From assembly GCA_000388065.2 (NCBI GenBank), contig KB932202.1: 46,317 nt of DNA; one strand, given 5' to 3'. A program made the translations under genes and the position numbers. The DNA comes from Fonticula alba ATCC 38817. Taxonomy: Eukaryota; Protista; Nucleariida. Below are positions 1 through 46,317 of the stretch, one piece after another; within the stretch, counting starts at the first letter, position 1, and the number at the start of each line of letters is the position of its first letter. Below the pieces are notes generated by a model. That model made no database searches. It saw only the letters and a program-made list of their open reading frames with translations, and was not told where the DNA came from.

Positions 1-1
1 C

Positions 2-1206
2 GAGTTGAAGGTTTCCGTCATCAGCATGCATGTCTGGCCACTGCTTAAGGCGCCAACCTGCTTTAACCTTCCCCATGAGGTACGCCCATCATACTGCCAT
101 CTCCCTCCTCGCCTCTTGTCCTTCACTCTTGCTCACAAGTTCCTCCCTCCGCCTGCCCCTTGCCCTCTTTCGCCTGGTCCCTCCTGTGCGGGGGCGCGGG
201 GGCACCCATACAGCTGGCTGTTCTTGTTGAAGCCTTCGAGAAGGTCAACCTCCAAGATGACAACCGACGCTCCCTGCACTGGCAGCTGAATGTCAGCCAT
301 GGGACACTGGCCTTCCATCCGCCCGATGTGGAGGGAGGATACCAGCTGAAGATGGCCACCTCGCAGATGGTGGTACTGCTGCTGTTCAATGCTCATCTGA
401 CGTACACCCGCGCCGAGTTGGCCCGAGCTTCCGGCCTGCCGGCCAACACCCTGGACCAGGTGCGTGCAACAATCCCTCCCGTCGCGCTCGCGTCTTGCCT
501 CGGGCCCCTTTCTCCTCGTCCTCCGCCTTCAGAGGTCCTTTCGCGGTCCATCTTTCTCACCACCGATGTTCCTCTTACCACTCGTGTTGCCACTGTGGTT
601 CCAGATTCTCAACCACTTTGTTCAAGGGAGGCTCCTTCTGGAGGAGGGTGGCGACTCGATCGCCGAGGGTGGCTCTCAGCAAGCCCTCTTCCGACTGAAC
701 CTCAACTTCCGGATGTACGCATGCCCCATGGCTACGGCCACCCCACCTGCCTGTGCCCCCCTTAGCGCACACGCACACGCACACGCACACACACGCACAC
801 GCACACGCACACCATGGGCCGGGACTGCCTCTCACACTGACACCGCCCGGCCATCAGGAAACGTCCAGAGGCTTCGCTTCTGCTGGTTCTCAAGGGCGAT
901 GGACACCCAACAACCGCTGTTGGTGGCAGCACCTCGGATCAGGGTCTGGCTCTGGGTGGCGCGACTCCGGGCACCCAGTCCCCCGCGGCACAGGCTCCCC
1001 ACCCCATCATCCAGGCGGCCATCGTCCGGGTGGTGAAGCCCCTGCGCGATCCCATCTCGGTCGCCGACCTCGCGACTCGCGTTCGCGAACAACTGGAACC
1101 ACGCTTCGTCGCCCCCTCGGCCAGCACCTTCAAGTCGCTGGTGCAGCAGCTGGTGGAGAAGGACTTCATCACCGACACCGGCGGGATGATCGAATATCTG
1201 GCGTGA
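2..1206 (+). CDS. Cullin-family protein, C-terminal part (cullin homology + Nedd8 winged helix); 5' end lies outside the window. Exons 2-79, 214-459, 605-714, 858-1206
   Basis: Spliced frame reads ELKVSVISMHVWP..FNLPHE|LAVLVEAF..RRSLHWQL..YQLKMATSQMVVLLLFN..|..IIQAAIVRVVK..LEPRFVAP..LVEKDFI..IEYLA*. This matches the cullin pattern (W...L...QM.VLLLFN; I.AAIVRIMK; terminal YLA). GT-AG introns keep the frame. Confidence 0.85.
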
Positions 1207-1298
1207 TGTTATGTAGATCACGTGCAATGAACTCACTACGTGGGCACCTTCTCTTTTTTGTTCCCCGCCTGGGTCGCTGGTCCGGCTGGGGGCCCCCC

Positions 1299-1860
1299 NN
1301 NNNNNNNNNNNNNNNNNNNNNNNNNNNNNNNNNNNNNNNNNNNNNNNNNNNNNNNNNNNNNNNNNNNNNNNNNNNNNNNNNNNNNNNNNNNNNNNNNNNN
1401 NNNNNNNNNNNNNNNNNNNNNNNNNNNNNNNNNNNNNNNNNNNNNNNNNNNNNNNNNNNNNNNNNNNNNNNNNNNNNNNNNNNNNNNNNNNNNNNNNNNN
1501 NNNNNNNNNNNNNNNNNNNNNNNNNNNNNNNNNNNNNNNNNNNNNNNNNNNNNNNNNNNNNNNNNNNNNNNNNNNNNNNNNNNNNNNNNNNNNNNNNNNN
1601 NNNNNNNNNNNNNNNNNNNNNNNNNNNNNNNNNNNNNNNNNNNNNNNNNNNNNNNNNNNNNNNNNNNNNNNNNNNNNNNNNNNNNNNNNNNNNNNNNNNN
1701 NNNNNNNNNNNNNNNNNNNNNNNNNNNNNNNNNNNNNNNNNNNNNNNNNNNNNNNNNNNNNNNNNNNNNNNNNNNNNNNNNNNNNNNNNNNNNNNNNNNN
1801 NNNNNNNNNNNNNNNNNNNNNNNNNNNNNNNNNNNNNNNNNNNNNNNNNNNNNNNNNNNN
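1299..1860. other. Assembly gap (N run) flanked by C tracts; probably hides the RPF1 5' end
   Basis: N run. Other gaps: 3412-4074, 13643-13652, 17239-17270, 19704-20188, 30783-30882, 33290-33299. Confidence 0.98.
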
Positions 1861-1922
1861 CCCCCCCCCCCCCCCCCCCCGGGACCGGCTGCCTTGGGCC
1901 CATCCTTCCTCCCCCCATGCAG

Positions 1923-3122
1923 GCCCCGGCCAAGAAGATCCCCAAGACCCAGGACTCCGAGCGTGAGCACGACCCGACCACTGTCACCGAGACGCAGGAT
2001 GAGGTTTGTCCCTGGTCGATGACCAGCCTTTGCCATGTGCTCTTCGTGCATGTTCCCCCAGCCTCCCCCCCCCCCTCCCCCCCGCCAACATGACTGTCAC
2101 ATTGACGAATGCCCATCTGTCCTTTTGTCCCTCCCCAGGTCGAGCAGGATAAGCTTACCGACGAGTTTGCGGATTACTACAACAGCCAGCGCAAGCCCAA
2201 GATCCTGATCACCACCTCCAAGAAGCCTGTCGGGGTATGTCCCCGCCACCAGCCAATTGTGGCCCTCCCACCGTCTTGCCCCCCTCCCCTTTTCCATCCC
2301 TCCACATGGCACTGCTTGCTGACCCCGCGTCCACCCATCGCCGTGTGTGCGTCCGTGCGTGCCCCTCCCCCAGAACACTTTCAAGTTCATCGACGAGCTG
2401 CAGTCCGTCCTGCCGGATGCGCACTTCTACGCTCGCAAGGGGTACAAGATGCAGGAGATCATCAAGTTTGCCAACATGCGGAACTTCACCGACCTCATGG
2501 TCATCCACGAGGAGAACAAGGAGCCGGACACCATCACCATGATGCACCTGCCGTACGGGCCGACCGCGCACTTCCGCATCTCCAACATCAAGCTCTCGTC
2601 CGAGATCACCGGCCACGGGACGCCCACCTCCCACAGCCCGGAGATCATCCTATCCAACTTCACCACCCGCCTGGGGCACTCAATCAGCCGCATGGTGGGC
2701 TGCCTGTTCCCTCATGAGCCTGGCTATCGCGGCCGTCAGGTGGTCACCCTGCGCAACCAGCGCGACTACATTTTCTTCCGTCGGCACCGGTACGGCGCAT
2801 GCTCGGCCCCGGGCGTGGGACGCGTGGGGCTTCCTTCCGCCCGCCTCCCCAGAGGGGGAGCATCATCATGCTTACACCTGCCGAGGTGTTGCCACTTTGC
2901 TGACTTCCGATCCCCTCCTCCCTCGGACCCATGGCCGTTGCCTCTCGCCACAGCTACATCTTCGAGGATGAGGGAACCAAGGCCCGCCTGCAGGAGCTTG
3001 GCCCGCGCTTCACCCTGCGTCTACAGTGGCTCCAGAAGGGCACGCTCGACTCGCGCTTTGGGGATTTCGAATGGCATCATCGCTCGGAGATGGACACCAG
3101 CCGCCGGAGGTTCTTCCTCTGA
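1923..3122 (+). CDS. RPF1: Ribosome production factor 1 (Brix domain); first exon(s) probably in the upstream N-gap. Exons 1923-2003, 2139-2234, 2374-2789, 2954-3122
   Basis: [20 protein letters not shown]; [14 protein letters not shown]; [19 protein letters not shown]; [19 protein letters not shown]|[37 protein letters not shown]. All introns GT-AG and in phase. Confidence 0.93.
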
Positions 3123-4455
3123 GGAGGCGAGCTGCCCCACACCTCTCGGCTTCCCCGTTGCTCCCCCCCCCCTCTCTCTCTGTCTTTCTCTCTCTCTCTC
3201 CTCTTGCCTCTCTCCTCCCCTCTCTGTGCTATTTGATGGGAGGCCAAGGCACAGGGCGAACCGCCGACGCGTTTGGGGGCTCGCCCAAATCCGCCCCCTG
3301 GTGCGGTGCATCACCAGGGAAAGAGGAGTCTCCCCTCTGTGTCTGTGCGCACGCGCCACCCCCACGCGCGCACACGTACGAACACACACAGACACACACA
3401 CACACACACACNNNNNNNNNNNNNNNNNNNNNNNNNNNNNNNNNNNNNNNNNNNNNNNNNNNNNNNNNNNNNNNNNNNNNNNNNNNNNNNNNNNNNNNNN
3501 NNNNNNNNNNNNNNNNNNNNNNNNNNNNNNNNNNNNNNNNNNNNNNNNNNNNNNNNNNNNNNNNNNNNNNNNNNNNNNNNNNNNNNNNNNNNNNNNNNNN
3601 NNNNNNNNNNNNNNNNNNNNNNNNNNNNNNNNNNNNNNNNNNNNNNNNNNNNNNNNNNNNNNNNNNNNNNNNNNNNNNNNNNNNNNNNNNNNNNNNNNNN
3701 NNNNNNNNNNNNNNNNNNNNNNNNNNNNNNNNNNNNNNNNNNNNNNNNNNNNNNNNNNNNNNNNNNNNNNNNNNNNNNNNNNNNNNNNNNNNNNNNNNNN
3801 NNNNNNNNNNNNNNNNNNNNNNNNNNNNNNNNNNNNNNNNNNNNNNNNNNNNNNNNNNNNNNNNNNNNNNNNNNNNNNNNNNNNNNNNNNNNNNNNNNNN
3901 NNNNNNNNNNNNNNNNNNNNNNNNNNNNNNNNNNNNNNNNNNNNNNNNNNNNNNNNNNNNNNNNNNNNNNNNNNNNNNNNNNNNNNNNNNNNNNNNNNNN
4001 NNNNNNNNNNNNNNNNNNNNNNNNNNNNNNNNNNNNNNNNNNNNNNNNNNNNNNNNNNNNNNNNNNNNNNNNNNGGGCCCCGGCGCCCGGGCCCCCCCCT
4101 CCCCGCCCCTTACTGACTCGAGGCCTCATCCGCCCAGCTTTTCCTCGATGTCCGCCGGTCAGCGAAGACGGCCTTCCGGCAGCCGGGAACACCATTCACG
4201 CGGCCCCGGGCCACCGGCCCCGACCGACCGGCTGGGGACGCATCCCCCGAGCATCCTCTGCTCGGGACGACTCGGTCCCCCGCACGGTCGCCATTGAGTG
4301 CCCGGCCATCGGGCACCTCGCCTGGACGCTCGGTGGCGGAACTCGGCCTCCTTCGCGCTGCGCGCTTTTCCTATCACTTCCTGGTGCCTGACATCTGGGC
4401 CGCGGCTCCTCGGCCGCCGGCCCTGCCGCCGGCTCAGCTTTGCCTGGCCGGGGTG

Positions 4456-5583
4456 ATGGTTCTGCGGCAACTTGCTGGCGTGTCTCCGCGCATTCGCCGG
4501 CTGGCCGGGCTTGTTGGCGGTCCGGGCGGCCCGCCGGGCCTGGGTGACATATTGACCGACGCCCCAGCCGGAGCGCCGGCCACCCCGCCAGCCCCCTGGC
4601 GCACGTCCGGACCTGACCGGTCCTTCTTCCTGCTGGAGGTGGCCGGCGGCGATGGGGCCGGCAAGACCGAGCTTTGTTTGGAGTTTGTGGCCTCGGCCGT
4701 GGCCACTTCAGCGCGGCCCCTCTCGCCGCGTGTGCGGGTCTTCTACTTCGACCTTGACCGGTCACTCAGCCAACGGCGCTTGGCGCATGTTTTGCGCTCT
4801 CGAGCCGCCGGGTCCGCACCCACCGGCCCGCCGGCCGATGTGACCCTCTTCCGGTGCGCTGGCTATCGGCAGACCCTGTGCACGGTGGCTCGGCTGGTCC
4901 GGCGCCTGGTGGCCGACGCCTGTCGGCCGGCCTCCCTGACCACCGGGCCCGATCACCACCTGCTCATCTTCGACTCCATCACCGGACCCCTCTTCTGGGA
5001 GCGGGCCATGGACCCTCGCCTGCCGGCCGGCCTGGCTCCGGTGGCCACCACCGCCGCTGCTCACCCGGCGGCTGTCCCTGCCGCGGCTGTCCCCTCGGCC
5101 GGTGATGCCGCCGCCTCGCTGTCGGAGACCGAGGACCTTCCGCCGACGCCGGCTGGCCAGCCACCCGCCTGGGCATCTCGATTTCCTCCGACCCTGGCTC
5201 GGATGCTGGCCGATCTGTCGGTCGCCGTGCAGGGGCGCCTCCTGGTGCTGGCCACCAAATCCCCGCCAGCCAGCCCCCAGGCCTTCCCGGACCCGATGCC
5301 TGGCCTGGCCGGCCGGTGTCTTGTGTGCCAGGCACCGGCGGCCACCCGGTCGGCCTCGGGCCCGGCCGAGATATACGGCGGCCCGGTGTGTCGAGCATGC
5401 GTGACCTTTGCCCCGCATCAGGAGCATCTGCCCCATGCCTGGGCTCGACAGGTGACCATCCGCTTGCTGGCGGCCGTTGGGCCTCCTCCGGCTGGCGCCC
5501 CGACGGGGCACACCTCGCCCTTCCTGTATCTGCACACGGAACAGGGCGGCCCTGAGGAGGCTGTCGCCTGGCGGATACCCTGA
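4456..5583 (+). CDS. XRCC2: RAD51 paralogue, XRCC2-like RecA-fold ATPase; start codon uncertain (first in-frame ATG 4456, frame open from about 4294)
   Basis: Walker A LLEVAGGDGAGKTEL; VFYFDLDRSLSQRRL; Walker B-like LLIFDSITGPLFW; LVLATK; HLPHAWARQV. Motif order matches XRCC2 as recalled (LEFHGPEGTGKTE, LFIDTD, LLILDSLSAFYW, LVLFATT, YLCKAWQQLV). Confidence 0.75.
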   Translation: MVLRQLAGVSPRIRRLAGLVGGPGGPPGLGDILTDAPAGAPATPPAPWRTSGPDRSFFLLEVAGGDGAGKTELCLEFVASAVATSARPLSPRVRVFYFDLDRSLSQRRLAHVLRSRAAGSAPTGPPADVTLFRCAGYRQTLCTVARLVRRLVADACRPASLTTGPDHHLLIFDSITGPLFWERAMDPRLPAGLAPVATTAAAHPAAVPAAAVPSAGDAAASLSETEDLPPTPAGQPPAWASRFPPTLARMLADLSVAVQGRLLVLATKSPPASPQAFPDPMPGLAGRCLVCQAPAATRSASGPAEIYGGPVCRACVTFAPHQEHLPHAWARQVTIRLLAAVGPPPAGAPTGHTSPFLYLHTEQGGPEEAVAWRIP

Positions 5584-5890
5584 AAGCCGGGGCCACGCCC
5601 ACATGCCTTGGGCATGCCGCCAAAAGAAAGAAACCCCAACACACAGCGCACCGAAGCAAGGAGGGGAGGGGCATTTTCTACGTCTATTGCGGCTGGAACA
5701 CCAAGAGAATGGGGCAGCAGGAGCGAGAGGGAGGGGAAGGGGGGAGAGAGAGAGAGAGAGAGGAGGAAGAGGAGGAGGAGGAGGGGGAAAGAAACAAGTA
5801 CAAGGACAGGACAATTGCCGCGGGAAGAAGAACGAGCGAGAGGGAAAGAGGGGCGAAGACCGAGGGGGGGGGGGGGTGATCGACCACCAA

Positions 5891-8800
5891 CTACTCCGGG
5901 GCCAGGGCCCGCACCGCAATCGACTTCTCCAAATCCGGCGTCGGGAAGCCGGCCAATTGGCCGAGGCCAAGGAGAATCGCCCGGGCCAGGGTCTCGCTAT
6001 CGAGCCCGGGGAAGGCCACATCCAGGTGGAAGGCCCGGGTCGGGGGCGCGCGCAGGGCAGCGAGCGTGTCCAGGATGGTCTGATGTACGGCCGGCAGGGC
6101 GGCCACCACGCCGCGACGCAAGGGACCGCGGAAAATCAGAGCATCCCCGGCCAGGTCAGTCACCCGGCCGCCGAGCTCAGTCAACAACAGGGCCCCGGCC
6201 GCATGGTCCCACGACGGGAGGCTGCCATCGGCGTTGCTGGTGCCGGCGGCGTTGCCGCCCGAGGCCCCGGCCGCCTGGCCGCCAGCCGTGGCTGACGCCG
6301 TCAAATAGCTTGGGTCACGGAAGAGGCAGCACATCTCCAGCAGAGCCACCGACAGGTAGGACCGCCGGGCGCGCGTCCACCGGCCGAGGAGTCGATGCAC
6401 CGCCCGCACAACCTCCGGCGAGCCGAGCCCCCCACTCGGCGAGAGGGCCTCCAACTCCGGGAACCGAGGGATCGTTGTGGCGCCCGGGCCGTCGGCCACA
6501 AAGCCCGGCATCGGGGCCAGCTCGTCGGGGGTCGCACAGCGCCACACAAATGCCCCAGCCCCGGCCAGGGCACTGAAGATGGCTCCGCCACGGAGGTCCA
6601 CCACCAGGGCCACCTTGGGCTGGCCGGTCTGCCGACAGACAAGACTCAGCTCGATGCGCGGCTGCGCGGCCATGCCGATGCCCTCCTCATCGATGGAGTC
6701 CTGCTCGTCGGCATGGCGCTGCTGCTGCTGTGCATGGAGTTGCCGGAAGGCCGCCGCGCCGCCAGCCCGCGCGGCCACGCTGCCAGTGCCGCCGTCACCG
6801 GCCGTAGACAGGTCCCCGGCCGTCGGTAGGAACGGCACACTGGAGAGGGCATTGAGGATCCAAAAGTGGTCCGCGTCGCCGGTCTCCATGTTGCCAAAAC
6901 CGATCCAGTCGTGGACCTCGTCGTCGCTGTGTGCGTGCGCGTGTTTGCATGGTCGACGGGGGGGGACGGAGGAGCGGGAGAGCGAAGAGAAGGGCGAAGG
7001 GGACAGAGGGGGAGCCCAGGGTTAGGGGGATGGGGCGGAGGAAAGCACGGCGGACGGAGCCGAGATGGCGCACCTGGCGGTTTCGAAGTACTCCTGGAGA
7101 AGCTTCAGCTCGGAAATGATGAAACGATTCAACTGCTGGTTGTCGGGCCGACTGCGAGAAGGAGCACATGGGGGGGGGGGGGGACAGATCGAAGGGCGCC
7201 AACAGGAAAAGGAGGACACCGAGCAAGAGAGTGAGTGGCGAGGGGGGACCAGGGAAGGGGAGGGCGGGCGGGCAGACAAATGGGCGGAAAACGCACCGAA
7301 GGAAGAGGGCATCCTCCCGACTGACCACAAGCTCTCCCTTGCCGAATTGCAGAAGGCCATGCTGGATGAAGCCCTGGAAGACAAAGGCCGCCGCACGGGG
7401 CTGAACCCAGGCCGCCCGTGGGGCAAGCGCACTTGATGCATGGTACCGCAGGGCCAGGGTCTGGAGAATGCGATGCGCCCGATCGTGATAACGCTTCAGC
7501 GGGTGAGCCATGTCCAGGCCCACATCATGCGGCTCGGGGACCTGGGCAGCTCGCTCGGCCGCCGTGTAGGAAGTCGGCGGGGCAGGAGGCCCGCCCGAAG
7601 CAGGGGGCACATCGGCCACGGCCGGCGACTCCGGTGCGTCCGGCGACCCGGGCGCATCCGGCGACTGGGGAGTGGCCTCGGCCGGGCCGGGCGTGGACAG
7701 ATCCCCCAGATCCAGATCCAGGAAGTCCAGCGCCATGGCCAGGGCCGAGGTGGCATCCAGGGTGGCCTGGCTGGGGAGGCGCGTGGGGGTCGGGCTGCCA
7801 GGAGCAGCCAGACTGGCAGGGGTGGCGCCGGCGCCGGCATCCCCGGCGACAGCTGGCGTGGCAACCTCGCCCGACAGTGGATCCGGCCCGGGAGGAGGGC
7901 CCCCACGGCGCGATGAAGGAAAGACCACGCCCATTGGGGAGGCGGCTTCGGAGAAGAGTACCCGCCGGGGGAGCGCCGCGGAAGAGGCACCCGAGGGCCC
8001 AGCCGCGTCGGGGCCGCCGGTCGACCCGGCTCCCGGAGACAGGGACTCGGCTGGGCAAGTGACGGATCCGGCACGCTGGCGCCGCGAGGACAGTCGGCTG
8101 CCGGACGGCACGAAGGTGGGGATTGTGTTGCGGATGCGCACCGGCGTCGAGGGAACCCCCCGGTCAGTCAGCGAATCCTGCGAGCCGAGGCCGGAAGTGC
8201 CGGAAGTGCCGGAAGTGCCGGAAGTGCCGGTCTTGGCCGCGGCCTTCACCTGCACCAGGGCGTGGAACTGGGCAAAAAGATCGTCATCCCCATTGCCATC
8301 ATCTCCAAGGCCCAAGTCCAGAAGAGGGTCCACCGGAGGGGGGGACGAGGCGTCGGAGCTGCTGCCGGGCTTGGGACTGGCGACCGCCGGGCTGAAGGCC
8401 GCCTCATCGGCCGGCGAGCATTCAGCCAGGGCGGCCAAGTCGTCACGCAGGGAGATCGTCCGGCTGGCAAGCGGCGCCCCGGAGGACAGGATGCCGCCCA
8501 GCAGCAGCGGCGGCGCGGGGGTCGAGCGCTTCTTGGTGCCGGCCGGGCCGCAGGGGCCGAACTTGCGTCCGGCAGTGGCCCCAAGAGCCGCGGGCACCGG
8601 CACCGGCACCGGCACCGCGCTGCAGCCAGGCGACCCGCCTGTCACCGGGGGACCGGTAGAAAAGAGCGGCTGAGTGGCCAGGCGTGACATGGTCCGTTTG
8701 AAGGCCTTTGAGTGACGCATTAGCTTGGCGGTGGCGGTGCTCCGAGCAGTTGGTCCACTTCGGCTGGCAGCCAGCTCAGTGGCCATGTGCGAGGGTGGGG

Positions 8801-9961
8801 CATCGGCCGAAGGAACGGCCTGCATCCGGAGCCGGGGCTTTGCATTGGGAAGGGGAACCGGGGACCAGTCAGTCGGGGGGCGAAGGGGGTCAAAGACGCG
8901 TGGGCGAGGGAGGGGGTACACCAGACGCACCGCTGACACCGCTGCTGTCGCCGCCGAATGACCAGTGTGCGACAGCATGAAAAGCTCCGACGCCGGGAGA
9001 GCCGGGTCGATGCCAAAATCATCGAGGACAATTTGAATGGCCCAAGACATGTAGTTTCGCCAGAAATCCAGCTCCGAGACACTGATCCCCAGGGAGCGAG
9101 ACAAGGGTGAGACACACATCCCGGCGCATTAAAAGAGGTGAAGGGGGGAGGGGGGAGGGACAAAAGAAGATCGAGAAATGGCAAGGGGCCGGTGGCCGTC
9201 GACAGGGGCGCACCGTGAGGGAACAAAGTGGTTTCGCCACTCGGCAGCCGCCGGGTCAATGTAGAGCAGCTCCTGGGCACAGGCCACATGGAGCCCGGTG
9301 ATGCCGGGGGGCATGGCCGGGGGTGCGTCGGCCGCCGGAGGCGATGCGACGCCCGCGTGGCCGGTGGACCGGGGGGTCGCCCGGGGCTTGTGCACAGCAC
9401 CACGCCGCGGGGTGGTGGGTTCAGTGGCCGGGACCGGGGCCGCGGCCGCAGCCGCGGCAGCGGGCCCCGGCACCGGGTCCTCGCCAAAGGTGAAGACATA
9501 CGTGTCGGTGGGCGGCTCAAGGAAGGTTGTCTCGGCTCGAGACGACTGGCAAGCAGGGCCGCCAAAGGGAGGAAAAAGGGGGGAAGCCAGACGGTGAGGA
9601 GCAGCTCCACGCGAAGAAGACCAAATGCCAGACAGGGGGGGGGGGAGATTGTGGGCGCACGTGGGAGAGATCTCGCAGCGAGAGGATGATGTCGCCACGG
9701 TAGATGGCAATCGTGCGCAGGTAGTCGAGAAATATGGAGAGCATGTCGTCTTTTGGGCCGGGCGGAGACGAGAGCCAGTCAGCCAGGCGGCCCATGCGAG
9801 GGCGGCAGAGAAATAGAGAGGAACCAGCAGGGGATCCGCGGCAGCGGGAGGGAGAAGGGGAGAAAAAAAAAGGGCGAGCCAGGCGTACCCTCATCGAGGA
9901 AGACTGGGGCGGCCGGGCTCGAGGTGCCGCGAGCCCACAAGAGGTTGAGAGCCGTCGACAT
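5891..9961 (-). CDS. BSD-domain (SYAP1-like) protein with long low-complexity linker and C-terminal HAL2/SAL1-like inositol-monophosphatase-fold pseudoenzyme domain, about 1,130 aa. Exons 9961-9889, 9749-9661, 9545-9214, 9081-7297, 7151-7074, 6926-5891
   Basis: ccaccATG at 9961; five GT-AG introns with consistent phases give 3,393 nt. BSD-like AQELLYIDP..RNHFVPSR|VSELDFWRNYM. HAL2-like LVVSREDALFLR|RPDNQQ..S|DDEVHDWIGFG..FWILNALSS..AIFSALAGAGAF..SWDHAAGALLLTELGGRVTDLAGDAL..GVVAA..VHQTIL. Confidence 0.75.
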
Positions 9962-11341
9962 GGTGGTGACACTACTCTCGGCGGGCAAGGGGCGGCTGTT
10001 CTCTCCCCGGGGCGCTCGGCGTCTCGCTAGATCGTCCGCTCTCCGGAAGCGCACCTACGCGCAAGATGTCCCAGGCCGGTGGCGGGCGGCCAAATGCAGG
10101 GCACGGAGGGGAAGGGGGGAGGGGGAGATGGGGGGAGGCACAGAAGGGCAAATGGGCCGCGACGGGGATGAAGCCGACGAACGGAGCAAGTGGGGAGGGA
10201 GGGGGCGCGGGAGAGGGGGACGGGAAGGGGGAGAAGGCCCCCCTCTCTGGGGAGGTTGCCCGGGGAGGTGGCGCAAAAAAGGCCCCCGACCCGAGCGGAG
10301 AGGGGGCCTGCGACCTCAGGAATGGCGCGCCCGACAAGGTTAGAGACCGAGCCCGGACGACACCCACACAACACCGGGAGGACGGAGTCCGTGGCCCGCC
10401 GGGCGGGGGCCCGGCCGGCAAACACAGGCAACGGACGGAGCGCCGGAGACAGGCCGGCGGCCGCGCGCGAGCGCGCGCGCGCGCGCATGCGCGTTCGTGG
10501 TGAACCACAGCCGGCCATTTTTGGAAATGGAGCAGGAGTGGCTGTTCGAAACTGTACCGGCAAATGCCCATTCTTCGCGGAACAGTGTCGGCCCCGTGAT
10601 CGCACCATGTCCCGGGGCCTGCGTCTTCGTGCAGCTTGCCATTTTGGTGAAATGGAAATAAAAATATTGGCCGCGTCAATATTGGCCAAGCGCGCATGTG
10701 ACACCGCAACGACGTTTACTCCCCTCCAACAGGCCGAGGCAATATGTTCCGGTCGTTCAAAATCGCGGAGGATGGTCAGCCAGGCTCTGTGCCCGGTGTG
10801 CAGGGCGATACCAGGGAATGCTTCTCCGAGCACCTCGGGCCCTGGTGGGCACAAGCCAGCAGCCATGCGCGCGGTGCGCAGGAGGACGGGAGCGGGGCGG
10901 GGGCGGGGGGGGAGGAGGGGCGCTTTTCGCCGGGCGCACGGGGCCGGGCCTCCTCCGCGGGCAATCCCCTCGGCGGGCGAATCCCGGCCTGCAAAAGGGG
11001 CAAACGGCGGTCCTGGCGGAATGGTGAGAAACGAGTCATTCGCACCTGATTCATGCTCCCCCCCCCCCGTCTCCCCTCTCTTTCTCTCTCTCTCTCTCTC
11101 TTTCTCTTTCTCTTCGGGGCATGGTTGTGTCTCTTGTCCCGCTGCCGCCTCGCACCAGCGTCGGGGAGCCAGGGCGTGGGGACTAAAGTGGAATAATAAA
11201 CACACCGGAGACACGGTCAGGTGTCATGGAGGCCGGCCCGGGATTGGCCGGGGTGTCTCGCATGGGGGGGGGGGGGGGGGGGGACACGCCTCGTGCTGCA
11301 TGTGGCATTCTCGCCCCCTGTGCCACGGGTCCGCGCCCCCC

Positions 11342-11387
<46 letters not shown>

Positions 11388-11718
11388 GAGGCCGGCTAAG
11401 TGGCCTGATGGGGCGGAAGGGGGGGGGGCGTCAACGTGCACCGGTCCCCGGCGCCGGGCTGTGCTTACGTGTGTGGACCCGGCGTTGCGTCGCTTGGGCC
11501 CGCAGATTGCTCGGTCCATGGGGGGTTCTTCGCACCGGCAGCCGCGTGAGAGATCACCGCCCCCCCCCCCCTGTTTGACACGGGTGCCAGCTTGTTCTCT
11601 CCTCCTCCTCCGGCAGTCAAAAGGACCCAGCCTGCCGGCCCGAACCCCGGAGGCGCCGGGCAGAACACCTCGTTTTCCAGCTGGTCTACGAGTTTTCCCC
11701 CTCCCCCCCCCCCGCACC

Positions 11719-13518
11719 ATGTCCTTCTCCCTCCTGGGGCTGGCCCTTTGCGCCCTGCTGGCCTTCGCCGCCGGCGGCGCGTCGGCTGCCGCGCCGATCG
11801 TCCACGACGGCCCGATCCCGGCCACTTACCAGACGGCCGCCACCGCGCCGATCAACTCCCCCCTGGCTGACGCTGTCACTGCCGAGGGCATCATGAAGCA
11901 CCTGCAGACCTTCCAGCGCATCGCCATGCGCCCGCAGAACAAGGGCTCGCGCTCCATCTACAACGGCTACGATGACTCCCTGGACTATGTGGCCGAGCAG
12001 CTGCGCTCGGTTTCCGGTGGCGGCTACTCGGTGGTCTACCAGCCGATGGTGGCCCATGTGAGCGAGTACCCCGAGCCGCCGACCCTGTCGGTGACCTACC
12101 CCCACCAGTTTGACCTGGCCCTGAATGACGACTTCGTCGGCTTCAACTTCGGTGGCTCCGGCAACCTGGAGGACGTCCCGGTGGCCCTGGTCCTGGGTGG
12201 CTGCAATGCCTCGGACTTCGAGGACTTCGTCCCCGGCAGCGTGGCCCTCATCAACCGCCATGTGCATGTGGCGGCCGGGGACCAGATCCCCACCTGCCCG
12301 TACCGCGATCGCGTGGGCCATGCCACCGCCGCCGGTGCCACCGCCGTGCTGATGTACAACCCGCTGGATCTGCTGCCCACCCTGGGCGGCGCCCCGGCCG
12401 GCACCACCATCCCTTCGCTCGGCCTGAACTCCGCCTCTGGCGCCTACCTTGTGGAGCTCCTCGCCGCTGGGGTCACCCCGCGCATCAACCTCTCGGCCCA
12501 CTGCCGTGCCATTGATGTCGGCACCAACAACGCCATCGCCGAGCTGGACCCGTCCCGCACCGGTGCCATGACCAACCGCACCATCATCGTCGGCGCCCAT
12601 GCCGATGGTGTTCCCAATGGCCCGGGCATCAACGACAATGCCTCCGGCACGGCCGTCGTCCTGGAGATCGCCCGCCAGTTTGCCCGCCTGCACCGCCGCA
12701 CCGTCAACCACGTCAAGTTCGCCTTCTGGTCCGCCGAGGAGTGGGGCCTGCTGGGCTCCAAGCACTATGTTGACAGCCTGACCACCGACGAGCGCGCCGA
12801 CATCGCCCTCAACCTGAACTTCGATATGCTCGGCTCGGCCAACTTCATCCGTGGTGTGTACGATGGTCGCAATGGTCCGGATGCCGTCCGCACTGGCTCC
12901 GGCAAGATCCAGGGTCTCTTCGAGCAGTGGTTCGAGTCTCAGGGCCTGGCCTCCGAGCCGACCCCCTTCAACGGTCGCTCTGACTACGGTCCCTTCATTG
13001 ATGTGCGTGCATGATGGGTTCCCCCTGCCCCGCTCTGCTCCCCGCCTCCGTGCCTCCTTCCCTGCCATGTCCCCGTTTGTCGTGTGGCCGTTCCTCCTTC
13101 CTGTATTCCCCGCCCTCGCCACCGCGCTGACACACCTTGCTGCCTCTCCCTCTCTGTCCCTCTCTCTCTCTCGTCCTTGATGAAGATCGGCATCCCTGCT
13201 GGTGGTCTCGCCGCCGGTGCCGAGGAGATCAAGACTGTCGACCAGGCCCGCAAGTTCGGTGGCGTTGCCTTCGCTTCCCTCGACACCTGCTACCATCGGT
13301 GCGCCTCCCTTTCGCCCTTCGCCCTTCGCCGCCGTGTGGGCCTTGCCCCCTCCCTCCGGTGCCATTCTAACGCCCTCCTCCCCGTGCAAAGTGCCTGCGA
13401 TGACATCGACAACATCTCTCGCCAGGCCATTGGCGATCTCGGCCGTGCTGCCGCCTACGTCATCGAGACCCTGGCCAACATGCCGGATCTTGATCTGTGG
13501 CTCAACTCCGAGAACTAA
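11719..13518 (+). CDS. Secreted M28-family aminopeptidase with PA domain (aminopeptidase Y / PaAP-like). Exons 11719-13002, 13186-13298, 13392-13518
   Basis: Signal peptide MSFSLLGLALCALLAFAAGGASA; PA domain (GCNASDF..GSVALINR..C); metal-site motifs GAHADGV, GINDNASG, WSAEEWGLLGS, LNFDMLGS, RSDYGPF, CYH.ACDDIDNI. Strong C-ending codon bias. Confidence 0.92.
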
Positions 13519-14119
13519 ACCGGCGCTCTGCCGCCGGTCTCCGCCCTCGGATGCGCGCTTGCGCTCCAAACACGCCCACATCCACACGCGCATATGCAAG
13601 GCGTGCGCCGGCAGCATCCCCCCCCCCCCCCCCCCCCCCCCCNNNNNNNNNNCGCCTGCCTCTGTTGCGTGCTTTCCCGCCTGCTGTCTCGCGGCCGCCG
13701 GGAGGGCGAGGGAGTCCCATTTCCTCTCCAATGCCGTGGGGGGGGGGGGGGGGACCTTCCATTCACCCTCCTTGTGTAGGTCATTTTTCGTGTCCTTGTG
13801 TGTGCTGTACAATGGAATTATCTCCCTTCCTCTCTTTTCATCTCCCTCTCTCTTCCCCTCTCTCGGCCCTTGTTTGTTGGTTCCTCAACAGACAAGCCCT
13901 CGCCATCTGTGTGGGTGTTTCCGGCTCTTGGATGTGGTGTGATTTTGCATGCTGTTGGCTATTGGGTGAACGCTTCACCGCCCAGGGAGAGGGGGGAGGG
14001 GGAAGCAGGTGGTCATGCTCCCCCGAGGACATGCGTGCCGTGGATATCGCCCTCGACGCCCCTTCCCTTTGTTGGCCCTCGTTCGGAGGCCCGCCCTGCC
14101 TGGCGAGAACCGGGGCGCC

Positions 14120-15393
14120 TCAGCCCGAAGACACCACCTTGTCGGCGACTTGGGTCCGGCGTTTCTCCGCCTCGCGCAGGAGGTTCTCCAGATGGCACTT
14201 CTGTTGCCAGAGGCGCTCGCGCCGGACCGGATCGAAGTCCCCAAAATGGTACCCCCGCGGGAGTTGGCGATCATAAATGAGCACCTTGTTGTGGAAGGCC
14301 CACACCGAGGGCCGGTGAGCCACGCTGATGAGGGTGATGCCGGCGCGCCTGGCATGGGCGTATGCGGCAGCCTCGGCCCCGAGGCTCAGGGCTGCGGTGC
14401 ATTCGTCCAGCACCGCGAAGGCTGGCCGGTGATACAGCAGCCGGGCCAGGGCCAGGCGCTGCTGCTCCCCGACCGACAGCTCAGCGGCCCAGCTGTTTTG
14501 AACTCGCCAGCCGGACAGTCCGCGCGGATCCGGGCCGCGGTATTGCTCCGGCGGGTCCTCGGCCACGGCTCCCGGGGCAAGTGAAGCTCCGCCGGCCGGG
14601 GCCAGACCCAGGGCGGGCTGCTCGGCCCCCGGGCCATCGTACTCCGGTGACCGGGAGGTCACCATGCGCTGGATGCCCATTTTGCCGAGAATCTCCATGA
14701 CGTCGGCCTCGTCGAAGCCACGTCGGCGCATGTCTTCCTCATTGTGGGGGTAGATGATCCTGTGCGATATGGGCGTGCGGGGGGGCGGGGGATTGGATTG
14801 TCCAGGGCCGGTGGTATCAGCATATTTTTGCGGCACGGCGGCCGGGGGCAAGTGTCGTGTGACGATCGCGCAGGAGGAAGGCAGGAGGCGGGGGTGCGGG
14901 AGGGGGGCGGGGAGAGAAAGGAAAAAAAGACCCCGACTCGGGACTTGACGCACTGCTCCAGGAGGGTGCCATTGGTCAGGTACGGGCGTTGTGGCACGTA
15001 AAACACCCCCCCGGAGGGCCGCGACACGAAGGCATCAGTCAAGGCCCCCAGGCCGTGGCATGCGGTGCACATCCGGTGCCGGTGCTGACCGGTGCCGGCG
15101 CATGTGGCACATTCCCGCGAGGGGCCCCACACGGGCCACAGGCCACCCAGCACCCGGAAGAGCGAGGACTTGCCACAGCCATTGGGCCCGAGGATTAGCA
15201 AGTGCTCGCCCTTGGCAATGGTGAAGGAGATTTCTTGCAGCAGCGGCGCGCCGCCTGGACGATCGGGGCTCCGGCCGCTGGTCATCACCGGCGGCAGGAG
15301 CGTCACCCGGTGGAACTGGCGGACATGGGGCGTGTCAGTTGGCCCCGCTGCCCGGTGGCTGCCTCCAAACGACATGCCATGCCTGGATCCGCA

Positions 15394-15426
<33 letters not shown>

Positions 15427-17553
15427 CCCCGGGGCAAGGCGCCTCCTCCTTCAGCGTACTTCAATCGTGTCGGCCGACTGCTTCATCCGGCCACGGGCGT
15501 ACACCTGCACGCCGGGGTCCAGCGGCGTCGGTGCTGGGCGGCCGGTGGCCGTGGACCGGTGGCTTTGTGGCGGCTTGCGATCCCGATGCTGACGGGCATC
15601 GGCCTCGATGGCGTCCCATGTTTCCAGCATCTCGCCAATGCGATTGACCAAGCCCTGGGCCTTGGGCGCCGAGTCGGCCCAAGCCTTGGATGCGCGGGCC
15701 GTGGCATCGGCGCTGGAATTCAGCAAGCGCCGCGTGGCCACCAGGCTGGACGCGCGCTCGGAGGTTTGCTCCTCCTCCTCGGCCAGGCGATCCCGAGCAC
15801 TTGCCCCGGCGGCCAGGGGGTTGTTGACAGTCGGCCGGAAGCCCGGGATCATGGACAGCAGGGCGCCCGCGCCGTCGCTGGTGCCGGCCGCCGAGATCAG
15901 ATGCCCGGCGGCCGTGTAGATGTACTTGGTGATGTACTGCTCCACCGAGGCATGGGCAAAGCGCATGCGATCGAGGTAGTAGCTTTGCCGCATGAGGGCG
16001 TCGAATGCCTCGCGCAGGGCCCCGGTCTCGGGCCCATGCCGGCGAGCGCCATGCCCCGGAGGGCAGGCGGGGGCGTGCTTTGGCGCGCCGAGGCCGGTCG
16101 ACCGGGCGACTTGACTTTCGTGACCGCCGGCCGGGCCCATCATGGGGGACCCCTCGTTGGAGCGGTATGCGTGTGTCAGTGGTCCGAAGGCCGTGGAGCT
16201 CCGGACAGACAGCGGCCCATGCGGGCCAATTAGCATGATGCCGTCCTCATAGCAGGCCGGGTGCCGGGGGGAGGCCCCGTCGGAGGTGTCGCCGTCGGGG
16301 GCTGCCCGATCGCCGGCCATGGCCAGCCGGCTCTTGGATGTGGCCCGGGTGGCATCGGCGCTGTCCATCGTCACCGTGCACCGGTCGCCGCCGCGCAGGA
16401 AACTCACCTCCTCGGCCGCGGCGTCCAGACGCGAGTAGGCCGTGCGAAGGGCCCCCTCCCGCCGGGCCAGCTCGGCCGACGCCTGGCCCAGGGACTTGAT
16501 GGTCGGGCGCTCGGAGCTGGCCAGGACCTGCGGCATGTGGCCGCCGGGTGGAAGGGCCACGGCGTCGTCGAAGAGCCGGAGGATTTGCCGGGCTGCACGA
16601 CTGCCCAGCTGCCGGCAGGCCCAGGCCGTCAGATGCACGGTGGCATGGGCCGTGGCCAGGGCCAGCGTTCCCTGGTACGCGGATTCCAGGAAGGTTTTGC
16701 TTGTGCCATCGGCCCGGTGTGTGCCGCCGATGAGCTTGGCCACGCGGATGTTCATGATGATGATGTCGATCACCGGCTTGGTGATGCCGCTGTGGAGCTC
16801 CACAATGGCGAAGGCCAGGGCCGCCGCATCGTGGGTGATTCGGTGGGGCGCATCGTCGATCGCAGCGCCGCCGGGGGCAGCCGTGCCGGTGGTCGGGGCC
16901 GGGCCCGGGCCGCCGGGTCCCGCCGTGTCAAGTGGCGGCTGGCTGACTCGATCGCTGGACGGCTCGCCGGAGGTGATGGCCTCCTCGGCATAGTAGTACA
17001 GCCCAGGCGGAGCCCCGTGCATGCCTTTGTAGTAGAGCTTCTCCAGATGCGCCCGGTCGGTGGTCGTGGACAAGTACCGATCCTGCAGGTGACCGGTCAG
17101 CCGGTCGCGACAGGCCAATGTCAGCTCACTTTGCAGGTAGGAAAGCTGCCAATGGCCGATCCCGGACCCGGCGAGGGTCGGGCCCGAGGCACCAGGGACC
17201 AATGGGGGCGAGTGTAGGACGCAGGTTAATAGGCGGTGNNNNNNNNNNNNNNNNNNNNNNNNNNNNNNNNGGGGGGGGGGGGGGGGGGGGGGTTTGTCTC
17301 TCGGCTGTGGGCGGCGCACCAGGGCATTGGTTGCCGAGGCCGGGATGGCCATCATCAGCCAGGCCGACAAGCCGCGAACGAAGCCCCGGCCATCGGCCTT
17401 GACCAAATGTCCGACGATCTTGCCATCAAGCTTGGCCAGACGCATGGTCAGGAAGGTGCGAAACAGTAGCATCGCAGTGTGGCTGGCGAAGATGAAGGAT
17501 TCCTGTGGTTGCGCATGTATGGTGCAAGTGAAATGCATGTGTGTATGTATGTA

Positions 17554-17598
<45 letters not shown>

Positions 17599-18101
17599 GT
17601 GCGAGTTAATGAGCACCAGGTGCAGAGGGGTCTGGGGCCGGACCTTGGAGAGGAGCGGCGGCAGGATGATGGCGAGAATGCGTTCGGCTCGGGACCGAGC
17701 GGTGGACTGTGGGACCAGGGGGGTGCAGGGCCCCGCAGCGGGAGGTAGCGCGAGCGTTAGCGGGAAGTGGCAGGGCCGAGCCGGGTCAATGTCGGGGAGG
17801 GCGTGACATGCTTTCCAAGCGGGAACCCCCCCCCCCCCCCCCTTCTCCCAGGATCTACCGAACACCGTGTACCTTGTGGCGGGTGATGGCCTGTGTGCTG
17901 GTCGACCGGGTGCGGGGAGCCCTTCATTCGGCGCGAGGCCCATCAAACCGAGCAAACTGTCAGTCAGGACCGGCAGTCGACCACATAGTACTCTTGGCAA
18001 TGTTGAGCGCACTTCTTTTTGGTGTGGAAATTCATGCGATACATGACGGCCGCCATGGCGGCGGCGAGGGCCACCGCCAGCACGTCCTTCCGGCGGAGCA
18101 T
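14120..18101 (-). CDS. Peroxisomal ABC subfamily D half-transporter (PMP70/ALDP/PXA-like). Confident exons 17706-17644, 17502-17320, 17145-15460, 15315-14954, 14759-14120; the 5' exons between 18101 and 17873 are uncertain because their splice phases do not resolve cleanly
   Basis: TMD motifs SK|[73 protein letters not shown]: [32 protein letters not shown]|[39 protein letters not shown]. Confidence 0.88.
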
Positions 18102-20302
18102 TTTCTTCCGAGGCAGGCGGTGCACGGAGGACCGCGGCGCAGGAGCAGGCGCCCAGACGCAAGGCTACCCCCGGGTAGGAAGGGGCTTGAGTGGGCAGCA
18201 AGGCAGGGCGGGGCGGCGTGAGGCGGGGCGAGGCGAGGGGGGAGGGCTCAAAATAAGCAGCGATCGGTGGAGCTGATAGGAAGAAGGTACGGGGCGTTGC
18301 CGGCGCCGGAGATGTGCTTGTCTGGCTGAATACTCCCTCTTGAAACAGTTGTGCCAACCTCGAGGCGGCTCGCGTGCTGACAATGACAGGGGGGCACTAC
18401 CGCGGAAGACGGTGTCTGGGGCTGGACAAATCCTGCCACCGTGCGAAAACGCGATCACACAGGGGTACCGCCCCCCGCCCACCCCCCGGGCTGGGGAGAG
18501 GCGAGCTTCCAGCGGGAAGGGCCCGCCGGGCCAATCAGCCTGTATCTCATCCTTGTCCCGCCCCGTCCTCCCTGCTCGTCGGGGTGAAGGGGCGTGCTGC
18601 TTGGGAGCACACCCGAGGGGCCCCAGGAACACTGGAGGACACAGTTGGCGGGGCCAGATCCGCGAGGCAGATCTCGGATGATCCGCCTCCGCGCGCGCGC
18701 GCACGCACGCACGCACAAAAGCCAACATCTCTCCAGCCATCCGGGCCTGCCGCCAGCCCCACCCTCTGATTGTCGGTGCCGGCCAATTTGCAAGCCCCGC
18801 GGATGGCCCCGGGGCTCGGATCGCCTGCCAAGTAGGGAGATGTTTTCACGTCAACCCAAAATGGCGGGGGTAGCGGGTGCCCCCGACACACCTCGCAGAT
18901 TGGAGGGCGGAGAAAAGGTGCAAAAAAGGACCGCCCATGTCCTGCGGCATGCGATCTCACCACCACCCCCCCCCCCCCCTTTCTCATGCTTGCCAAGCGT
19001 TGTGCTCCGATCGAGGAAACCGGACACCAGGGGGACACCCAGAAGACAACAATAAAAGCCTGGCGTTGCATGTGAAAAAGGCCCCATATAAGGGGCAAGT
19101 CGGGTGACTCCGTGTGGTTGTGGGGAAGGCCACCAGACCTGCTGGCCCAAATCACCTGCTGAGTGCGGACTGCACGTGCCACTTCCCGTGACACGCCTTG
19201 TTCGATTGCATGGCTCCAGGGCCGAATGCGGGGTGTGTGGTGACTGTCGAGCGCCTCGCTATCTCGAGCCCATCATACAGGAGCAGCCCGAGAGGGGGGC
19301 GGGGGGGATACGCCCGTGTGCGGGGAGTTCTTGGATCTGCCCTTGGCCCGAGGTCTGGAGGCCCAAAGGGGGATTCCCTGGCAGGCATCTCCCGAGAGCG
19401 AAGCTCTTTGCAGCTGTGTATCGAAGAGCATCACTGACGCACCGGTCGGACCTACGACCACGCCTGTTCCGAGGCTTCCTCCCGCACGTCCTTCATTTGC
19501 TCCATTTCTTCCCTTCCGCTCGCTTGCTCACTTGTCCCCGGGCCCGAGTTACCTGGCTCTCCCTCTCGAGCGGTGGCATATTCGCCGATTCGGTACGCCC
19601 TCGCCTTTCAGCCCCGGAGAGTGCTCCGTACAAGCGGCAAGTTTCCGGCATGGGCTCCATATGTCCAAGCCTCGCTCCTTTGACGTCAGACCGGATCCGT
19701 GAGNNNNNNNNNNNNNNNNNNNNNNNNNNNNNNNNNNNNNNNNNNNNNNNNNNNNNNNNNNNNNNNNNNNNNNNNNNNNNNNNNNNNNNNNNNNNNNNNN
19801 NNNNNNNNNNNNNNNNNNNNNNNNNNNNNNNNNNNNNNNNNNNNNNNNNNNNNNNNNNNNNNNNNNNNNNNNNNNNNNNNNNNNNNNNNNNNNNNNNNNN
19901 NNNNNNNNNNNNNNNNNNNNNNNNNNNNNNNNNNNNNNNNNNNNNNNNNNNNNNNNNNNNNNNNNNNNNNNNNNNNNNNNNNNNNNNNNNNNNNNNNNNN
20001 NNNNNNNNNNNNNNNNNNNNNNNNNNNNNNNNNNNNNNNNNNNNNNNNNNNNNNNNNNNNNNNNNNNNNNNNNNNNNNNNNNNNNNNNNNNNNNNNNNNN
20101 NNNNNNNNNNNNNNNNNNNNNNNNNNNNNNNNNNNNNNNNNNNNNNNNNNNNNNNNNNNNNNNNNNNNNNNNNNNNNNNNNNNNNNNNGGGGGGGGGGGG
20201 ATCTGTGTCTGAAAGGGGAGGTGGATCGCCAGGTGCGCGTGACTTCCCCATCGCCCCGGGGAAGGAGGGGATGTGCTGGCAGCGCGCTTCCTGCCACAGT
20301 GG

Positions 20303-21941
20303 CTATTGTTGCTGCTGCTGCTGCTGCTGCTGGAGCAGCAGGGCGCGAAGCTGGGCGACCTCGGCCTGCAGGGCCTGGATCTCGCGATCCTTTTCCATCA
20401 GGAGGAGGTCCCGCGAGTCCAGCGGATCGGGTGTCCGCACGCCGCCCCGGCCGGTTGAGGTGATGAGCATCGCCGGAGCGGTGGCCGTCAGATCGGTGGC
20501 CGATAGGAGCGAGTCCTCGGAGAAGTTTTTGACGCGCAGGGCGCCGGCCCCGGAGCCGGGAATCAATGGTCCATCGGCCGTGCGAGTGAGGAGGTCATGC
20601 AGCAGCGCCGGCGAGGAGGCCGAGCCGGTGAGGACATCGTCCTCCTCATCGTCGGTGCCACAGAGGCGATCTCCGCCTGAGGGGGAGGAAGCCCGGGCGG
20701 CATGGCCGCCCAGATGGCCCCGAGGCCCGCCGCCACCAGGGGTGTTGGTGACCGAGGCCGAGGGGGAGGACGAGGAAGAGACAAGCCCGGCGTGCTGGCG
20801 CGAGCGGGCACCACCGGGGGTCCGAGCCAACGGCAGGGCCGACATGCTGTAGGAGGGCATGAGCGGCGGCACGCCGCCAGCCGAATGGCCCCCCCCCCCG
20901 CCGGGGATCTCAATCGAGTGTGTCCGCCGGTGGTGCAGGTGGTCGGAGGAGCGACTGGACCCGGCGGCGGTGCTGGCACTACGCTGGTGCAGGCTGCCAG
21001 AAGAGCTCCCGGCCCAGCGGCTGGCGGCGGCACCGTGGCCCGGCCCACCGGCGCGGCTGGGCGTCAGATGGTGCAGCCGAGGAAGGCGCTTGCCGCCGGC
21101 CACCGGGGTGAAGGGCGGAAGGACCAGGCCACTGAGGTTGGTGGAGGAAACGGAGGGGGAAACCGTGCGACTGGACTCGCGAGTACCAGGGACCGAGTGG
21201 AGCAACCCATCGAAGAGCTGCAAGTCCGCCTGGATGTCCACCAGGTTGGTGGCGCCCGGCCCGGCATTTCCGCCCAGGGTCGGGGTCACCAGGCTGTCGG
21301 TCGAGGCCGAGGGCGGCAGGAGCGACGTCGAAAGGGGGAGATGCGGCGGCCGGGCGCCCCACAGGGCCCCGGTGGCCAGGGAAGCCTTGGAGGCCGAGGG
21401 CCGCGCATGCTTGACGATGGGCGTGGGTGTGGGCGTCGAGGTGGGGAGGGTGGAGGGGGTCGGCCCGGGGAGCGGCTCGGCCGGCGGGGCCGTGTCAATC
21501 GGCGCCACCGGCGGCACCGAGCGCTGGAACCGGTACCGATCTGACGTGACAATGTGGAAGTCGGCCAGCAGTTCCGAGGCCACCTGGTGCACCCGTTCGG
21601 CCGAGGGCCGGCGCTCGGGCTGCGGGAGGGTCATGGCCACGGCCAGTTGCAGGGCCTTGAGCGGCCAGTTTTGGATCATCTCCTCCGGGAGCAGGGGGCG
21701 GAAGTAGGACAGAGGCTGGAGGAAGGGGTCGGTCGTGGCGCCGGCCACAGAGGCCGAGGTCCCGCGCGGGCGAAGTCCATCCAGCACGCGAAGCAACTCC
21801 GAAGTTGTGGACATCGGGTGGAGCAGCTCGATCAGCATGACACCCAAGGCGTAAATGTCAACCTTGGCGGTGTACTCCGAGGAGTTGAGTTGCTCCGGGG
21901 CAACATACTGGGCGTGCGAGCGGGGTAAGGAGTGGGGAAAG

Positions 21942-21994
<53 letters not shown>

Positions 21995-24900
21995 AGGTCA
22001 GCACGAGTATATGCATGTATGCGAGCATGTGTCCAGGCACAGGCATGTGCGAAGATGGATGTTGGGGACAGTTGGGTGAGGGGCACATACCGGACGGGTG
22101 CCAATTCGGGCAGTATGGCGGCGACGCTTCCCGGAGCCGAGACCTGGAAAGGGGGGGGGGAGCAAGGTAAGGAGGCGGGCGGAGAGCAAGTAGGGGACAC
22201 GGGGGGTGAGCACAAGAGGAGCGAAGAAGGGGGGGGGGGCGGGGGCGGGGGGCGGGAGGCAGAGACGGATGATGGAGGGGCCCCAGGGGGCCGGGGGCAA
22301 GCAAAAGGAAGAGCCCCCCCCCCCCGACAGGTGCCGTACCCTTGGTGTGGGATGAGCGCCGACTCGATGCCCGGATATGCTCCGAGGCGCTGAGGCCAAA
22401 GTCACCGATGCGCACGCACGGCGAGAAGTCCGACTCCCAGAAGCTATCTGAGTGGTAGGGAAGGGTGGTCCGCTGGCTGGAGTCGGAGCCGCTCAGGCCC
22501 GAGGGGGAGGAGCCACTCCGGTCGGACTCGGTCCCCGAGGTGGAGCAACCATCGGCCCCGGTCGTGGAGCCGGCCTCGGTGTGATCGGAAGCCCCCGCGG
22601 TGCTGGAGGAGTCAGAGCGCCCGGGGGAGTCGGAGAACTCGAAGAAGACATTCTGCGGCTTCAGGTCCCGGTGGATGAGCCCGGAATTGTGGATGTGCAC
22701 CAGGGCATCAACCACCTGGTGGAAGATGACCAGCGCCGCGGCCGGGCAGCCTGCCTGGCGGAAGGCCGCCCCGGCCAGGGCGGCCCCCTCCAGCGGCGGG
22801 GAAGACTGCTCACGCAACCGGCGCCGGGCTGCGGCCAGGCGCTCACTGCGGATGCTCAGCCACTCGCCAAGGTGGCCCTGGCAGAGTTCCATCTGGATGA
22901 CCAGGTAAAGCCCCTGGGAGTTGGAGTCGGTGACGGCGGCCGCCACGGCGGCCGCCACCCCCCCGGCGGCCGAGCTCGTGCCAGTGGTCATCGATGAGGA
23001 GCCGGCCCCGGTCGCCGGGGCCGCAGCGCCACCCAGGGACGCACGCATGTGGGCGGGGCTGGTCGAAAGGCTGGGCCCCGGGCCGGTCGGCCAGCCGGGC
23101 ATGCGCAGGGCCAAGCTCGAGCCACCACCGGACCCCGGCAGGGCCGGGACCGGGGCCGGCGACACCACCGGGGCTCGGGAAGGTGCCGCGGCCGCGGCCC
23201 CGCAATGTGTGCACGTGGCGCCCGGCCCGGGGACCGGGGCCGGCACGCCTCCGGCCCCGGCGGCCAGCCCGATGCTCGGTGGCTGGGGGGCCAGGAGCAG
23301 GAGCTCCGGCGCATCTGCCACACCCCCACGCCGGCGGACCTTGGAAGCGTGCGCATGCAGATCCGAACGGGCCACCGATGCCCGGCGCAGGGCCACCGAC
23401 GCCGGCGGGGAGGGTGACGGCGGCGGGGCCGGCCGCGCGGCGGCCAGGTCCACCGGGCTGCTGGCGTGCGGGCGACTGCCACCGCCGGTGGCAGAGGCGG
23501 CCCCGGTGGCGGCCGATTCCCGAAGTGGCAGATTCAAGTGCAGTGGCAGGTGCGGGAAGCGCAGTTCCGAGGGGATGAGCGCCGCGGCTTGGAGCTCGGT
23601 CAGCACCGAGTCCGCGGCCTCCCGGTCGCCAGGGTTCCCCCCGCCGGCCGGCGCCTCGGAATAGGCCCCGAAGGACATGGTCCGCGAGACCCGGCGCCGG
23701 TGGTGCGGGTGAGCACCGACCGTGGCCGGGTCCACCCGGGGGTGGTGCTGCGATTGCTGGCGGGCCGGCCGCCGGGAGGCCGGGCGGTCGGCGGCAGCGG
23801 CCGCGGCAGCGGCGGTGGCAGCCGCAGCGGCCGCGGCCGCCGCCCCCGCGACCGACAGCCCACCGGAGGCCGGCGAAGAGGACGCCGACGCCGGCGACAG
23901 CCCGGACGGGGAGACCTCGCCATTGCCCGGCACCCCGACGCACGAAGAGGAGGCAGCCGACCCGGCTGCCGTGCCACCATGCCGCGGGATGCCGCTACTC
24001 GGGGACAGAGCCACGGCCGACAGGTCCAGCGAGGAACTCAGCCCGCCGGTGTAGGACCGGCGCTTGAGCCGAGACTTGGACTTCTCGATGGAGCAACCCA
24101 GCCGGGGGCTGGTGATGCCGGCCGGTGGCGGCCCCGGGGGGAGGCCACCGCTGCTGGAGCCGGGAGCACTGGCCCCCGGGGTCACCCCGGCCAGGGACCG
24201 GCTGCTGGCGGTCGGGGCAGATTCCGACACGGCGACCGGCACCGGCGAGTGGGCAGGCGGCTCGTCGGCGGCCTGCGGCGAGGCCGGCGACAGCTGCGAG
24301 CTGGGCGGCAGGCTGCTCCACTGCAGGGGCAGCGAGTGCGAATGGCCATGGGCCGATGAGCCGGTGGCCAGGGCCGCGGCAGCGGCACTGGCAGCCACCG
24401 CGCCAACAGCAGACCGCGGCCCGCGCATGGCCGGCGGCACATCAAGGCCCAGGAGCGAGGCGGACCGGCTGTCGGCCGGCAGCGGCAGGGTGGCCGCCGA
24501 GAGGGAGGTCCGCAGCGGCCGGTGGCGCGAGTGGCCGGGGGTGCCGCCTCCAGCCAGCTCATCGTCCGAGCCATCGTCATCGGTGTGGTCATCGTCGGTG
24601 GTCGGGCGGCGGGACTCCGCCGGCGGCAGCGGGGAGCCACGCACATGCAGGGCCCCCAAGCCGCGAGGCATGCGGGCATGGAGCTGCGACACGGGCGGCG
24701 CCGACCCCCCGAGGGGCAGGGGCGGGTGCTCGCCGTCGGACCGGTGGCCAAAGTCGTCATCCGACTCGGGGGTCGCCGACGGCAGGAAGGCCAACTCGTC
24801 GCGCTGGAGGATGTGCGCGCTGGACCGGCGCCCGGACCGGTGTTCGGGAACAAAGCCGCCCCCGGCCGCCAGGCCAAGAACCCCGGACGAAGCGACATCG

Positions 24901-27900
24901 GTCGGCCGCAGCCCGGGCGACGTCCAGGAGGACGATGACGACGAGCAGGAGGACGCCGTCGACCAGGTGGGCGAGGAGGACAGCGGACTGAGGGAAATCC
25001 CCGAGTCGGAGTTGAGCAGGAACACCCGGGACTCCTGCTCCAGGGCGTCGCCATCGGAGAACACCCCCCCGGCGAAGGCCACCTCAAACTCGTCGAGCGC
25101 CTCCACGGCCGAGTACGACCGGTCCAGCGGAATGTACCGCGGGAAGTCGCCGGGCTGGTGGTGGTGATGATGGTGGTAGGCCGAGTGGTGGTGGTGGTGG
25201 TGGTGGTAGGCCGAGTGGTGGTGCGGGTGGTGGTGCGGGTGGTGCGGGTATGCCGCCGAGTACTGCGGGCCATAGGGCCCATAGGGCGAGGGGTAGGGGC
25301 GCGGATGGGCCCCGGCCGCCATCGGGCCGGACATCGTGTCGCCCCCGCCGCCGGGGGTCACCAAGACCGGGAAGGATTCATGCTGGACCAGCGGGGCCCC
25401 GCGGTGCGAGGGGTCCCCATGGCTGGCATCCCCGCCCGGGCCCGGGGGCGAGTATACCGCATGGCCGGAGACAATGCGCATCGGGCGCGGGGTGAACAGC
25501 GATGAGCCGTTGGCTGGCGGGTCGAACTCCGTGCGCGACAGGTCGCCGAGGATCACCGGGGTCCGGCCGACGCCCGAGGCAGGCGGCCCGGCCCCGGCCG
25601 CCGGGCCATAGAAGTGCAGGTGAAAGTCCGGATCGGCCCGCGGATCGGCCCCAAGGGCGGAAACCCGCGAGGCGGAGGGCCGCCCCCCCCCGGCGGCGCG
25701 GCCCTCGCGAGGGACCACATTGAAGGGGATCAGCTCATCCTCATGGTCGGTGTCGGAATCGGCATCGGCCCCGGGGTGCGGCTGGCCGGTGTGCCACATC
25801 AGCGACTCGCCATCGGCCTCCGCGTCCAGGGGGTCCACCATGCCGGACGCCGCCTCGGGACCCGCGGCCGGTGGCGACTGGGCCAGCAGGCTGGCGGCCA
25901 GCTTCTCACGCAGGGCGCGCTGCTGCTGGATGTAGGACTCTTCATAGGAGGGGGGCGGCGGGGCCGGAGGGGGACCGGCACGGTCGCCGGCAGGGCGCCC
26001 GCCCATGCCCGGGCCCGGCGCCTCGGCAATGGCATCCAGCCGACGGGAGCCCGGGGCCCCGGCTGCGGCCAGCCGCGCCGCGGCCACCAAGTCCGCCGGG
26101 CGCACGCGATCCCGCACACCGGCCGGGCCTGCCACCGGCAGCGAGGTGGAAATGAACCCCGCGGCCGGGGCGCTGGCCCCGCGAAGGGGCCCCCAACGTG
26201 GCGGGGTGTCCCGCTCGGCCGGGGCATCGCGCGACACGCCGGACGTCGGGGACCCGGGCGAGAGGGCCGGCGACTCGACCATGGCCAGCCGGCTGTCGGA
26301 AGCCCCGGCCGCCGAGCCGGGGCATTCGGCCGGCGGCGAGTGCAGACCCTCCGCGGGGATGATGGGAATCGGCCGAGAGGCCGACCCGGCCAGGGCGGCC
26401 AGATCGTCCGGCTGCGAGGCCGACCGCGGGAAGCCGGACTCCGGCGAGGAAACCGGCGAGCAGCCGGGCCCGGCCGAGGCCTGGCCCGAAAGCCGTGGCA
26501 GGCCGCCGCCTGGCAGGGAGGGCGATGGCCCGCCGGAGTCCGTGGCCCCCGGCAGTGGCGGAGTCCCGGGGTTCGACGGGGCGGGGGAAGGCTCGCCCGA
26601 CACCGTGGCCGACAAGCTCCGCAGCGAAGACTGCAGCAGAGCCAGCTGCCGGGAGGCCGACCGGACCAACATCGAGGACAGGTCGGCTGCCATGCCGGCC
26701 GCTCGTGAGGGAGACCCGGGCTGCTCGGCCACCGAGCCGAGCGAGTCGTGCGAGCGCGAGCCCGACGGCGACCCGGCCGGCGTCTGGTGCACCGGGCTGC
26801 CGGGCTCGGCCGAGGCGGTCAGCGGGGCCACCGCCAGGACGGCCGGCGCCATTGCCAGCCCGGTGGCCCGGGCGGCTGAGCCACCCGCCGTGGCATTCAG
26901 CGGCGGCGACCCGGAGGGGGGCGAGGGCGACCCGGAGGCCGGCCAGGACCCCGTGGCATTGGGTCCCGGCGAGCCGGCCGTGAAGGGACAGGGGGGGAGG
27001 CTGGCCGCGGCGTCGCGCAGGCGTTCACGCGACAGCGACTCGCTCAGGGCCGACCGCAGGGGGCCGGTCGTGGGGGCCGGCGCGAGGAGACTCGGCGACC
27101 CGCCGGCGGCGGGCCCACCCAGGGAGGTGGTCGTTGCGCCGGTATCCAGCATCAGCCCGAAGGCCAGGCTGCGGAACAGCTCCTCCGAGTCCTCCTCCGC
27201 CTCGGAGGAGGAGGAGGAGGCGGCCGAGAAGCCGGAAGAGGAGCTGCCATCCTCGAGGGTCGTCGGCACGGGCGACCCGGGGACCGGGGTGGAGCAGCCG
27301 GAGGACAGGCCGCCGCCAGCACCGCCGGCGCGGACTTGCCGAAGCATGGGGGCGACATCCAGGCTGGTGGCCAGGTCGGAGGAGTCGGCCGCCACCAGGG
27401 CATCCTCGGACAGTGAGTAGAAGGTCGGCTCAATCGGGGTGCCGGCCCCATCGGCCTCGCTGTCGGAGGAGCTGGATCGGCAGCCCCGCCGGGGGAGCCC
27501 ATGCACCGGGCTACGGAAGGGGGTGTGGATCTCCCGGCGACGAAGGGGCGGCGGCGGCGGCGGCGAGGACAGCCGCGTGTGCGACAGGGAAAAGTGGATG
27601 CCATTGTCATCGGAGGCCGAATCGTCGAAGAGGCCATCGTCGCTGTCGGTGTTGTGGCTGGCCGTGTCATGGTCCCCGAAGGAGCTCCCGGACTCGTCAT
27701 CCGCCTCGTCGTCGCTCCAGCTGGCGGCATGGTCGTCGGACTCGCTGTCCTCCTGGTCGTCATCGCCATCGCCATCATCATCATCATCATCTGGGCTGAA
27801 GGCGTCGGCAGAGGCGGAGTCGGTGCAGGAGTCGCCATATTGCGCGGAGCCGAATGCCACGTCGCCCGCCTCGGAGTCATCCCCATTCGCCATGGATGGC

Positions 27901-29761
27901 CGGGCGCGCTGCTGTCGGAAGAGGGGCTGCCGATTGCCATTCCCATCGAAGGAGAGGAAGTCCGAGGAATAGGTGGCAAGGCGGTCGGAGGAGGAGGAGC
28001 TGCTGCTGTGGTCTGCATCATCCTCGTCATCGTACTCGTCGTCGTACTCGTCGTCATACTCGTCGTCGTACTCGTCGTCGTACTCGTCGTCGTACCCGTC
28101 GGACCCAGACTCGATGATGCCGGTGGGGCCATAGTCGAACCACGAGTCAAAGTACCGGACGATGAAGGGGTGATTCAACTTGGCCAGAATGCGAACTTCA
28201 TCCATCAACCGGAGGAGGGCCTCTTCGGCATTGTCCTGGAAGATGGGGATCAGCTTCAGGGCATAGATGCGCCCATCGAGCTTCTTCTCCGCTCGAATGA
28301 CCCGGCCGAAGCCGCCAGAGCCGATGACTACACTGGAGTCCATCTTGAACTCGCTGGTCATGCGCTGCGCCGGGGACTGGAGGAGGCTGGAAAAGCGCCG
28401 GAGGATGAAGAAGAAGGTCTGGTGCGCCGAGAGGAGCTGCTGGTGCTGCTGATACTGCTGGTACGGGTGGTGCGGATGCCCATGATAGGGGTGCATCATG
28501 CTGGCGGCCAGGTGCTCCGGGAAATGCCCACCGGGTGGCATGCCCCCGGCCTGGGGAGGAGCGGCCGGCCGAGGACCACCCGGCGTGGCGACACCCGCCG
28601 GCCCGGGCCACAGGGCACCCGAGGAGCCGGAGTAGCCGGCGAAGTCCGCAAAGTCATGCGACCCTCCGCCGGCGGTGCGCTGCAGCGACAGCAGGGGAGG
28701 GGCACCGGCCGGCGTGGCCGGCCCGCCGGCCAGGGTCAGGCCGAGAAAGCCACTGGCGGAGCCCGGCAGCCGGCCATGGCCCGGCGGGTCGGCCGGGGCT
28801 GCGGCATGCGGAAGCGCCGGGAAGATGGTGGCCGGGCCTTCGGCAAAGGGGCCGGAAAAGACGCGGCCACTGTTCCCGACACCGGGGTTGCCGGCCGGGC
28901 CGCCGAGCGGGAAGAAGGGACCCAAGTCCGAAGATGAGCCGGGCGCCGTGACGCCCATCGAGGAGGACGCCCCGAAGGTGGAGACGGCCGCCGTCCCGGC
29001 GGAGGGGGTGGTCGAGGCCGGCGTGGCCCCGGAGAAGCCCAGCCCCGCACCAAAGCCCGGGGAGGGGGCCCCGAAGGTGGACACATCGCCGGGCCCGGTC
29101 AGCGGGCCCGGCCCCCGGCGAGAGTTCATCCGCGTGTAGATGGACATCGGCGGGGGATGGTAGGAGCTTTGCTTGTTGCCATAGAGAAAGGGCTTCGGCT
29201 CGGGGGGGGCGCTGAGCCCGAGCCCCGGCGGGCTGACCGAGCCGCGGATCCGGCTCCCGGCCGCGGCTGGCATGTCGAGCGCCGGCGTCGGACCCAGCAG
29301 GAGAGGCCCGGATTGCGACCTGGCCAGCAGCGGCGCCGGTGGCGGGAGCGGATGCGCCGCCGGCAGACCGGCCGAGGGGCCCGCCGGGCCCACCGGGACC
29401 GGCGAGTCGGCCAAGGGGCGAGCACCGGCCGCCAGGACCGTGGCAAGACTGATCTTGGCGTCGCTGTGCGCCGGCAGGGCCCATGCATTGCTGCCTGCAG
29501 ACACGGACCCCGAGGGAGCCGCCTCCGAATCGACGCCAGTGCGGCCGGGGTCCCGGATGGGGGGCCGGCCGGCGGCGGCAGGACGCCTGGACCCGGCGCC
29601 TGGCTGGTACGAGGAATCAGCCGCCTCGGTCGAGAGGCCGGAGTAGGACCCGACAAAGTCGTTGAGAGAGTTGATGACCTGCGGAATTGACGCCGGGCCG
29701 AGCACGTCAGCAAGAGGGGATCGGGGGCGGGCGAGGGGCGGGCGAGGGGGAGGGGGGGGGG

Positions 29762-29805
<44 letters not shown>

Positions 29806-30387
29806 CAGTGCGTGCACGAGGGAACATACCTTGGACTTGATCAGAATCTGGGAGATCACAGGGATGACCGAGGACTGGATCTCCGGGTTGGTCGAGAGCA
29901 GGAGCTGGTACTGCTGCGAGAGGGTCTGGCGCAGGTGGGTCTCGAGCTCCGGCTGGGCGAGGCTATCCATCGCCGGGGCGAAGGCCTCGGGCGCCGGGTG
30001 GGCCGGGACGCCGGCGTGCGCCGGGGTGTTGCCCGTGGGGCTGGTGTCGCAGGCGCTGCCAGGGCCAGCGCCGCCGCCGCCGCCGCCGCCGCCGGCGCGC
30101 AGGATTCCGGCAGAGTCCCCGCCGCCGCCGCCGCCATGGCGGACAATGCCCGTCGAGACGCCGCCGGGGAAGTCCTCCCGAGGGGCGGTGTACGGGGTGG
30201 CAGGCGCGGTGGCCAGCGCGACCAGCGGATCATCATCGGCGCCGGGGGCAGGGGCGGGGGCGGGGGCGGCCGTCTGCCGGGCAGCACGAGCACCCGGGTG
30301 CGGGGCGGCCGACGTGGCCGGCTGCTTCAGGCCCGGCTGCCCGGCCAGGGGGGAAAGGGAGGAAGGGGGGGCCGATGGCGCCGCCAC
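20303..30387 (-). CDS. EIF2AK1: Giant eIF2alpha kinase, HRI-like (about 3,200 aa). Exons ~30387-29830, 29678-22340, 22143-22091, 21907-20303; true start unresolved (ATG at 30413 is out of frame)
   Basis: IGSGGFGRV..KKLDGRIYALKLIP; HPFIVRYFDSWF; LYLVIQMELC..LGEWL; HRDLKPQNVF; IGDFGLS; HTARIGTRP|YVAPEQ; KVDIYALGVMLIEL; C-terminal coiled coil LLMEKDREIQALQAEVAQLRALL. Family is secure; the HRI subtype is inferred from the C-terminal coiled coil and a Cys-Pro before helix E. Confidence 0.8.
28023..28094 (-). repeat. 12-nt coding tandem repeat, (YDDE)x6, at the start of the kinase insert
   Basis: gtcgtcgtactc-type units on the + strand; translation GYDDEYDDEYDDEYDDEYDDEYDDEDD. Confidence 0.9.
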
Positions 30388-32653
30388 GGCATCCGGCCGT
30401 CCGCCAGCAACATGGTCGGAGTCGGTGATGGTTGCGCTCGGAGGGGGGGAGTGGCAGGGGGGGAAGGGAGACCCTCTGCCTCAGGCTCACAGCCGTGAAC
30501 AGGTGGGGGTGTGGGTGTCGCGCGGGGCGGGAGACCGACACGGGGAAAAGCGGGGAAAGGGGAAAAGGGAAAGTAAGGGGGGGGGGGGACTCGATTTCCT
30601 CCTCCTCCGGCGATCAGGGGCCGCGTGTGCCGATGGATGGGCGGGTGTGCGCGCACGCGCTCCAATGGGTGGGTCGGCGATTGGGGATCGCGGGGCGGTC
30701 AAACGGCCGGGCACAGCGCGACAATCGGAGTGGTGCTCGTCTGGATGGAGAGACGCGGCCGGGGCAGGGGAGGGGGGGGGGGNNNNNNNNNNNNNNNNNN
30801 NNNNNNNNNNNNNNNNNNNNNNNNNNNNNNNNNNNNNNNNNNNNNNNNNNNNNNNNNNNNNNNNNNNNNNNNNNNNNNNNNNGGGGGGCTGGCACAAGCG
30901 GCCGGGAGCGGTGCCGGGGCCGCACGACGGAGCTCCGAGTCTCGGGCGGGGCATACACCTGCGGGGAGTTCGATTGCTGCCCGTGCGGGGACTTGTTCTG
31001 GAAGCGGGAAAAAGTCCATCGGGAGATCGCCCCTACCCCCCCCCCTGGGGGCGGGACTGGGGGGGGGGGGGGGGGGGGGGGCGCGGACGGCAGCCCGGGG
31101 TGGTACCACCCTGGATGCTGGAGCTGGGAGCTGGGCGCGACCAGGACCGATAACAACGGCTCTCACACCGGTACCCCGGGAGAGCAGCCAGCTGCCGAGG
31201 ACAGCCCCGGGGGAGGTGGGGGGGGGGCCGGTCAAGGGGGTCCCGCCGGGGCTCGGCACACCAGCCGGCATACACACGCAGGCTTCCTGACCTCATTCTG
31301 TTACGCCCGGGGCCAGGTTTCGGGCCGGGCGCCGGGGCAGATCGGGCTCGCTCTTCGGATGGGAGGGGGGCATGCTTTCTCATCTGCAACACACCCCCGC
31401 ACACAGGACCCGGCAACGGGGCGGGGGTGGGGGGGGGCGGGGGGGGGGGGCGTGTGACACCTCGATCGGCGTGCGCAGCGGGGGCGGGGGGCGGGGGCGA
31501 ATCGCCCGCTGCCACCGTGGCACAGGGACCCGCGCCTTTGGCCCCGTCTCCTCTGCGATCGATCACCTCCGCCTCGGCAACACCCCGGGCGACGAGCCCG
31601 GCCAAGAGGCAGGCCAGCGTCTGGAGATCTCCCGTCTCGAACGTTCACCCCCCTCCCCCTGCCTTCACTGGGGGCCTAGTTAAATGTTGCTGGCGCCCTG
31701 CCCGCTTCTGCGCGGGCGCGCCCGGACCAGCGAGTGCACATGCTCCGACCCGCGGACACGCCCACACGCCCCCCACGCCCCCCACGCCCACACAGAGCAG
31801 GGGAGAGAGAGAGAGAGAGAGAGGGACGGGCACCAACCAATCACCAGGTGGTGGGTGGGGTTGCTCAGTGTGGAGGCCAGGGAGGCGCGTGTTGCGTGCG
31901 CGCCCCCGGACAAGTGTGCCCTGCGCTCGTGCACTCGCCAGCCCATTAACCGGAAGCCTCGGTCGCCTGTTGCCCGCCTCCAGCCCCGCCCCGGCCCCCG
32001 GCGGGGGCGCCAACGGCCCCGGCGACATGCCCGGCTCGCGTGGCGAACGGCCAAATGAGAGAACGCATCTCTGAGGCCGCAGGCGGTCCTGATTGTCCCC
32101 CCGCCCCCACTGCCCGTCGCCCTTCATCCCCCTCTACACACGCGCCTGGGCATGCGTCCGCTGAATTCCACGCCCCCCCCCCCCGGCGCACGGAGGGTGG
32201 CTGGTATTTTGCCCCCACGCACATGCCCCCCCCCTCTCCCCCTCTCCCCCCTCCCCCGCCCAGGTGACCACTCCGCACAGGTACCAACGGTCGGCGATTT
32301 CGCGGGGCGCCCAATCTCAGATTGGAGGTGCCACCGGATCGGCGGCGATCGGCTCGTTTTGAAAAACCCGGCATCTGGATTGAACAGCCGCGAGTGGCCG
32401 GGGACGCATTGCGAGCCCTTCCCCGCGGAAGCTCGGGGGCCTCCTGCCAGAGAGCGCGCGCGGGGCGCAGGGGCGCAGGGGCGGGGGGGAGGGGGGCGCG
32501 AAGCCCCAGAAGGGGCCCAGCTTGCTTGGGCTCAGGGGGGCGAGGAGGGGGTCCGGGCTGGGCATCCTCGGCGGCGCGAGCAGAGGCGGGCCGGCGCCCG
32601 GAGGAGCGCGCATGTCCATCGACAAGCTCAATAGCTCCCAATACAGTAGCCTA

Positions 32654-32712
<59 letters not shown>

Positions 32713-33299
32713 AGAGGCCATCGTACAAATCCTCGCGGCCCTGGATCGAGATCGGGATCTGGCTGCGGACCGCATCGACCACAGAGAAATCTGAACAGGG
32801 AGCCGCCGGTCAGCCAGGCATTGGTGGGGAAGCACATTTCAAGTGGAGACAGGCAAGAGCCAGCGCACCGATGTCCGCATAGAGGATACCCTCATCCTCC
32901 TCGAGCTTGGAAACGACCTTGGCCCTGGGGCAAGGGGAGACGCATCAATGTGAGTGGAGGACAAGGGCCGGGCAGCCACCAGCCGACCGTGCTGGCGGGA
33001 ATGGCATGGGGGAGGCCCTCGCCCCCGGGGGGGGGTGTTTGAACTTGCACATGCTCCGGGACGTACCAAGGGTCCACCACGGTGCTGTGGCCGAATGCAA
33101 CATAGCCAGTCGAGTTGTCCCGGGCCGGGGCCGCACCGGCGACGTACAGCTGGGCACCAAGCCGGGAGCCGAGTGCAAGTCAGTGAGGCAGAAGGGATGG
33201 GGTCACTTCCGGCGAAAGGACGCGCCTCGGGCCCAAAGGATGGAGGATGGTGTGGTGGCCCGGGGGGGGGGGGGGGGGGGGGGGGGGGGNNNNNNNNNN

Positions 33300-33366
<67 letters not shown>

Positions 33367-34895
33367 GGGGAGAAGAAGGACGGGGAGGCAGCAGCAAAAT
33401 AGGGCCTACCTGGTTGTCATTCGCACGCGAGCGCAGCAGCAGCTCCCAGTGCAGGGGGCCGGTGGTGGTGTTGAAGGCGCCGGGGTAAATCAGCATCTTG
33501 GCCCCCTGGTGGCGCATGTACTCCGCCAGCCGAGGGAAGCGGATGTCGTAGCAGATGGCCAGGCCGATCTTGCCAAAGGCTGAGCATGCCAGCAGACCAA
33601 GGAGCAGCAGGTGGGGAGCAAGGAGAGCCAGCACGTCAGCATGTGCAATCGGTGGCGAGGGCCAGGGAGAGCGCCGGGCGGAGCGTGGGGGCCTGGCCGG
33701 CCGGGGCGCGCACCGGTGTCGAAAACGGTCGGCTTGTCACCAGCCGACAAGGTATCCGACTCCTTGAAGGTGACACGGCCCGGGACATCGATGTCAAAGA
33801 GGTGGATCTGCATTTTCGGGGGGTCAGAGCCAGGACAGGCCGAGTCGATTCCCGAGGAACCGGCGGGGAATCGCGGGGAGAGAGGGAGAGAGAGAGAGAG
33901 AGGGGCAGAGAGAGGAAGAGGAAGGTCCGAAAATGGGACCAGGCGAACCTTCCGGTGGGTGGTCAACATGTTCCCCTCAGGGCCGAAGACCATGGCCGTG
34001 TTGTAAATCTTCCCATCGGCCGAGCGCTCGGGGATGGTGCCTGATCGGATGCCGAGAGGGAGACAAGAGAACAGGGGGGGGGGAGAGGGGGCGGTGAGTG
34101 GCAGGAAGGCAGCCAGTTGGGGCCAAAGGGAGTGCCCAAAACCCGAGGCAGTCCCCTCGGAGTACAGGGGAGCGACGAACCACCGATGAGGTAAATGCTG
34201 TGCTCCTTGGCAGCCTCGGACAGGGCAGACCAGGTCGGCCCGCCGGGGATGGTCTCGGCGTGCTCATTGAACTGGCGCGTGTCGTAGGGCGAGTTAAAGC
34301 ACTCCTATGTGTGCGCGTTTGTGGGTGTGGGTGAGAGAGGGAGACGGGGGCCGGGAGGGACAGAGGGAGACAGAGGGAGACAGAGGGAGGCAGAGGGAGA
34401 CACACACACAGACAGACACACACACAGACAGACACACAGACACACACACAGACAGACACACAGACACACACACAGACACACACACAGACACACACACAGA
34501 CAGACACACAGACACACACACAGACACACACACAGACACACACACAGACAGACACACAGACACACAGACACACAGACACACAGACAGACAGACAGACAGG
34601 GAGATACAAACAATGAGAGAGGGCCACGCACCGGCAGCACAACCATATCAGCACCCTCCTTGGCAGTGCGACTGATAGCCGACAGGGCAGCAGCGATGTT
34701 GGTGCTCTTGTCGGCACAGACGCGCATCTGGATCAGAGCCAGGCGGAACTCTGGTCACCCGCATGGCCGAAGGGGAAAACCGGGCAAAAGGCCGTGAGGA
34801 ACAGTCAGTCCGAAGCCTGGAACCACACGATGCAGGGCATAAGTACCAGCGCTCCAGGGCCCACATGGCGACATACTCTGGGAGGCGTTCATCAT
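32654..34895 (-). CDS. NIT2: Omega-amidase NIT2-like carbon-nitrogen hydrolase, 297 aa. Exons 34895-34877, 34750-34632, 34304-34181, 34040-33949, 33807-33714, 33579-33410, 33149-33067, 32924-32869, 32790-32654
   Basis: FRLALIQ; VVLP|ECFNSPY; HRK|[20 protein letters not shown]; [10 protein letters not shown]; [26 protein letters not shown]; [13 protein letters not shown]. Glu-Lys-Cys triad intact; all eight intron phases consistent (894 nt). Confidence 0.93.
32657..32710 (-). repeat. (CAG)18 encoding the C-terminal polyglutamine of NIT2
   Basis: 18 perfect CTG units on the + strand, directly before tandem stops TAA TAG on the - strand. Confidence 0.95.
34395..34600. repeat. Compound (AC)n/(AGAC)n microsatellite in NIT2 intron 2
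   Basis: Repeating acagacacacac / acagacagacac units read directly. Confidence 0.9.
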
Positions 34896-35434
34896 TTTCG
34901 GCGATGGCGATGGAAACACCGGAACAAGGGGGCGGCGAGGGGGAGCGGCAAGGGGCGGAGGGGCGCGGGAGGAAGGGAGGCGACGAGCAAAGGCCAGCGA
35001 GAAGACAGGAGGATGGGCACGCTAGATTGTAGAGAAAACCGAGCCGACACCGATCGGGAACGCGCAAGCGGCCCTTCAGTCGGGCGAAGGGGGGGGGTGG
35101 GCACGTGATTCGATCTATTGGGTGCTGAAGGCCGGCCATCGGGCAAGCCGAGGAGGCAGGAAAAAAAAGGCCCAACGGCCGCACAACAGCGAGAAGAAAC
35201 GGGCCACGCCCCGGAAGCGAGGAGAGGGCGAGGGACATCGGGAGAAGGAAGACAAGAAAGGAAGAGAAAGACACCCGGTGGGGAGGGGAGGGGGGGGGGA
35301 CAACCCTCGCCCGGTGGCAGGAGGCAGTGGCAACTCGGCGCCTGGATCTTTTGGCGGCGCCAGCTCTTCGTGGGGTGAGGGGAGGCGGGGCGAGGGCAGA
35401 ACGCGGCGCTTGAGGCTCCCCGCCGGCCGGCCGG

Positions 35435-37570
35435 CTAGTACACCGGTCGGTAGAGGATGTCGAAAGTGAGCGATCCACAGGGCACCCCATCGAGGGCGGT
35501 GTCGCGCAGGTGGTTGACCGTGCCGCTGAAGAACTCAATCAGGTCGTCGAGCGGCAGCTGCCACGACCCGACGAACTCGTCCGGGGCGAACTCCAGCTGA
35601 TCGTACACCGTCAACTTGAGGACGCTGCTGGCCTGATCGGCGTTGAGGGCCACGCTGCGGATGGATGCCGCCGAGGAGGCGGTCCCGCCGCCGCCGCCGC
35701 CGCCAATATCCCCGCTGGCGATGAGGTCCGACGCTGGCGGGGTGCTGGGCGCGCCCGGGCCCACGGCCAGCGTGAACTCCTCATCCCACCGGGGGGCGGC
35801 CACATCGGCGACAACCTTCGTTTGGAAGACCTGCGCGCCGAGGCGCACTTCCACGAAGAACGACCGGCCTCGGGCTGCCCGGGCGATGGCGCGATTGCCG
35901 GCCGCCAGCTCCGCCTCCGACAGGCCGATGTTGCGCCCGCTGATGATGCGCACCGTCAAGTGCCCGGTCAGGTTGGGGTTGGCGTCGGCGGCGAGCCAGC
36001 GCGCCTGTGCCGTGGCCAAGCGACGCTCAGCCAGCGCCTGGCGCATGGCGGCCGAGGTGCTGTTAATCAACCGCATCCAGGCCTGCTTGTCCTGGCGCTT
36101 CTTGACTCGCACGCGCAGGGTTTGCACCCCGGCTTGGTGGATCTCGAAGGATGTGTCATCGCCCCCGTGGCCGGAGTCGCCGCCGCCGCCGCCGGCCGCC
36201 GCCGCCGCCGACGGCGACAGGGCTTCCGTCGGAGAGGTGACCGGCGAGGCGCCGGCGGCCAGGTCGCCGGCCGGGCCATCCGTGGCACCGATCTCCCGAG
36301 CCACGATCGAATATACCGGCATGATGGTGCGGTAGACCACGAGCGAGGTGGCCCCGCTGGCCGGGCCGACGGTCGCAGCGGCCCCGGCTCCGCCATGGCC
36401 ACCGGACCCAGAGTGCCCGCTGCTGCCGGAGTGCGAGGATGACCGCGGCACACACAGCAGCAAAAAGTCATTGGTCAACAGGGCATCCAGCTGTCGGCCG
36501 CTCTTATGCTTGAACAGGACTCCCTGGTGGACCAGCGCGCGCGGCCCCATGAGCCGCGTGCTGCCCAGAAAGTCGATGTGCGGGCTGGAACCGAAGTCCA
36601 CCTTCCTGCAGGGGGGCGAGGGGCGGGGAGCGGGGGACGGGGGGGGGGGATCAGTCAAAAGCATGGCGCCTTCCAATGATGCATGCATGCGCGCGCAGAG
36701 CAGAGAGGACCGGGAGAGGGAGAGCGCCAGAAGAGCGGCAAAGGGCGAAGGGGAAATGGAAAAGGCAGGCCGAGGGTCCAGAAGGAAGACCACGGCAAGC
36801 CGGGGAAGACGCACTGTTGCCACTTCTTGAGGGCCATCTCATCGGTCGACTGCCGAGCGATGTCATTGGTCAGGGAGCACAGGTTGTCCGCGATCGAGGC
36901 CGCCAGGCTGACATCCGCATGATCGGGATGGGCCTCGGGCGTGTACTTGAGGATGGCCCGCGTCAAGAGCGTGTATCGGGTCACCCGCTGCATGGGCTCA
37001 AGCAGCAGGGAGGTCAGGTTCAGGACGCCCAACTGGCGGAGCCGCGCGCTTGAGGAGAAGATATCCTGCGCCACGTGGCTGATCCGGGGGTTGCGCTCGA
37101 GCAGGCTGCTGAAGGCCAACTGCGCGGCGCGCTGGTGCCCGCAGTAGATGGTGTACGGCTGGAGCTGCTGCAAGTGGCGAATCAGAATATCACCGATACG
37201 GTCAATGTACCCGGTGGAGGGATTGAGGACTGCCGCGCGGCGCTCCAAGTCCGCAAGGAAATGCGTGTTACAGGGGATCAGCTCGTAGACGTTGGAGAAA
37301 ATGTCGCGCATGATGCGCGGCTCGACAAACTGCCGGAAGGCCGTGATCACCTCGTCCCGCAGCACCAGCAGCTTCTGCACGTAGGTGGCCTCGGTGCTGA
37401 TGAACTCCTGAATGGCCTTGAAGCGGCGCTCCTCGGAGGTGGCTGTCACCGCCCCGGCGCCATCGGTCGTGATGCGCGGCTACACAGGGGAGGGCCAGGC
37501 CATGCAGGGAGCCAGCACAAGGACGGGTGATGGGGGGGGGGGGGGCGGGGGGGGGGGGGGGGGGGTCAGT

Positions 37571-37653
<83 letters not shown>

Positions 37654-39464
37654 CGGGGGCGGGGGCGAGGGGGTCAGTAGTGGCGGCAAAGCCGGCAAAT
37701 GTGGCATCGCTGCCGGTGCTACCCCCCCCTCCACTCTCCTTCTGGCACACAGACATGGACACTGTCCCACTCCGCCAAAAAGTGCCCCTGCGAGCAGACA
37801 TCCCCGCAGGGCCCCTCCCGCATGTGCATCGGCACGATGGGGGCGAAATTGGCAACCGAGAGGATTCGGGCAGGAGAAACGGGAAGGGGGAAGGTGGGGG
37901 AGGGAGAGGGGAAAAGAGAAACTTATGATGTCTCATTGGTAATGGAAGGCGAGAGAGAGAGAGAGAGGGAGGGAGGGAGAAATACATGACGGTGCCCAGG
38001 GCAAGGGAAGGAGGCACTCTTGAAATGGAGGAGAAGAGAAGGGGCAGGGCAATCGGTGCAAAGCACCAAGTAGGGAGGACAAAGCGTGGTGGAGAAGAGC
38101 ACACACGCCTGCGCGCGCGCGTTCGAAAGGCGTCACCAACTACAGAGCCGAGGGCGGGGGGGGAGGGGAGAGCGAGCACGACGGCCTGAAGCACTGCCCT
38201 AAAGGCAGAGTGCCGGACGAAGGGACACACACACACATGCACACACACACACACACACACACGCACGCACGCACGCACGGGGAACTGAAAGGCACACGCA
38301 CTCACACCCACACAGCAGGAAAGAGAAAGGAGGACATGCGGGAGGGGAGGGACAGACAGGGAGAGCGGGAGACGGGGGGAGGACACACACGCCAAGGAGA
38401 GGAAGAGGGGAGGGGGGTGTAGATAGGCTGACACATCGACAAGGGGAGGGGGGAGAGAGGGAGAGAGAGAGTGGATGTGCGGGTTCAACGCACTGCGAAG
38501 GAGGACAGGTCGGCCACACGGCCGCCCTGGGCTGCCAGCGCCGCGGGCGAAGGCTGCACCGAGGGCGGGGGGACAAACTCCTCATCCTCGTCATCCTCCA
38601 GGTAGGCCTCCAGCTGGGGGATCAGCTCGGCCGGCAGGGGGACATCACGCTCGACATACGAGCAGGGCACCACACCGCTGTCAAAGGGCGGGACAATCGA
38701 CTGGACACGGCACCAGCCATCGTCATACCACTCGGACAGGATAAAGTACTCGCCCTCGGTCAGGGGCAGCTGGTCATCGGCATCCCCGGCCACGGGGACA
38801 TAATCAAAGAGGGCCCGGGTGTAGGTGAAGCCGAGGGCCGCCGGGTCGATGGGCTGGCGGACCGGCGCCGGCGCCGGCGCGGGCACCGCCGCGGCCACCG
38901 TCGGCGAAAACGGGTTGCTGGTATTGTGCGCCGCGCCAGGCGCCTCGGCGGTGGCCTCCTGCAGTGCCACATAGGTGGCCGGGAAGTAGCCCGATTGCAC
39001 TGAGCCGTCGGCCATGGTGGCATTGCCAAACCACCAGTCCTATGGGACGGGGGGGGGGGGGGGGGGGGCACCAGGGGGCGATGCGAGAGGAGCCGGCGTT
39101 TGCATCCGGTGGGAGGAGAGGTGAGAGGCGATTCGTCAGTGAAGGAGCAACAACGGGAAGGGGCGGACAAGAGGCCCGGGCAAGCGGCCAGACACGCACG
39201 CCATTGCACTCCAGCACGTGAATGACCTGACCCTCGATGAGGGTCAGCTCGTTTTCGCGCGTGGCATCGAAGGAGTACAGCACATCGGCCAGCTGCAGTG
39301 GGGGGGCGGCCGGCGGCGGCGGCGGCGCGGCCTCGGGCGGGGCCACCGACGAGGAAAAGGGCTCCGGATGGGGAAGCGGGAAGGCCTCCTGCACCGGGGC
39401 CGCCGGGCTGGAGCTGGCCGAGGGCTTGCCCGACCGGGGAGGCGGGGTGGGCGCCTGGCCCGCA

Positions 39465-39496
<32 letters not shown>

Positions 39497-42400
39497 AGAC
39501 ACCGACCGGGGAGGCGGGGCGGGCGCGGCCGCCGACACCGGCGCAGGATGATCCGCTCGGGCCGGCGGCGTGGGCCCGGTATTGGCCCGAGGTGGCGGGA
39601 CAGGACCGGCGTTGGTGGTCACCGACGTCGGCCGGAAGGCCGGCGTAGGAGCAGCCACAGGGGCCGGGGCCGGAGTGCGGGCAGGCAGAGCCGGGCCTGG
39701 GACCGGGGCCGCGGCCGCGGCCGCAGCCTGACCGGTGGCAGGACCACCGCGAGCCGGGAGTGCCGGTGCCGCCGCCGCAGGCTCCGGGACCGGGGTGGGC
39801 TCGGCGGCGGGGAAGTCCGGCAGATCCAGCGAGTATGCCTCGCGGATGGGAGATGTGGGAACCGGCTGGGGCATGGCGCTGGCCGGGGGAGCCGCAGGAC
39901 GCACCGGCTGCATGGGGGCCGGGGCGCCGGAAACCGCGCCGACCATCGACAGGAGCCCCACCCCGGGGGCGCCGACGGGCACGGCCCCTCCCGGCGAGGC
40001 GGGCGATCCGGCGGCGGCCGGCGAGAGCGGCCCAGCCGGCGACGACCCCGGGGATGGCGAGGGCAGGGAAATGGCCCGCGCGCCCATGGCAGCCTTCAAT
40101 TCGGAATCCGCCCCCGTGGGCGCCAGGCGAACCGCCCCAGCAAGGGTGGCCGAACGCTCGGCCCGGGCAGCTGCGCTGCTGCTCGCCGCAGGCGGAGCCG
40201 CAAGGGCGGGCTGTGCTGCCGGCATGGCGGTCGCCGGAGCGCCGGCCGCCGGGGCCGTTGTCCCGGATGCGCTGAGCGAGGCCAACATCTTGCCGGCAAT
40301 CTCAAGCTGAGACACGGCCAGGGCCACGGTCGATTCGTGTTCGGCCGAATTGAAGCCAGACCCAGTGCCAAGGGCCTCGAGTGCATGGTTGCTGGACAGG
40401 GTGAACAGGCGATTGGAGCAGGAAGCATGCAGGGCCATGGCCCGGGCCACGCGCTGGGCCTGCTCCGTGGAGCTGGACTTGCGCGACCCGCCCACATGGC
40501 GGCCACTCAGCGAGAGACTGGTCAGCTCGGTATTCAGCACACTGATGTCCGACAGGAGGGAAACCATCTCCTCGGAGAGGGGATGAGGTGGAGCCGCCGC
40601 CGGGGCCGTCGCGGCAGCAGTGGCGCCCTTTTTGGACGAGCTGGAAGCACGACCCGGGGCAGGGGTCGAGGCTGCGGCGGCCGGGGCCGGAGCCGGGGCC
40701 GGAGCCGAAGCCGAGCGCGTCGCACTCGACGGAGCATCGAAGACCGAGAAGTCAATGGCATCGGTGGCTGGCGGGCTGGGCATGGCAGGAGCCGGCCCGG
40801 CGGACTGGGCAGCCGGCGCGGAGGTCGACCGGCCCGTATCGAAGGCGGCAAAGAAGTCAGCCGCCGGGGCAGACGGCGAGCCGCTCGGCTCGGATGTGCT
40901 GCTGGGCCCGGTGGCGAAGTTCGGGGGGAAGGCCCCGGCGGAGCTGTTGCTCCGGGAGCGCACGCCACGAGCAGCAGCCGCCGCCGGGGGGGGAGCCAGC
41001 CCGGTCCCCGCGGTCGGGGCCGCGAGCCCAGGCAGAGGGGTAGCCCCAGCTGGCAGAGCCAGGGAGGAAGGCCGGCCGGCTGATGTGGCAGCCTGTGGCA
41101 TCGACAGCTGTGGCGTGGGCATTTGAAGCTGCGGCGTAGGCATCTGAACCTGGGGGGTAGGCATTGGCTGCATCGGCTGAGTCGACATCGTCATGGGCAT
41201 TTGCTGGGCCGGGACGGTGGGCATCGGCTGCATCGGCTGCATCGGCTGCATCGGCTGCATCGGCTGCATTCCCGGATGGACCGGCTGCATCCCCGGATGG
41301 ACCGGCTGCATCCCCGGATGGACCGGCTGCATGGGCTGCATGGGATGCATGCCCGGCTGCATGGCGTACATGCCTGGCTGCATGGCATACATGCCCGGTT
41401 GCATGCCCGGTTGCATGGCATACATGCCCGGCTGCATGCCCGGCTGCATGCCCGGCTGCATGGCATACATGCCGGCCGGAACACCGGCGTAGCCCATGGC
41501 AACGGCCTGAGGCGGCACATGCGAGGGAGGCGCATGGGCCGGCAGAGGCGGCGGAACCGACCGCTGCTGACTGCCGGAACCACCCAATTGGGACATCGGC
41601 ATGGAGGCCAGGCGCTCCTTCTCCTCGCGCGCCCGGCGACTGCGCTCGAAGTCCTCGCGGGTGGCCACGAGAAGCGGGGGAGCGGCGCCGGTGCTGGCCA
41701 CGGGTGCCGGGGTGGCCGATTTGTCGGTGCCCAACGAAGTCTTGGCCCCCTGCAGAGCGGTGGAAAAGTTGGCCTCCGACCGGGGGACCAGTGCCGGGGG
41801 AAGGGTCCGCGGAAGGTTGAGCCCATGCTGCAAACGCACCGTGGCCAGGTGCATGGCGATGCAAAACTCATCAACATTGAGCTTGCCCGGGCTCGATCGG
41901 GCGGCCAGGTCGCAAATCTGCCGGCTCACGGGCGCGGCGAGCTTCATTTGCAGCAGCTGCATCATCTGATCCACCGACACGAAGCCCGAATGCCCGGCAT
42001 CCTGGCGCTGGAACAGGGCAGTGTACCGCTGCCGATCGGCCGGCGACATGGTCCAGTGGGGATCATTCTCCAGGCCGGCGGGGGAATTGGTCGAACCAGC
42101 CGAATTGGGCGGGCTGGCCATGGCACTGGGCGGGCTGGCCGGGGTCGCTGCCCGGGGCCCGCCGGCGGCGAAAGCCCGGACCTCCTGCAGCACCGACGGG
42201 GGCAGGGCCGCTGGCGAGGCGCCAGGCGGGACATTTTGGCCACGCTGGAGGCGTCCGACCAGATGCGCGGCCAGGATGAACTCCACCATCGAGAGGCGAC
42301 CATCCTGATCAACATCGCACATGGACCTGCGAAGGAGGAGGGCAGCGACAGGAGCCGGTCAGAGAGGCGAGGGGGGAGGAGGAGGGGGAGGGGGGGAGGG

Positions 42401-42636
42401 AGAGGAAAACGCACCCGATCCGAGCGACGACGTCAGCCGGGGCCGTGCCGCCGAGCATCTGCATCGAGGGCCCAACTACGGCAGGGAGGAATGTGTCAGG
42501 AGAGGCAGAGAGGCGATGGCCGGGCACGGGTGAAGGACGCACTGGAGATGGGACTACCCATGGGGCTGAGCCGGGAGAACTGGCCATGGGCCTTGTCCCA
42601 GTCAGCCTGGCTGATGAAAGTCAACGGGGAGGACAT
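35435..42636 (-). CDS. ITSN: Intersectin-like protein: 2 EH, Q/P/M-rich repeats, 2 SH3, RhoGEF (DH), PH, C2; about 1,887 aa. Exons 42636-42543, 42475-42415, 42326-39200, 39039-38494, 37479-36815, 36605-35435
   Basis: EH: CDVDQDGRLSMVEFILAAHLV and WTMSPADRQRYTALF..EFCIAMHL. SH3: ADVLYSFDATRENELTL..G|DWWFG..GYFPATYV and RALFDY..LPLTEGE..DDGWC..GVVPCSYV. DH: RRFKAIQEFISTEATYVQKL..LLEPMQRVTRYTLL..TPEAHPD. PH: LVHQGVLFK..LTNDFLL. C2: LTVRIISGRN..PRWDEEF..LTVYD..PDEFVG. Confidence 0.85.
37532..37665. repeat. Poly-G tract (pure run 37571-37653, about 83 G) in an intersectin intron; poly-C in the pre-mRNA
   Basis: Read directly; exact length may be unreliable in a draft assembly. Confidence 0.9.
41190..41480 (-). 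repeat. Coding repeat array (GMYAMQP / GMQP / GMQPVHP / MQP units) in the intersectin-like protein
   Basis: Translation GMYAMQPGMQPGMQPGMYAMQP..GMQPVHPGMQPVHP..MQPMQPMQPM. Confidence 0.9.
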
Positions 42637-45017
42637 GCTACGGGAAAGGCAGGGAGGGAGGGGGCGATGCGCCGCGAGTGAGAAAGGATCACTTGGCGGT
42701 GGGGGGAGGGGGAGGGGGGGGAAGACCAAAGGCGGCGCCCGGCCAAGTGCACGCACGCTCACCCACGCTCAGGCGTGTGCGCACGCAGCCAGGGGAGGCA
42801 GGAAGGGAGCAGGCGCGCGGGCACAAGGAGCGGCAAAAAGAGAGGGGGGTCACGCACGCTCCCCCGGCCAGTTAATGAGGAGTAGAGCACGGGGGGGGGG
42901 AGGGGGGAGGGGGGCGGAGGGAGAAGGAAAAGCGGGGAGGAGGGCAGGGAGGAGGACGGGAGGGAGGGGGAGAGGGAGTGGAGCTATCGACCCTGGGGAC
43001 CGGACCGATGATTGGGTGTTTAAAGAGATTTCCCCCTCCTCCAAGCACCTGCCAGGCCGGGCCCGAGGAAGGATGGCAAAGGTGGAGCTCCCCCCCCCCC
43101 CCCCCTCGCCCTTTGTCGCACCCCTGGCAGTCACGGGAAGGCGAAAGCGGGCAATGCCCCCCGGCGTGGATGAGCTTTTATCCAGCGAATTCCGCGGCAC
43201 GCGAATGAAGTGCCCCAGGGCCCGGGCCAGGGCCCAACAGCTCGGAACATGCCAACATCACCCCTCCATCAGCTGGCCGTGAAGGTCGAAGGGAGCGCGG
43301 GGCCGGCGGGGCTGCGGAGGAGGGGGCCACAGTCCGGCGCGCCTTCTTGCTCGGGGGGGGGGGGGGGGGGATCTGCCGAGACTCGCGGGAGCGCAACGGG
43401 GGCTGGCCCGAGGAGTCGCAATCAGATGGCCAGCTCCGGGCTATGGTCGGTTGGCGCTTCTACCCCGGCTCTCCGCCTGTCCCGCTCCGGTGCCAGTGCT
43501 GAGAGCCCCGCACAAACTCCCCCCCCCCGCCCCCCGCCCCCCTCGCGCCAAGGCCGACAAACCATCCCTTAATCTGACACCTGCCACGATCGACCATGCA
43601 CCACCCGGCCAGCCCGCCGGGGGGGCAGGGCTGGGCGTAGGGGAAACTAGTCAATTTCTCACGGGCCCACATTCCCAGCTGGTGCACGCTTCGAATGGGG
43701 AACAGACCGCGGGAGGCATGGACGATCTTTCCTGGGGCCGGCGCCAGCAGACAGACACACACACACACACACACACACACCCTGACAAGGGAGGGTAGCC
43801 CCGTTCGCTCCTCTCCTCCGGGCCAGCTCCGTACGGCGGGCCGAGGCGAGCCCGGCCGGGCGAGAACGCTCCTCGGATGTGGAGAGGGCCCCTCGGGCCT
43901 GTGTTCTCTCCCCCCCCCCCCCCTCGCGCGCACGCGCACACATCCACAGAAGATGGCTCGCCACAGAAGCGATGGTATTTCGCCCGCGGGTGAGGCCGTC
44001 TTTCTGCCCCGTCCCCCCCCCCCCTCGCCGCCCCTGGACCCGGGGGTGGCAGGGACAAGCCCCACCGACGCGAGGCGGCCGCGGGCGGCCATCTCCCATG
44101 CGTCTCTTCCCTCACTCGCACACTCGAGGCACTTCGAGAGGCGGAGGAGACGGGGGAAAGTGCATATCGCCGCACCCGAAGGGGTAACATTACGCCCGGG
44201 CTGCCGCCACCGCCACCACCGCCACCGCCACCGCCAGCTGCCCCACCCTGCCGCTTATTGGGAAGGGCCAAAAATGCCGAGAGGAACCCCCTTCATTTGT
44301 GGTGGGTTTCGAGGCGACGGATACGGAATAACAGGGTCAGTGACCGGCAGATCCCGTGGGACAGGGTGTTTTCGTGGTGTAGAATTGGCAATCTGGGGCA
44401 TCGGCATACAGCAGCACTCTGAACGCGCATTCTGGGGGCAGCCTCAGAACTGGGCGAACCTGAAGCTGGGGCGGGGTTGGAGCAAGGACAAAAGCACCAG
44501 GAAAACGAAGGGCCTAATAAAAATGTGTGATTTTTGTGCCATCTGGCCGCCTCTTGCCGGCCCTGGGCAGTTTTTCGGGGGCGATTTTCCCCCCTCCTTG
44601 CCGCGGAGAATCTTCTTGCTTGCAAAAGACACACACACACACACACACACACACGGGGATACATACATGGTCATGTATAGGGAGTTTTCGTATGTTTGGA
44701 AAAGGGGGGCGGGGGACAAGAGGGAGGTATAAAAAGAGGAGCTTCTCCACCCAGACTGCGTCGTCGCGGTCGGAGGTGGATGGATGGAAGGGAAGAGGAG
44801 AGGGCGCAGAGGAGTCCCCTCCCCGCCCTCCTCTCCTCTCCTCGGGGACGGAGAGGACCACGCGCGGGGAGTATGGCACCCACGGGCGCGTGTCTCCCCG
44901 AGCGCAGGATGATGGTGGTGGTGAGATGTGCACGCGCGGCGCGGCGCGTGGGCGCCGCCCTCGGTGTGAGGCGGCACACGCGGCGCGCCAGCACACTCAC
45001 ACACAGACGCGGGCCAT

Positions 45018-46317
45018 TTAGAAGGACTCATGGCCGCCGGAGCTGGAGCTGCCGCCGAAGAGACCCATGATCTTCTGGTAGGTGAAGCGGCAGCCATCCT
45101 TGATGTAGCTGGGCAGCGACATCCAGAACTCGGAGTTGGGAAGGATCTCAATGCCCTGCAGGCCGCGGAACTTGTAGTTGTAGAAAGCACCAATAGAGAA
45201 GTAGAGGATGAGGGTGACGAAGAAGCTGACGAGGGAGACACACACACACACAGAGACGAGAAGGGGGAGGGAGGGGAATGCGGAAGGGACAACGGGGGGG
45301 GGGGGCGAGAGTCGGTGAGTGACGGAGGGGATACACGTGAAGGGGGGAGGAGGGAGGAGGGGCACGCGTACATGATCAGGAAGACGCCACCGCCGGAGAT
45401 GCCGCCGCTGGAGCTCTTGCCAGCGCAGGCATACTTGGTCGACCAGGTGACAACATACTTGCAGGGGTCGGAATCGGAGTGACCCACGGGGACGGGGGTG
45501 CCCTGTGGGATTGTGTGTGGCCGGGCGAAGGATGAAGCATGCACGGGGAGAGAAGTAGTGCCAAGAAGGGGACGGGGCGCAAGGGGGGGGGGGGTCAGAG
45601 AGGTGGCCGATGAATGGGAGGAGGAGGCCCTGGCGGCGGCGGCGGCGGCGAAAGTGTGCGTACCTCGCCAGAGCCACAGGTGAAGATGACATCCACATTG
45701 TAGGGATTGTTGAGCATGCAGTAGTCACCCTGGTTGAGGTTGATGGTGACAATGGTGTCTGTGGGCGTTGGGCGTTGGGGGGGGGGGGGGGGGGGGGCGG
45801 AGGCAGTCAGCAAGCCGGGACACACATGTGCAGGCAGCCGGGAGCCGCCCGCCAGTGGCACACGCCAAGCAGGAAGGGCAGCAGGGGACCGCAAAGGTGT
45901 GCATGTATGTGCACGCCGTCGACAAACCGAACGCACCCTCCGGGTTGGACTTGCTGGACCCGTACTGGCTAGCATAGTTGGTGAAGTAGCTGCCCTGGTT
46001 GAGGCAGGCGTAGCTGGAGCTGTCGCAGACAGACTGCTTCAGCGGGGCGCAGGGGTTGATGGAGAGGTCACCGTCGGCGCTGGTGACAGTCCAGTCCCTG
46101 GAGAGATCGTCAAGTGGGCGGCAGAAGGCCGGGTGCGGGGTTTGGGTCAGAGGCCGAGTGCGGGCACGGGGCCGGAGGCCCGGGCGTCAAAAGTGTGCAT
46201 GCGCGTGTGTTGGCGCGTGCATCGGGGTCGGGGGAGGGGGGGGGGGGAGAGCGTAACGGAGGCGCCGGGGGAGGATCTCGGGCCCGTCGCGCATGTGCTT
46301 ACAGAACTTGATTCTTG
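45018..46317 (-). CDS. Mannose-6-phosphate-receptor-homology (MRH) type I membrane protein (CD-MPR/ATG27-like); 5' end outside the window. Exons >46317-46303, 46097-45937, 45758-45664, 45502-45372, 45225-45018
   Basis: Cys-spaced luminal domain (INPC..C..AC..GDYC..VIFTC..DPCKYVVTWSTKYAC); GISGGGVFLI|IFFVTLILYFSIGAFYNY transmembrane segment; tail GIEILPNSEFWMSLPSYIKDG typical of this family. Splice phases consistent. Confidence 0.8.

Follow-up and report, generated by a model that had tools for sequence, protein, structure and literature searches.

Background

The question raised by this locus is whether a minus-strand gene of the slime-mould-like microbe Fonticula alba encodes one protein in which a BSD-like segment is joined to a phosphatase-like domain that has lost its catalytic residues and, if so, what such a protein could be. 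The gene lies at positions 5,891 to 9,961 of the window, by which we mean the whole analysed stretch of 46,317 nucleotides of contig KB932202.1 (strain ATCC 38817, assembly GCA_000388065.2). The phosphatases in question, HAL2/SAL1 PAP phosphatases, control the assimilation of sulfur, the toxicity of lithium and sodium and, in plants, stress signalling; yeast Hal2/Met22 and Arabidopsis SAL1/FRY1 are 3'(2'),5'-bisphosphate nucleotidases of this kind. To our knowledge they have been described as stand-alone enzymes.

A preliminary description, made from the letters of the sequence, had proposed that the gene encodes a BSD-phosphatase fusion of undescribed architecture with an apparently dead catalytic domain. 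In this article, we follow up that proposal using RNA data, profile and homologue searches, structure prediction and phylogeny.

Results

Gene structure and expression

There is a single gene at this locus, expressed, spliced and coding for about 1,099 amino acids, with a predicted 5' end. The predicted frame consists of six exons and 3,393 nt before correction with RNA data, and its five introns are all of the GT..AG type, 115-147 nt long, with donors GTGCG(C/T) or GTACGC. The preliminary description had spliced its open reading frames into this same frame, which we reproduced exactly, and RNA contigs support the joints of four of the five introns (Table 1), including the one that cuts the BSD motif in two. 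The part of the claim that did not stand concerns 93 nt (8930-8838) that had been read as coding linker: they form an additional in-frame intron with GTGCGT..AG boundaries, seen in three of four RNA runs, and its removal gives a mature coding sequence of 3,300 nt.

RNA contigs and splice joints are colinear from 5873 up to about 9716. Exons 6, 5 and 4 are linked on single RNA contigs, as are the linker and the BSD exons, and over 9081-7297, the interval singled out beforehand for a check by RNA, the contigs run colinearly across the linker with joints found on either side. RNA depth is zero over exon 1 and intron 1, and an alternative in-frame ATG is located at 9795-9793, inside the predicted intron 1. 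The GC content at the three codon positions of the gene is 0.71/0.59/0.78, and the introns have 62-69% GC and 71-79% pyrimidine.

Table 1. Coordinates of the exons and protein features in the window; splice joints are written with a slash between the two joined positions
Feature	Position	Strand	Evidence and remarks
Exon 1	9889..9961	-	Predicted; start ATG 9961-9959; reading frame and GTACGC donor only
Exon 2	9661..9749	-	Joint 9545/9661 in run X3; 5' boundary predicted
Exon 3	9214..9545	-	Joints 9545/9661 and 9081/9214; Ala/Pro-rich part and first two thirds of BSD-like segment
Exon 4a	8931..9081	-	Run X1, record 6 (8671-8837, 8931-9081, 9214-9320); end of BSD-like segment, start of linker
Additional intron, 93 nt	8838..8930	-	Joint 8837/8931 in runs X1, X3 and X4
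Exon 4b	7297..8837	-	Run X4, record 24 (6685-6926, 7074-7151, 7297-7564); linker, then N-terminal helices and EE strand of HAL2-like domain
Exon 5	7074..7151	-	Joints 6926/7074 and 7151/7297; HAL2 HMM; part of EE-to-DPIDGT spacer
Exon 6	5891..6926	-	Rest of HAL2-like domain and C-terminal tail; TAG stop 5893-5891; RNA depth to 5873
BSD-like segment, model residues 140-178	9042..9290	-	Split by intron 9213-9082; Pfam BSD below threshold, fusion HMM
Disordered linker, ~480 aa, residues 179-657	7512..9041	-	Composition; RNA colinear
QPRAAAF where SPVTxADF is expected	7383..7403	-	phmmer to P0020; HAL2 HMM; table of conserved columns
S-R-E-D where A-E-E-D is expected	7311..7322	-	phmmer to P0031; HAL2 HMM
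NALSSV where DPIDGT is expected	6836..6853	-	Preferred alignment (A), with both Asp and the Thr gone
Low-complexity insert, 54 aa, after DPIDGT-equivalent position	6662..6823	-	
Beta-hairpin and G-x-G-A-F strand of IMPase core	6548..6661	-	HMM; SuhB alignment; AF2
Gly/Ala-rich run, 27 aa, before WDHAAG	6221..6301	-	Insert or degenerate helix
WDHAAG, sole metal-site motif kept	6194..6211	-	
C-terminal tail, 52 aa, resembling amoebozoan extension	5894..6049	-	phmmer to P0022 and P0058, reaching residue 1077

BSD-like segment and linker

The motif FVPSR-VSELDFWRNY straddles the 9213-9082 intron. With a spliced peptide of 54 aa as the query, BSD (PF03909) is the only Pfam family matched (E 6.6e-4, profile positions 21-45 of 58), and the unspliced pieces of the gene give no BSD match in Pfam. 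The segment called BSD-like in the preliminary description falls short of the Pfam gathering score (20.1 bits against 24.6) but is upheld by an HMM built from the N-termini of BSD-HAL2 fusions, on which the region scores 33 bits, whereas 500 shuffles reach at most 1.9 bits. Exons 1 and 2 resemble the far N-terminus of these fusions by eye only, and HMMER gives no support for the likeness.

The P/A/S-rich linker, earlier put at about 500 aa, is disordered by composition: residues 190-650 are 62% P, A, S, G or T with a net charge of -4. No Pfam match and no homologue was found for it. A word-indexed homologue search with the open reading frame of exon 4 returned no match, itself included, from libraries that seemingly lack the proteins of Fonticula.

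Fold and family of the phosphatase-like domain

The domain passes the Pfam Inositol_P profile (PF00459), a check that had been suggested beforehand, with 38.2 bits against a gathering score of 27 (E 1.5e-9), the match covering only profile positions 213-265. The spliced protein scores 67.8 bits on a HAL2 HMM, the match taking in the EE-to-DPIDGT spacer. Positions 48-128 of this HMM align with residues 698-780 (21.6 bits), the same stretch is matched by phmmer to P0031 with 23.3 bits, and an IMPase-like HMM finds no match over it. From Arg722 to Asn780 there are 58 residues, a long spacer of the HAL2 type, while the corresponding spacing in inositol monophosphatases is about 20 residues. The best NCBIfam match of the exon 6 piece is TIGR01330, at 25 bits against an equivalog cut-off of 267.

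Further towards the C-terminus, residues 845-882 score 17.2 bits on the IMPase-like HMM, in agreement with an alignment to SuhB, and an HMM of the HAL2 hairpin region gives no signal in the Fonticula protein. For the last 256 aa, an alignment-guided AF2 model reaches a pLDDT of 70.9, with means of 76-92 for the first four ten-residue blocks, which cover the beta-hairpin and the G-x-G-A-F strand; the core hairpin and the C-terminal beta-alpha-beta unit are folded confidently. All 54 matches of this model at E of 0.001 or less in a Foldseek search of the PDB are chains of the IMPase family, at TM-scores of only 0.40-0.46. A model of the whole exon 6 piece made with a HAL2 alignment had a pLDDT of 54.5 and was set aside, its N-terminal half being unusable. 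No alignment could be made for the middle third of the domain, which has low AF2 confidence, and residues ~885-990 match nothing. The complete IMPase-fold domain reported earlier is shown in part, profile matches or confident folding being found for its N-terminal and C-terminal thirds and for the beta-hairpin. The C-terminal tail taken alone scores 5.0 bits on an HMM of the amoebozoan extension, which is not significant (shuffles reach 6.6).

Catalytic residues

The GEE, DPxDGT and WDxA(A/G)G elements of the family are required for binding of metal and substrate (PMC2080633). The motifs named in the preliminary description lie where it had placed them (Table 1), and the Asp of PVTVAD is gone as it had stated: Ala699 stands in place of the Asp of TxAD and Arg696 in place of its Thr. 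The metal-binding Glu of AEE is Arg722, and the first Asp of DPIDGT is Asn; most likely, as in alignment A, the second Asp is Ser and the Thr is Val. The replaced positions are at least 90% conserved among 33 HAL2 sequences. The S-D-D-E at the junction of exons 5 and 6 was also considered as the EE motif and rejected, as profile and pairwise alignments put EE at S-R-E-D. Going by these residues, hydrolysis of PAP or inositol phosphates by the mechanism of the family would not be possible for the Fonticula protein.

A family of BSD-HAL2 fusions in amoebae

A protein of Stenamoeba stenopodia (EP01102_P008807, here P0022, 499 aa) matches both Pfam BSD and Inositol_P with every catalytic motif intact and scores 387.8 bits on TIGR01330, above the cut-off; the same two Pfam matches and all catalytic motifs are found in P0058, P0059 and P0107, which come from transcriptome or metagenome assemblies (SRR22100204 for P0059; JGI 3300016711 for the cluster of P0107). 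These four proteins show that the architecture is not unique to Fonticula. The earlier statement that it had not been described is borne out by our literature search, which found no paper joining BSD with a bisphosphate nucleotidase or inositol monophosphatase and no mention of a BSD protein with an IMPase-fold domain, and we know of no described BSD protein that carries one.

The amoebozoan fusions have both parts in one open reading frame on single transcripts, and the Fonticula gene likewise has a BSD-like segment N-terminal to a HAL2-type domain in one open reading frame. In a phmmer search with the spliced Fonticula protein against 58 fetched proteins, the best matches are P0058 and P0022, each with three collinear matches. 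The order of an N-terminal region, a BSD-like segment, a HAL2-type domain and a short C-terminal tail is shared, as are a near-identical BSD core (VPSR-x-x-EL-x-FWRNY), the HAL2 spacer and WDHAAG. In contrast, the amoebozoan proteins keep PVTIAD, AEE, DPIDGT, ESVExGHS and DSQxKY, all of which are lost in Fonticula; only about 20 aa separate their BSD-like segment from the enzyme domain, where Fonticula has its linker of about 480 aa; and they start with MGxxx(S/T) and carry a C-terminal extension of roughly 45 aa, to which the Fonticula tail on its own is not significantly similar. No NMT-type MGxxx(S/T) start occurs within 1.5 kb upstream of the Fonticula gene; in the amoebozoan proteins this is probably a lipid-anchor start. 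Since intact fusions of the same architecture exist in amoebae, the Fonticula gene represents a decayed or repurposed copy of the family.

Discussion

The reading that we favour, with a probability of roughly 60%, is that the Fonticula protein belongs to the BSD-HAL2 fusion family as a strongly diverged member, dead as a catalyst, that is kept as a non-catalytic scaffold. Proteins of this family have a BSD segment ahead of a HAL2/SAL1-type 3'(2'),5'-bisphosphate nucleotidase, i.e., a PAP phosphatase. Fonticula has replacements at the residues responsible for holding Mg2+ and activating water, namely the AEE Glu, the TxAD Asp and, with the preferred alignment, the Thr and both Asp of DPIDGT. 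Its substrate-side blocks are no longer recognisable, and the disordered linker has been inserted after the BSD segment, ahead of the phosphatase shell. Partners may then be bound by the BSD segment, by motifs in the linker and by the remaining surface of the IMPase fold.

Decay without a retained role is unlikely but deserves consideration. The phosphatase-like half could be a relic, namely a redundant paralogue that is drifting towards loss while still transcribed and open, and such a history would agree with a branch of 8.5 substitutions per site in the maximum-likelihood tree against a median of 0.47, with the low-complexity inserts in the domain, and with the failure to find an orthologue of the dead domain among 1.84 billion representatives. 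Against it, the final exon stays open for 344 codons, where a random frame at 69% GC would meet a stop about every 50 codons (an estimate from base composition), and the introns of the gene are all spliced correctly; the last 300 codons are coding-like, with GC of 0.82-0.85 at the third position and 0.48-0.61 at the second; and the core hairpin and the C-terminal beta-alpha-beta unit still have confident AF2 models. Because of the length of the Fonticula branch, the tree and the AU tests are uninformative as to its placement: in the free tree, Fonticula lies to the side of HAL2 at a 100/99 branch; in the AU tests, its grouping with the IMPase-like outgroup is not rejected (p 0.23), and a clade with the fusion group is weakly disfavoured (p 0.035).

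The preliminary description had suggested that the dead domain may bind and sense PAP or inositol phosphates, the BSD domain passing on the signal. The retention of the fold shell with WDHAAG and the PAP phosphatase ancestry of the fusion partner are compatible with this idea, which we nevertheless judge to be quite unlikely. In the IMPase fold, the phosphates of the substrate are held largely through metal ions, and three or four ligands of these ions are gone; ESVExGHS and DSQxKY, the HAL2 blocks expected after the hairpin and before WDHAAG, are undetectable, their sub-profile scoring 0.4 bits in the Fonticula protein. The suggestion has no support, and BSD is not known to us to serve as an output of signals.

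It is improbable that the locus yields two products, one made up of the BSD segment and the linker and a second, phosphatase-like one that arises from an internal promoter or internal initiation, e.g., at Met658 (MAHPLKR). No single read among the RNA data runs from one end of the transcript to the other, and loose ends of several RNA contigs lie within the gene, as two products would allow. However, RNA contigs pass through the codon of Met658 (7511-7509) and extend to 7564 and 7693 with similar depth, the whole linker is open in frame, and the amoebozoan relatives carry both parts on single transcripts. Finally, a phosphatase still active through a non-canonical metal site, such as Asp799 of the DGG at 799-801 that alignment B reaches after a 16-aa insert, is very improbable: alignment B raises the HAL2 HMM score by 12 bits, keeps one Asp and was also chosen by MAFFT, but even so Arg takes the place of the Glu, Asn that of the first Asp, Gly that of the Thr and Ala that of the TxAD Asp, and B is disfavoured relative to A on the evidence of the hairpin.

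The results show a set of eukaryotic HAL2/SAL1-type versions with a BSD segment, one member of which has, by its sequence, lost catalysis and has kept expression. Only tentatively would we go further and propose that BSD-tethered PAP phosphatases are an old family shared by Amoebozoa and fungal-side opisthokonts, in which Fonticula would provide the first known pseudoenzyme of the IMPase/HAL2 fold, selected for a role as ligand sensor or non-catalytic adaptor and not a relic. Selection on the dead copy would make it a pseudoenzyme of a fold in which none is known to us, and would open a way to ask to what partner the phosphatase is tethered by the BSD segment. As a relic, it would be a well-documented example of how a domain decays where the genome is GC-rich and readily gains inserts of low complexity.

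Among known proteins, Hal2/Met22 and SAL1/FRY1 (TIGR01330) share with the Fonticula domain the long EE-to-DPIDGT spacer, WDHAAG and the IMPase fold, the last of which is probable for Fonticula; unlike the Fonticula protein, they lack a BSD domain and are active enzymes, dependent on Mg2+ and sensitive to Li+, whereas the Fonticula domain is without its metal ligands. The BSD proteins TFIIH p62/Tfb1, BSDC1 and SYAP1/SAP47 (PF03909) share the conserved FW-containing core with the BSD-like segment of Fonticula, whose score is below the Pfam gathering score. SuhB, which is among the best sequence and fold matches to the Fonticula domain, is an IMPase-fold protein used as a structural subunit, being a Nus-factor subunit of the rRNA antitermination complex (PDB entries 6tqn and 9j90). 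SuhB is a bacterial, single-domain protein that keeps its catalytic residues, and the parallel extends to the non-enzymatic use of the fold only.

Fusions of a BSD domain with a HAL2-type phosphatase

The preliminary description knew of no other protein joining a BSD domain to an IMPase-fold domain, a uniqueness that is contradicted by four fusion proteins. P0022, a 499-aa Stenamoeba stenopodia protein from EukProt, was among the matches of a scan of 1.84 billion representatives and carries both Pfam BSD, at 26.8 bits and thus over threshold, and Inositol_P, at 189.7 bits; it reaches 387.8 bits against TIGR01330, the NCBIfam profile of PAP phosphatases (cut-off 267), with all catalytic motifs present. 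A search with P0022 returned three further distinct fusions with both Pfam domains, namely P0058, P0059 and P0107; P0176 and P0177 belong to the P0107 cluster. The BSD-HAL2 fusion family is present in sequence databases, and no paper on it, or linking BSD with bisphosphate nucleotidase or inositol monophosphatase, was found in the searchable literature.

The same search yielded BSD-less proteins (P0015, P0060, P0063, P0064, P0066 and P0102, from Stenamoeba, Stygamoeba regulata, Vermistella antarctica and metagenomes) that begin alike with MGxxx(S/T) and end in an extension of ~45 aa. They are intact HAL2-type PAP phosphatases in which the C-terminal extension is conserved and the start is a probable N-myristoylation signal; we found no literature description of this set. 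Lineage-specific low-complexity inserts, one Pro/Ala/Ser-rich and the other Ala/Asp-rich, lie within the intact HAL2 domains of P0059 (residues ~335-385) and P0107 (residues ~215-250), and inserts of this sort in loops seem to be compatible with the HAL2 fold.

Structure and transcription of the Fonticula gene

The six pieces proposed for the Fonticula gene (see the table) do join to one open frame of 3,393 nt (1,130 codons); all five introns are GT..AG and 115-147 nt long, with the donor GTGCG(C/T) in four of the five. Introns of the window are short, pyrimidine-rich and GT..AG. Contigs containing the locus, from four small 2012 RNA runs, have joints at 6926/7074, 7151/7297, 9081/9214 and 9545/9661, each CT..AC on the plus strand and hence GT..AG on the gene's strand, so that the contigs represent spliced transcripts. 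Four of the five introns are thereby confirmed, but a sixth, in-frame intron had been missed, and its removal gives a mature CDS of 3,300 nt encoding 1,099 aa. Stop-free introns of this kind can hide within long ORFs of the GC-rich Fonticula genome.

Coordinates of the gene and of neighboring features in the window
Feature	Coordinates	Strand	Remarks
Exon 1	9961-9889	minus	predicted
Exon 2	9749-9661	minus	
Exon 3	9545-9214	minus	
Exon 4	9081-7297	minus	includes sixth intron
Exon 5	7151-7074	minus	
Exon 6	6926-5891	minus	
Sixth intron	8930-8838	minus	93 nt, in frame, GTGCGT..AG; removed in 3 of 4 RNA runs
Alternative start ATG	9795-9793	minus	in frame, MGRLADW..., inside predicted intron 1
Convergent neighbor ORF	4294-5583	plus	Walker-A-like GDGAGKT
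Assembly gaps (N runs)	1299-1860, 3412-4074, 19704-20188, 30783-30882		plus shorter runs

An unlikely alternative is that the locus gives two products. RNA depth is unbroken from 5873 to about 9716; a single contig links exons 6, 5 and 4 (6685-6926, 7074-7151, 7297-7564), and another links the linker with both BSD exons (8671-8837, 8931-9081, 9214-9320). GC by codon position (0.71/0.59/0.78, compared with 0.62-0.69 in introns) fits a coding frame along the whole gene. Exon 1 and intron 1 are predicted only, because RNA depth over that exon is zero; starting at the alternative ATG, where depth is low, would give a 1,090-aa protein lacking exon 1, and both starts remain candidates.

RNA contigs also have reproducible loose ends at 6278, 7842, 7910, 8594, 9257 and 9434, where they leave the locus for 22-61 unlike letters (at 6278) or 175-255 (at the others); two of them, at 8594 and 9434, fall in GTGCCG and GCN repeats and probably reflect wrong joins made by the assembler.

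The BSD-like segment and probable descent of the fusion

No BSD match was found by Pfam search in the unspliced pieces. For a 54-aa peptide across the confirmed 9214/9081 junction BSD is the sole Pfam match (E 6.6e-4), although its 20.1 bits, over profile positions 21-45 of 58, fall under the gathering score of 24.6. Stronger sequence evidence for the BSD-like segment comes from an HMM built on eight sequences of BSD-HAL2 fusions, using their N-terminal regions; residues 140-178 score 33 bits against it, while 500 shuffles top out at 1.9 bits.

Of all the proteins fetched, P0058 and P0022 are the best matches to the spliced Fonticula protein, in three collinear stretches comprising BSD, the spacer and a C-terminus reaching into the extension, although the likeness of this tail to the amoebal extension is not significant taken alone. 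Whereas the amoebal fusions have ~20 aa between the domains, the Fonticula linker spans ~480 aa (62% P/A/S/G/T in residues 190-650); the Fonticula protein also lacks the NMT-type start of the MGxxx(S/T) amoebal fusions, and the catalytic motifs that they keep are gone. In a maximum-likelihood tree it falls on the HAL2 side with a branch length of 8.5 substitutions per site, a placement left unsettled by AU tests; the argument for common descent is therefore the shared architecture and near-identical BSD core rather than the tree.

Loss of catalytic residues

The exon 6 translation matches Pfam Inositol_P at 38.2 bits (threshold 27) over the WD..AG region only; in the PDB, its sequence is matched best by SuhB, inositol monophosphatases and PAP phosphatases. 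When 1.84 billion representatives were scanned exhaustively with HMMER, 57 matched (best E 3.8e-7), nearly all confined to WD..AG, with neither an orthologue nor a self match among them. The spliced protein reaches 67.8 bits against an HMM of 33 HAL2-type sequences, over two stretches in collinear order; in one of these, residues 698-780 align to positions 48-128, which make up the spacer that separates EE from DPIDGT in HAL2-type proteins.

This HMM and phmmer alignments to the fetched proteins P0031 and P0020 bear out the substitutions first read from the DNA, together with their coordinates: A-E-E-D has become S-R-E-D (7322-7311), SPVTxADF has become QPRAAAF (7403-7383) and W-x-L-D-P-I has become W-I-L-N-A-L, in columns at least 90% conserved across the 33 sequences. 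"DGT" can be placed in two ways. Alignment A reads it as S-S-V, adjoining N-A-L, and has a low-complexity insert of 54 aa behind it; alignment B, chosen by MAFFT and favored by 12 bits with the HAL2 HMM, reads it as D-G-G, 16 residues further on. We prefer A on sequence and model grounds, because the next element, a hairpin and G-x-G-A-F strand at residues 844-881, aligns to SuhB, to an IMPase-like HMM (17.2 bits) and, once the DGT anchor is removed, to all homologues, and folds confidently in AF2 (pLDDT block means 76-92). The Glu, first Asp, Thr and TxAD Asp are lost under both alignments. A residual non-canonical activity is a very unlikely alternative; from established family chemistry we infer that activity has been lost.

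An AF2 model covering the last 256 aa (pLDDT 70.9) retrieves IMPase-superfamily chains only from the PDB (54 at E<=0.001, TM-scores 0.40-0.46). Residues ~885-990, where HAL2 enzymes carry ESVExGHS and DSQxKY, match no profile and fold at low confidence; therefore the complete IMPase fold proposed earlier is only partly borne out, and retained PAP binding appears unlikely from sequence and model. That speaks against the alternative that the dead domain is a ligand sensor; another, likewise improbable, is that the phosphatase-like half is a drifting relic.

Expression and splicing of the gene, its homologies and its substitutions are established. We classify the protein as a pseudoenzyme form of HAL2-type phosphatase within the BSD-HAL2 family: in our favored reading it descends from a fusion of BSD with a PAP phosphatase, is probably dead as a catalyst and, if acting at all, would now serve as a non-enzymatic scaffold.

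Across the window GC is 62-79% in most 1-kb bins, and the low-GC bins are accounted for by the N-run gaps that they contain. The convergent neighbor has a putative RecA/Rad51-paralogue-like context.
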